Shown in pieces: positions 1 through 50,594 of a stretch of DNA of 50,594 nt. The notes beneath the pieces are model-generated. The model was not told where the DNA came from. It did not search any database and worked only from the letters and a program-made list of their open reading frames with translations. The stretch spans positions 1-50,594 of the forward strand of contig CALVYR010000004.1 of NCBI GenBank assembly GCA_944372325.1, given 5' to 3'. Origin of the DNA: an uncultured Clostridia bacterium (lineage in GTDB: Bacteria; Bacillota; Clostridia; Christensenellales; UBA1242). The position numbers and the translations under genes are program-made. Numbering within the stretch: position 1 is the stretch's first letter; each line of letters starts with the position of its first letter.

Positions 1-5
1 AAAGC

Positions 6-80
6 TGGCTGGGGTGGCAGGATTTGAACCTACGCATGCGAGAGTCAAAGTCTCGTGCCTTACCACTTGGCGACACCCCA
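6..80 (-). tRNA. tRNA-Gln (UUG)
   Basis: Reverse complement TGGGGTGTCGCCAAGTGGTAAGGC...CTTTGAC...GTTCAAATCC...CCA; cloverleaf, anticodon TTG, encoded CCA. Confidence 0.95.
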
Positions 81-136
81 CTATGTTAGAGGAGGGTGAT
101 TTTTAGCATTTGTAAACTTAAAGTTTACAAATGCAA

Positions 137-213
137 TGGTGGACCTTCTAGGACTCGAACCTAGGACCGACCGGTTATGAGCCGGTTGCTCTAACCAACT
201 GAGCTAAAGGTCC
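137..213 (-). tRNA. tRNA with CAU anticodon, probably Ile2 (lysidine-modified)
   Basis: Reverse complement GGACCTTTAGCTCAGTTGGTTAGAGC...CTCATAA...GGTCCACCA; acceptor stem resembles Firmicute tRNA-Ile2 rather than fMet. Confidence 0.85.
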
Positions 214-218
214 ACATT

Positions 219-294
219 TGGTCGGGGTGAAGAGACTCGAACTCCCGGCCCCATGGTCCCAAACCACGTGCGCTACCAACTGCGCTACACCCCG
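219..294 (-). tRNA. tRNA-Pro (UGG)
   Basis: Reverse complement CGGGGTGTAGCGCAG...TTTGGGA...CCCCGACCA. Confidence 0.95.
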
Positions 295-306
295 CCAGAC
301 TTTGCT

Positions 307-335
307 AGTTTATAACATTATACATTTTGTGTCAA
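307..335 (-). promoter_or_regulatory. sigma-A promoter of the tRNA operon
   Basis: TTGACA-N17-TAAACT on the minus strand just upstream of tRNA-Pro. Confidence 0.7.
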
Positions 336-488
336 GTGTTTGTTAAAAATTTTTTAATTTTTTGACAAAAAAATATAAGTGTCATTTCAAATTGAGCAGA
401 GTTAGTATAATATTTTTTTTAAATAAAGTCAATATTTTTTCACATTTAAAGAAATTTTAATTAAAATATAAATTTTTATAGAATTTAG

Positions 489-516
489 TTGACAAAAATG
501 CGGGGGGGGGTAGAAT
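489..516 (+). promoter_or_regulatory. sigma-A promoter with a G9 tract in the spacer (putatively phase-variable), copy 1
   Basis: TTGACA (489-494), 16-nt spacer AAAATGC+G9, TAGAAT (511-516); homologous copy at 50346-50371. Confidence 0.8.
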
Positions 517-578
517 TGGGTATCAAAAAAATTTAATAAGGTAATACCTTTTAAAATTGGCTTTCAGCGCTCGTTTCG
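489..578 (+). repeat. repeated promoter/leader cassette, copy 1
   Basis: Shares TTGACAAAAATGC(G)nTAGAAT, GGGTATCAAAAAAATTT, AAGGTAA and GCTCGTTTCG, in the same order, with 50346-50576. Confidence 0.85.
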
Positions 579-651
579 TCGTGTATAGCTAAACAAACAA
601 CAATTTCTTGCGGTCGAAATGACATTTAAAAAAACAAAAGGAGAATAAACA

Positions 652-2034
652 ATGAAAAGAACAAAATTAATTGCAAGTTTAATGATGTGTGTGTTTTGCC
701 TAAGCTTTTTAGTAGTAGGCGTATGGGCAACAGTGACTAGTGTAAACTTTAATTTAAACGGAAATTTACAATACTATCCAGAGGGTGTGTATGTAGAACT
801 CAGCGGTCAAGTGTATAGAGGAAGTAGTTCAGATAGCCTCACAGCCTTAACTTATGACCCAAGATTTACATTAGAACCAACAACAAACTATGATAATTCC
901 ACAGGTGAACCTAGTGGCAACTTTCCAATGGAAAGCTGGAATATACAAAATTTAACTTTTACCCCAGTGGATAGGTTTATTCAGGTGGAAGTAAATATTA
1001 AAAACCACTCTGAGTTTACAATAATGGCAACACCAAATGTGCTTTTAAATAGCCTAGATATAACCTCAAATACTTTTACTAATTTTACTTTATCTGACAA
1101 TAGAGAAGATATAGCATTTATATCTTCAGGAGCAACTAAAACATATAAATTATTAATTCAACTAAACGATAATGCTACTGAAACCACAAATAATAACCTT
1201 TCTGTAAGTTTTGAAATATATAGTTCAACAGATTATTTAACATGGGTAGAAGATGACCCAGATACAACAGATGTAGTAGATGGCTACTGGACACTAATAA
1301 TGGGTGAATATGAGGGAACTCCACTTGTTTGGCGTATGGTACTTAAAGAAGAAAATAACGATGTAAGAAGTGTAGTAGGCTACACTCAGGATACACCTTT
1401 AAGCGGAAGTTACTACTTTTTATTAGATACTTATATTGAAGATGTGTTTGAGTGTTCATATGAGAATAATTATATCAATTCTTCTACTAATACTACTACC
1501 AGAACAGATTTATATGCTAATATAGTAAGTGTTGCTGATTATTCTATAAGTAATATTAGAGGATATTTGACAGGTGTTGATGTTTATAGAGGATATACTT
1601 CTTTATCTTCAGAATATTCTGAAAGTTTACATTCAAGCCAAACAGAACCAGAAAATTTTGTAGAAAAATTTGGCTTAGAGAGTTCTATTGTTTATAAATT
1701 GATACAAGCAAGAACTCTTACGGATTTATATTCAAATATTGTCAATAGTACAACAAAAACATCTCTTGAATTTGATACTGATACAGGTATTGATCCAGAT
1801 ACAACTGCGGACAAACTTTGGCTTATTAGTTATTATGAAGCCTCAAAAATTACTACTACACAAAGCACAGGATCGGATAATGGGGCAAGAAGTTGGAGTT
1901 CAATATATTGGACAAGAACAGCAAACTCAACACCACATCCTTATTATATTATGACAAATGGATATATAGGACTTGGAAGTATTTATTTTAATTGGACCAA
2001 CTGCGCGCGCCCAGCTTTCAAAATTTCATTTTAA
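652..2034 (+). CDS. secreted/surface protein with a C-terminal DUF6273-like (C-type-lectin fold) domain
   Basis: AAGGAG RBS; N-terminal signal/TM; beta-rich N domain; motifs MGEY..PLVWRMV, YSISNIRGYL, DKLWLISYYE, YWTRT, CARPAF. Confidence 0.7.
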   Translation: MKRTKLIASLMMCVFCLSFLVVGVWATVTSVNFNLNGNLQYYPEGVYVELSGQVYRGSSSDSLTALTYDPRFTLEPTTNYDNSTGEPSGNFPMESWNIQNLTFTPVDRFIQVEVNIKNHSEFTIMATPNVLLNSLDITSNTFTNFTLSDNREDIAFISSGATKTYKLLIQLNDNATETTNNNLSVSFEIYSSTDYLTWVEDDPDTTDVVDGYWTLIMGEYEGTPLVWRMVLKEENNDVRSVVGYTQDTPLSGSYYFLLDTYIEDVFECSYENNYINSSTNTTTRTDLYANIVSVADYSISNIRGYLTGVDVYRGYTSLSSEYSESLHSSQTEPENFVEKFGLESSIVYKLIQARTLTDLYSNIVNSTTKTSLEFDTDTGIDPDTTADKLWLISYYEASKITTTQSTGSDNGARSWSSIYWTRTANSTPHPYYIMTNGYIGLGSIYFNWTNCARPAFKISF

Positions 2035-2046
2035 GCAATACTTTTT

Positions 2047-2078
2047 AAAATGCTAAGTAGAAATGCTTAGCATTTTTT
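2047..2078 (+). terminator. rho-independent terminator
   Basis: AAAATGCTAAG-loop-CTTAGCATTTT followed by T tract. Confidence 0.75.
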
Positions 2079-2172
2079 ATTTACTTATTCTAAATTAAGT
2101 CCTTTTTCGCCATTTTCTCCAATTTTTCTTAAGGCTCTTTATGCTATCATTTTTTCATCAAAGGAGGAAATT

Positions 2173-2481
2173 ATGTTGGTTAAAAATAGAGTCTACAACA
2201 ATACGCTATATGTGCTTTTAAGTGGAGAATTAGATGAACACTCTGCCTATAACACCAGAATCACTTTAGATGAGCTTTTTGAACATGACAATTTTAAACA
2301 GATTATCATAGATCTTTCTGAGCTAGATTTTATGGATAGCACAGGCATTGGTGTTTTAATAGGAAGATACAAAAAGATGAAAGATAGAAAGATACCTATT
2401 TTTATTTGTAACCCTTCCGCTCATGCAGAAAAGATTTTTAAAATGACAGGGCTATATGAAATTATGCCTAAAATAGTTTAA
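2173..2481 (+). CDS. spoIIAA: anti-sigma F factor antagonist
   Basis: STAS domain, GELDEH and FMDSTGIG; first gene of the spoIIA operon. Confidence 0.93.
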   Translation: MLVKNRVYNNTLYVLLSGELDEHSAYNTRITLDELFEHDNFKQIIIDLSELDFMDSTGIGVLIGRYKKMKDRKIPIFICNPSAHAEKIFKMTGLYEIMPKIV

Positions 2482-2491
2482 GGAGAAAATT

Positions 2492-2944
2492 ATGATAAAA
2501 CCAATAAATGAAATGAATATTTCTTTTAAAGCTCTTTCAGTAAACGAGGGTTTTGCAAGAGCTTGCGTGGCTGCCTTTTGCGCCCAAGTAAACCCTAGTT
2601 TAGATGAAATTACAGACATAAAAACAGCAGTAAGCGAGGCTGTTACAAACTGCGTTGTTCATGCTTATCCTAAAAAGGTTGGCGATGTAAACATAAAGGT
2701 AGAACTATACGAAAATTCTGTTATCATTTTTGTTTCTGATAACGGCATTGGAATAGAGGACTTTGAAAGAGCGCGTGAACCATTTTTTACCACCAAGCCA
2801 AATGAAGAGCGTAGCGGAATGGGCTTTACCGTTATGGAAAGCTTTATGGATAAACTAGAACTATTAAAAAACGAAGGAAGAGGGGTTACAGTAAAAATGG
2901 AAAAGTTTTTTTCCATAAAGAAGAATATTGCAGTGGGGGAATAG
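2492..2944 (+). CDS. spoIIAB: anti-sigma F factor
   Basis: NEGFAR, AVSEAVTN..HAY, ERSGMGFTVMESFMD. Confidence 0.96.
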   Translation: MIKPINEMNISFKALSVNEGFARACVAAFCAQVNPSLDEITDIKTAVSEAVTNCVVHAYPKKVGDVNIKVELYENSVIIFVSDNGIGIEDFERAREPFFTTKPNEERSGMGFTVMESFMDKLELLKNEGRGVTVKMEKFFSIKKNIAVGE

Positions 2945-3670
2945 ATGCTCTCTTCAACAGATACCTTGGCGCTCATAAAGCGCGCTCAGCAGGGAGATGA
3001 AGAGGCAAAGCAGATTTTAATAGAAGAAAATTCACCCCTTGTTAAAAGTGTAATTAAAAGATTTAAAGGGAAAGGAATTGAATATGACGACCTCTATCAA
3101 CTTGGCTGTGTGGGTTTTTTAAAAGCCATAAAAAATTTTAATACAGATTTTAATGTAAAGTTTTCCACCTATGTAGTTCCCATGGTGATAGGTGAGATAA
3201 AGCGCTTCATGCGTGACGACGGAGAAATAAAAGTATCTAGGGCTATAAAGTCCTTAAATTTAAAAATTTCTAAATTTATAGAAAATTTTTTAAAAGAACA
3301 TATGCGAAAGCCTACAACTAAGGAAATTGCAAAGGAATTTAACATAGATGAAAGCGAAGTTATCTTTACAATGGATTCAGCAAAAATGCCGATATCTATG
3401 TTCGCCACCTATGATGACGATTCAAATAAAGGACAATATTTAATCGACCGATTTATGCAGACAGGTGATAACGAAGAGGTTCTAGATAGCATTTCCTTAA
3501 AAGAGGCGCTCTCTAGCCTAGATGAAAGAGATAAAAAGATAGTTTTACTGCGTTTTTTTAGAGATAAAACACAGAGTGAAATTGCAAATGTGTTAAATAT
3601 ATCACAAGTGCAAGTATCCAGACTTGAATGTAAAATAATAGAGAAGATGAGAGAAAAATTAAAGGTTTAA
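2945..3670 (+). CDS. sigF: sporulation sigma factor F
   Basis: DDLYQLG, FSTYVVPMVIGEIKRF, SQVQVSRLE; follows spoIIAB. Confidence 0.92.
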   Translation: MLSSTDTLALIKRAQQGDEEAKQILIEENSPLVKSVIKRFKGKGIEYDDLYQLGCVGFLKAIKNFNTDFNVKFSTYVVPMVIGEIKRFMRDDGEIKVSRAIKSLNLKISKFIENFLKEHMRKPTTKEIAKEFNIDESEVIFTMDSAKMPISMFATYDDDSNKGQYLIDRFMQTGDNEEVLDSISLKEALSSLDERDKKIVLLRFFRDKTQSEIANVLNISQVQVSRLECKIIEKMREKLKV

Positions 3671-3697
3671 AAAAGTCAAGAGAAAATCTTGACTTTT
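3671..3697. terminator. bidirectional terminator
   Basis: AAAAGTCAAGA-GAAAA-TCTTGACTTTT between convergent sigF and the XRE frame. Confidence 0.75.
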
Positions 3698-3902
3698 ATT
3701 CTTCTATACCCAAAATATAGTCGGCTGTAACATTAAAAAAATATGCAAGTTTTACAATATAGCTAGCCTTAGGCTCGTTTATTCCTTTTTCCCAAAAGTC
3801 TATTGCTTTTTGAGTAACTCCTATTTCCTTTGCGAGCTTTGCCTGTGATAATGCTCTTTCTTTTCTAAGTTCTAAAAGCCTTGTTGAAATGTTTTCTTTG
3901 TA
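3696..3902 (-). pseudogene. XRE/Cro-CI helix-turn-helix regulator lacking a standard start codon
   Basis: Manual translation YKENISTRLLELRKERALSQAKLAKEIGVTQKAIDFWEKGINEPKASYIVKLAYFFNVTADYILGIEE*; no in-frame ATG/GTG/TTG between the upstream TAA (3930-3932) and the HTH. Confidence 0.75.
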
Positions 3903-4053
3903 TGGAACATATTTTTTATCAACATCACATTATAAAACTTATGATGGAAATTCTTCAACCGTTTTGATGGTTGCAAATGGTAATGGTTTAATTTATAATG
4001 GCGTTCAGAACACAACTTATGGGTCCCGTCCAGCTATTTTATATAGCATTTAA
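3901..4053 (+). pseudogene. C-terminal fragment of a DUF6273-like lectin-fold gene
   Basis: Manual translation YGTYFLSTSHYKTYDGNSSTVLMVANGNGLIYNGVQNTTYGSRPAILYSI*; parallels the YWTRT...CARPAFKISF* end of 652..2034; terminator follows the stop. Confidence 0.55.
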
Positions 4054-4079
4054 AAAATAGCCTTAAAAGGCTATTTTTT
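4053..4079. terminator. bidirectional terminator
   Basis: AAAAATAGCCTT-AA-AAGGCTATTTTT. Confidence 0.75.
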
Positions 4080-5604
4080 AATTAAAATTTTTTATAAAGC
4101 TAGCAATTTTTTCTCCTGCTATTCTTAACTTGTTTACATCTTTATCTTCAAGCTTGTCTGGCTTTTCTTTGACAATGTGATTATTTACATCTTCAATTGT
4201 TTCGTCATCACTTGTTTTAATTTTAGGATACTTAGATATCTTTCCATTTTCTATTAAGTATCTATCTTGAAATTCGTCAGAACTTTCTATTTGCTTTCCA
4301 TTTTCATCTGTAGTGATTTTAGTTCTAGAGCCAGATATATCTATTATCCCTTCAACCTCAGCTTCTTTGATATCTCTTTTAGGTGGGGGCATTGTAACTT
4401 GGGTATTTTCACAGTTTGGACAGGTAGATAAACTTTCTTCATCTAAAATAGAAGTATCATAATAACTATTTGAAAGTATCGTATTTTCTACTTGCAAAAG
4501 AGAGCTTAAAATATTTTGTAAATAGGAGTTTCTAGTATCTAAACTATTTAAAAGTCTAATATATTTTGATGAAAGTTCATCTACATTTGCTGAATAGTTT
4601 ACCTTCATATTATTTACACTTTTTAGTTCGGTGCTCAATTCATTTTTAGAGGTGTTAATTTTATTTGCAAAATTATTTGCATTATTTAAAAGGTCTTTTA
4701 CGGCTTTTGCTTGAGTGTCAGATACATTTATATTTCCAGATTTAATTTGCTCTGCTAGTGAGTTTAAATAGCTGATATTTGCAAGTATTCTTGTTTTTAA
4801 GCTATTTGTTTTATCATTGCAATTTAATGTATCTATCTGAATAGCGCAAAGGTTGTTTAATTTTTGATAATGATTGTTTAAATCTGTTTCATAACCAATA
4901 TTTGCGTTATATCGGCTTTCATAGTTTGCTTTTTTATAGGTATTAATGTTAGTAGCAATATTTCTGTAGGTATTTATATTTTTATTAAATCTTTTATTAG
5001 TTGTTTCGTTAACAATCGGGTTATTTACAAGGTTATTATTTCTATAAACTCTATTATATAGGTTATTATAGTTTACATTATCTCTGTAGGTATCTATATT
5101 TGTTCCCACAATGCCATTTCCATTAAAGCCATTGTAGCCTGCACTATTATATAGGTTATAGTTGTATCCATAAGGGTAGACTCCAAAGCCGTAAGGATAT
5201 CCATAACCCATTCCGTAACCAAAGCCATAGCCGTTGTTACCAAAACCGTTATAGCCATAGCCGAATCTATTATTTATGTTATAGTAATTTCCGTAGGTGT
5301 CAGTGTTTCTATTGTAGTTTGGAACTACAAAAGCATTTCCGCCTACATTTTTTATATCAAGTTCTTCGGCATTTGATATTCTATCATTTGGCTTAGTGTT
5401 GCGCATTGTGGTAATTGCGTTATCAGAAATTAAGTCTGAGACCACAATTTCACTGTCAGAAATTGTATCAATGTTTTTGATGTAGTTATTAAGTTTGTTT
5501 AAGCTGTTGTTCATGTTGGATGCAAGGTTTGCATTTGTATTTCCGCAACCAACAAGGGTTAGCATTAGCATAAAGGCTAGTGCTAAAATTAAAAATTTTT
5601 TCAT
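4078..5604 (-). CDS. Asn-rich lipoprotein with a Gly/Tyr low-complexity block and helical C-terminal region, probably sporulation-related
   Basis: GGAGG RBS before ATG at 5604; lipobox MKKFLILALAFMLMLTLVG-C; divergent from spoVAC. Confidence 0.65.
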   Translation of the reverse strand: MKKFLILALAFMLMLTLVGCGNTNANLASNMNNSLNKLNNYIKNIDTISDSEIVVSDLISDNAITTMRNTKPNDRISNAEELDIKNVGGNAFVVPNYNRNTDTYGNYYNINNRFGYGYNGFGNNGYGFGYGMGYGYPYGFGVYPYGYNYNLYNSAGYNGFNGNGIVGTNIDTYRDNVNYNNLYNRVYRNNNLVNNPIVNETTNKRFNKNINTYRNIATNINTYKKANYESRYNANIGYETDLNNHYQKLNNLCAIQIDTLNCNDKTNSLKTRILANISYLNSLAEQIKSGNINVSDTQAKAVKDLLNNANNFANKINTSKNELSTELKSVNNMKVNYSANVDELSSKYIRLLNSLDTRNSYLQNILSSLLQVENTILSNSYYDTSILDEESLSTCPNCENTQVTMPPPKRDIKEAEVEGIIDISGSRTKITTDENGKQIESSDEFQDRYLIENGKISKYPKIKTSDDETIEDVNNHIVKEKPDKLEDKDVNKLRIAGEKIASFIKNFN

Positions 5605-5700
5605 AATAACCCTCCTATTTTTTATTAGTTTGCGCAAAAAATTTTTTATTATGTATAGTTTAACTAATATTTTTCTTGCAATAATTAATTAGAGGTCTTT

Positions 5701-6147
5701 ATGAACGATATAGAAAAAAATAAAAAGTATAACGCCTATGTTGAGGCGAAAATTCCTAAAACAAGGGCGTTTCCGTCATTATTTAACTCGTTTTGGGTTG
5801 GTGGATTAATTTGCGTTTTAGGACAGGGCATAAATGATAGTTTACTTGCAATTTTTCCTAATATGGCAGAGCAAACAGCTTGGGGATATACTTTAATTGT
5901 ACTTATCTTTTTGGCATCATTTTTAACTGGCATTGGTGTTTATGATAGAATTGGTAGGTTTGCAGGTGGTGGAAGTATTGTTCCAATTACTGGCTTTTCC
6001 AATTCCATAACAAGCCCAGCAGTAGATTTTAAAAGTGAAGGCATTATCTACGGCATTTGTGTAAAGATGTTTTCTATTGCAGGACCGGTTATTGTTATAG
6101 GTGTTTTGTCTAGCATTATAGTTGGACTTATATATTTAATTTTCTAG
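5701..6147 (+). CDS. spoVAC: stage V sporulation protein AC
   Basis: GGLICVLGQ, GVYD.IG.FAGGGSIVPITGF.N, MFSIAGPVI. Confidence 0.93.
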   Translation: MNDIEKNKKYNAYVEAKIPKTRAFPSLFNSFWVGGLICVLGQGINDSLLAIFPNMAEQTAWGYTLIVLIFLASFLTGIGVYDRIGRFAGGGSIVPITGFSNSITSPAVDFKSEGIIYGICVKMFSIAGPVIVIGVLSSIIVGLIYLIF

Positions 6148-6155
6148 GAGATTTT

Positions 6156-7166
6156 ATGACTAAAAATTTAAAGAGTCCACAGACCGTGGAGTTCAAAAAT
6201 AGACCAAAGATTATTGGAAACTATTCCATAGTTGGGCCTAAAGAAGGCGCTGGAAATTTTGGTGACTATTTCGACTATGTAATGAAAAGCGATTTATTTG
6301 GAGAAAAGACCTATGAAAAAGCTGAAAGAAAAATGGTAGAGCACGCCTTAGTTGGAGCTATAGATAGTGCAATGCTTACGCCAAGAGATATTTCCTTACT
6401 TTTAGCTGGTGACCTTTTAAACCAAATAATAAGTTCTAGCTATGCCGCTCGCGCCTTTGATATGCCTTATCTTGGCTTGTTTGGAGCTTGTTCCACAATG
6501 GCAGAAAGTTTAGCAATAGGGGCTAGCCTTGTAGACGGCGGATATTTTAAAAATGTGGCTTGTTCAACTGTAAGCCATTTCTCTACAGCGGAAAGGCAGT
6601 TTAGATTTCCTCTAGAGCTTGGAAACCAGCGCCCGCCAACTTCTCAGTGGACTGCTACGGCGGCGGGGTGTAGCATAGTATCATTAGATGGGCACGGACC
6701 TTGTATTACAAAAGCAACTTTTGGTAAAGTTACAGATTTTGGTATTAAAGATGTTAACAATATGGGCGCGGCTATGGCTCCTGCAGCTATGGGAACGCTT
6801 GTTAGACATTTTGAGGATACAGACACAAAGCCTGATGACTACGATTTAATTGTGTCTGGCGACCTTGGAAAACTAGGAAGTGAAATTTTAATGGATCTTA
6901 TGGAAGATAAGGGTTATAAACTTGGAGTAAACTACTGCGACTGTGGTCAAATGATGTATAGAAGAAAGCAAGAAACCCTTATGGGTGGAAGTGGATGTGG
7001 GTGTTCGGCTTCAATTTTAAATTCCTATTTAATTAAAAAATTAAAGGACGGCACTTACAAAAAGATTTTATTTATGGCAACAGGTGCATTATTGAGTACA
7101 ACTTCTACTCAGCAGGGTGATAGCGTTCCTGGCATAGCCCATGCAATTGTAATTGAAGCAGAGTAG
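6156..7166 (+). CDS. spoVAD: stage V sporulation protein AD
   Basis: AGDLLNQ, GACSTMAE, ERQFRFPLELG, GGSGCGCS, PGIAHA. Confidence 0.96.
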   Translation: MTKNLKSPQTVEFKNRPKIIGNYSIVGPKEGAGNFGDYFDYVMKSDLFGEKTYEKAERKMVEHALVGAIDSAMLTPRDISLLLAGDLLNQIISSSYAARAFDMPYLGLFGACSTMAESLAIGASLVDGGYFKNVACSTVSHFSTAERQFRFPLELGNQRPPTSQWTATAAGCSIVSLDGHGPCITKATFGKVTDFGIKDVNNMGAAMAPAAMGTLVRHFEDTDTKPDDYDLIVSGDLGKLGSEILMDLMEDKGYKLGVNYCDCGQMMYRRKQETLMGGSGCGCSASILNSYLIKKLKDGTYKKILFMATGALLSTTSTQQGDSVPGIAHAIVIEAE

Positions 7167-7259
7167 CGCATTTTTTGACAACATTTTCTTAATAAAAAAG
7201 TTGTATTTTTTTGCTCCTTATGCTAATATATTAAGTATGAAATTTTTTAAGGAGTTATA

Positions 7260-9914
7260 ATGGCATCTTTTGATTTAAATAAAAAAATAGAAAAGCCTAA
7301 AAGAAGGATAACCTCTAAAGCAGTGGGAATTATCCTTTTAGTTATATGTTCCATTGCCTTTATATCTCTTTTTACAGGGCTTATATCCTTTTTAAGATAT
7401 TTTTTTCTTGGAGTTATGGGACTATTTGCTTATCCTTTTTTTCTAACATTATTTGTGGTTGGACTTGCGCTTATAAACAATAAAAAATATGTTTTAAGTA
7501 AAAAATATATTCTTTATATTTGTTTAGCTGTAGTAAGTTTGCTTGCTATAATAAATCTTGCAATACTAGGTAGACCAGATACTGGGTTCTTTGAATATTT
7601 AGGGCTTTCTTACACCTTTCAATTAACTGCAGGTGGCATTTTAATAGGTTTAATAGTAGCTCCATTTCTATACACAATCGGGCTTGCGGGGGCGTTAGTT
7701 GTTTATTCCATTGCTCTAATTGTGTTTGTAGCGCTTATTATAGATTATCTTCACTATGTTAAACGCAACGCAAAATCTGTGCTTGTAGAAACTGCAAGGA
7801 AAAGAGAAGTTAAAGAAAATGAAAAACCATTAAAGCTTCAACCAGTTTTAGAGGAAGTCAAAATTGTATCTCAAGAACCTCAAGATGAGGCTGAAGAGAA
7901 AGAAAAAGAGGAATTTAATGTATTTTTGAATGCTCAGGTGGAGGAAAATAAAGCTGAGCTACTTGCTAAGCAAAAACTTGGTCTTGTAGAAGGATATGAT
8001 GCTTTAGAAGAAGAGAAAAAAGGGGAACAGATAAAAGAAAAATCTATCCGTGAACATCTTTTAACACCTCCTAAAATTGATATGAGCAAATATCATCATG
8101 CTGAGGACTATAACATAGCTCCAAGGTCTGAAATAACAGAGAATGTGCAAGAGCTTAAAAAGAGTGAAATATTTACAACTCCAAACTTTACTACTTCTTA
8201 TAACAAAGAGCAGGATATGAAGCCCATTATTGAGGAAAATGTCGCTCATGCAGAAAATATTTTAAAGTCTTCAATAAATGAAGAGCAAAATGTTGAAGTA
8301 AAAGAAACTTATGAAGATTTAACTCCTCAACCAGAACCTATTCAAGAGGTTAAAAAACCTAAGCATGAAAGAAATTTTGTTCAATTCCAAATAGATGGCA
8401 CGGAAAAGAAGAAAGAGCAAGATTTGCCTCGAAATGTTTACAGAAAGCCACCTTCCTATATTCGTCCTCCGCTTGACCTTTTAGATACAGTAAGCGTAGA
8501 TTTATCTACATTAAATGAAGATGTTGTAGGGAAGAGAGAAAAACTTGAAAATGTGCTTGAGCAGTTTAACATTCCTGCAAAAGTAATTGGCGTAGTAGTT
8601 GGCCCTGCCGTTACTAGATATGAGTTAGAAATGCCACCTGGCATCACTGTAAAAAAGGTTACAGCGCATGCGGATGATATTGCTTTAGCTTTAGCATCTA
8701 AGGGGGGTATAAGAATAGAAGCTCCAATACCAGGTAAGAGTGCGGTAGGTATTGAAGTACCAAATGAAAAGATAGCAACTGTTGGCTTAAAGGAAGTAAT
8801 AAATTCTAAAGAATTTTATAGCAATAAAAACCCACTTGCCTTTGCTTTAGGCAAGGATATAGCGGGTAATATTAGGCTTTGTAACCTAGCAAAAATGCCA
8901 CACCTTTTGGTTGCAGGTGCAACAAACTCTGGTAAAAGTGTATGCCTAAATGGCATTTTAATTAGTTTAATATATAAAACTTCACCAGAAGATTTAAGAT
9001 TTATTTTAATAGACCCAAAACGCGTTGAGTTCTCTATGTATAATGGCTTGCCACACTTAATGCTTCCTAATGTTATAACAGAGGCTGATAAGGCTATAAA
9101 TGCCTTTAACTGGGCGATAAATGAAATGGAGCGTAGGTTTGGTTTATTCCAAGAAACTCGCGCTAGAAACTTGGAAGAATACAACAATCTACCAGATGTT
9201 ATCTCTGGTGAAAAGAAAAAGCTTCCTATGATTATAATCATGGTAGACGAGCTTGCCGACCTTATCATGTGCAATAAAAAGGAAATTGAGGAAAAAATCA
9301 TGAGGCTTGCTCAAAAAGCAAGGGCTGCAGGTATTCACTTGATTTTAGCAACACAAAGACCATCTGTTGATGTCATTACAGGAACTATTAAAGCTAACTT
9401 CCCATCTAGAATTGCCTTCTCTGTAACCTCTTTCCAAGATAGCAGAACTATTTTAGACCAAGGTGGAGCGGAAAACCTTCTTGGAAGAGGAGATATGCTC
9501 TATGCGCCAGTTGATGCTGCTGAACCATCTAGAATTCAAGGCGCTTATGTATCTGGTGAAGAGGTATATAAGGTTGTGGAATTTGTTAAGGATAATAACC
9601 CTGGTGACTTTGATGAAGAAGTTGAATCTAAAATTTTAACAGTTCATAAAACTGGCAGTGGTGCAGAGGGAGATGATGATGGTGCGGGCTATGACCCACT
9701 TCTTCCACAGGCACTTAAGATGTTTATTCAAAATGGCCAGGCTTCTATTTCAGTAATTCAAAGAAGATTTTTAGTTGGCTATCCAAGAGCGGCTAGAATT
9801 GTGGATCAAATGGAAAAGGCAAACTACATTTCCCCACAGGATGGTAGCAAGCCTAGAAGTGTGTATCTAACTATGGAACAGTTTGAACAAATTTTTGGAA
9901 CTAATGTAGGATAA
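7260..9914 (+). CDS. ftsK: DNA translocase FtsK/SpoIIIE
   Basis: N-terminal TM segments, PHLLVAGATNSGKS, ATQRPSVDVITG, gamma domain (GYPRAARI). Confidence 0.96.
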   Translation: MASFDLNKKIEKPKRRITSKAVGIILLVICSIAFISLFTGLISFLRYFFLGVMGLFAYPFFLTLFVVGLALINNKKYVLSKKYILYICLAVVSLLAIINLAILGRPDTGFFEYLGLSYTFQLTAGGILIGLIVAPFLYTIGLAGALVVYSIALIVFVALIIDYLHYVKRNAKSVLVETARKREVKENEKPLKLQPVLEEVKIVSQEPQDEAEEKEKEEFNVFLNAQVEENKAELLAKQKLGLVEGYDALEEEKKGEQIKEKSIREHLLTPPKIDMSKYHHAEDYNIAPRSEITENVQELKKSEIFTTPNFTTSYNKEQDMKPIIEENVAHAENILKSSINEEQNVEVKETYEDLTPQPEPIQEVKKPKHERNFVQFQIDGTEKKKEQDLPRNVYRKPPSYIRPPLDLLDTVSVDLSTLNEDVVGKREKLENVLEQFNIPAKVIGVVVGPAVTRYELEMPPGITVKKVTAHADDIALALASKGGIRIEAPIPGKSAVGIEVPNEKIATVGLKEVINSKEFYSNKNPLAFALGKDIAGNIRLCNLAKMPHLLVAGATNSGKSVCLNGILISLIYKTSPEDLRFILIDPKRVEFSMYNGLPHLMLPNVITEADKAINAFNWAINEMERRFGLFQETRARNLEEYNNLPDVISGEKKKLPMIIIMVDELADLIMCNKKEIEEKIMRLAQKARAAGIHLILATQRPSVDVITGTIKANFPSRIAFSVTSFQDSRTILDQGGAENLLGRGDMLYAPVDAAEPSRIQGAYVSGEEVYKVVEFVKDNNPGDFDEEVESKILTVHKTGSGAEGDDDGAGYDPLLPQALKMFIQNGQASISVIQRRFLVGYPRAARIVDQMEKANYISPQDGSKPRSVYLTMEQFEQIFGTNVG

Positions 9915-9918
9915 AATT

Positions 9919-11232
9919 ATGAATAAAGAAGAACTAAAACAGAGAAAAGTATCCGCCTTTAATTTAGGGTGTGATAAAAATAGGGTAGACTTAGAGCATA
10001 TATTGTATGCATTAAAAGAATATGGTTTTACTATCACAGAGGATATTGATAATGCAGAGATATTGTTTGTAAATACTTGTGCATTTATTGCTCCTGCAAG
10101 AAAGGAAGCAATAGACGCCATTTTAACTGCAATTCACGAGAAAAAGTATGGTAAGGCAGAAAAGGTTATAGTGGGAGGTTGTTTGCCTCAAAGAAATTTG
10201 CAAGAGCTTAGGAATGCACTTCCTGAAGTTGACTATTTTTTAGACTTTAAAAATAATGATAAAATTATTAGTGTCATAGAAGAACTATACGATGTTAAAC
10301 CAACAAAGTTTAGTGTGCCAGATTATAAAAGAGTGCTTACAAACTTTCCACACTTTGCATATCTGAAAATAGCTGAAGGCTGTAGTAATGCCTGTGCATA
10401 TTGTGCCATACCAAGAATTAGGGGAAGATTTCGTTCTACACCTATAGAAATGCTTGTAAAAGAAGCTAAAGAACTTGCAAATAATGGCGTTAAAGAACTA
10501 ATTATTGTTGCCCAAGATGTAACAAGATATGGTGAAGATATTGAAACAAATTTAATTTCACTATTAAAGGAACTAGTAAAGATAAAAGGTATTGAATGGA
10601 TAAGACTTCATTATTTATATCCAGAACTTGTTACAGATGAACTTTTAGATTTTATTAAAAATCAGCCGAAAATGTGTAAGTATGTTGACATACCTTTGCA
10701 ACATATAGATGATATAGTATTAAAGAATATGAACCGAAGGACCTCGGAAGAACAGATAATAAACCTTATGGATAAACTAAAGGCTAATTATCCTGAAATT
10801 TCTGTTAGAAGTACATTCATAGTTGGTTTTCCAGGTGAAACTAGGGCTCAGTTCAAAAAACTATGCAACTTCTTGAAAAAATACAAATTAGAAAATGTAG
10901 GCTTCTTTCCATATTTCAGAGAGCCAAACACAAAGGCGTTTTTCTATAAAAAACAGATTTCAGAATTTACAAAGAAAAGGCGTTTAAGAAAAATTCAAGA
11001 TTTGCAAGGTGATATAGCTATTTTTAATAACATATCAAGGGTTGGACAAGTACATAAGGTAATAGTTGACTACTATGATGATGAAAATAAATATTTTGTT
11101 GCACGCACTGAATTTTGCTCGCCAAATGTAGACTTTTGTGTTATAATAGATAGTAATGTAGAGGTCGGTAAATTTTATAATGTAGAACTTACAGATCTTT
11201 CAGAACTTGGATATAGGGGAGAGGTTAAATGA
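9919..11232 (+). CDS. rimO: ribosomal protein S12 methylthiotransferase
   Basis: LGCDKNRVD, CSNACAYC radical SAM motif; ftsK-rimO-pgsA-recA synteny. Confidence 0.93.
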   Translation: MNKEELKQRKVSAFNLGCDKNRVDLEHILYALKEYGFTITEDIDNAEILFVNTCAFIAPARKEAIDAILTAIHEKKYGKAEKVIVGGCLPQRNLQELRNALPEVDYFLDFKNNDKIISVIEELYDVKPTKFSVPDYKRVLTNFPHFAYLKIAEGCSNACAYCAIPRIRGRFRSTPIEMLVKEAKELANNGVKELIIVAQDVTRYGEDIETNLISLLKELVKIKGIEWIRLHYLYPELVTDELLDFIKNQPKMCKYVDIPLQHIDDIVLKNMNRRTSEEQIINLMDKLKANYPEISVRSTFIVGFPGETRAQFKKLCNFLKKYKLENVGFFPYFREPNTKAFFYKKQISEFTKKRRLRKIQDLQGDIAIFNNISRVGQVHKVIVDYYDDENKYFVARTEFCSPNVDFCVIIDSNVEVGKFYNVELTDLSELGYRGEVK

Positions 11233-11831
11233 ACTTACCTAATAAAATAACTCTAATAAGAATAATCTTAATACCAATAATGGTATTCTTGTATTTAGCT
11301 ACATTTATACCATACGGTAAAATAATTGCACTTGCTGTGTTTATTTTAGCTGCTTGTACAGACTTTTTAGATGGCATGATAGCGCGAAAATATGGCTTGG
11401 TTACAAACCTTGGTAAGTTTTTAGATCCTATAGCGGATAAACTATTAACTGCAAGTGCACTACTACTTGTTGTATGTGATATGACTATCCCTGCACCATA
11501 TGGTGTGATTATAGCAATCATAATACTTGGTAGAGAATTAATTATTAGTGCCTTTAGGCAAGTGGCGGCAACAAAAAATTTTATTATGGCAGCAGATAAA
11601 TGGGGAAAAGTAAAAACTATTTTTCAAGACATTGCTTTGCCAGCGCTATTCCTTTTGAGTTTAATATATCAATATTCCTGGTTTAGCCAAATATTTGTGT
11701 TTGTATACGAAATTATCTGTTATGTACTAATAGGAATTGCAACACTTTTAACAATAATTTCAGGGCTCAACTATTTAATAAAAAATTGGAAGGTTTTAAA
11801 AGAGGATAAAGGAGAAGAAAATGGAAGATAG
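11229..11831 (+). CDS. pgsA: phosphatidylglycerophosphate synthase
   Basis: [25 protein letters not shown]. Confidence 0.95.
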
Positions 11832-12840
11832 AAGAAAAAATCTTGAACAAGCAATACTTCAAATTGAAAAGGACTTTGGTAAAGGCGCCATCATGAAGCT
11901 TGGTGATAGCGCAAAAGAGAACATTGATGTAATATCTACTGGATGTTTAACTTTAGACGCTGCGCTTGGAATTGGCGGTGTGCCAAGAGGAAGGATAATA
12001 GAAATATATGGGCCTGAATCCTCTGGTAAAACTACTGTTTCACTTCATATAATTGCAGAGGCACAAAAACTTGGCGGAGTTGCAGCATTTATAGATGCTG
12101 AACATGCCTTAGACCCTGTTTATGCTGCTAAACTTGGTGTTAAAATAGATGATCTTTATGTTTCTCAACCAGACAATGGTGAGCAGGCGCTTGATATCTG
12201 TGATACACTTGTTAGAAATGGTGCTGTAGATATTGTGGTAGTAGACTCTGTTGCAGCTCTTACACCAAAAGCGGAAATTGAAGGTGAAATGGGTGAAAAC
12301 CATGTAGGTTTGCAGGCAAGGCTAATGAGCCAGGCTCTAAGAAAATTAGCAGGCATTACAAATAAAAGTAAAACCTGCGTAATATTTATAAATCAGCTTA
12401 GAGATAAAATTGGTGTTATATATGGTAGCCCTGAAGTTACAACTGGCGGTAAAGCATTAAAATTCTATGCAAGCATAAGGCTAGATGTTAGAAAAGGTGA
12501 AGCAATTAAAGATGGCGCCAACATTATAGGTTATAAAACTAAAGTAAAGGTTGTTAAAAATAAACTTGCTCCACCATTTAAAGTTGCTACTTTTGATATG
12601 ATTTTTGGCCAGGGTATTTCCAAAACAAGTTGTGTTCTAGACCTTGCTATTGAATTTAACTTAATTCAAAAAACAGGCTCTTGGTTCTCATTCAATGGCG
12701 AAAAGATAGGTCAGGGAAGAGAAAATGCTAAGAAGTACATTGAAGAAAACACAGAGGTTTATGACGATCTAGTTAAAACAATTCAAGAGCTTTTAAAAAC
12801 ATCTTCAGATATGGTTATTGGCACTGATCAAGATGAATAA
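11821..12840 (+). CDS. recA: recombinase A
   Basis: [33 protein letters not shown]. Confidence 0.99.
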
Positions 12841-15092
12841 TTAAAGCTTAAATACCATTTATTATTTTTGTCGTATAGGGCGACGAGTTCAATCTCGTTG
12901 CCTTTTTCACTGGTCACTTCGTTAAGTGCAAAATTTTCTATAGAAGTTTCAATATAATATTTTGCTCGCTCTTTATCTTTTAACTTATCCTTAATTTCAA
13001 TTTTGCCGTTTTTATTTTCTATTGTATTTAGTAAATTTTCTTTGCCATTTGAAATTTTAAATATTTTATAACTCATAAAATTTTGAGCGTCAAACCAAAG
13101 ATTTACATTTCCAAAACCATCCACGCTTCCATTAATTTTGGCTGGCAAAACTTTTAAATAAGTTTCAGATTCCTCCTCTGGCAAATTGAATTTAGAAAAA
13201 ATTTCTTTAACGCGATATTTTTCTGGAACTAAACTATTGGCCTTTACAAGCCTGTGGTTATTCTCTAACTCTAAAGCATCTAAATCTATTTCATCTACTG
13301 AAGAGGGTTTTAAAAATTTATCCGGTGATTTTTCTGAGTAAATTTTACTAAAATATTCCTTTGCCATTTCAGTTGGAACGCCTCCACCAACTGTTGAAAT
13401 AGCAGAGTTGTCCATGTTTCCTATCCATGCGCCAAATACATCTTCTGTTGTGTAGGAAATGTTATAAGCATCTGTATTTCCTTTAGCTGTGCCTACTGTT
13501 CCTGTTTTAGATGCTACATCAAACTTAAAATTGGCAAGCTTTTTGGCAGTACCACTTTTTGCACTAGTTTTTAGCATATCTGTTATAAGATATGCTGTAT
13601 CCTCTCTAAAAACTCTGCGAGAGTTATTATTGGAATTATATACTATCTTTCCATTTTTATCTGTAATGTAGTTTATAAAATGAGGCTTACTATATTTGCC
13701 ACCATTTGCAAGACTTGTGTATGCTCCTGCAAGGCTACTTAAATTTGTTCCGTATGTAAAACCTCCAAGGCAAATAGCATAGTTATTATCCTGTTTATCA
13801 AGTTCTATTCCAAGTTTAGAAATATAACTTTTCATCTTGTCTAGCCCCACATAGGAAGCTATTTTTATTGTAGGTACATTGAGTGAGCGTGATAAACATT
13901 CTCTTGCTGAAACATAGCCATTATAGTTTCCTCCAACATTTTTAGGAGAGTAACCATCTATGCTGATTGGCTCGTCTAATATTTGCGTAGCAGGAGATAT
14001 TATATCTTCATTTATGGCAGGGGCATAAACAAGCAGAGGCTTTATAGCAGAACCTGGTTGACGCTTTTGTTCTAAAATTCTAAAGTTGCTATCGCCAATA
14101 AAGCCCTCAATGCTTCCATCTTTAGAGTTTAAACTAATTAAAGCGCAGTCGTTTTCAGTTTTTAGTTTATCAAATACTTCTTGAAGGGCTTTTTGCTTTT
14201 CTGGGTTTTGATATGTGTAAATTTTATATTCTGCAAGAGCTATTTGCTTTTCTGGAAGTTTTAAAATTTTCGATGCCTCCAAAATTGCATTTTCAGAATA
14301 AGAATTTAGTTTGTTAGAACTTTCATGGCTAAGATTTAATGCTATTTTCTTATTTACATTTTCGCTATAAGTTTTTTCAGATATCTTTCCGTCTTTTAGC
14401 ATTTCATTTAAAACAAGATTTCTTCTTTTCAAACACCTATCGGGGTTTGAAACAGGTGAGTAGTAATTTGGAGATTTTATCATTCCAGCAAGCATACAAG
14501 CTTCATCCAAACTTAATTCTTTTGCAGGTTTAGAAAAGTAATGTTTGCTTGCGCTTTCTATTCCATAACTGTTGTCGCCAAAGTATATGATATTTAAATA
14601 GTTTTCTAAAATTTCTTCCTTAGTAAAATTTTTTTCAAGTTCTAAAGCTAAAAAAATTTCGTTTAGCTTTCTAGAAAAGGTTTTTTGACTGCTTAGGTGA
14701 GTGTTTTTAATTAACTGCTGAGAAATGGTTGAGGCACCCTCTTTTAATTTCATGTTTTTTATGTTGGTTAACATGGCCTTTGCCATGCGTTTATAATTTA
14801 TTCCGTGGTGCTTATAAAAATCTTTATCTTCAATAGAAATAAACGCCTCTTTTACATATGCTGGAAGCGTGGAAAGTTTAGCTTTTTCATTAAAAATTGT
14901 GTTATCTTCTTTTATTAAAACATTGTTTGCGTTAAATACTTGTAAAGATATTGTGTTTTCTGTAATCTTTTCTTGAGAAAACTCAACTTTACTAACTGAA
15001 AGGCTATATATAATAAAACCGCCAACGAACAGAGCTCCTAATATGGCGAGAATTAAAATAGTTATTAAACTTATCTTTAATGCCTTTTTCAT
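12828..15092 (-). CDS. class A penicillin-binding protein (transglycosylase/transpeptidase)
   Basis: [26 protein letters not shown] and KTG motifs. Confidence 0.93.
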
Positions 15093-15099
15093 CCCAAAC

Positions 15100-15128
15100 T
15101 ATTATGCCATGTATTGAATAATTTATAC
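15100..15128 (-). promoter_or_regulatory. putative sigma-F/sigma-G forespore promoter of the PBP
   Basis: GTATA-N15-GGCATAATA on the minus strand, 7 nt before the ATG. Confidence 0.55.
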
Positions 15129-15227
15129 TATCATAATTGATTTTTCATCAAGGTAAATTTTTTGAAAGATTTTATTTGATTTTTTGTTTAAATGTAGTAT
15201 AATTTAATGTAATTGTGATTTTAGCTT

Positions 15228-16355
15228 ATGAAAACTTATTTTATTACAACATATGGTTGTCAACTTAATGTACATGAATCTGAAAAACTCGCTGGGGTAT
15301 TACAAAAGCGAGGTTTTTTGCCTGCAGATAAACTAGAGGACGCGGATATAATCGTGTTTAACACCTGTGCTATTAGAGAGGGGGCAGAGGACAGGGTTTT
15401 TGGCAATGTTGGCGCTCTAAAGAAATTAAAAAAGGAACATAAAGAAAAGATTATAGCAGTTTGTGGTTGCATGACACAACAAAAGGCAAAAGCCGAGAAG
15501 TTATATCAAGTTTTCCCGTTTATAGATATAATTTTTGGCACAAGTAACTTACATAAGTTTGAAGAATTTTTAGATAAGAAAACAAAAAGGCTTCTTGCCT
15601 ATGATGAGGACTTTAATCTTGAGGGCGAAAATATGCCTTTTTATAGAACAAGCGGTGAGAACGCTTGGGTAAATATTATGCAGGGTTGCAATAATTTTTG
15701 CACATACTGCATTGTGCCCTATGTTCGTGGTAGAGAACGAAGTAGACCTCATGAGGATATTTTAAAGGAGGTTAAGGAAGCTGTAAACTCTGGCTATAAA
15801 CTTATCACTTTACTTGGCCAAAATGTAAATAGTTATGGTAAAGACTGCGGTGAGATAAGCTTTGCAGAACTTCTAACAAAGGTAGCAAGCATAGATGGAG
15901 ATTTCAAAATAGCTTTCATGACTTCTCATCCTAAAGATTTGACTAGTGAAGTAATAGATGTAGTTGCAAATAACAAAAAGCTTTTAAAAGAAATTCATCT
16001 GCCTGTACAAAGTGGTAGTAACAGCGTGCTTGAAAGAATGAACAGAAAATACACTGTAGAAAAGTATCTTTCTATTATAGAGGAAATAAAAACTAAAATT
16101 CCAGATGTTAGAATTACTACAGATATTATAGTTGGTTTTCCTGGAGAAACTGAAGAGGACTTTGAAAAGACCTGCTCGCTCATAAGAAAGGTGAAATACG
16201 ATGGAATATTTGCTTTTATGTTTTCAGTGCGTGAGGGAACTGTTGCTGAAAAGATGAATGATCAAGTGCCTTTTGAAATAAAAAACAGAAGAGTAAATAA
16301 AATTTTAGAACTTGAAAAAGAAATAAAAAAGGATAAACTTAATGGAAATAATTGA
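15228..16355 (+). CDS. miaB: tRNA-i6A37 methylthiotransferase, apparently lacking the TRAM domain
   Basis: TYGCQLN, NTCAIRE, CNNFCTYC; 375 aa. Confidence 0.88.
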   Translation: MKTYFITTYGCQLNVHESEKLAGVLQKRGFLPADKLEDADIIVFNTCAIREGAEDRVFGNVGALKKLKKEHKEKIIAVCGCMTQQKAKAEKLYQVFPFIDIIFGTSNLHKFEEFLDKKTKRLLAYDEDFNLEGENMPFYRTSGENAWVNIMQGCNNFCTYCIVPYVRGRERSRPHEDILKEVKEAVNSGYKLITLLGQNVNSYGKDCGEISFAELLTKVASIDGDFKIAFMTSHPKDLTSEVIDVVANNKKLLKEIHLPVQSGSNSVLERMNRKYTVEKYLSIIEEIKTKIPDVRITTDIIVGFPGETEEDFEKTCSLIRKVKYDGIFAFMFSVREGTVAEKMNDQVPFEIKNRRVNKILELEKEIKKDKLNGNN

Positions 16356-18951
16356 TAGAGAAAAGCTTTCTCCAATGATGAAGCATTATCTAAATATAAA
16401 GGATAAATACAAAGATACCATTCTATTTTATAGGCTTGGTGATTTTTATGAGTTTTTCTTTGATGATGCTATAGAGATGTCTAGCGTGCTAGACCTATCT
16501 CTTACAGGTAAGGATTGTGGAAACAATATGCGTGCTCCTATGTGTGGAATACCTTATCATGCTGCTGAAGGCTATATTGCAAAACTAATGAAGCTTGGCT
16601 ATTCTATAGGAATCTGCGAGCAACTTTCCGAGCCTAAAGCGGGAAAGATAGTAGAGCGCGATGTTATAAGAATTGTAACTCCTGGCACTGTAACAGAAGA
16701 TAGCATGTTAGATGAAAAATCTAATAACTACATAGCTTGTGTGACCTTTAACAATAATGAAGGCTTTGGTGTAGCAATAGCCGATGTTACTACGGGAGAA
16801 TTTAATATAGTTGAGTGTCAAAATTTAAACGATTTAGATAATATTATAACTCGAACTACACCTGCTGAAATTATTTCAGATGAGCTTTCCTTAAAATATT
16901 CAAATGAGCTCAGTTCTGTAAGACTGGGTACTGTGCCAAGATTTAAAAAATATTTCGATTGGGCTTTTGTTGAACCTAGAATAAGTGAAAATTTGAGGAG
17001 ACAATTTTCTGAAAATTGTTATTCCATTTATGAGTTAAAAGGCAAGGATGCGGTATGTTCTGCAGCGGGAGCACTACTTGAATATTTAAATGAAACGGAA
17101 AAGGTTGCTCTTCCTCACATAACTAAAATGAGATGGCTAAATGTATCGGAATATCTAATTTTAGATGCAAACACAAGGCGAAACCTTGAAATTGTAGAAA
17201 CTATGCGAGATAGAAGGAGAAAAGGTTCACTTCTTGCGCTTTTAGATAACACTTCTACAAGCATGGGTGCGCGTAAACTAAAAAATTGGGTGGAACAGCC
17301 TTTAAAGGATGCTAAAAAAATAAACTACAGGTTAGATACTATTGAAGAGTTAAATGGTAAAGTAATTTTGCGAGATGCTTTAAGGCTTAAATTAAAAGAA
17401 CTTAGTGATATTGAAAGAATAACTGGCAAAATTGCTATGGATAGAATCATGCCTAGAGATATGGGAAATTTGAGAAAATCTTTCCAAGCCCTTCCTGAAA
17501 TAAAGACGCTTCTAACAACATCAGGCTTTAAAAATTTAAGTGGCCTTGGCGAAGCTATTCCAGATTTTAGCCAGATTTGTGACATCTTAGAAAGAGCTAT
17601 AGTGGACAGCAATATTCCTTTAAATGTTAAGGATGGCGGTGTATTTAAGCCGAGCTATACCTCTGAACTTGAAAGCCTTAAAAACTTATTTGGCAAACAA
17701 GAAAAATATATCCAAGCCTTAGAATCTAAGGAAAGAGAACTTACTGGCATAAAGAATTTGAGGGTTATAAACAACAGAGTTTTTGGATATCTAATTGAAG
17801 TAACAAAATCAATGCTTGATAAAGTTCCTATGCGCTATACAAGAAGGCAAACCACAGCAAATTCAGAGCGTTTTACTACTGTCGAGTTAAAAGAACTAGA
17901 GGATAAAATTTTAAATGCGGGCTCGGAAATAGAAAAACTAGAGCTTGCCCTCTATGCTCAAATAGTAGAATTGCTGAAAGAGAACATAGAAAATTTACTA
18001 AAGCTTGGAAACATAATTTCAGAAGTAGATTGTTTGCTTTCACTATCAACATTAGCAGTAAGAAATAATTATTGCAAGCCCACTATAAACAATAAGATAA
18101 AGTGTATTAGAATAGAAGAAGGTAGGCATCCTGTGGTTGAAGATCTATTAAAACACGATCAGTTTATTAGCAATGACACCTTTTTAAACGGAACCGCAGA
18201 TAAAACTATGATAATTACTGGGCCAAATATGGCGGGTAAAAGCACTTATATGAGGCAAGTAGCAGTTATTACTCTTATGGCACATATAGGTAGCTTTGTG
18301 CCAGCTAAAAGTGCAGAAATTTGTATTACAGATAGAATTTTTACTAGAGTTGGTGCTAGTGACGACTTAGCCTTTGGGCAAAGCACTTTTATGGTGGAGA
18401 TGTCTGAAACTGCAAACATTCTTGCAAATGCCACAGAAAACAGCTTGGTTATTTTAGATGAAATTGGGCGTGGTACTTCAACTTTTGATGGTCTTAGCAT
18501 TGCTTGGGCAGTTGTGGAATATCTTTCAAAAAATATGAGATGCAAAACTCTTTTTGCAACTCACTATCACGAGCTTACAGAGCTTGAAGGCAATCTAGAT
18601 GGCGTAAAGAACTATAAGATAAATGTGAAAGAAATAAATGGAAGCATTGTCTTTTTAAGAAAAGTTGTTAGAGGTGGAGCGAATAAGAGTTTTGGTATAG
18701 AGGTTGCCTCGCTAGCAGGGCTTCCTAAAGAGGTAATAAAGCGTGCTAAAGAAATAAGTAGAGCTTTAGAGCAAGTTGATGTAAACAAAAATTTAGTTAA
18801 AGAAGTGGAGAGTGTAAACCCTGAAGCTGAAAAACGAAATAAAAATGTTACGGAAATAATGGGGATTCTTAACGATTTGAATATAGAGAAGATGACACCA
18901 CTCAGTGCATTTGAAATTTTAAATGATTTAATAACAAAGGCAAAAGGATAA
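16342..18951 (+). CDS. mutS: DNA mismatch repair protein MutS
   Basis: GDFYE, TGPNMAGKST, STFMVEM, DEIGRGT. Confidence 0.98.
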   Translation: MEIIDREKLSPMMKHYLNIKDKYKDTILFYRLGDFYEFFFDDAIEMSSVLDLSLTGKDCGNNMRAPMCGIPYHAAEGYIAKLMKLGYSIGICEQLSEPKAGKIVERDVIRIVTPGTVTEDSMLDEKSNNYIACVTFNNNEGFGVAIADVTTGEFNIVECQNLNDLDNIITRTTPAEIISDELSLKYSNELSSVRLGTVPRFKKYFDWAFVEPRISENLRRQFSENCYSIYELKGKDAVCSAAGALLEYLNETEKVALPHITKMRWLNVSEYLILDANTRRNLEIVETMRDRRRKGSLLALLDNTSTSMGARKLKNWVEQPLKDAKKINYRLDTIEELNGKVILRDALRLKLKELSDIERITGKIAMDRIMPRDMGNLRKSFQALPEIKTLLTTSGFKNLSGLGEAIPDFSQICDILERAIVDSNIPLNVKDGGVFKPSYTSELESLKNLFGKQEKYIQALESKERELTGIKNLRVINNRVFGYLIEVTKSMLDKVPMRYTRRQTTANSERFTTVELKELEDKILNAGSEIEKLELALYAQIVELLKENIENLLKLGNIISEVDCLLSLSTLAVRNNYCKPTINNKIKCIRIEEGRHPVVEDLLKHDQFISNDTFLNGTADKTMIITGPNMAGKSTYMRQVAVITLMAHIGSFVPAKSAEICITDRIFTRVGASDDLAFGQSTFMVEMSETANILANATENSLVILDEIGRGTSTFDGLSIAWAVVEYLSKNMRCKTLFATHYHELTELEGNLDGVKNYKINVKEINGSIVFLRKVVRGGANKSFGIEVASLAGLPKEVIKRAKEISRALEQVDVNKNLVKEVESVNPEAEKRNKNVTEIMGILNDLNIEKMTPLSAFEILNDLITKAKG

Positions 18952-18955
18952 GTTT

Positions 18956-20812
18956 ATGAGTAAAATTAATATTCTAGATAGATTTGTCAGCAACAGAATT
19001 TCTGCGGGCGAGGTTGTAGAAAAACCATTGTCTGTAGTAAAGGAACTTGTTGAAAATAGTATAGATGCGGGTGCTGATAAGATTACAATAGAAATTGAAG
19101 AGGGTGGTATAAAAGCTATATCCATTCAAGATAACGGCTCTGGCATTGAAAAAGAGGATATAAAGCTTGCCTTTATGCCTCATGCAACAAGTAAAATAAA
19201 AACTGTAGAAGATTTAGACCAAATTGGAACTTTAGGTTTTAGAGGAGAGGCGTTAGCCAGCATTGCATCTGTTGCTCAAGTTGAGATGATGTCTAAAACG
19301 CCTAATTCAGAACTTGGGGCTACTATTAAAATAGATGGTGGAGAGTTTGGAGAAGTGGGTGAAACCGCTATGAATAATGGCACTAAAATAGTGGTTAAAA
19401 ACTTATTTTTCAACACTCCTGCTAGGCGTAAATTTTTAAGAAAACCTAAAACTGAAGAGGGCGATATAACAGATCTTATTGAAAAGATAATTTTAGCAAA
19501 TCCTACACTTCAGATAAGATATATAATTGATGGAAAAATAAATTATGATACTACAGGTGGTGGTTTATACGCAAACATATATACTATATATGGTAAGGAA
19601 ACCATAGATAACATTATAGAAATAAACTTTGAACGAGAAGGCTATAGGCTTACTGGCTATATAGGAAAGCCAGAAATATCAAAGGCTAATAGAACTTATC
19701 AAACGCTTATTGTAAATGGAAGAGTTGTTAAAAATGCCTTTATTTCTAATGCTATCCAAGAGGTTTATGAAAACTTTTTAATGAAGAACAAATTTCCATT
19801 TTTTGTGTTAAACTTAAGTTTGCCACTCGATAGTGTTGATGTAAATGTTCACCCAAGTAAAATGGAAGTTAAATTTGAAAATTTAGGTTTTATAAGAACG
19901 CTTTTTACAAACGCAGTCTACTCGGCGCTTATGAACGCAAATTATACAAGAAATGTGGAAGATAGTGCTAATGAAAAACCTCAAGCTCAATCTAATGACT
20001 TTGTTTCTAATTTAACTCCTCTTTCAAGCGATGATGGTGTAAGCTATTTAGCTTCAAAAGAAAATATGTTTGGCGCGCAAGAGATAAAAGAGGTTAATTT
20101 AAACTTTGATGAGTCTAGACTAACTGAGTTTACTAATCTTGAAGCAAATTCAAATGAAAGTAGGTTTACAGATTTTGTTTTAAACACTAAACGAAAAAGT
20201 CCGTTTGAAGTTTCTGAATATCAAGAAACAATTGAAAATACTATTCCAAGGGCTAAAATTATAGGAGTTATTTTTAAAACTTATATAATTGTTGAAAAAG
20301 AAAATGACCTTTACATGATAGATCAACATGCTGCTCATGAAAGGGCGCTTTACGATAAGTTCTCTTCAAGTGTGGAAAGAAGTGATGTGTTAAAACAGGG
20401 TTTAATTACTCCGTTTACTTTAAAATTAAACTCGCTTGAATACGATTTCTTTAAAAGGAATTTTTCTGTTTTAAATAGTGTAGGTTTTGATGCGATAGAT
20501 AAAGGGAACAATCAAATAGATATAACGGCAATTCCATATATCTTGCCGTTTGAAAAGGTAGAAGAATATTTTAATTATTTTTTAAGCAATCTTCAAGATT
20601 ATTCAACTAAGGCATCCGATTACTTTAAAGCAGGGTTAATGCAACATGCTTGCAAAATGGCAGTTAAAAGCGGGCAAATTCTTTCAATTAATGAAATTGA
20701 AGCGCTTATTGATGAAATGGAAAAACATGTATTGTTATGTCCACATGGCAGACCTGTTGTAATAAAAATAACAAAATCTCAGATAGAAAAATGGTTTAAA
20801 AGAATTGTATGA
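18956..20812 (+). CDS. mutL: DNA mismatch repair endonuclease MutL
   Basis: GFRGEAL, DQHAAHER, CPHGRP. Confidence 0.98.
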   Translation: MSKINILDRFVSNRISAGEVVEKPLSVVKELVENSIDAGADKITIEIEEGGIKAISIQDNGSGIEKEDIKLAFMPHATSKIKTVEDLDQIGTLGFRGEALASIASVAQVEMMSKTPNSELGATIKIDGGEFGEVGETAMNNGTKIVVKNLFFNTPARRKFLRKPKTEEGDITDLIEKIILANPTLQIRYIIDGKINYDTTGGGLYANIYTIYGKETIDNIIEINFEREGYRLTGYIGKPEISKANRTYQTLIVNGRVVKNAFISNAIQEVYENFLMKNKFPFFVLNLSLPLDSVDVNVHPSKMEVKFENLGFIRTLFTNAVYSALMNANYTRNVEDSANEKPQAQSNDFVSNLTPLSSDDGVSYLASKENMFGAQEIKEVNLNFDESRLTEFTNLEANSNESRFTDFVLNTKRKSPFEVSEYQETIENTIPRAKIIGVIFKTYIIVEKENDLYMIDQHAAHERALYDKFSSSVERSDVLKQGLITPFTLKLNSLEYDFFKRNFSVLNSVGFDAIDKGNNQIDITAIPYILPFEKVEEYFNYFLSNLQDYSTKASDYFKAGLMQHACKMAVKSGQILSINEIEALIDEMEKHVLLCPHGRPVVIKITKSQIEKWFKRIV

Positions 20813-21717
20813 TCAAAGATGTAATTATCATAACTGGTCCAACAGCAGTTGGTAAAAGTGAAATTGCTGTGGAGATTGCAAAAACTGTAGGCGGAGAGAT
20901 AATCTCTGCCGATTCTATGCAAATTTATAGAGGCTTGAATGTTGGTTCTGGAAAGATTACGCCTGAAGAAATGCAGGGAGTTAAACATTATCTTTTAGAT
21001 ATTAAAAGTATAAATCAAACCTATAGCGTGGCTGAGTTTTGTGAAGATTGTAAAAAAACAATTAAACAGATTATGCTTAAGGGTAAAGTGCCAATAATAG
21101 TTGGTGGAACTGGGCTTTATATCAAGGCTTTAACTAATGACTATAACTATTTTGGTGTTAAGCGTGATGATGAACTAAGAGAAGAACTAGAAAAATTTGC
21201 GGAAAAAAATGGGCTAAATGACTTATATGAAATGCTTAAAAAATTATCTCCAGTTTTGGCAGAAAAAATTTCTCCAACAGATAAAAAGCGCATAATAAGG
21301 GCTCTTGAAATTTGTAAGAGTAAAAAGCGTGAAATTAAAGTAAACAGCGAGCAATTCACTTATAAGGTTTTTGCATTAAACACTGAAAGAAGTGTTTTAT
21401 ATGATAGAATTAGTCAAAGAGTAAATAAGATGATTCAAATTGGACTTGTTGAAGAAGTTAAAAAACTTGTAGGCGAGGGCTTAACTCGCGATAACCAGTG
21501 TGCTAAAGGTATAGGTTATGCTGAAATTTTAGATTATTTAGACGGCACTTATTCTTTAAGCGAGGCTATTGAAAAGATAAAACAACATTCCAGAAATTAC
21601 GCAAAGCGCCAATTGACATTGCTTAGAGGAATTGCTCCAATATGGATAGAGGCGTTTCCGCGTGAAAATGCAATAAAAGAGATTTTAAAAGAGGTAGAAT
21701 ATGGACTTGATAACTGA
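20809..21717 (+). CDS. miaA: tRNA dimethylallyltransferase
   Basis: GPTAVGKS, ADSMQIY, VGGTGLY, YAKRQ. Confidence 0.96.
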   Translation: MIKDVIIITGPTAVGKSEIAVEIAKTVGGEIISADSMQIYRGLNVGSGKITPEEMQGVKHYLLDIKSINQTYSVAEFCEDCKKTIKQIMLKGKVPIIVGGTGLYIKALTNDYNYFGVKRDDELREELEKFAEKNGLNDLYEMLKKLSPVLAEKISPTDKKRIIRALEICKSKKREIKVNSEQFTYKVFALNTERSVLYDRISQRVNKMIQIGLVEEVKKLVGEGLTRDNQCAKGIGYAEILDYLDGTYSLSEAIEKIKQHSRNYAKRQLTLLRGIAPIWIEAFPRENAIKEILKEVEYGLDN

Positions 21718-22918
21718 ATGTGAAGATAGATTAAAAGAAATTTTTTCATATTACGATGATATTGCACTATATAATACAGAGAAAGTTTTAAAAGCTTTTC
21801 AAGAATGTAAAGTTGCCAATCGTCATTTTTTTGGGTCAACTGGATATGGTTATGGGGATGAGGGTAGAGATAAACTTTGCGAGGCCTTTGCTCATGCTTT
21901 TAAGGCTGAAAGTGCCCTTGTTACGCCACTAATCACTTGTGGTTCACATGCTTTAAATATAGCGCTCTTTGGTCTTTTAAGGCCTGGCGATATAATATTC
22001 TCCATTACTGGCGACCCATATGACACATTAGGCGAAGTAGTGTATGATAAAAAGGGGCTAGGAAGTTTACCAGATTTTGGAATTAAATTTGAAAAACTGG
22101 AATTAAAAAATGGTGAGATAGATGAAAAGAATGCGCTTGAATACATTATAAAAAACACTCCAAAAGTGGTTTATGTGCAGAGGTCTAGAGGCTATGCAAT
22201 CCGTGACGCTCTTTCAGTTGATAAAATGGAAAGTGTGTTTAAAAAGATAAAAGAAATTTCACCCAATTCTTTTATTATGGTGGATAACTGCTACGGCGAA
22301 TTTGTGGAAAAACGCGAACCTACAGAAGTGGGCGCCGATGTTATAGTTGGCTCGCTTATAAAAAATGCTGGAGGTTCACTGGCTCCAACAGGCGCTTACA
22401 TTGCAGGAACTAAAAAGGCGATTGACTTAATATCAAACAGGTTCACAAGTGCATCGTTGGGTGCGGAAGTAGGCAGCTTTGAAATGGGTTATAGGCTATT
22501 TTTCCAAGGGCTTTTTATTGCTCCTCATGTTACAGTAGGTGCAATAAAAGGGATGTATCTGATAGGTGAACTTATGAACAGGCTTGGCTACAATATAATG
22601 CCTAAATCTGATCAAAAGACCTATGATATAATTAAATCAATAGAATTTAACACCCAAAGTGAACTTGTAGACTTTGTTCAAACAATACAGAAATATTCTC
22701 CAGTAGATAGCAATGTAATTCCAGAGCCTTGGGACATGCCTGGCTATACCGAGCAAGTAATAATGGCAGCAGGAACTTTTGTTGGCGGTGCTTCAATAGA
22801 GCTTAGTGCAGATTGTCCAATAAAGAATCCTTACTGGGCATATTTACAGGGTGGTATAACCTATGAACATTGTAAGTTAGTCGCCTACAAATTATTAAAA
22901 AAATTTAGAAAAAATTAG
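21701..22918 (+). CDS. ynbB: PLP-dependent methionine gamma-lyase family (YnbB/aluminium resistance) protein
   Basis: GYGYGD.GRD, QRSRGY, DNCYGEF, GSLIKN, ELSAD. Confidence 0.9.
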   Translation: MDLITECEDRLKEIFSYYDDIALYNTEKVLKAFQECKVANRHFFGSTGYGYGDEGRDKLCEAFAHAFKAESALVTPLITCGSHALNIALFGLLRPGDIIFSITGDPYDTLGEVVYDKKGLGSLPDFGIKFEKLELKNGEIDEKNALEYIIKNTPKVVYVQRSRGYAIRDALSVDKMESVFKKIKEISPNSFIMVDNCYGEFVEKREPTEVGADVIVGSLIKNAGGSLAPTGAYIAGTKKAIDLISNRFTSASLGAEVGSFEMGYRLFFQGLFIAPHVTVGAIKGMYLIGELMNRLGYNIMPKSDQKTYDIIKSIEFNTQSELVDFVQTIQKYSPVDSNVIPEPWDMPGYTEQVIMAAGTFVGGASIELSADCPIKNPYWAYLQGGITYEHCKLVAYKLLKKFRKN

Positions 22919-23173
22919 AGTTTTTTTAAACTTATCAAAAAGTTTATAATAAAAAATAAAATTAAAGAATGTTTTAGTATATTTTATAATAAAATTAAAA
23001 TAATAGCAAAAAAGCTAAACATTAAAGAAATTTTAAAAAACAAATTTAAATTTTTTAAATATTTTAGAAAAATAAAGTATATTTTTATATGCTTTATTTT
23101 TTTATTGCTCCTTAATATTTTTAAAAAATTAAACTCTTAAATAAACTTAAATTAAAATAAATCTTTTAAATTA

Positions 23174-23223
23174 AAAAAAGAACTTTAATTTTTGGATATT
23201 TCCATTACATTAAAGTTCTTTTT
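23174..23223. terminator. probable bidirectional terminator
   Basis: AAAAAGAACTTTAAT...ATTAAAGTTCTTTTT immediately after the dinB stop. Confidence 0.55.
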
Positions 23224-23225
23224 AT

Positions 23226-24410
23226 TTATCTCAAAAACTCTACGGTTTTTAGACTGCCAGTTTTTATTATGCTTTCGCCGTATTTTGCTCGCAGTATGTC
23301 TAGCGCTAGGCTTAGGGAGCTTTTTTTGTGGCTCACAGGCTCAAACATGGATAACTGCTTTATTTCAACACTACTTAGGCTGGAACAACATATTCTTATT
23401 GCTCTAATCTTTTCTGAAAACTTCCAAAAAGTTCTAAGAAGTGCTAGGGCGTTTTCTGCTATCTCTTTTGTGCTATTTGTTGGCGCCGTTTTATTTGAAT
23501 GATGTTCATAATTAAATTCACAGGTCTTAACTGTTACAGATATGGTTGAGGAAAGCAATTTCTTTTCTCTCAGTCTTCTGCCAACTTCTTCGGCTAGGTA
23601 AAAAACAGTGTCTTGTACTTCTTCTGGGGTGAAAATATCTACTATTGTGGTAGTGCCGTTGCCCACGCTTTTAGGGGCTTCTTCGTCGTACATACTTTTT
23701 ACTGGGTCGTAGTCTACTCCGCGCACTTTTAGGCTTAAATCTCTTCCTACAACGCCAAATTTATGCTCTAATATCTCGGTTGGAATGTGGGCAAGGTCGC
23801 CTATGGTGGTTACGTTCATCTTTTCAAGGTGTACTTTCATTCTTCTACCAATGCCAACAATGCTACTTACGGGTAGTAGATAGGTTAGCGCTTTAAAGTT
23901 ATCTCTTGGAAGGCAGGTTATGGCATCTGGCTTTTTTATATCACTTCCAAGCTTTGCAAAAAGCTTGCTAAAACTTACGCCTATTGAAACTGTTATGTTA
24001 AGCTCGTTTTTAACGCGCTTTCTAATGTCTTCTGCAAGGTTTAAAGCGCCACCGAATAGGTGAGCCGTTTCCGTTACATCAAGCCAGCATTCGTCTATGC
24101 CAAAGGGCTCTATTAGATGCGTGTAAGTAGCGTAAATTTCATGCAGTTTTTTTGAATATTCTTCATAGATATCATGATGTGGAAATATACAGATTAAATC
24201 TGGACATTTTTCCTTTGCCTCCCAAATTGCTTCGCCAGTTTTTATACCGTAAGGCTTTGCTATATCATTTTTAGCAAGAATTATACCCGTTCTCTTTTCT
24301 GGATTTCCAGAAACGGCAAGTGGTTTACCTTTGTATTCTGGATGCAAGGCACATTCTACGGAGGCGTAGAAACTATTTGCGTCACAATGTAAAATAATTC
24401 GCTCTTTCAT
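23226..24410 (-). CDS. dinB: DNA polymerase IV (Y family)
   Basis: ILHCDANSFYASVE, GIDECWLD, AKLGSD.KKP. Confidence 0.92.
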   Translation of the reverse strand: MKERIILHCDANSFYASVECALHPEYKGKPLAVSGNPEKRTGIILAKNDIAKPYGIKTGEAIWEAKEKCPDLICIFPHHDIYEEYSKKLHEIYATYTHLIEPFGIDECWLDVTETAHLFGGALNLAEDIRKRVKNELNITVSIGVSFSKLFAKLGSDIKKPDAITCLPRDNFKALTYLLPVSSIVGIGRRMKVHLEKMNVTTIGDLAHIPTEILEHKFGVVGRDLSLKVRGVDYDPVKSMYDEEAPKSVGNGTTTIVDIFTPEEVQDTVFYLAEEVGRRLREKKLLSSTISVTVKTCEFNYEHHSNKTAPTNSTKEIAENALALLRTFWKFSEKIRAIRICCSSLSSVEIKQLSMFEPVSHKKSSLSLALDILRAKYGESIIKTGSLKTVEFLR

Positions 24411-24473
24411 TTTACTATTCCTCTTATTTTTTGATATAATATAACTATTAATTAGACACAGGGAGGCAAGTTA

Positions 24474-25733
24474 GTGAAATATCATTTCTATAATGCAAAT
24501 ATTTTAAGTGAGGGCAAAATATTACATGGCGATGTTGTAGTTGAAGATGAAAAGATTATATATGTTGGAAAAGATATAGCTGTGAAAGCGGATAGAGAAA
24601 TAGATGTTAAGGGCAATGTTTTAATGGCAGGTTTTGTGAACGCTCATGTTCATACGCCAATGACGCTACTTCGAGGCGTTGCAGACGATATGGAGCTATA
24701 TAGTTGGCTCTATGATAATATCTTTCCAGCCGAGCAGAAACTTACCCCAGAGGATGTCTATTGGGGTGAAATGCTCGGCATTGCAGAACAAGTCAGGGCA
24801 GGCATAACAGCCTTTGATGAAAATTACTTTCATTTTGACGCCATAATAGATGCTGTAAAAAAGAGTGGAATAAGGTGTAGGCTTGGGCTACCAGGCAATT
24901 TTAATAGTAAGTCTGCAAAGGAAATGAATGAGTTTTTAGATTTATATATTTCCAAGCTAGATAACAAACTTATTAAGCCTGCAATATACGCCCACTCTAT
25001 TTACACTCTTACTGAGGAAGAACTATCCATACTTGTAGATTATAGTGCAAAACATAAACTTCCTGTGTGTATGCATTTAGCGGAAACTTTAAAGGAGGTT
25101 GGAGATTGCACTGTAAAAAACGAGTGTACTCCACCTGAGTACTTAGAAAAGTTAGGCTTTTTAGACAGACCATCAACCCTGTATCACTGTGTGCATCTAG
25201 ATAAGGATGATATAAAAATTCTAGCGGACTATAACGCAAATGTGGTCACATGTCCATCTAGTAATTTAAAGCTTGGTTCTGGCATTGCGCCAATATACTC
25301 TATGAAAGAGCACGGGCTAAATATTTGTATAGGTACGGATGGCACGGCAAGTAACAATAGCCTAGATATGTTTAAAGAGATGTTCTTAGTGGCTACTTTA
25401 AACAAAGCAACGCTCTATGATGCTTCAATTATTTCAGCAAACGAAGTTTTAGATATGGCAACTAAAAATGGCGCCTTAGCACTTGGCTTTGAAGGGTGTG
25501 GAGATATAATAGAGGGCAATTATGCAGATCTAATCTTGATAGACTTAAACAAGCCTCATCATCAGCCACTAAATAACATTATATCCAATCTTGTATATTC
25601 AGCTAAAAGCTCTGATGTATATTTCACTATGGTAAATGGAAAGATTTTATATGAAGACGGCAAGTTTAATATTGGTGAAGATATAGAAAAGATTTATGAA
25701 AATTGTCAAAAAATAACAAAAAGAATTTTATAA
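24474..25733 (+). CDS. mtaD: 5'-methylthioadenosine/SAH deaminase-like amidohydrolase
   Basis: NAHVH, HLAET, SNLKLGSG, GTDG..SNN; GTG start with GGAGG RBS. Confidence 0.75.
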   Translation: MKYHFYNANILSEGKILHGDVVVEDEKIIYVGKDIAVKADREIDVKGNVLMAGFVNAHVHTPMTLLRGVADDMELYSWLYDNIFPAEQKLTPEDVYWGEMLGIAEQVRAGITAFDENYFHFDAIIDAVKKSGIRCRLGLPGNFNSKSAKEMNEFLDLYISKLDNKLIKPAIYAHSIYTLTEEELSILVDYSAKHKLPVCMHLAETLKEVGDCTVKNECTPPEYLEKLGFLDRPSTLYHCVHLDKDDIKILADYNANVVTCPSSNLKLGSGIAPIYSMKEHGLNICIGTDGTASNNSLDMFKEMFLVATLNKATLYDASIISANEVLDMATKNGALALGFEGCGDIIEGNYADLILIDLNKPHHQPLNNIISNLVYSAKSSDVYFTMVNGKILYEDGKFNIGEDIEKIYENCQKITKRIL

Positions 25734-25737
25734 TTTG

Positions 25738-25766
25738 TTGCTAAAATTTTTAAACAGTTATATAAT
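25738..25766 (+). promoter_or_regulatory. sigma-A promoter of clpC
   Basis: TTGCTA-N17-TATAAT. Confidence 0.6.
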
Positions 25767-25791
25767 ATGTGCCAAAAGAGAGGTGATATAA

Positions 25792-28245
25792 TTGGCAAAT
25801 TTAAATTCATTTTCAGATAGTGCAGAAAAGGTAATAAAAAACGCTGGTAAGATAGCTAGAGAACTTGGCTCTAATGAGGTTGGAACGGAGCATATTTTAT
25901 ACGGCATAACTTGCGTTAAGGAATGTCTTTCTTGTAAGTTATTAGCTGAATATGGAATTACTGAAGAAAGCATGGAAACAGTACTAGAAGAAAATGCAGA
26001 TAGCATTCAAATTTTTGGTACGGATATAGAATTTACACCAAGAGTAAAGGATTTATTCAGACTTGCTCAAAATATAGCTATGCAATTAGGTCATAATTTT
26101 ATTGGAACAGAACATCTTTTGTATGCCTTACTTTCAAGCAGTGGTAGTTTTGCCTATAGGCTACTTTTTGCATATTTCAGAGTAAATATAAATGAACTAA
26201 AAAGCAAGGTGTTAAGCCAGTTGCAGGGGGAAAACAACTCGAGCCAGACTAGTGAAATAAATACTGGAAGTACGGGCATGAAAAGTTCTCTTCCTGAAAA
26301 ATTGTTATCTATGGGTACAGATATTACTTTAAAGGCAAAAGAGGGTAAAATAGATCCAATTATCGGTAGAGAAAAGGAAATAGAAAGGCTTATTGAAATT
26401 CTCTGTAGAAAGACAAAGAATAACCCTGTACTTATAGGTGAAGCAGGCGTTGGTAAGACGGCGGTAGTAGAGGGGCTTGCCCAAGCCATAGTGGAAGGTA
26501 ATGTGCCTGAACTTTTAAAGGATAAGATTATCTATTCCTTAGAAATAGGAGGGTTAATGGCTGGTACTAAATATCGTGGAAGTATGGAAGAACGCTTAAA
26601 AGATATTATAGAAACCATCATTGCAAGTAAGAATATAATTGTATTTATAGACGAAATTCATACCCTTGCGCAAGCGGGTTCGGAAAAGGGTGAAACAAGC
26701 CCAGCTGATATGTTAAAACCATATTTAGCTCGTGGAGAACTTCAAACTATTGGTGCAACAACTACAGATGAATATAGAAAGTTCATTGAAAAGGATAAGG
26801 CTTTAGAGAGGAGATTTCAGCCCATTATGGTAAATCCGCCAAGTGTGGAGGAAACCATAGAAATATTGAAAGGTCTTAAAGATTCTTATGAGGCATTCCA
26901 TAAAATTACTATAACTTCAGAAGCGATTGAGGCGGCGGCTACACTTTCAGATAGATACATCATGGATAGAAGTCTTCCAGATAAGGCTATTGATTTGATT
27001 GATGAGGCTAGCAGTAAGGCAAAGGTGAACTTCAACTTAAAACCAAGTGCAATTCGCGAAAAGGAAGAAAAGATAAAACAATTGTCTGCCAACCGTGATG
27101 AGGCTTCAATTCAAAGGAATTATGAAAAGGCAGCTAAACTTCAGTCTGAAATAATCAAGCTTGAGAACGAACTTGAAACTTTAAACAAAGAATTTAATAA
27201 AACTGTTAAACGCTCGTCTGGCTCTATTGGCGCAAATGAAATAGCTGAAGTTGTATCTAAATGGACTGGAATACCTGTTACTAAAATTACAGAATCTGAA
27301 AAGGATAGGTTAATTCATTTAGAGGAAATACTTCATAAGCGTGTAGTAGGTCAAGATGAGGCTGTAGAAGCCGTTGCAAGGGCTATAAGGCGTTCTAGAG
27401 TGGGTCTTCAAGATAATAAAAGGCCAATTGGCTCATTCCTATTTATGGGGCAAACTGGTGTTGGTAAAACAGAACTTAGCAAAGCCATAGCTGAAGCTAT
27501 GTTTGATAACGAAAATAATATCATTAGGCTTGATATGAGCGAATATATGGAAAGCCATTCTGTAGCTAAACTTATAGGTGCGCCTCCAGGCTATGTTGGC
27601 TATGATGAGGGTGGACAACTTACTGAGCAGGTTAGGCGTAGACCATATAGCGTAGTTCTATTTGATGAAATAGAAAAAGCTCATCCAGACATATTTAATG
27701 CTCTTCTTCAAATCTTAGATGATGGCAGACTAACAGATGGTCAGGGTAGACTTGTAAGCTTTAGAAATACCATTATTATCATGACAAGTAACCTTGGTTC
27801 AGCTGAAGTTAGGGCAAAACATTTAGGTTTTAACGAAGTGGAAGAAGAGAGGGATATAGAGGAAATAAAGAGAATTTATCTTGATGCCTTAAAACACAAG
27901 TTTAAACCTGAATTTATAAACAGAATTGATGTAATTTGCGTATTCCATCCACTTTCTCGTGAAGATTTAACAAAGATTGCTAAAATTTTAATCAACAATA
28001 TAAATGAAAGATTAAAGAAACAAAATATAGAGCTTAAAATAACAGAAGAAGCCTTAGATTTAATTGTTACAAGAGGCTGTGCTAACGCGGAATATGGCGC
28101 AAGGCCATTAAAGCGCTATATCCAACAAGAGATAGAGGATAGAATAGCTGAAAAGATGTTATTAGGCGAACTTGACAAGGAAGGTAACATAATAATAGAT
28201 TGTGAAGATGGAAAACTTACTTTTGAAAGCGAAAAAAATGCTTAA
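25792..28245 (+). CDS. clpC: ATP-dependent Clp protease ATP-binding subunit
   Basis: Clp-N repeats (GTEH x2), two AAA+ domains (GEAGVGKT, GQTGVGKT), short middle coiled coil, LGF ClpP-binding loop. Confidence 0.93.
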   Translation: MANLNSFSDSAEKVIKNAGKIARELGSNEVGTEHILYGITCVKECLSCKLLAEYGITEESMETVLEENADSIQIFGTDIEFTPRVKDLFRLAQNIAMQLGHNFIGTEHLLYALLSSSGSFAYRLLFAYFRVNINELKSKVLSQLQGENNSSQTSEINTGSTGMKSSLPEKLLSMGTDITLKAKEGKIDPIIGREKEIERLIEILCRKTKNNPVLIGEAGVGKTAVVEGLAQAIVEGNVPELLKDKIIYSLEIGGLMAGTKYRGSMEERLKDIIETIIASKNIIVFIDEIHTLAQAGSEKGETSPADMLKPYLARGELQTIGATTTDEYRKFIEKDKALERRFQPIMVNPPSVEETIEILKGLKDSYEAFHKITITSEAIEAAATLSDRYIMDRSLPDKAIDLIDEASSKAKVNFNLKPSAIREKEEKIKQLSANRDEASIQRNYEKAAKLQSEIIKLENELETLNKEFNKTVKRSSGSIGANEIAEVVSKWTGIPVTKITESEKDRLIHLEEILHKRVVGQDEAVEAVARAIRRSRVGLQDNKRPIGSFLFMGQTGVGKTELSKAIAEAMFDNENNIIRLDMSEYMESHSVAKLIGAPPGYVGYDEGGQLTEQVRRRPYSVVLFDEIEKAHPDIFNALLQILDDGRLTDGQGRLVSFRNTIIIMTSNLGSAEVRAKHLGFNEVEEERDIEEIKRIYLDALKHKFKPEFINRIDVICVFHPLSREDLTKIAKILINNINERLKKQNIELKITEEALDLIVTRGCANAEYGARPLKRYIQQEIEDRIAEKMLLGELDKEGNIIIDCEDGKLTFESEKNA

Positions 28246-28296
28246 ACATTTGCCTTTTAAAGTAATTATTTGCTAAAATAAGTTAGGAGGGATTTT

Positions 28297-28827
28297 ATGA
28301 AAATCGAATTTATCGAGAGAAATTATGATATAGGTAATAGGTTAAAGGAGATAATCACAAAAAAAATCAATAAGTTAGATAGATATTTTGGTGATGATGC
28401 TCAGGCAAGAGTTGTTTGTAAACTTGAAAATAAAACATATAAATTAGAGCTTACAATAACAAATAAAGGTCTTCTATACCGTAGTGAGGTTACAGGAGAA
28501 AATATGTATGATAACATAGATCTTGCTCTTCCTAAAATTGAAAGACAAATCATTAAGCAGGCTGACAAGAGAAAGGATAAGTTTAGAGCAGGAGCCTTTG
28601 ATGTTCCAAGCTTTGAATTTCTAGAAGAAAAACCAGAAGAAAAGAAGAAAGATATCTACAAAAGAAAAACCTTTGATCTTGTTCCTATCACTGTTGATGA
28701 CGCAAAAGAGTTTATGGAGGCTCTAGACCATAAGTTCTATATCTTCCTAAATGCAGAAACTGGGCTTGTAAATGTACTCTATATTAGAGGCGATGGCGAG
28801 CTTGGATTAATTGAATGTAATTATTAA
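28297..28827 (+). CDS. hpf: long ribosome hibernation promoting factor
   Basis: KLDRYF, MYDNID...KIERQI, C-terminal domain H.FYIF.N. Confidence 0.93.
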   Translation: MKIEFIERNYDIGNRLKEIITKKINKLDRYFGDDAQARVVCKLENKTYKLELTITNKGLLYRSEVTGENMYDNIDLALPKIERQIIKQADKRKDKFRAGAFDVPSFEFLEEKPEEKKKDIYKRKTFDLVPITVDDAKEFMEALDHKFYIFLNAETGLVNVLYIRGDGELGLIECNY

Positions 28828-28832
28828 AATGT

Positions 28833-28984
28833 TTATGCCCAATTAGGTGTTAATTTTAACTTATATAAAGTAAGTGTATATTTTTAAACACAATTAAAAA
28901 GAATTTAGCTCCCTTAAAACTTTTTAGTAGTATTTATAATATAGTATTCAATTTATATAATTTGAAATGTCTAATTGGGCATAA
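28833..28984. repeat. 152-bp element bounded by 14-bp perfect inverted repeats (MITE-like or structured RNA)
   Basis: TTATGCCCAATTAG (28833-28846) / CTAATTGGGCATAA (28971-28984), AT-rich interior. Confidence 0.55.
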
Positions 28985-29040
28985 TCTTATTTCACCTTTT
29001 TTTCAATATGTGCATAGTATATAGGGAAGAGGTGGGGAAG

Positions 29041-29136
29041 ATGAGAATAATTTGTGTGAAGGCGCCTAAGATACTTTCAGGACTTTTAAAACTTTTATTT
29101 AAAAAGAAAGTAATTAAGCCAGATTTGATAAATTAG
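29041..29136 (+). CDS. spoVM: stage V sporulation protein M (31 aa; missing from the ORF track)
   Basis: MRIICVKAPKILSGLLKLLFKKK...; Pro9 amphipathic helix, GAGGTG RBS, convergent with rpmB as in Bacillus. Confidence 0.85.
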   Translation: MRIICVKAPKILSGLLKLLFKKKVIKPDLIN

Positions 29137-29150
29137 TACATAAAACTTAT

Positions 29151-29188
29151 AAAAATATAACTATTTTATTAAAAATAGTTATATTTTT
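29151..29188. terminator. AT-rich 17-bp inverted repeat after spoVM
   Basis: AAAAATATAACTATTTT-ATTA-AAAATAGTTATATTTTT. Confidence 0.45.
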
Positions 29189-29204
29189 GATATATTATTA
29201 TAAC

Positions 29205-29230
29205 AAAAAACCGCTTTATAAGCGGTTTTT
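29205..29230 (-). terminator. terminator of rpmB (possibly bidirectional)
   Basis: AAAAAACCGCTT-TAT-AAGCGGTTTTT. Confidence 0.75.
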
Positions 29231-29232
29231 AA

Positions 29233-29415
29233 TTAAGCTTTTTTACTTGTTTTAATACATTTTGTGCAAGCTTTTACTTTCTTTTGCTCGCCATTTACTT
29301 CCATTTCTACAACTTGAAGATTAGCGTCCCAGTGTTTTATTGCTTTACGGTTAGAGTGGCTAACAGTGTTGCCTTTCATCTTTCCCTTTCCGCATATTTC
29401 ACAAACTTTACTCAT
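29233..29415 (-). CDS. rpmB: 50S ribosomal protein L28
   Basis: MSKVCEICGK...VSHSN...NLQ...CTKC; start at 29415 after GGAGG. Confidence 0.96.
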   Translation of the reverse strand: MSKVCEICGKGKMKGNTVSHSNRKAIKHWDANLQVVEMEVNGEQKKVKACTKCIKTSKKA

Positions 29416-29645
29416 ATTTCCTCCTATTTCTAGTTTTATTATCACTAATGCTTGCCTATTTTAGCATTATTGGTGTAAATTTGCAAGCATTTTATTTAAA
29501 AAATTTCAAAAAGATATATAATTTTAGTTGAAAATTAATTTTTTGTGTAGTATATTATTATCATAAGCTACTATGTAGCAGATTTCTTGTTTGAAATTTA
29601 TATTTTTTGTAAATATATTAATATAATAAAAAGGAATTCACACTG

Positions 29646-29996
29646 GTGACAGTTGAAACTAATAACTATTATGGTAAAATAAGTATATCCGGCGAGGCGA
29701 TAGCTGTCGTTGCGGGTTATGCTGCACTTGATTGTTACGGTGTGGTTGATCTTGTATCTAAAAATTTAAAAGATAATATTAAAGAACTTATAAAGCGTAA
29801 AAAATATTCAAAAGGCATTAAAATATCAACAGTAGAAAATAGAATTTTTATAGATGTGTACTGCATACTTAAGTATGGAGTATCTATTAGTGCGGTTGCA
29901 GAGAGCCTCAAGAAATCTGTTAAATATAGCGTAGAGAATTTTACTGGCATGATTGTGGATAGTGTAAATGTCCATGTTGTTGGTGTTAGGGTTTAG
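29646..29996 (+). CDS. Asp23/Gls24 family protein (YloU-like)
   Basis: G.I.IS..AIA..AG.AA..CYGVV; rpmB-yloU-yloV synteny. Confidence 0.9.
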   Translation: MTVETNNYYGKISISGEAIAVVAGYAALDCYGVVDLVSKNLKDNIKELIKRKKYSKGIKISTVENRIFIDVYCILKYGVSISAVAESLKKSVKYSVENFTGMIVDSVNVHVVGVRV

Positions 29997-30005
29997 AGGG
30001 CGCAT

Positions 30006-31637
30006 ATGCAGAAAGTAATTAATGGGGCGTTATTAAGAAAAATGATAATTGGGGGTGCAAGCTTACTTGAGCAAAATAAAAAGCTTGTAGACTCTTTAAA
30101 TGTGTTTCCAGTTCCTGATGGTGATACTGGTACAAATATGTTTTTAACAATGAAGTCTGCAGTTAATGAAGTTAATAACTGTATGAATAATAATCTAGAC
30201 AGCCTTTGCGAAGCTTTTGCAAAGGGTGCTTTGCGTGGTGCTAGGGGTAACTCTGGTGTTATTACATCGCAGATAATAAAAGGTTTTTGTAGCGTTTTAA
30301 AAACGGTTACAGAAATAAATACTAAAACCTTTGCAAAGGCCATACAAGAGGGTGCAAATGTGGCATACAAAGCTGTTACTAAGCCTAAAGAAGGCACAAT
30401 TTTAACAGTTATAAGGGTTATGGCAGAAAGTGCAGTAGATGCCGCAAAGCGTAATGCTACATTTGAAAATTTCTTTAAAATAGTTCTTGAAAAGGGAGAA
30501 GAGATACTACAACAAACACCTGAAATGCTTCCAGTGCTTAAAAAAGCAGGGGTTGTTGATGCTGGTGGAAGAGGTCTTATAGTAATCTTTACAGGTTTTT
30601 ATAAGGTTTTATTAGGTGAAGAACTAGACTTTGTGTTTGAAGATGCGCCTGTTCAGGCTACTGTAGAAGATGTCGTACCAGATTTAAACAATATACCTGA
30701 AATAGAGTTTGGCTATTGTACTGAATTTATGATCATAAATATGCATAAGAAGACAACGGAGGCAGATATTGACAAGCTTCGCGAAAAGCTCATGCAGATA
30801 GGTGATTCCGTGCTATGCATAGGCGATCTACTTTTGGTTAAAGTTCATGTGCATACAAATCAACCAAACATTGCTCTTGGCTATGCTTTAGAACTTGGTG
30901 AACTTTTCAATTTAAAAATTGAAAATATGCGTGAACAAAACCGTGAGTTAAAAAGAAAGGCTCAACAACAAGTTGATCTTAAAGAACACGGAATGGTTGC
31001 CGTTGCTCCTGGGAAGGGCATTGCGGACCTATTTAAAGACCTCTTTGTAGATCAAATGATAGAGGGTGGGCAAACCATGAATCCAAGTGCTGCAGATATT
31101 GCAAGTGCAGCAGATAAAATTCCAGCAAAAAATGTATTTGTCTTCCCTAATAACAAAAATATTATTTTGGCAGCTGAACAGGCAAAAGGGCTTACAACTA
31201 AAAACCTGCGTGTTATACCGTCAAAAAGCGTTCCAGAGGGCATTTCTGCAGCTTTAGCATTTAATCCTGAAGGCACAGTAGAGGAAAATGAAGAAGCAAT
31301 GATAGCTTCACTTCAAAATGTCAAGTCTGGGTCTGTGACTTATGCAGTTAGAAGTACTCATGTAGATGGTTTTGACCTTTCTGTAGGAGAAATTATAGGT
31401 CTTGACGATAAAGCAATACTTTCAAAAGGTACATTAGTAGGTCCAACAACAGAGGCTTTAATTGAAAAATTAATTACAGATAGTGCAGTAAATATAACGC
31501 TTTTCTATGGCGAAGATATAAAAGAAGAGGAGGCTGTAGCGCTACAAGAAAAACTAGCTACCAAATATCCTGATTGTGAAGTTACAGCAATTTATGGTGG
31601 ACAGCCAGTATATTATTATATAATTTCAATAGAATAA
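30006..31637 (+). CDS. fakA: DAK2 domain protein / fatty acid kinase subunit A (YloV-like)
   Basis: LNVFPVPDGDTGTNM, GARGNSG, GGQTMNPS, GGQPVY. Confidence 0.9.
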   Translation: MQKVINGALLRKMIIGGASLLEQNKKLVDSLNVFPVPDGDTGTNMFLTMKSAVNEVNNCMNNNLDSLCEAFAKGALRGARGNSGVITSQIIKGFCSVLKTVTEINTKTFAKAIQEGANVAYKAVTKPKEGTILTVIRVMAESAVDAAKRNATFENFFKIVLEKGEEILQQTPEMLPVLKKAGVVDAGGRGLIVIFTGFYKVLLGEELDFVFEDAPVQATVEDVVPDLNNIPEIEFGYCTEFMIINMHKKTTEADIDKLREKLMQIGDSVLCIGDLLLVKVHVHTNQPNIALGYALELGELFNLKIENMREQNRELKRKAQQQVDLKEHGMVAVAPGKGIADLFKDLFVDQMIEGGQTMNPSAADIASAADKIPAKNVFVFPNNKNIILAAEQAKGLTTKNLRVIPSKSVPEGISAALAFNPEGTVEENEEAMIASLQNVKSGSVTYAVRSTHVDGFDLSVGEIIGLDDKAILSKGTLVGPTTEALIEKLITDSAVNITLFYGEDIKEEEAVALQEKLATKYPDCEVTAIYGGQPVYYYIISIE

Positions 31638-31656
31638 TAGATATAATTCTATAACT

Positions 31657-31692
31657 AAAAAGCCTGTAAACTACATAAGTTTACAGGCTTTT
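31657..31692 (+). terminator. rho-independent terminator
   Basis: AAAAGCCTGTAAACT-ACATA-AGTTTACAGGCTTTT. Confidence 0.75.
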
Positions 31693-31778
31693 AAAATAAA
31701 ATAGAAAATGATTAAATAAAATTATAAAAAGATTGCAAAAATTGGTTAAATATGATAAACTAACAAAGTTAGATTTGT

Positions 31779-31853
31779 GTCCTCTTAGTTAAACGGATAT
31801 AACAAGCCCCTCCTAAGGGCTAGTTAGGGGTTCGATTCCCTTAGGGGACGCCA
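31779..31853 (+). tRNA. tRNA-Arg (CCU)
   Basis: GTCCTCTTAGTTAAACGGATA...GCCC-CTCCTAA-GGGC...GTTCGATTCC...GACGCCA; promoter TTGCAA-N17-TAAACT at 31733-31761. Confidence 0.93.
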
Positions 31854-32156
31854 TAAATTGAATTAGAAAAATCAAGCCGTCGGGGCTTGTTGCGCTGCAA
31901 ACTTTGCTTGTTGTTACTGCACAAAGTTTTGGCTAAACAATTCTTGCTCCGCAAAAGCGCTCCAAAAGGTAATTATAGAAAATAGAATGTATATATGTTG
32001 GTGATAAGAATATAGCCTTAATATGTGAAAGTATCTAAAGAGGGTAGAATAACTGATTTATACATCTTAGAGTATTTATAACATATTTTAGCAAGGCGGA
32101 TTAAGAAATAAGAATTAGTTTTAAATTCTCTAAAATCAAAATAAAATGGGAGAAAA

Positions 32157-32570
32157 ATGGATAACGAAATTTTAATTAAACATCAATTCCCGACTACAAA
32201 AGAGTTTATCAAACTTTTTAATAGTGTTGGTTGGGAAAGGGAAGAAAAGCGAGTGGATGAAAATAGAAAAAACTCCTGCTTTGCTGTTAGTATTTATAAA
32301 AATAATGAAATTCTTGCTATGGGTAGAGTTGTAGGTGATGGAGCTTATTTTACAATTTATGATGTAGTAGTAGATAAAGCTCATCAAGGAAAAGGTCTTG
32401 GGTCTATCATAATAAATGAGATAGTTAATTGGTACAAAACTTTTAAAGATGATGATACTTTTTTGTATCTAAATGCAAGTAAAGGAAAAGAACAATTTTA
32501 CGAAAAATTTGGCTTTAGAGCGCGCCCAAATGAAGAGGTTGGCTCAGGAATGAAATGGTATAATAAATAA
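32157..32570 (+). CDS. GNAT family N-acetyltransferase
   Basis: MGRVVGDG, VVV...HQGKGLG, FYEKFGF. Confidence 0.9.
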   Translation: MDNEILIKHQFPTTKEFIKLFNSVGWEREEKRVDENRKNSCFAVSIYKNNEILAMGRVVGDGAYFTIYDVVVDKAHQGKGLGSIIINEIVNWYKTFKDDDTFLYLNASKGKEQFYEKFGFRARPNEEVGSGMKWYNK

Positions 32571-32586
32571 CATTAGTTTATTAATA

Positions 32587-32617
32587 GTCTAGCTTTAATT
32601 TTAAGGCTAGATTTTTT
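32587..32617 (+). terminator. rho-independent terminator
   Basis: GTCTAGCTTTAA-TT-TTAAGGCTAGAT followed by T tract. Confidence 0.6.
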
Positions 32618-32632
32618 ATTGTTGCTACTTTG

Positions 32633-32661
32633 TCATATTTTTAGCATATGCAAAATATATT
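32633..32661 (+). promoter_or_regulatory. putative sigma-E promoter
   Basis: TCATATT-N14-AATATATT upstream of the pdaB-like gene (pdaB is sigma-E dependent in Bacillus). Confidence 0.45.
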
Positions 32662-32772
32662 AAAAAGTAGAAAAGTGCAAATCGACATAACACGCCCTTT
32701 TCGGACAATTTATCACTATAATTAGCATTTGCTTTTTAAGCATTTACTTTTATAGTTAAAAGCGAGGATTTA

Positions 32773-33540
32773 ATGCATTTTCTTTGTGTTAAATTAAAAT
32801 CAATTAGGTTCGTTCTATTGATGATTTTAGTTGCTGTTTTGCTTGCTGTGAGTATAAATGGTGTAGCTTCCGCTCAAGTCTTTTTTGGCTACTCTACTAA
32901 GCGCGTTCCTGTCTATTCTGTTGATACAGAAAATAAACAGGTAGCCATTAGTTTTGATGCCGCGTGGGGTGCTGATAAAACGGCAGGAATTGTGGAATTA
33001 TTACAGGAATATGATGTTGGAGCAACCTTCTTTTTAGTGGCATTTTGGGTAGATAAAAATGAGGATATGGTAAAGCTTATAGATGAGGCGGGCTTTGAAA
33101 TAGGGAACCATTCTAGCACACATCCAGATTTAACTACCGTTAGTGCAGAAAAATTAGAAAATGAACTTTCTCATTGTAGTGAACTGATAAAAGGTATAAC
33201 AGGCAAAGATGTAACGCTATTTAGAGCCCCATATGGTGCGTATAATAACACTGTTTTAGATACTGCTTCTAAACTTGGTATGCAAACTATTCAATGGGAT
33301 GTAGATTCTTTAGATTGGAAAGGTTTGACTGCAGAAGAGATTACTATGAGAATTCTAAATAATGTTAAAAATGGTTCAATTATACTTTGTCACAACAACT
33401 CTGACCATATCTTAGATGCGCTTCCAATGGTGTTAGATAGGCTTAAAAAGCAGGGTTATACAATAACTTCAGTAGGTGATTTGGTTTACAAAGAAAACTA
33501 TACCATTGATAGAAACGGACTACAAAAACTTAAGGTTTAA
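32773..33540 (+). CDS. pdaB: polysaccharide deacetylase, sporulation PdaB-like
   Basis: ISFDAAWG, GNHS..HP, FRAPYG, WDVDSLDW; N-terminal TM. Confidence 0.75.
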   Translation: MHFLCVKLKSIRFVLLMILVAVLLAVSINGVASAQVFFGYSTKRVPVYSVDTENKQVAISFDAAWGADKTAGIVELLQEYDVGATFFLVAFWVDKNEDMVKLIDEAGFEIGNHSSTHPDLTTVSAEKLENELSHCSELIKGITGKDVTLFRAPYGAYNNTVLDTASKLGMQTIQWDVDSLDWKGLTAEEITMRILNNVKNGSIILCHNNSDHILDALPMVLDRLKKQGYTITSVGDLVYKENYTIDRNGLQKLKV

Positions 33541-33554
33541 AAGGAGAAAAAATT

Positions 33555-34190
33555 ATGAACTATGAACTAATGAATAATAATAAGGTATGCCTATCTGGAA
33601 CAGTATCAAGTGAACCCGTTTTGAGTCATGAAACTTTTGGAGAACTTTTTTATGAGATAAAATTATCCGTTCCAAGACTTTCTGAACATGTAGATTTACT
33701 GCCTGTAACAGTATCTGAAAAACTTTTAAAACACTTTGAACTGGGTAAACATGTTAGTTTAAAAGGGCAACTTAGAAGTTATAACAAAATAGAAGAGGAA
33801 AAAAGCAAGCTTATTTTAAGTGTATTTGCTCGTGAAATAGTTGAGGATGAAGACATAGCAAATCCTAATGTAATAGAAATTACAGGCTTTATTTGCAAAC
33901 CGCCAATTTTTCGCACTACACCTTTTAAAAGAGAGATATGTGATGTATTAATTGCTGTGAATAGGGCATATAATAAGTCGGACTATCTTCCTTGTATTGC
34001 TTGGGGAAGAAATGCAAGATTTATAAAGGATGCTCAAATTGGTTCTAAAATAGAAATAGTAGGGAGAATTCAAAGTAGAGAATATCAGAAAAAACTTGAT
34101 AGTGGAGATGTTGAAACCAGAACTGCCTATGAAATATCTGTTAGCCATGTAAGTGTTGATTCAGAAAATAATGTAGAAATTATTGGTTAG
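33555..34190 (+). CDS. ssb: two-OB-fold single-stranded DNA-binding protein (clostridial type)
   Basis: GQLRSYN, FRTTPF.REI, SDYLPCIAWGRNA, GRIQSREY. Confidence 0.85.
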   Translation: MNYELMNNNKVCLSGTVSSEPVLSHETFGELFYEIKLSVPRLSEHVDLLPVTVSEKLLKHFELGKHVSLKGQLRSYNKIEEEKSKLILSVFAREIVEDEDIANPNVIEITGFICKPPIFRTTPFKREICDVLIAVNRAYNKSDYLPCIAWGRNARFIKDAQIGSKIEIVGRIQSREYQKKLDSGDVETRTAYEISVSHVSVDSENNVEIIG

Positions 34191-34203
34191 ATAAAAAAAT
34201 ATA

Positions 34204-34234
34204 AAAAAGTGAACCTTGTATAGGTTCACTTTTT
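34204..34234. terminator. bidirectional terminator
   Basis: AAAAAAGTGAACCT-TGTAT-AGGTTCACTTTTTT. Confidence 0.8.
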
Positions 34235-34240
34235 TCAAGC

Positions 34241-37200
34241 TTATTTACCTTGTTTTATCTTCTTAATTTCTTTAATGATATACTCAGGTGAATTTACTTC
34301 TTCTATTTCTGCTTTGATGCCGTCTAGTCTATTTAAAAGCTTTGTGTGTTTGTTAGCATAAAGTTTGAATGCCTTTTCGTCTTCTTTTGTTATGTTTTTT
34401 CCATGTTCTTTTCTTTGATTAGCAATTCTTTCTTTATTTTCATTTTCAAGAGTGTCAATTTCATCTTGTACAGCTTTTAAATCTGCTTTTAAAGCCTTTA
34501 AACGCTCATTGCGCCTGTCTTCAGCCTCTTTTCTAACAACATCACGATACATTGTTTGTTCACGATCGTAATTACCTTTCTTTTTAGATTCAGGCTTCTT
34601 TATTTTAACTTTCTTCATAGCATAAGCTACAAGAGCTAAAATTAATGCTAAAGCAAATATTACTGAAGGGATAACATACCAGATTACGACATTATTATTA
34701 GATGGTTCAGTTTCATCATCTGAAGTTTCTTCTTCGGCTTCAGTTTCAGCAAATACGCTATTTGCTGTATTTGCGTTTTTAGCTGAATTGTAAACAGCTT
34801 CATCTATTGTTTCATATGAGAAGTTATCGAAGAAGGCGTAACCTGTGTTTGCTATTTTATCTGCTGTAAGAGCAAATCTAACATTTACATCTACATCTGA
34901 TTGAGCTCTTACATAAATGTTATAAGCTGTAAAACCATTAGATATAATTTTATCTATTTTAGCGCTATCAATTCCTTCTAATGAAAACTCAGCACCGTAT
35001 GCTTGTTCATTAGCATTTCCTGTATATTCTGGAATATTTGTTTTAATATAAATTGTAAATCTGTAATAAGAGCCACTTGTTAATGAAATTGTATCATTTG
35101 ATTTCATGGAATAAGTAGAAATTCCATTGGTTTTTATTAACATTACATTTTTAATGATATTGTTGTTGTTTGGGTTAGGGGACAAGCCAAACTCATTATC
35201 TTCAGAATTGATAAGTCCACCAAAAGCAACAGGATCTCCATTTGTTGGGTTAGAGCCAGATTCTAATGTTCCAGTGTATGCTAGAGGATCATATACGCCA
35301 TAATTATTTACTGAAGCTGAAACTAAATTAAAACCGCCGTTTGTGAAGTCTACAATGTTTGCAGTTTCAATTAAATCTACATATTCATCGTCTGTATATT
35401 CTACAGTAGTAAGTTCAAAGTTGTCAAAATATGCAACACCAGAAACTCCTTCATCTTCTGTTCCAAGTTCAAGCTTAACATTTAAGTTTTTAGTTGTTTG
35501 AGCAGTTCTTATTATAATTTCAAAATTAGACCAATCTTTATCTGCAATATTTTTAGAATTTATTCCTAGTTCTTCAAATAAAACTGTTTCGTTGTCATCA
35601 ATAATATATACATTCAATATATTTTCATTATCTAATAGGTCTGATACTGTTTTGTAACTAAATTTTAAGCTATAATATGTGTCCGCTGATGCTGAAAAAC
35701 TTGGGCTAATTAAAGATTGATAGGTTATACCTTTGTTCCACATCATTAAAATATTGTTGGTGTCTGATGTAGGAATTGTGTTACCCAAAACTTTAGGGTT
35801 TTCAGGATTAGCTCTGCCACCTAAGAATTCATCCTTTATTGATTCATAAAGTGTACTATTTGTGTTAACAACTCCCCAAACGGTTGCTTCTTCATCAGCT
35901 TCTCCAACTGTCCAGTCAGAAGCGTGAACGGGATATTCAAGCTTAGATGATTGGTTATTTAAACTATTAAATGAACCGTTTGTGAAAGATTGTTCTTCAC
36001 TAAATGAAGTTAAAGTAACTTTAACGCTTGAAGTACTTTCGCTAGCTGAAGTAAAATCATCTGCACTTATTGTTTCTATTCTTATTGTATCAAATACAAC
36101 TGTTCCGCTAGATTGGTCATCGCTCTGTCCTAACCATAATTCAAGGTTAAATGAAGTAGGGTAGAGTGCATTACCATAAACATAGAAAGAGCAAGTAGTA
36201 TAGTTGTTTTGGAATGTGTCTGAGCTGTTTGAAGATATAACAATTTCGTTTTCTACAGGAGTGTAGGTATCATAAGGGTTATCTTTATCATAAAACTCGT
36301 TTACATCATTATTTTCTTTTAAAAGTATATATGCATTTCCTGATAGATCATCAACTTTAACATTTACAGAAATTTTATAAATTGCATGCATTGGAAGTTC
36401 AATTTTTGGTGAAACATATCCAAAGTAGCCAGATGTTTTTGAGGAAAGCATTAAAGCGTACTTATTATTTGCTGTAAGGTCAGAGCCAAGTTCAAAATCT
36501 TGATTAACATTGAATACATCGGAAACTGCATCAGAAGGGAATTCGTTATTTGCAATAGACCAGTTAGCAAGTGTACCTTTTTCAAAATCTAAGTTAGAAT
36601 CTGAATATGTGAGTTCTGAGTTTATTTCTTCTACATAATTTAAGTCTATTTTAGCTTCGCTATAAATATAGTTTTCTACATTTTCACTAGCTTGAGCGTT
36701 ATTTAGGTTGCGAGTATAATTTTCGCTTGTATGTCTTTGAACTACTACATTATCAAAGAAGACTGCGCCAGATGAAGTTGTGTTTTCTTTTTTACCAAGC
36801 CATAATTCTACGCTGACAGTTTCTTCAGTTGTTCCTGTAGAGATAAAGAATTCATATTCAGTCCAAGTTTCAGCTTCATAACTTTCAAAGTTCACATTTG
36901 TAATCTCTTCATCTAAGCCAGTAATATAAATTGAACCTCTTGCGTTATTAATAGTTTTAGTTAAAATGCTGAAGGTATAATAAGAATAAGGCTTTAAAGT
37001 TATTTCTTCGCTTCTATAGCCTTGAACTGCTGGAACTTCTGAACCTGTTGAGGATGTTCTAGCGTTTATCATCAATACCTTATCATCGTAGTTTACATTT
37101 GTTTTTCCTGGGTTTTCGTCTGCATTGAGGAAATAGGAAGAATAACTAGAATTAAATCTAGTATCGTTTACATTTATAATACCAGCTTTGGCTGTGCTGG

Positions 37201-37402
37201 AAGTTCTAATTAAATTCCATCCTGTTGGATCTGAATCTAATGTTGAAGAGTTTGGCGATGAGTTAAAATCTCCATTAGATATAGAGACACTCTCAAAGCT
37301 TGTTCTATTGTCTGCTTTAGCTACACCAAAGCTTGGAAACAAAAAGGCAAATGCCATAATAAAGATACATAATGTAATAATAAAATTTCTAGTTCTGTTC
37401 AT
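34241..37402 (-). CDS. large membrane-anchored extracellular protein with four carbohydrate-binding-module-like repeats
   Basis: Signal peptide; repeats opening NGDFN/NLDFE/NGSFN/NGGFN and closing FFDN/VFDT/YFDN/FFDN; C-terminal TM and cytoplasmic coiled coil. Confidence 0.65.
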   Translation of the reverse strand: MNRTRNFIITLCIFIMAFAFLFPSFGVAKADNRTSFESVSISNGDFNSSPNSSTLDSDPTGWNLIRTSSTAKAGIINVNDTRFNSSYSSYFLNADENPGKTNVNYDDKVLMINARTSSTGSEVPAVQGYRSEEITLKPYSYYTFSILTKTINNARGSIYITGLDEEITNVNFESYEAETWTEYEFFISTGTTEETVSVELWLGKKENTTSSGAVFFDNVVVQRHTSENYTRNLNNAQASENVENYIYSEAKIDLNYVEEINSELTYSDSNLDFEKGTLANWSIANNEFPSDAVSDVFNVNQDFELGSDLTANNKYALMLSSKTSGYFGYVSPKIELPMHAIYKISVNVKVDDLSGNAYILLKENNDVNEFYDKDNPYDTYTPVENEIVISSNSSDTFQNNYTTCSFYVYGNALYPTSFNLELWLGQSDDQSSGTVVFDTIRIETISADDFTSASESTSSVKVTLTSFSEEQSFTNGSFNSLNNQSSKLEYPVHASDWTVGEADEEATVWGVVNTNSTLYESIKDEFLGGRANPENPKVLGNTIPTSDTNNILMMWNKGITYQSLISPSFSASADTYYSLKFSYKTVSDLLDNENILNVYIIDDNETVLFEELGINSKNIADKDWSNFEIIIRTAQTTKNLNVKLELGTEDEGVSGVAYFDNFELTTVEYTDDEYVDLIETANIVDFTNGGFNLVSASVNNYGVYDPLAYTGTLESGSNPTNGDPVAFGGLINSEDNEFGLSPNPNNNNIIKNVMLIKTNGISTYSMKSNDTISLTSGSYYRFTIYIKTNIPEYTGNANEQAYGAEFSLEGIDSAKIDKIISNGFTAYNIYVRAQSDVDVNVRFALTADKIANTGYAFFDNFSYETIDEAVYNSAKNANTANSVFAETEAEEETSDDETEPSNNNVVIWYVIPSVIFALALILALVAYAMKKVKIKKPESKKKGNYDREQTMYRDVVRKEAEDRRNERLKALKADLKAVQDEIDTLENENKERIANQRKEHGKNITKEDEKAFKLYANKHTKLLNRLDGIKAEIEEVNSPEYIIKEIKKIKQGK

Positions 37403-37496
37403 TTTTCACCTTGTATATAGATTTTAACTTGCTTAGTATATAACAAATATCATTTAAAATCAAATAATTTTTCAAAAATATACAATAATATTTTTT

Positions 37497-37868
37497 ATGA
37501 ATAAGAAAAATTCTGCTAAAAAGTGGCTAATTGTAATCTCCGCAGGTATGCTAATTGGTTTTATCAATGGTTTTTTCGGTAGTGGAGGAGGAATGATTAG
37601 TGTTCCGCTTTTGGAAAAGGTTTTGAAGATTGATAACAAAAAGTCGCACGCAACAGCTATGGCTGTTATTTTTCCGTTGAGTATTGTAAGTGCAATTGTA
37701 TATGCATTAAATACAAGTATAGATTGGATAAACCTTTTGTATGTTACAATTGGAGTAACAGTTGGTGGAATTTTAGGCGCGCTATTATTAAATAAGTTAA
37801 ATAATAAAGTTATAAGAATTATATTTATTATTATAATGCTAAGCGCTGGGATAAGAATGTTATTTTAG
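37497..37868 (+). CDS. TauE/SafE family half-transporter
   Basis: GFINGFFGSGGG...VP, HATA; hydrophobic. Confidence 0.85.
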   Translation: MNKKNSAKKWLIVISAGMLIGFINGFFGSGGGMISVPLLEKVLKIDNKKSHATAMAVIFPLSIVSAIVYALNTSIDWINLLYVTIGVTVGGILGALLLNKLNNKVIRIIFIIIMLSAGIRMLF

Positions 37869-37876
37869 GAGAGGTT

Positions 37877-38251
37877 ATGACAATTTTTTTATTAATCTTA
37901 TTTGGACTGTTAGGTGGCATATTTGGTGGCATGGGAATGGGTGGAGGAACTATGCTAATTCCATTATTGACTATATTTTTAAATTTTAGTCAAAAGGTAT
38001 CACAGGGCTTTAATATATTTTCTTTTTTAGTAATGGCAGTGTTTGCGCTTATAATTCATATAAAGAATGGTCTTGTGGATATAAAAAGCGTAATACCAAT
38101 TGTTCTTAGTGGTATTCTATTTAGCCTAGGCGGAGCTTTTCTTGCTACCCTTGTAAAGGGAAATGTATTAAAGATTATTTTCGGTGTGTTTTTAATTATT
38201 TTAGCTGTGATTGAGATTTTTAAGCTTTTTAAACAAAATAAAAATAATTAG
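37877..38251 (+). CDS. TauE/SafE family half-transporter
   Basis: GGMGMGGGT.LIP.L, SQG.N; hydrophobic. Confidence 0.85.
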   Translation: MTIFLLILFGLLGGIFGGMGMGGGTMLIPLLTIFLNFSQKVSQGFNIFSFLVMAVFALIIHIKNGLVDIKSVIPIVLSGILFSLGGAFLATLVKGNVLKIIFGVFLIILAVIEIFKLFKQNKNN

Positions 38252-38303
38252 TTTACAAAATGCCAAGTTTGTGTTATTATAAGGTGTTTATAAGGAGAAA
38301 ATT

Positions 38304-38477
38304 ATGCCAGTAGATAAAAGTAAATGTATTAGTTGCGGGGCTTGTGTTAGTATTTGCCCAGTAAATGCTATCAGTTTTGGGGAGGATGGAAAAGCTGAAA
38401 TAGATGAATCTAAATGTATTAGATGTGGTTCATGTGAAGCTACATGCCCAGTAAATGCTATTAAAATTAATTATTAA
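38304..38477 (+). CDS. 2x[4Fe-4S] ferredoxin (57 aa; missing from the ORF track)
   Basis: MPVDKSKCISCGACVSICPVNAI...KCIRCGSCEATCPVNAI; AAGGAG RBS. Confidence 0.95.
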   Translation: MPVDKSKCISCGACVSICPVNAISFGEDGKAEIDESKCIRCGSCEATCPVNAIKINY

Positions 38478-38488
38478 AGGTGAGACTC

Positions 38489-39997
38489 TTGGAAAAAATA
38501 GGTTTAGTTTATATAAACGGAAATGTGCATAGGTTAGTGCTACTAGAAGTAAGTGGCACATATTTTAATGTCTTTGAAGATATAACTGAAAACATTAAAT
38601 TAAACGATGATATTGCTGTAAGCGGGCTTATTAGAGCTATTAAAGCAAAGGAAAGTTTAAATGTTTTAAAAATGTTTAGAAAGATATGTGATAACTATGA
38701 AATAACAAAAATAACATCGGTATCTTCTAATTTTATTTTAAAATCTAAGAACCAAAAGAGCTTTTTGGAAGAAATTTATAACAATACGGGCTTCAACTTT
38801 GTAATTATGCAACCTGAAGATGAAGCTAAGATGATATATTCTGGAGTAATAAATTCTGTAGATGTGCCAAAAGGTTTAATTATAAATCTTGCACCTGAAG
38901 AAACAAATTTAATTTTATACAACAGAAGAAATATTATCTATTCTAAAATTTTACCATTTGGAACTCAAAATCTTGCTGAAAAGGTTGGTGTAGAGCCTTC
39001 AGCTAAAGATGCTGTTAGTAAGATGATAGACTATGTTAAAAAGGAAGTTGACAAAATAGATTTAGCTAGTCATTTAGATCCTGAAACTTCATTTGTTGGG
39101 GCAGGTCCAATTTTCTCTACAGTTGGAAAACTTGCGAGAAAAAGCACACACTATTCATTAGATATTGAAAATAATTATATTTTGGAAAATCCTATATTTG
39201 AAAAAGTTTTTGATGTTGTAAAAGATTTGGGCTTAGATAAAACAAAGAAGTTAAAGGGAATTTCTGAGGATAGTGTAGACACACTTCTTAGTGGACTATG
39301 TATAGCTAAGGCCCTTAATGAAGCTTTAAATATAGAGCGTTTGTCTATTTCTGGTGATACTTTGCGTGAGGGGCTAATTTATAGTTATATTGCAGTGGAA
39401 GCAAATGACAAGCCTTTTAGTGATATGTTAGGATATAGCCTTGAAAACATTAGAGCCTTTAAAGATAATAAATATTCTAATACTTCACATGTATACAATT
39501 TAGCTGTGATTTTATTTAAGCAATTAAAGGTTATCCATAAGCTTTCAAGAGCATATGTTAAAGCCCTTAGAATTGCAGCCTCAATGTATGATTGTGGAAA
39601 AAGAATTAGCTTTGATAATCACGAAAAATATAGCTTTAATGTAATATTAAATTCTTCTTTAAATGGTGTATCACATAAAGATGTTTTACTTGCAGCATTT
39701 ACATGTATGTGCCAAAATCCAGATAATCTTAATTTGTCAGATTGGGTTAAATACAAGGATATACTAAATGATGAAGACATGGAAGCCGTTAAAAAGATGG
39801 GGGTTATAATTAAACTTGCAGATCAACTAGATAAATCTAAGAGGGGAAATGTTGTAGATGTTTATTGTGACATTTTAGGTGATTCTGTAATATTAAAAAC
39901 TGTTGTAAAGGGAAATGCTGATTTTGAGATTATGGAAGGTATGAAGCTTGGTTCTACCTTCAAAAAAGTTTTCAAAAAATACTTAGAAATTATATAG
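38489..39997 (+). CDS. Ppx/GppA-like protein with an HD-like C-terminal domain, degenerate motifs
   Basis: Ppx architecture (EDEAK, LPFG, LREG, H..SF.VILNS); likely TTG start at 38489 after AAGGTG. Confidence 0.75.
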   Translation: MEKIGLVYINGNVHRLVLLEVSGTYFNVFEDITENIKLNDDIAVSGLIRAIKAKESLNVLKMFRKICDNYEITKITSVSSNFILKSKNQKSFLEEIYNNTGFNFVIMQPEDEAKMIYSGVINSVDVPKGLIINLAPEETNLILYNRRNIIYSKILPFGTQNLAEKVGVEPSAKDAVSKMIDYVKKEVDKIDLASHLDPETSFVGAGPIFSTVGKLARKSTHYSLDIENNYILENPIFEKVFDVVKDLGLDKTKKLKGISEDSVDTLLSGLCIAKALNEALNIERLSISGDTLREGLIYSYIAVEANDKPFSDMLGYSLENIRAFKDNKYSNTSHVYNLAVILFKQLKVIHKLSRAYVKALRIAASMYDCGKRISFDNHEKYSFNVILNSSLNGVSHKDVLLAAFTCMCQNPDNLNLSDWVKYKDILNDEDMEAVKKMGVIIKLADQLDKSKRGNVVDVYCDILGDSVILKTVVKGNADFEIMEGMKLGSTFKKVFKKYLEII

Positions 39998-40005
39998 GAG
40001 GTTTT

Positions 40006-41100
40006 ATGAAGAAAAAACTATTATTTTTAAGTTTTGCTTTTCTATTTTGTTTGTTTACTTTAACAGGTTGTTCTCTCTCATTTGATTTAGGTGGAGGAAA
40101 AACTATAACTAACACCGAACCTTTAACTATAGAAGCTGGCGCAACAGCAACGGAGATTGCAGAAGAATATTTAGATGCTGTTGTTACAGTTATGGTTGAA
40201 GATAGGTCGGGAAATTCAATATCTTTTGGTAGTGGTGTAGCAGTTTATGCTGGTGGATATATTGCTACAAACTATCATGTAATAAATACTGCTGTAAATA
40301 GCAATATATTTGAATTACAAGTATATTTAAATACTGAAACTACAGGATATGATGCAGAAATTCTTTGGTATAATCAAAGTTTAGATTTGGCAATTATAAG
40401 GTGCGACTATTACAATATTCCATTTGTAAAAATGGCTGATAGGTGGATAGAAGGTTCTAAACATTTAAGAATATTAGAACAGGTTATAACTATAGGTACA
40501 CCTATAGATTTTGGCTTGCAAAACACTGCTTCAATAGGTTATATTAGCAGTGCAGAATATAGATATGCAACAAGTGATACTAATTTGTATGAAGATTTAA
40601 TTCAACACTCAGCTGCAATTAGTAATGGAAACAGTGGTGGTCCATTATTTGATATGAATGGAAATCTAATAGGTCTTAACACGCTTGGAGCTTCAGATTC
40701 TACTTCTAATGGTCAAACTGTAAGTGCAAACGATATTTACTTTGCTGTACCTATTTATCCTATTATGGAAATAATAGAAGAAGTTGCAAACGGAACTTTT
40801 GAAATGCCAAAACTTGGAATTACTGGCTTTGATAAGTATGAAGCATCTTACAGTAATTATGGAACCTTTGAAGAAGATGGCTTTAAAGTTTCTAGCGTTG
40901 AAACAAATTCAAGTTCTTATAATAAACTTTCTGAAGGTGATATTATTAAGAAAATTACTTGTGTAGATGGTAAAGTATTTGAGATTGAAGAAAGGAATGA
41001 TCTAATCTATGCGCTTCTTCATTCTGAACCAGGAGATAATATTACTATAGAATATAAAAGAGGTAATTCTACTTCTAATGTAACAATAACTTTAAGTTAA
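40006..41100 (+). CDS. HtrA-like S1C serine protease lipoprotein
   Basis: Lipobox LTG-C; TNYHV, DLAII, GNSGG catalytic triad; PDZ-like C-terminus. Confidence 0.88.
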   Translation: MKKKLLFLSFAFLFCLFTLTGCSLSFDLGGGKTITNTEPLTIEAGATATEIAEEYLDAVVTVMVEDRSGNSISFGSGVAVYAGGYIATNYHVINTAVNSNIFELQVYLNTETTGYDAEILWYNQSLDLAIIRCDYYNIPFVKMADRWIEGSKHLRILEQVITIGTPIDFGLQNTASIGYISSAEYRYATSDTNLYEDLIQHSAAISNGNSGGPLFDMNGNLIGLNTLGASDSTSNGQTVSANDIYFAVPIYPIMEIIEEVANGTFEMPKLGITGFDKYEASYSNYGTFEEDGFKVSSVETNSSSYNKLSEGDIIKKITCVDGKVFEIEERNDLIYALLHSEPGDNITIEYKRGNSTSNVTITLS

Positions 41101-41109
41101 GGAGAACAA

Positions 41110-42117
41110 ATGAAAACTGTTTTAGCAATTGATATGGGCAATTCCTATATTTCAATTTATAAAAAGAACTGTGGCATTGTTTTAAAAGAGCCTAATTTAA
41201 TTGCTGTAAGCGGTTCAAATTCAAATTATAAAATAATAGCCTTTGGAAATGAGGCAAAAAAACTTCAAGGTAAAACAGCAGAAAATGTTGTAATATTCAC
41301 TCCAATCTCTGAAGGAGAAATTAAAAGTAGAGAATATTTAAGTGCTCTTTTAAAACATTTTCTAGAAAAACTTTCAATTAATAAATTTTCAAAAATAAAA
41401 GCGTTAGTTACAATCCCTTGCGGAATATCCAGCCAGGCAAAAGATGTTTATAGAAAAACTTGTTTTATGGCAGGTATAGATGAAGTTCGTTTAGTGCCTT
41501 CTATAGTGGCAGGTGCAATAGGCTCTGGGAAAAATATAAAAGGTGATGCAGTAACCTTTATTGCTTCATTTGGCGGTGGAGTAACGGAAGTTGCTGTATT
41601 AAATTTAAATTCCATAGTTAAAGGCGGAACTTTAGCTTGTGGTGGGCGTGCTTTAGATGTTGGAATAGCTACAGTTTTAGCAGAAAAAGAGCAGGTATTA
41701 GTTGGAGTGGCTTCTGCAAATAAAATCAAGGAAGAGGTTGGAAGTTTGTATGAAAACGATACTTTGAATATAGAAGTATCAGGTGTTAATGTCGCAAGTA
41801 AATCGCCACAAAATATAATTGTATTTTCAAAAGATATTAGAGGTAAGATTGCAGAGTATGTAGATGAAGTGTTGAAATTAATTGAAACTACATTAAATTT
41901 ATGTCCTCCTGAAATCTCTGCTGATATATCTCAAGATGGGCTTTTATTAGTTGGTGGCGGAGCTAAACTTGTGGGGTTGACGGAATATATATCAAAGGCT
42001 ATTAAAATGCCTTGTACGCTTTCTGAATATTGTGAAAATGCAACTATTTTGGGTGCTGGTAAACTTCTTTCTGACGAGCAAGAATTAAAAAATATATTAG
42101 AAAATGTCGGAGGTTAA
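41110..42117 (+). CDS. divergent MreB/Mbl-like actin homologue
   Basis: AIDMGN, GIVL.EP, FGGGVTE, CPPEISADI, VGGGA. Confidence 0.8.
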   Translation: MKTVLAIDMGNSYISIYKKNCGIVLKEPNLIAVSGSNSNYKIIAFGNEAKKLQGKTAENVVIFTPISEGEIKSREYLSALLKHFLEKLSINKFSKIKALVTIPCGISSQAKDVYRKTCFMAGIDEVRLVPSIVAGAIGSGKNIKGDAVTFIASFGGGVTEVAVLNLNSIVKGGTLACGGRALDVGIATVLAEKEQVLVGVASANKIKEEVGSLYENDTLNIEVSGVNVASKSPQNIIVFSKDIRGKIAEYVDEVLKLIETTLNLCPPEISADISQDGLLLVGGGAKLVGLTEYISKAIKMPCTLSEYCENATILGAGKLLSDEQELKNILENVGG

Positions 42118-44320
42118 GTTGTTTGCTGAAGTTATTGTAGATATTTTAAATTCAGAAACAGATAAGGTTTTTGATTATATCATACCAGATAATTTAAATA
42201 TTAAAGAAGGCACAAGAGTTCTTGTGCCTTTTGGTAATAGAAAAATTGAAGGTTATGTTATAAAAATAAAAAATAGTTCTAGCTTAACCTCTGACAAATT
42301 AAAAGAAATAATAAGACCAATAGATAACTTTGTTGCTATACTTCCGGAAATGCTAAAACTCAAAGATTTCATGATAAGGAGGTATAATCTTAGAGCGAGT
42401 GATGTTTTAAGGCTTTTTATACCTGCAGAAATGAGAACAGGAAAAGTAAAACCAATTATTAGGACTTTTTGTAAATTAAATAAAGATTTCGATATAGAAA
42501 GTTTTGCTTTGACGCTAAAGAAAAATGCGATAAAACAAATGGAATTAATTTTGTTTTTGCGTGAAAATGAAGTTTCAGATATAGCACTTTTAAATAAGGA
42601 GTTCGGACCTCAAGCTGTAAAAAAATTTATTAATTTAGGTATACTACAATCCTATCAAGAGGAAGTGGATAGAAAACCTGAAATAAAACTTGAGGAAAAG
42701 GAGAAATTTGTTCATACTCCAGAGCAACAGAGGGCTATAAATAGTATAAATTTACAGGAAAATAACACATATCTTTTACATGGTGTTACCGGAAGTGGTA
42801 AAACAGAAGTTTACATGACTTTGATAGAAAAGGTTTTGTCTGAGGGTAAAACTGCCATTATGTTGGTTCCAGAAATATCTTTGACGCCTCAGATTATGTA
42901 TAATTTTAAAAACAGATTTGGTGAAAATGTAGCTCTTTTGCATAGTGGACTATCCGCAGGTGAGCGCTATGATGAGTGGAGAAGGTTAAGAAATGGTAAG
43001 GCAAAAGTTGCAGTTGGGGCAAGGTCAGCTATATTTGCTCCTCTTGAAAATGTAGGTATAATTATAATAGATGAGGAACATGATTCTTCTTATAGTAGTG
43101 AGTCTAATCCCAGATACAAAACTTCTGAAGTGGCCGATTTTAGAGCTAAATATAATAAATGTCCGTTACTTCTTGGCAGTGCAACGCCAAGCATAGGTTC
43201 TTATTATAATACGCAAATTGGATTATATAAACTTTTGGAGCTTCCAACTAGGGCGAATGGAAAAGAAATGCCTAAAATACAAATTGTAGATATGTTAAGT
43301 GAAATAAGAAATGGGAATATGGGCATTTTTTCAAATATATTAAAGGGCGAACTCATAAATTGCATGCAAGAAAAAAAACAAGCAATGTTGTTTCTAAATA
43401 GGCGAGGATACACCTCATTTATGATGTGTAGAAATTGTGGCTATGTTGCTAAGTGTACAGATTGTGATGTTTCCTTAGTATACCATAAATATGAAGAGAA
43501 GTTAAAATGTCATTATTGTGGAAAAAGATTTAAGGCACTTACAAAATGTCCTGAATGTGGAAGCTCAGAGATCAAACAGGGCGCAATTGGAACACAGAGA
43601 GTTGTAGATGAATTAAAATCAATTTTTCCTGGTGTAAAAATTTTACGCATGGATAACGATACAACAAAAACTAAAAATTCGCATCAAAAAATTCTTGAGG
43701 AGTTTTCTCATTCACATCCAGCAATATTGGTAGGAACTCAGATGATTGCAAAAGGTCACGATTTTCCAGATGTAACCCTTGTTGGAATAATTGATGCTGA
43801 TCAAAGTTTGTATCAATCTGATTATCGTAGCCCTGAACGAGCATTTGCGCTAATTACCCAAGTAAGTGGTAGGGCAGGTAGAAAAGATTTAGAGGGAAAG
43901 GTGATTTTGCAAACTTATAATCCTAGACATTATGTATATAAATTTGCTTCAAATTATAACTATAAAGCTTTTTATGATAAGGAAATAAATTTAAGAGAAA
44001 CAACAAAATTTCCTCCATTTACAACTATTGTCAGAATTCTTGTTAGTAGTGAAAAGGAAGAGATTGCTAGAAGTGTGATTCGAGAGGTTTACAATAAACT
44101 TGCTGATGTTTATAATGATTTTAAAGATGATTTTTATTACTTCAATGCTATGAAAGCACCAGTTGGTAAAATAAAAAACAAAATAAGATATCAAATATTA
44201 ATGAGGTTTACAAAATCTAAAGAAAGTGATATAATGACAAAGATATATGAGGTGACAGATGAAAACAAAGGCGCTAAGGTAAGCATTTTTGTTGAAATTG
44301 ACCCGCAGAACTTAAGTTAG
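42104..44320 (+). CDS. priA: primosomal protein N'
   Basis: GVTGSGKTEVY, DEEH, Cys-rich zinc motifs, GTQMIAKG. Confidence 0.97.
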   Translation: MSEVKLFAEVIVDILNSETDKVFDYIIPDNLNIKEGTRVLVPFGNRKIEGYVIKIKNSSSLTSDKLKEIIRPIDNFVAILPEMLKLKDFMIRRYNLRASDVLRLFIPAEMRTGKVKPIIRTFCKLNKDFDIESFALTLKKNAIKQMELILFLRENEVSDIALLNKEFGPQAVKKFINLGILQSYQEEVDRKPEIKLEEKEKFVHTPEQQRAINSINLQENNTYLLHGVTGSGKTEVYMTLIEKVLSEGKTAIMLVPEISLTPQIMYNFKNRFGENVALLHSGLSAGERYDEWRRLRNGKAKVAVGARSAIFAPLENVGIIIIDEEHDSSYSSESNPRYKTSEVADFRAKYNKCPLLLGSATPSIGSYYNTQIGLYKLLELPTRANGKEMPKIQIVDMLSEIRNGNMGIFSNILKGELINCMQEKKQAMLFLNRRGYTSFMMCRNCGYVAKCTDCDVSLVYHKYEEKLKCHYCGKRFKALTKCPECGSSEIKQGAIGTQRVVDELKSIFPGVKILRMDNDTTKTKNSHQKILEEFSHSHPAILVGTQMIAKGHDFPDVTLVGIIDADQSLYQSDYRSPERAFALITQVSGRAGRKDLEGKVILQTYNPRHYVYKFASNYNYKAFYDKEINLRETTKFPPFTTIVRILVSSEKEEIARSVIREVYNKLADVYNDFKDDFYYFNAMKAPVGKIKNKIRYQILMRFTKSKESDIMTKIYEVTDENKGAKVSIFVEIDPQNLS

Positions 44321-44329
44321 GAGAAAAAA

Positions 44330-44785
44330 ATGGCAACTAGAAAAATTTTAAAAATTGGTGATGAAACTTTGCGTAAAATTTCTAAGCCTGTAACAAAATT
44401 TGATGAAGGGCTTTGGGAGCTTTTAGATGATATGCGTGAAACTATGTACAAAAACGATGGGGCAGGCCTTGCTGCTCCTCAAGTGGGTGTTTTAAAGCGT
44501 GCAGTTGTGATGGATATAAATAATATGTATATAGAGCTAATAAACCCAGAAATAATAGAACAAAGTGGAGAAGATATTGCCAAAGAAGGTTGTTTAAGTG
44601 TTGGTGGAATACAAGAGTATGTTAAAAGGCCTAAAAAAGTCACAGTTAAAGCGCAGGATAGATACGGCTATGAATTTACGCTCACTGGAGAAAAATATTT
44701 GGCAAGATGTATTTGTCATGAAACTGACCATTTAAATGGAATATTATTTGTTGATAAAGTAGAAAAAGGATATAAAGAAGAGTGA
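44330..44785 (+). CDS. def: peptide deformylase
   Basis: GAGLAAPQ, EGCLS, HETDH. Confidence 0.97.
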   Translation: MATRKILKIGDETLRKISKPVTKFDEGLWELLDDMRETMYKNDGAGLAAPQVGVLKRAVVMDINNMYIELINPEIIEQSGEDIAKEGCLSVGGIQEYVKRPKKVTVKAQDRYGYEFTLTGEKYLARCICHETDHLNGILFVDKVEKGYKEE

Positions 44786-45687
44786 AAATAGTTTTTTTAG
44801 GTACATCAAATTTTTCAGTAGCTTGTTTGGAAGCTTTGCTAAAATCTAAGCATGAGGTTTTAGCTGTTGTCTGTCAACCAGATAAGCCAAGCGGAAGAGG
44901 AAATAAACTCACTTCGCCACCAATTAAAACTTTTGCTTCTGAGCATAACATTAAAGTGCTACAATTTAATAAAATAAGGCTAGATGGAGTAGTGCCTTTA
45001 AAGGCTTTAAAACCAGATGCTTTAGTAGTGGCGGCCTATGGACAAATACTTAGCCAGGAGATATTAGATATAGCTTTGCCAATAAATGTTCATGGCTCGT
45101 TGCTACCAAAATATAGAGGGGCTTCACCAATACAAACGGCATTAATTAATGGTGACACAGAAACTGGTATTACAATTATGAAAATGGTCTATGAGGTTGA
45201 TGCTGGAGATATTCTTCTGCAAGAGAAACTAAATATTCTTCCTGATGATAATGCTGAAACACTTTTTGAGAAGATGGGTAAATTAGGTGGAAAACTTATT
45301 GTTGAAGCACTTGATAAGATTGAACTCGGTGAGGCTAAATTTATTCCACAGGATAACTCTAAAGCTACATTTACTAAAATGCTTACTAAAGAAAGCGCGA
45401 AAATAGATTTTAATGATACTGCAAAAAACATTGTAAATAAGGTTAGGGGATATTATAAAAACCCAACTGCTTACTTTGTTCATAATAATGAAAAGTTTAA
45501 AGTCTTTAAAGCGGAGGAAAGGAAAAATCTTACTAAACTTTTAAATGGACATATAATATCTGCAAATTCAAAAGATGGGCTTGTTATAAAGTGTCAGGAC
45601 GGGGCAGTTGAAATTTTAGAGCTTCAGGCGCCAAATTCAAAAAAAATGACTGCAAAAGCTTATCTAAATGGTAAAAAATTTGAATAA
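44782..45687 (+). CDS. fmt: methionyl-tRNA formyltransferase
   Basis: QPDKP.GRG, AAYGQIL, HGSLLPKYRGASP. Confidence 0.96.
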   Translation: MKIVFLGTSNFSVACLEALLKSKHEVLAVVCQPDKPSGRGNKLTSPPIKTFASEHNIKVLQFNKIRLDGVVPLKALKPDALVVAAYGQILSQEILDIALPINVHGSLLPKYRGASPIQTALINGDTETGITIMKMVYEVDAGDILLQEKLNILPDDNAETLFEKMGKLGGKLIVEALDKIELGEAKFIPQDNSKATFTKMLTKESAKIDFNDTAKNIVNKVRGYYKNPTAYFVHNNEKFKVFKAEERKNLTKLLNGHIISANSKDGLVIKCQDGAVEILELQAPNSKKMTAKAYLNGKKFE

Positions 45688-45734
45688 TACACAAAATATA
45701 GTATTATGCAAATGCATAATACACAATATGGCTT

Positions 45735-46595
45735 ATGAAAGAGGGATTGGTAATAAAAAAACTTGCGAATAAGTTTTGGGTAAAATCGGATGATTTTACT
45801 TATGTTTGCTCGCCCAAAGGAACTTTAAAAGCTAATGGCATATTTGTTGGTGACAGGGTTTTAATTGATGAAAAACTAAGTCATTTAATAAAGGTTTTAG
45901 ATAGAACCTCACTTTTAATTCGTCCACCAGTAGCAAACATAGAGCAAATTATAATAGTTATATCTCCTCTTCCAAAACCAGATTTTACTATTGTAGATAA
46001 ATTAATTCTGTTTTGTTTTGCTTATGGTATTAAGCCAATACTCTGCATAAATAAGTTAGATTTGGCAGACAAAAAATTTTTAGAATATATTCAATTTGCA
46101 TATAAAGATGTTTTAAATATTATAAAGGTGTGTGCAAAAACAGGTGATGTAAGAGAACTAAAAGCTGTGTTAAAAAATAAAATTTCTGCTTTTGCTGGTC
46201 AATCTGCAGTAGGGAAATCTGCACTTACTAAAATAATCTTACCTAATGCTGAAGTTGAAATTGGTGAACTTTCAAAAATAGAGAGAGGGAAACATACTAC
46301 TAGACACACTGAATTATTTGAGTTAGATAAAAATTCTTATTTAGCAGATACTTCAGGCTTTACTTCGCTTGATGAAAGGCTTTTGCCAATAAGTTACTTT
46401 GAATTGCCTGCTTATTATCCAGATTATCTAGCTTATCTTGAGGGCTGTAAATATCGTTCTTGCACACATACTAATGAAAATAAATGTGCTGTCAAAGATG
46501 CAGTTGAAGCCAAACTATTAGATAAAGGTAGATATGATAGATATAAAACAATTTTTGAAGTTTTAAAAAAGGAGTGGCAAAAAAATCATGGTTAA
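45735..46595 (+). CDS. rsgA: ribosome small subunit-dependent GTPase
   Basis: NKLD, GQSAVGKS, GKHTTR, C-terminal CKYRSCTH..E..C. Confidence 0.95.
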   Translation: MKEGLVIKKLANKFWVKSDDFTYVCSPKGTLKANGIFVGDRVLIDEKLSHLIKVLDRTSLLIRPPVANIEQIIIVISPLPKPDFTIVDKLILFCFAYGIKPILCINKLDLADKKFLEYIQFAYKDVLNIIKVCAKTGDVRELKAVLKNKISAFAGQSAVGKSALTKIILPNAEVEIGELSKIERGKHTTRHTELFELDKNSYLADTSGFTSLDERLLPISYFELPAYYPDYLAYLEGCKYRSCTHTNENKCAVKDAVEAKLLDKGRYDRYKTIFEVLKKEWQKNHG

Positions 46596-47232
46596 AATTG
46601 CACCATCAACAGACCCTGCAAAAAGTTTGGAAGATCTTATTGATTACATCAAGCAAATCGAGCATCTTGCTCATTTTCTTCATGTTGACATAATGAACTC
46701 AAACTTTGTTCAAAAAACTAATTATGACCACACCTTTGTAAAATATATAAATGATAACACTGCGCTTATGCTTGATGTTCACTTAATGGTTGAAAGTCCT
46801 GAAGTAGTCAAGTATATTGAAGCTGGAGCTAATATAGTAACTGTGCACTATGAAGCTTTTAAAAGTAATAGAGAACTAATAAAAACCTTAAAGCTTATTA
46901 GAAAAAACAAAACGCTTGTAGGTTTAAGCGTAAAGCCAAACACAAATTTATCCGATATTTTTCCATATTTAGAGCTTTGCGATATTATTCTTGTTATGAG
47001 TGTTGAGCCTGGAAGTAGTGGCCAAAAATTTTTGGAACAAACTTATGATAGAGTTAAAACTTTAAAAGCTGAAATAGGAAATAGAAATATTCAAATTGAA
47101 GTTGATGGTGGCATAACTCCAGAAATTGCATCTAACCTCTCAAAATGTGGTGCAGATATATTGGTTAGCGGTAGCTATGTTTATTCAAGCGATAACAAAG
47201 CAGAAGCAATAGAAGCTTTAATTAAATCTTAA
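46588..47232 (+). CDS. rpe: ribulose-phosphate 3-epimerase
   Basis: HVDIM, DVHLMV, MSVEPG..GQ, EVDGG. Confidence 0.9.
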   Translation: MVKIAPSTDPAKSLEDLIDYIKQIEHLAHFLHVDIMNSNFVQKTNYDHTFVKYINDNTALMLDVHLMVESPEVVKYIEAGANIVTVHYEAFKSNRELIKTLKLIRKNKTLVGLSVKPNTNLSDIFPYLELCDIILVMSVEPGSSGQKFLEQTYDRVKTLKAEIGNRNIQIEVDGGITPEIASNLSKCGADILVSGSYVYSSDNKAEAIEALIKS

Positions 47233-47282
47233 TAGTTTTATATTTTATGTTTACTTTTAAAAGAATTGTAAAAACTAAAAGC

Positions 47283-47777
47283 ATGATTAGAAAATTGCTT
47301 TTAGTTTTTTTATTTATTTGTTTATGTTTTATGTCTGCTTGTAGTGAAGTTATTCCTACAAGTGTATATTTTAAAAATTTAACCTCTGCAGGTTCAACCA
47401 ACTATACCTTTTCTGTTATTCACTTGCAAGATAAAACTATGCAAAACTTTTATACTGATATTTTTATAAAGACGGATAAAAACGATGTCACATTTTTTAT
47501 TAAGCTAGAGGGAAAGGATAGTGAGGAACTTCATATCACTGAAAGCCATACTTGGCAATCTTTAACTCAGCTTTTTAATAACCAAACTGAAACGAAGGTA
47601 AGTTTTCAAAAATATAAAGATAGCCATTCTAAAACATTCATAATAACTTGCAACAAAAATGTTAATTTTGCAATTAAAGGTGTGATTGGTGATTTAAATG
47701 ATAGTGGGTCAGCTCTTATAAACTTACACGATTCTTCTAAAGAATTTAAATTAAGTGTGAAAAAATCTTTAAATTAA
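47283..47777 (+). CDS. hypothetical lipoprotein
   Basis: MIRKLLLVFLFICLCFMSA-C lipobox; start uncertain (47247 or 47283). Confidence 0.6.
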   Translation: MIRKLLLVFLFICLCFMSACSEVIPTSVYFKNLTSAGSTNYTFSVIHLQDKTMQNFYTDIFIKTDKNDVTFFIKLEGKDSEELHITESHTWQSLTQLFNNQTETKVSFQKYKDSHSKTFIITCNKNVNFAIKGVIGDLNDSGSALINLHDSSKEFKLSVKKSLN

Positions 47778-47823
47778 TTGATTTGATTTAATTTAAATGA
47801 TATACTCTAATTTAGAGGTAAAT

Positions 47824-48483
47824 ATGATTTTAGTTAAAAACTTGTATTTAAAATATATTCGTGAGTATTTTGCTCTTTATGATATAAATTTAAGCATTGA
47901 AGATGGCGAAAAGGTAGCCTTAGTGGGTGAGGAGCATAGCGGAAAAACTAGCTTATTAAGAATTCTCGCTAAACTTGAAAGGCCTTCAAAAGGTGAGGTT
48001 TATATTAAGGATATCCCTATTAAAAAACTTAATTTTAAATTTGATATAAGCGCAGGATATCTTCCAGCTAGTCCAGTTTTCTTTGAGAAAAAAACTGTAT
48101 ATGAAAATTTTAAATATATTTTAAAATATCAAAAATTAAACGAGGCAGATTTAGAGAATAAGATAAATGACGCTCTAATAAATTTTAATATAGAGGTTTT
48201 AAAAGATAAACAAGTTAAAGAGTTGACTCTTTATGAAAAATATCTAATTTCCATTGTTAGGCTTTCATTTAGAAGTTTGGATCTAGTTATGATAGATAAC
48301 ATTTTTGATGCACTAAATGATGAAGAAAAAGAAAAAATTGTTGCTTTAATTAAAGAACAATTTAGTGATAAAAAAATAACTTTAATTGTAGCAACTACAA
48401 GTGAAAAAATAGCTAAAGAGCTAGCAAATAGAAATATTTATTTCTCTAATGGTTCTATTGTCACTAAGGAAGAAAAGGCTTAA
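47824..48483 (+). CDS. degenerate ABC ATP-binding domain protein
   Basis: Walker A-like GEEHSGKTS; GAGG RBS before ATG at 47824. Confidence 0.75.
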   Translation: MILVKNLYLKYIREYFALYDINLSIEDGEKVALVGEEHSGKTSLLRILAKLERPSKGEVYIKDIPIKKLNFKFDISAGYLPASPVFFEKKTVYENFKYILKYQKLNEADLENKINDALINFNIEVLKDKQVKELTLYEKYLISIVRLSFRSLDLVMIDNIFDALNDEEKEKIVALIKEQFSDKKITLIVATTSEKIAKELANRNIYFSNGSIVTKEEKA

Positions 48484-48791
48484 TCTTCTAACTCTTTTTT
48501 AGCGTAATAATCTTTAACAAGAACATATTGGCAACTACTACTTTGAGTGGTTGCTTTTTTCTTGCTTTTTGTAGGCTTTTGCAAGCTAGTTAAAAGGCCT
48601 AATATTTGACTAAGTTGAGGGTTACTGTTTGAATAACTTTTTAAAAGTTCTAGCGGGTTAAAATTACCACTTAAAATTGGCAAAAGTTTTTCTATATTAA
48701 AGTTATTTGTTTGATTTGTAGTTTCATTGTAAAAAACATTATCGTTAGGATAATAGTTTGGCGGTGGAGAGTTTCCATTATTATTAAACAT
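48480..48791 (-). CDS. hypothetical Asn/Gln-rich small protein
   Basis: 103-aa ORF with a purine-rich RBS-like upstream; divergent from the next gene. Confidence 0.55.
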   Translation of the reverse strand: MFNNNGNSPPPNYYPNDNVFYNETTNQTNNFNIEKLLPILSGNFNPLELLKSYSNSNPQLSQILGLLTSLQKPTKSKKKATTQSSSCQYVLVKDYYAKKELED

Positions 48792-48866
48792 AAATTAAAC
48801 CCCTTTATATGTACATTAATTTATATGCTTGCATATAATAAATTAGTTCAAGAAAAGGAGATTAAA

Positions 48867-49136
48867 TTGAAAAGTTTATCTGAGTTTAGTGAGGAAAATG
48901 TAGAGGAAAAAAAGGAAGAAAATTTTAACGAAAGCAACTTAAAAGAAGCTTATGAAAAATATAAAGATATGCCTGAAGATGAACTTTTAAAAACGCTTTT
49001 TACTGAAGTGGATAAACAAAAGCAAAATGGTACATTTAATTTTGAAAATTTAAAAAGTTTAGTAGAAAGTATGGCTCCTATGCTTACAAGTGAGCAACTT
49101 AATAATATTAATGTCCTGCTTGAAAAAATGAGATAG
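48867..49136 (+). CDS. hypothetical acidic helical protein
   Basis: TTG start after AAGGAG, in frame with track ORF 48711..49136. Confidence 0.65.
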   Translation: MKSLSEFSEENVEEKKEENFNESNLKEAYEKYKDMPEDELLKTLFTEVDKQKQNGTFNFENLKSLVESMAPMLTSEQLNNINVLLEKMR

Positions 49137-49154
49137 TTTAAAAAAGGTCGGCAA

Positions 49155-50303
49155 ATGATAAATAGAAAGATAGATACAGAATTAAAAAAGATTATGACAT
49201 TAGAAAACATAAATAGAGATGTTAAGTGTTTAATCTATGTTCTTGGTTTTAATTCGAATTTAAAAAGAATAGAAGAGAGTGGGGTTAAAATAGAACAGAA
49301 ATTTCCATTTATAAATGCAGTAAGTGCAAGAGTTCCAGTGGGTTTAATAAATAAACTTTCTATGCAAAATTATATAGAATATATTTCTAGTCAAAGCAAA
49401 GTTGAAGCCTTAATGCACATAGCTAGAAAGGTGTTGAAAGTTAGTGAAAGCTCATATTCTGGAAATGAAATAGGTGTTGCATATATAGATACAGGCATAG
49501 CTCCACATCCAGATTTCAAACTTATAAAAAATAGAATTATTAAATTTGTTGACCTTATAAATGAAAAAGAATATCCATATGACGATAATGGACATGGCAC
49601 ATTTGTGGCAGGTGTAGGTTCGGGTAATGGTGCATTATCTGGTGGTAAGTATAAGGGTATAGCTCCAAATTCTAACATCATTTCAATAAAAGCCTTAGAT
49701 AAACATGGGGAGGCAAATGCCACAAAAATTTTGGAAGCAATGCAATGGGTATATGATAATCATTTAGATTATAACATAAAAGTTGTTTGCATGAGCTTTG
49801 GTAGTGAACCTTTAGGCTATAACGATCCAATCATGAAAGGGGCGGAAGCGCTTTGGAAAAAAGGAATTGTTATAGTGTCGGCGGCAGGAAATAGTGGGCC
49901 TGAATATCAAACAATTAAAAGCCCAGGTATAAGCCCTAGAATTATCACCGTGGGAGGAATGAACGATAATAGGTTTGATGATGAGTATAAAGAAGAGTTT
50001 TTTGAAATAGCTAATTTTTCTTCTCGAGGGCCTGCCTTCAATAAGTTTAAACCTGATATAGTAGCGCCATCTGTTGATATTAATTCTTGTTCAAATAAAG
50101 ATGGCTATACAAAACTTAGTGGCACAAGCGTTGCTACGCCCATGATAGCTGGGCTATGTGCCTTAGCCTTTGAAAAAAACAAGTATTTACGGCCAGACCA
50201 AATAAAGCGGGCACTGCTTGCTTGTTGTAATGGAATAACTTACAACAGAAATCTTGAGGGTTATGGGCTACCTAATCTAGAAAAATTTTTAAAATACATT
50301 TAA
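49155..50303 (+). CDS. aprX: AprX-like S8 subtilase
   Basis: IDTG, DDNGHGT, AAGN, GTSVATP; no signal peptide. Confidence 0.8.
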   Translation: MINRKIDTELKKIMTLENINRDVKCLIYVLGFNSNLKRIEESGVKIEQKFPFINAVSARVPVGLINKLSMQNYIEYISSQSKVEALMHIARKVLKVSESSYSGNEIGVAYIDTGIAPHPDFKLIKNRIIKFVDLINEKEYPYDDNGHGTFVAGVGSGNGALSGGKYKGIAPNSNIISIKALDKHGEANATKILEAMQWVYDNHLDYNIKVVCMSFGSEPLGYNDPIMKGAEALWKKGIVIVSAAGNSGPEYQTIKSPGISPRIITVGGMNDNRFDDEYKEEFFEIANFSSRGPAFNKFKPDIVAPSVDINSCSNKDGYTKLSGTSVATPMIAGLCALAFEKNKYLRPDQIKRALLACCNGITYNRNLEGYGLPNLEKFLKYI

Positions 50304-50326
50304 ACAGAGTGTTTGCTCTGTTTTTT
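50302..50326 (+). terminator. rho-independent terminator
   Basis: AAACAGAGT-GTTT-GCTCTGTTTTTT. Confidence 0.7.
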
Positions 50327-50345
50327 AATTTTTTTCTAATTTTGC

Positions 50346-50371
50346 TTGACAAAAATGCGGGGGGGTAGAAT
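50346..50371 (+). promoter_or_regulatory. sigma-A promoter with a G7 tract in the spacer (putatively phase-variable), copy 2
   Basis: TTGACA (50346-50351), 14-nt spacer AAAATGC+G7, TAGAAT (50366-50371). Confidence 0.75.
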
Positions 50372-50511
50372 AAGCTCGGCAAAATAAATTTAGCTAATTC
50401 TAGCTAAAATTAAAGTGCTAACGCACTTAGGTTCGCTAACGCTCACATTTTGCCGAGCTTTTTAGGCATCGTCGTGCTCACCCTTGCAAGCAAGTTCGCA
50501 CTCCTCGTAAT
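50372..50511. mobile_element. 140-bp multi-hairpin insertion (REP/MITE-like) inside cassette copy 2
   Basis: Absent from copy 1; 14-bp perfect IR at 50372-50385/50447-50460; nested hairpins; AAT at both junctions. Confidence 0.5.
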
Positions 50512-50594
50512 GGGGTATCAAAAAAATTTTAAGGTAAGGATAATATTTTAAGTAGCCTTTTCTAGAGCTCGTTTCGGAATTTTAAAAGAAAGCG

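Follow-up and report, generated by a model that had tools for sequence, protein, structure and literature searches.

A dispersed family of poly-G-spacer promoters as a candidate phase-variation system in the gut genus Candidatus Caccopulliclostridium

Slippage in a promoter spacer is a textbook mechanism. In Neisseria meningitidis, a run of G or C in the spacer between the -35 and -10 boxes grades the expression of porA and of opc. Unlike these single genes, the candidate system described in this article is a dispersed family whose members share one common cassette. Since the mechanism itself would be a textbook one, the value of the system lies in the lineage, the scale, and an unexplained palindromic architecture: the density of loci is unusual, the lineage is unexpected, and the architecture is both palindromic and mosaic.

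Among mycoplasmas, Mycoplasma hyorhinis has a poly-A tract in the promoter of each vlp paralog, in which insertions and deletions switch transcription (PMC10502178). The two systems share a multigene family, a reduced genome, and a homopolymer in each gene's own promoter, as well as the conservation of promoter and signal-peptide regions among paralogs (PMC10502178). The system described here differs in that the tract is poly-G, located at dispersed loci of a Clostridia genome of 34% GC, whereas the vlp tracts are described as poly-A and clustered; the vlp products are lipoproteins, whereas those considered here combine a beta-sandwich with LRR or DUF6273 domains, and their switching is putative. 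Similarly, in Treponema pallidum, PMC7864442 reports poly-G tracts of about 7-12 residues in the promoters of the putative surface-protein genes tprE/G/J, tp0126, and tprL; that of tp0126 occupies the spacer from the -35 to the -10 box, with 17 nt as the optimum, and most tprL molecules carry 9 G. Both organisms have poly-G promoters, surface-protein candidates, and a genome of about 1 Mb, whereas a spirochete pathogen, mapped transcription starts, fragment-length assays, and reporters belong to T. pallidum only (PMC7864442). In contrast to the loci described there, those reported here are far more numerous (about 25) and share a single cassette.

A BspA-like LRR family in a reduced genome also occurs in Candidatus Mycoplasma girerdii, for which at least 28 BspA-like LRR surface proteins and repeat-length variants from metagenomic reads are listed (PMC5476646). 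There, gene-associated dinucleotide repeats are described as shifting the reading frame (PMC5476646), whereas here the repeat is a homopolymer in the promoter spacer whose lengths come from assemblies. Finally, the invertons of gut bacteria, through which surface genes phase-vary (PMC11892184), resemble the present loci in having inverted repeats near promoters, and differ from them in that no alternative orientation and no adjoining recombinase were found here.

The host genome belongs to the genus Candidatus Caccopulliclostridium of the chicken gut, in the family UBA1242 of the Christensenellales, and PMC8035907 likewise places the genus in the GTDB family UBA1242. PMC12306168 describes UBA1242 as uncultured gut Clostridia with genomes of about 1 Mb or below, a reduced-genome family that possesses sporulation genes and for which a partner-dependent life, living off other cells, has been proposed. 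In that paper, no word begins with 'surface', 'repeat', or 'adhes', and 'phase' occurs only in the name of a metabolic pathway (PMC12306168). A literature search, whose coverage excluded subscription journals and supplements, returned no account of the motif and none of promoters of this kind in the lineage.

The poly-G cassette in the window and across the genome

The window, that is, the whole stretch of DNA analyzed, is the entire contig C4 of 50,594 bp from a genome of 1,041,953 bp in 46 contigs with 33.8% GC. Its features of interest are as follows.

482 to 531, plus strand: conserved cassette, copy 1 (BLASTN copy number along window positions 1-1200)
489 to 494, plus strand: -35 hexamer TTGACA of copy 1 (sequence, consensus scan)
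495 to 501, plus strand: fixed spacer part AAAATGC of copy 1 (sequence)
502 to 510, plus strand: G9 tract, the variable spacer part of copy 1 (sequence, listing of G/C runs)
511 to 516, plus strand: -10 hexamer TAGAAT of copy 1 (sequence, consensus scan)
517 to 651, plus strand: leader of copy 1, with shared blocks to about 578 and a GGAG ribosome-binding site at 640-643
652 to 2034, plus strand: family gene of 460 aa, downstream of copy 1
50302 to 50323, plus strand: terminator-like hairpin closing an S8 peptidase gene, just 5' of copy 2
50337 to 50371, plus strand: cassette copy 2 (BLASTN copy number, sequence)
50346 to 50351, 50352 to 50358, 50359 to 50365, and 50366 to 50371, plus strand: -35 box, AAAATGC, G7, and -10 box of copy 2
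50372 to 50508, plus strand: insert of about 137 nt, separating the -10 box of copy 2 from the shared leader
50509 to 50594, plus strand: shared leader blocks of copy 2, ended by the end of the contig

An earlier note on this DNA had described two poly-G promoters, and reading both sites bears it out: copy 1 (489-516) consists of TTGACA, AAAATGC, G9, and TAGAAT with a spacer of 16 bp, and copy 2 (50346-50371) has the identical layout with G7 and a spacer of 14 bp. The same note took their tracts for the longest G runs of the window, and they are indeed the only G/C runs of at least 7 in it. Two matches to the 18-nt core lie in the window, whereas none of 100 shuffles contained it. The further statement of the note that both copies continue with the same leader blocks holds as far as the blocks themselves are concerned, not as regards their contiguity in copy 2, where they start only at about 50509, after the insert. 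This insert carries an inverted repeat with arms at 50372-50385 and 50447-50460, and the same module also follows other cassette copies. In locus L051 of another assembly, the upstream flank of copy 2 and its G7 are followed by a family gene.

The sequence TTGACA-16-TAGAAT of copy 1 agrees with the promoter consensus at 11 of 12 positions and is the joint-best promoter-like site between 250 and 750, while copy 2 with its 14-bp spacer was not scored as a promoter by the consensus scan, which accepts 16-18 nt. The leader of copy 1 folds no better than its shuffles (z = +0.85). No Rfam family reached the gathering threshold in the leaders of the window, and none was found at 16 paralog loci, where the sole match was to a miRNA model on both strands, below threshold. 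Since the window is a complete contig, both copies lie less than 500 nt from contig ends; assemblies frequently stop at the cassette, a dispersed repeat, and many of its copies are found near contig ends. On the minus strand at 6-294 lies a cluster of tRNA-Gln, tRNA-Met, and tRNA-Pro, into which a promoter-like site, TTGACA-17-TAAACT at 307-335, is directed; the poly-G cassette begins only about 190 nt from this cluster and points in the opposite direction.

The proposal that the two copies belong to a larger dispersed family was substantiated by searching the genome, which contains 23 instances of TTGACAAAAATGC with a G run after it (G7 once, G8 5 times, G9 11 times, G10 twice, and 4 interrupted or degenerate tracts), and BLASTN finds the core around the tract repeated 25-30 times (20-30 times for the core along 482-531). 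The promoter cassette of about 50 bp, with about 25 copies, is organized roughly as AATTTCGC, TTGACA, AAAATGC, Gn, TA[G/A]AAT, and a short shared leader. A genome-wide listing of G/C runs of at least 6 comprises 2 six-base runs and 31 runs of 7-10 bases; of these 31, 26 stand directly 5' of TAGAAT or TAAAAT, 4 more lie in cassettes with a change of 1-5 nt, and 1 is unrelated. With 30 of the 31 long runs in the cassette, long G runs are thus restricted to this promoter context in the genome. In 24 copies the promoter is complete, a TTGAC[AT] box preceding the -10 box by 14-18 bp, whereas 5 cassette copies have Gn, the -10 box, and the leader but no -35 box. A homopolymer between the -35 and -10 boxes of a promoter is therefore what these copies display, as judged by consensus. 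About 60% of the copies have G9, and by a rough tally, conservation of the G positions does not clearly exceed that of the remaining core.

Several irregular copies were also observed. In contig C15 (L064), the entire promoter is duplicated in tandem at 21013 and 21490, 477 bp apart, before one family gene, and the duplicate includes about 125 nt of identical upstream sequence. Decayed cassettes without a -10 box occur at C26:7274 (L068), C12:7343 (L074), and C9:2717 (L065); the one in C26 sits 5' of a truncated family ORF of 112 aa, and another assembly (L048) has this decayed form as well.

The genes downstream could be evaluated for 25 of the 31 runs, the other 6 being within 500 nt of a contig end. 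A family gene in the same orientation follows within 1.5 kb in 19 of the 25; the remaining runs precede an ORF with a lipoprotein-like N-terminus as judged by eye (1), an unrelated ORF past a terminator-like hairpin (2), or no ORF of at least 100 aa (3). As defined by iterative BLASTP, the paralogous family comprises 30 ORFs with a common N-terminus, in which a hydrophobic N-terminal helix (signal peptide or transmembrane) is followed by a domain of about 170-200 residues and by C-terminal halves that differ. Among 11 scanned members, 4 match BspA-type LRR_5 (PF13306) above the Pfam cut-off at 92-414 bits and 1 matches DUF6273 (PF19789) above the cut-off at 41.7 bits, while an NCBIfam scan of 5 members returned nothing meaningful. 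The 460-aa protein of the window matched no Pfam or NCBIfam family, and thus neither LRR_5 nor DUF6273; among its homologues, many are labelled PF19789 in precomputed annotation. Its AF2 model (pLDDT 80.8) contains an N-terminal hydrophobic helix, a beta-sandwich at about residues 30-190, and a second domain; Foldseek against the PDB gave no match at E <= 0.001, and the top weak matches were pilins. It is a reasonable inference that the family consists of secreted or surface proteins. The earlier suggestion of paralogous surface-protein loci accordingly stands for the paralogy and the signal peptide, at 19 of 25 evaluable G runs, and this outcome does not extend to the words 'surface' and 'antigenic'. 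A poly-G promoter is absent from the 1.2 kb upstream of five full-length members of this genome.

Tract length and promoter spacing

Differences in tract length were assessed in assembled contigs. The 105 promoter copies, taken from this genome, from metagenome contigs, and from MAGs of the genus, include 12 clusters whose flanks are at least 90% alike on both sides; 11 of these clusters belong to the genus, and some of the compared assemblies may share samples. The number of G differs in 4 of the 11 genus clusters and is the same in 7, so that the tract length is not invariant across assemblies, in line with what the earlier note had expected of a switch. One of the four combines G10 and G9 with flanks that are 100% identical, another consists of G9, G9, G13, and G9 with flanks that are 99-100% identical (100% among three copies including G13), and the other two contain G9 and G12, and G8 and G9, respectively. 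Over all 12 clusters, one of which is outside the genus, 7 of 19 pairs are unequal in G length, compared with unequal lengths in 5 of 61 comparisons of the A/T runs of 6-8 in the same flanks. Differences of one base between low-coverage assemblies could be consensus errors, while this is unlikely for the differences of 3 and 4 G. A pair of records from an unrelated organism, L016 and L103 (one of them titled Anaerolineae), has 100% identical flanks with G10 and G14 after TTGACAAAAATGC.

For the tract of the window at 502-510, assembled contigs of runs X1 (covering 293-511) and X5 (covering 265-511) both contain G9 with no gaps and no length variant, and both end at 511, a position at which either branching at the repeat or branching between G9 and G10 can be expected to end a contig in a 31-mer graph. 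A 26-nt pattern specific to this locus had no match among metagenome contigs, and the contigs compared above were collected with the general pattern. The RNA run X16 covers only 660-752, which is common to the paralogs, and 2168-3000, and has no bearing on expression or the start site. The mismatch repair genes mutS (869 aa, with all five domains of the protein) and mutL (618 aa) are intact at 16342-20812 of the window; slippage is thus not boosted through the loss of mismatch repair, and the organism is no mutator of this kind.

The spacers of the 24 complete promoters measure 14 (1), 15 (4), 16 (14), 17 (2), and 18 (3) bp, and those of 61 further promoters in related assemblies measure 14 (2), 15 (12), 16 (39), 17 (2), 18 (4), 19 (1), and 20 (1) bp. 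The organism's own preference can be gauged from sites of the form TTGACA-N-TA[TAG]AAT without a G run in the same genome, of which 36 of 61 have 17 bp, 6 have 16 bp, and 8 have 18 bp, while the poly-G promoters of the genome have 16 bp in 14 of 23 cases and 17 bp in 2 of 23 (Fisher p = 3.5e-7 for this offset, a value overstated because the paralogs are not independent). The sharp peak at 17 bp among the other consensus promoters fits the guess that G10 provides the best spacing, and the modal G9, one base below this optimum, agrees with G10 as the best state and G7 as off. Three of the four interrupted tracts (C5, C7, and C25) keep the 16-bp spacer, the copy in C5, counted in addition to the 24, doing so with G8 plus A, which may indicate that 16 bp is a working state rather than an 'off' state.

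Taken together, a promoter-spacer slippage system in which each locus switches separately is, in our judgment, a probable reading of these loci. A genus-specific cassette, evolving in concert across its copies, would drive a paralogous family of secreted or surface proteins, with an unbroken G tract forming the 3' half of the spacer between the -35 and -10 boxes. Replication slippage would shift the spacer in steps of 1 bp and thereby shift promoter strength; given a housekeeping-type preference for 17 bp, G10 would be optimal, G9 weak, and G7-G8, like G11 or longer, poor or off, and switching locus by locus would yield cells with different protein sets. The scheme presumes an active promoter with its start site, a strength that depends on the number of G, a switch that is reversible at some rate, and exposure of the products at the surface. 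If about 25 promoters do switch independently, there would be about one locus for a secreted LRR-type protein per 40 kb, which would amount to a heavy investment in variable surface contacts with the host, partner cells, or phages and would constitute a parallel to mycoplasmas and Treponema in a spore-forming Firmicute. The length of the G run at uniquely flanked loci would then serve as a simple metagenome marker for expression states.

Palindromic architecture and competing explanations

Perfect palindromes with arms of 12-23 nt are present at 23 of 80 promoters of the family type. All 23 take in the -10 box wholly or partly, 16 begin at the 3' end of the tract, within its final two or three G's, and in 21 the arms are 0-6 nt apart; although the arms vary between loci, the two at a given locus are always mirror images. 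At 13 of the loci, the right arm runs on into a conserved block that reads TTGTAA-N16-TA[G/A]AAT on the other strand, a second promoter-like site facing the first. Across these 13 cases, this block occurs in a single arrangement, never alone or flipped, and no leftward gene was found for it. Five pairs of loci, one of which is copy 2 of the window and L051 (G7 in both), have a common upstream flank and unrelated sequence from just after the -10 box. This combination points to exchange at the core, although the apparent swaps may be assembly chimeras formed at the 50-bp repeat. The genome has 2 tyrosine recombinase matches and 1 serine recombinase match, none of which adjoins a cassette, and no transposase or invertase was found next to the cassettes.

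The leaders are mosaic and combine several modules, among them short GC-rich palindromic units. One dispersed module of about 170 nt lies within the leaders of family genes in both orientations (for example, L051:1048-1220) and is present on contigs C11, C12, C13, C14, C21, C28, C36, C41, C42, and C44. Compared with MITE or Correia-like elements, inverted-repeat modules are inserted after the -10 box, and neither consistent ends nor target-site duplications were defined. An inverton was considered and rejected on the grounds that only one arrangement was found, no recombinase adjoins the sites, and the arms of 21 of the 23 palindromes, 0-6 nt apart, are too close for inversion.

The palindromes and the swapping of modules at the core are features that a simple slippage model leaves unexplained. 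At the palindromic loci, the G tract might tune the competition of overlapping convergent promoters, whose common palindrome takes in both -10 boxes and of which the opposing one has a fixed spacer, while recombination at the core reassorts promoters, leaders, and genes, a combination that we consider improbable at present; if true, slippage, interference, and shuffling would act together to vary the surface of a possibly partner-dependent gut Firmicute with a reduced genome.

The slippage reading has to be weighed against a static promoter, in which the G run is no more than a component of a duplicated promoter that gene conversion holds alike, where it may serve as a regulator site or as a spacer fixing a modest 16-bp promoter, and in which the length differences are rare neutral changes or assembly errors without any switch. 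The pronounced mode at G9 and 16 bp is equally what a fixed, deliberately weak promoter predicts, and the interrupted tracts that hold 16 bp (3 of 4), the 7 of 11 genus clusters without a length difference, and the presence of the mismatch repair genes all lean the same way; moreover, the entire 50-bp core is conserved rather than the G's alone, and concerted evolution could suffice to maintain the tract. However, differences of 3 and 4 G between copies whose flanks are 100% identical are hard to attribute to errors, the G tracts are more variable than the A/T runs of the same flanks, and tracts of G9-10 that stay unbroken at about 25 loci of a genome with 34% GC, and in 6 species, form the classic signature of contingency loci, so that we regard a static promoter as unlikely, though worth keeping in view. 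Sequencing or assembly artefacts, for example the poly-G of two-colour chemistry, are highly improbable as a source of the tracts: many copies do lie close to contig ends, and the metagenome contig L040 ends 4 nt past a run of G14, but the tract is internal with flanks matched on both sides and recurs in MAGs and assemblies of several submitters and in run contigs of two studies.

It is also conceivable that the G run, the -10 box, and the first bases of the leader mark the end of a copied or exchanged module, MITE-like or spread by gene conversion, whose promoter look is secondary. Such a junction would account for the 5 copies that lack a -35 box, the 5 pairs that break right after the -10 box, the perfect palindromes including the -10 box at 23 of 80 promoters, the tandem promoter duplication in C15, and the dispersed leader modules in both orientations. 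It would leave without explanation a consensus -35 box at 14-18 bp in 24 of 31 runs and the position of 19 of the 25 evaluable runs before family genes in the right orientation; it also has to contend with the lack of an adjoining transposase or invertase in a genome with a total of only 2 tyrosine and 1 serine recombinase matches, with the absence of any flipped arrangement among the loci found, and with the chance that some of the 'swaps' are assembly chimeras. We accordingly hold a mobile-module junction to be quite improbable as the main explanation, and promoter-spacer slippage at separately switching loci remains the reading we favor.

Distribution within the genus and beyond

Of 6 other species in the genus, 5 have the cassette pattern with at most one mismatch, whereas all 34 genomes that represent other genera within the family and order lack it. 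Scanning species-representative genomes returned 44 stretches, of which 34 lie in five MAGs of the genus, including Ca. Caccopulliclostridium gallistercoris, and 10 are single matches in other taxa; by contig position, the five MAGs match the genus genomes of the preceding count. In the MAGs of the genus, a family gene is the first ORF at 13 of 17 loci with sufficient downstream sequence.

The family gene of the window stands directly 5' of an operon at 2173-3670 resembling spoIIAA (STAS), spoIIAB (HATPase_c_2), and sigF (sigma-70 regions 2-4), the presence of which in a genome of about 1 Mb agrees with the picture of the family drawn in PMC12306168. The position upstream of spoIIAA is occupied by a family gene in 2 of 4 readable species (in G006 the stretch reaches the contig end), and the orthologous stretches of the other species contain no G run of at least 6. 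Both L123 (G002) and L124 (G004) thus have a family gene upstream of spoIIAA without such a run, and no cassette-like promoter was found upstream of the family gene at this position in G002. The cassette appears to be gained and lost locus by locus.

Beyond the genus, TTGACAAAAATGC followed by G6-G14 and a TATAAT-like box occurs singly in unrelated MAGs, including those of Acutalibacteraceae, Christensenellaceae, Lachnospiraceae, and others, which suggests that promoters with a poly-G spacer may be more widespread in gut Clostridia. These copies (L104, L108, L119, L121, L014, L018, L028, and L049) mostly lie 5' of ORFs with N-termini resembling signal peptides or lipoprotein signals.
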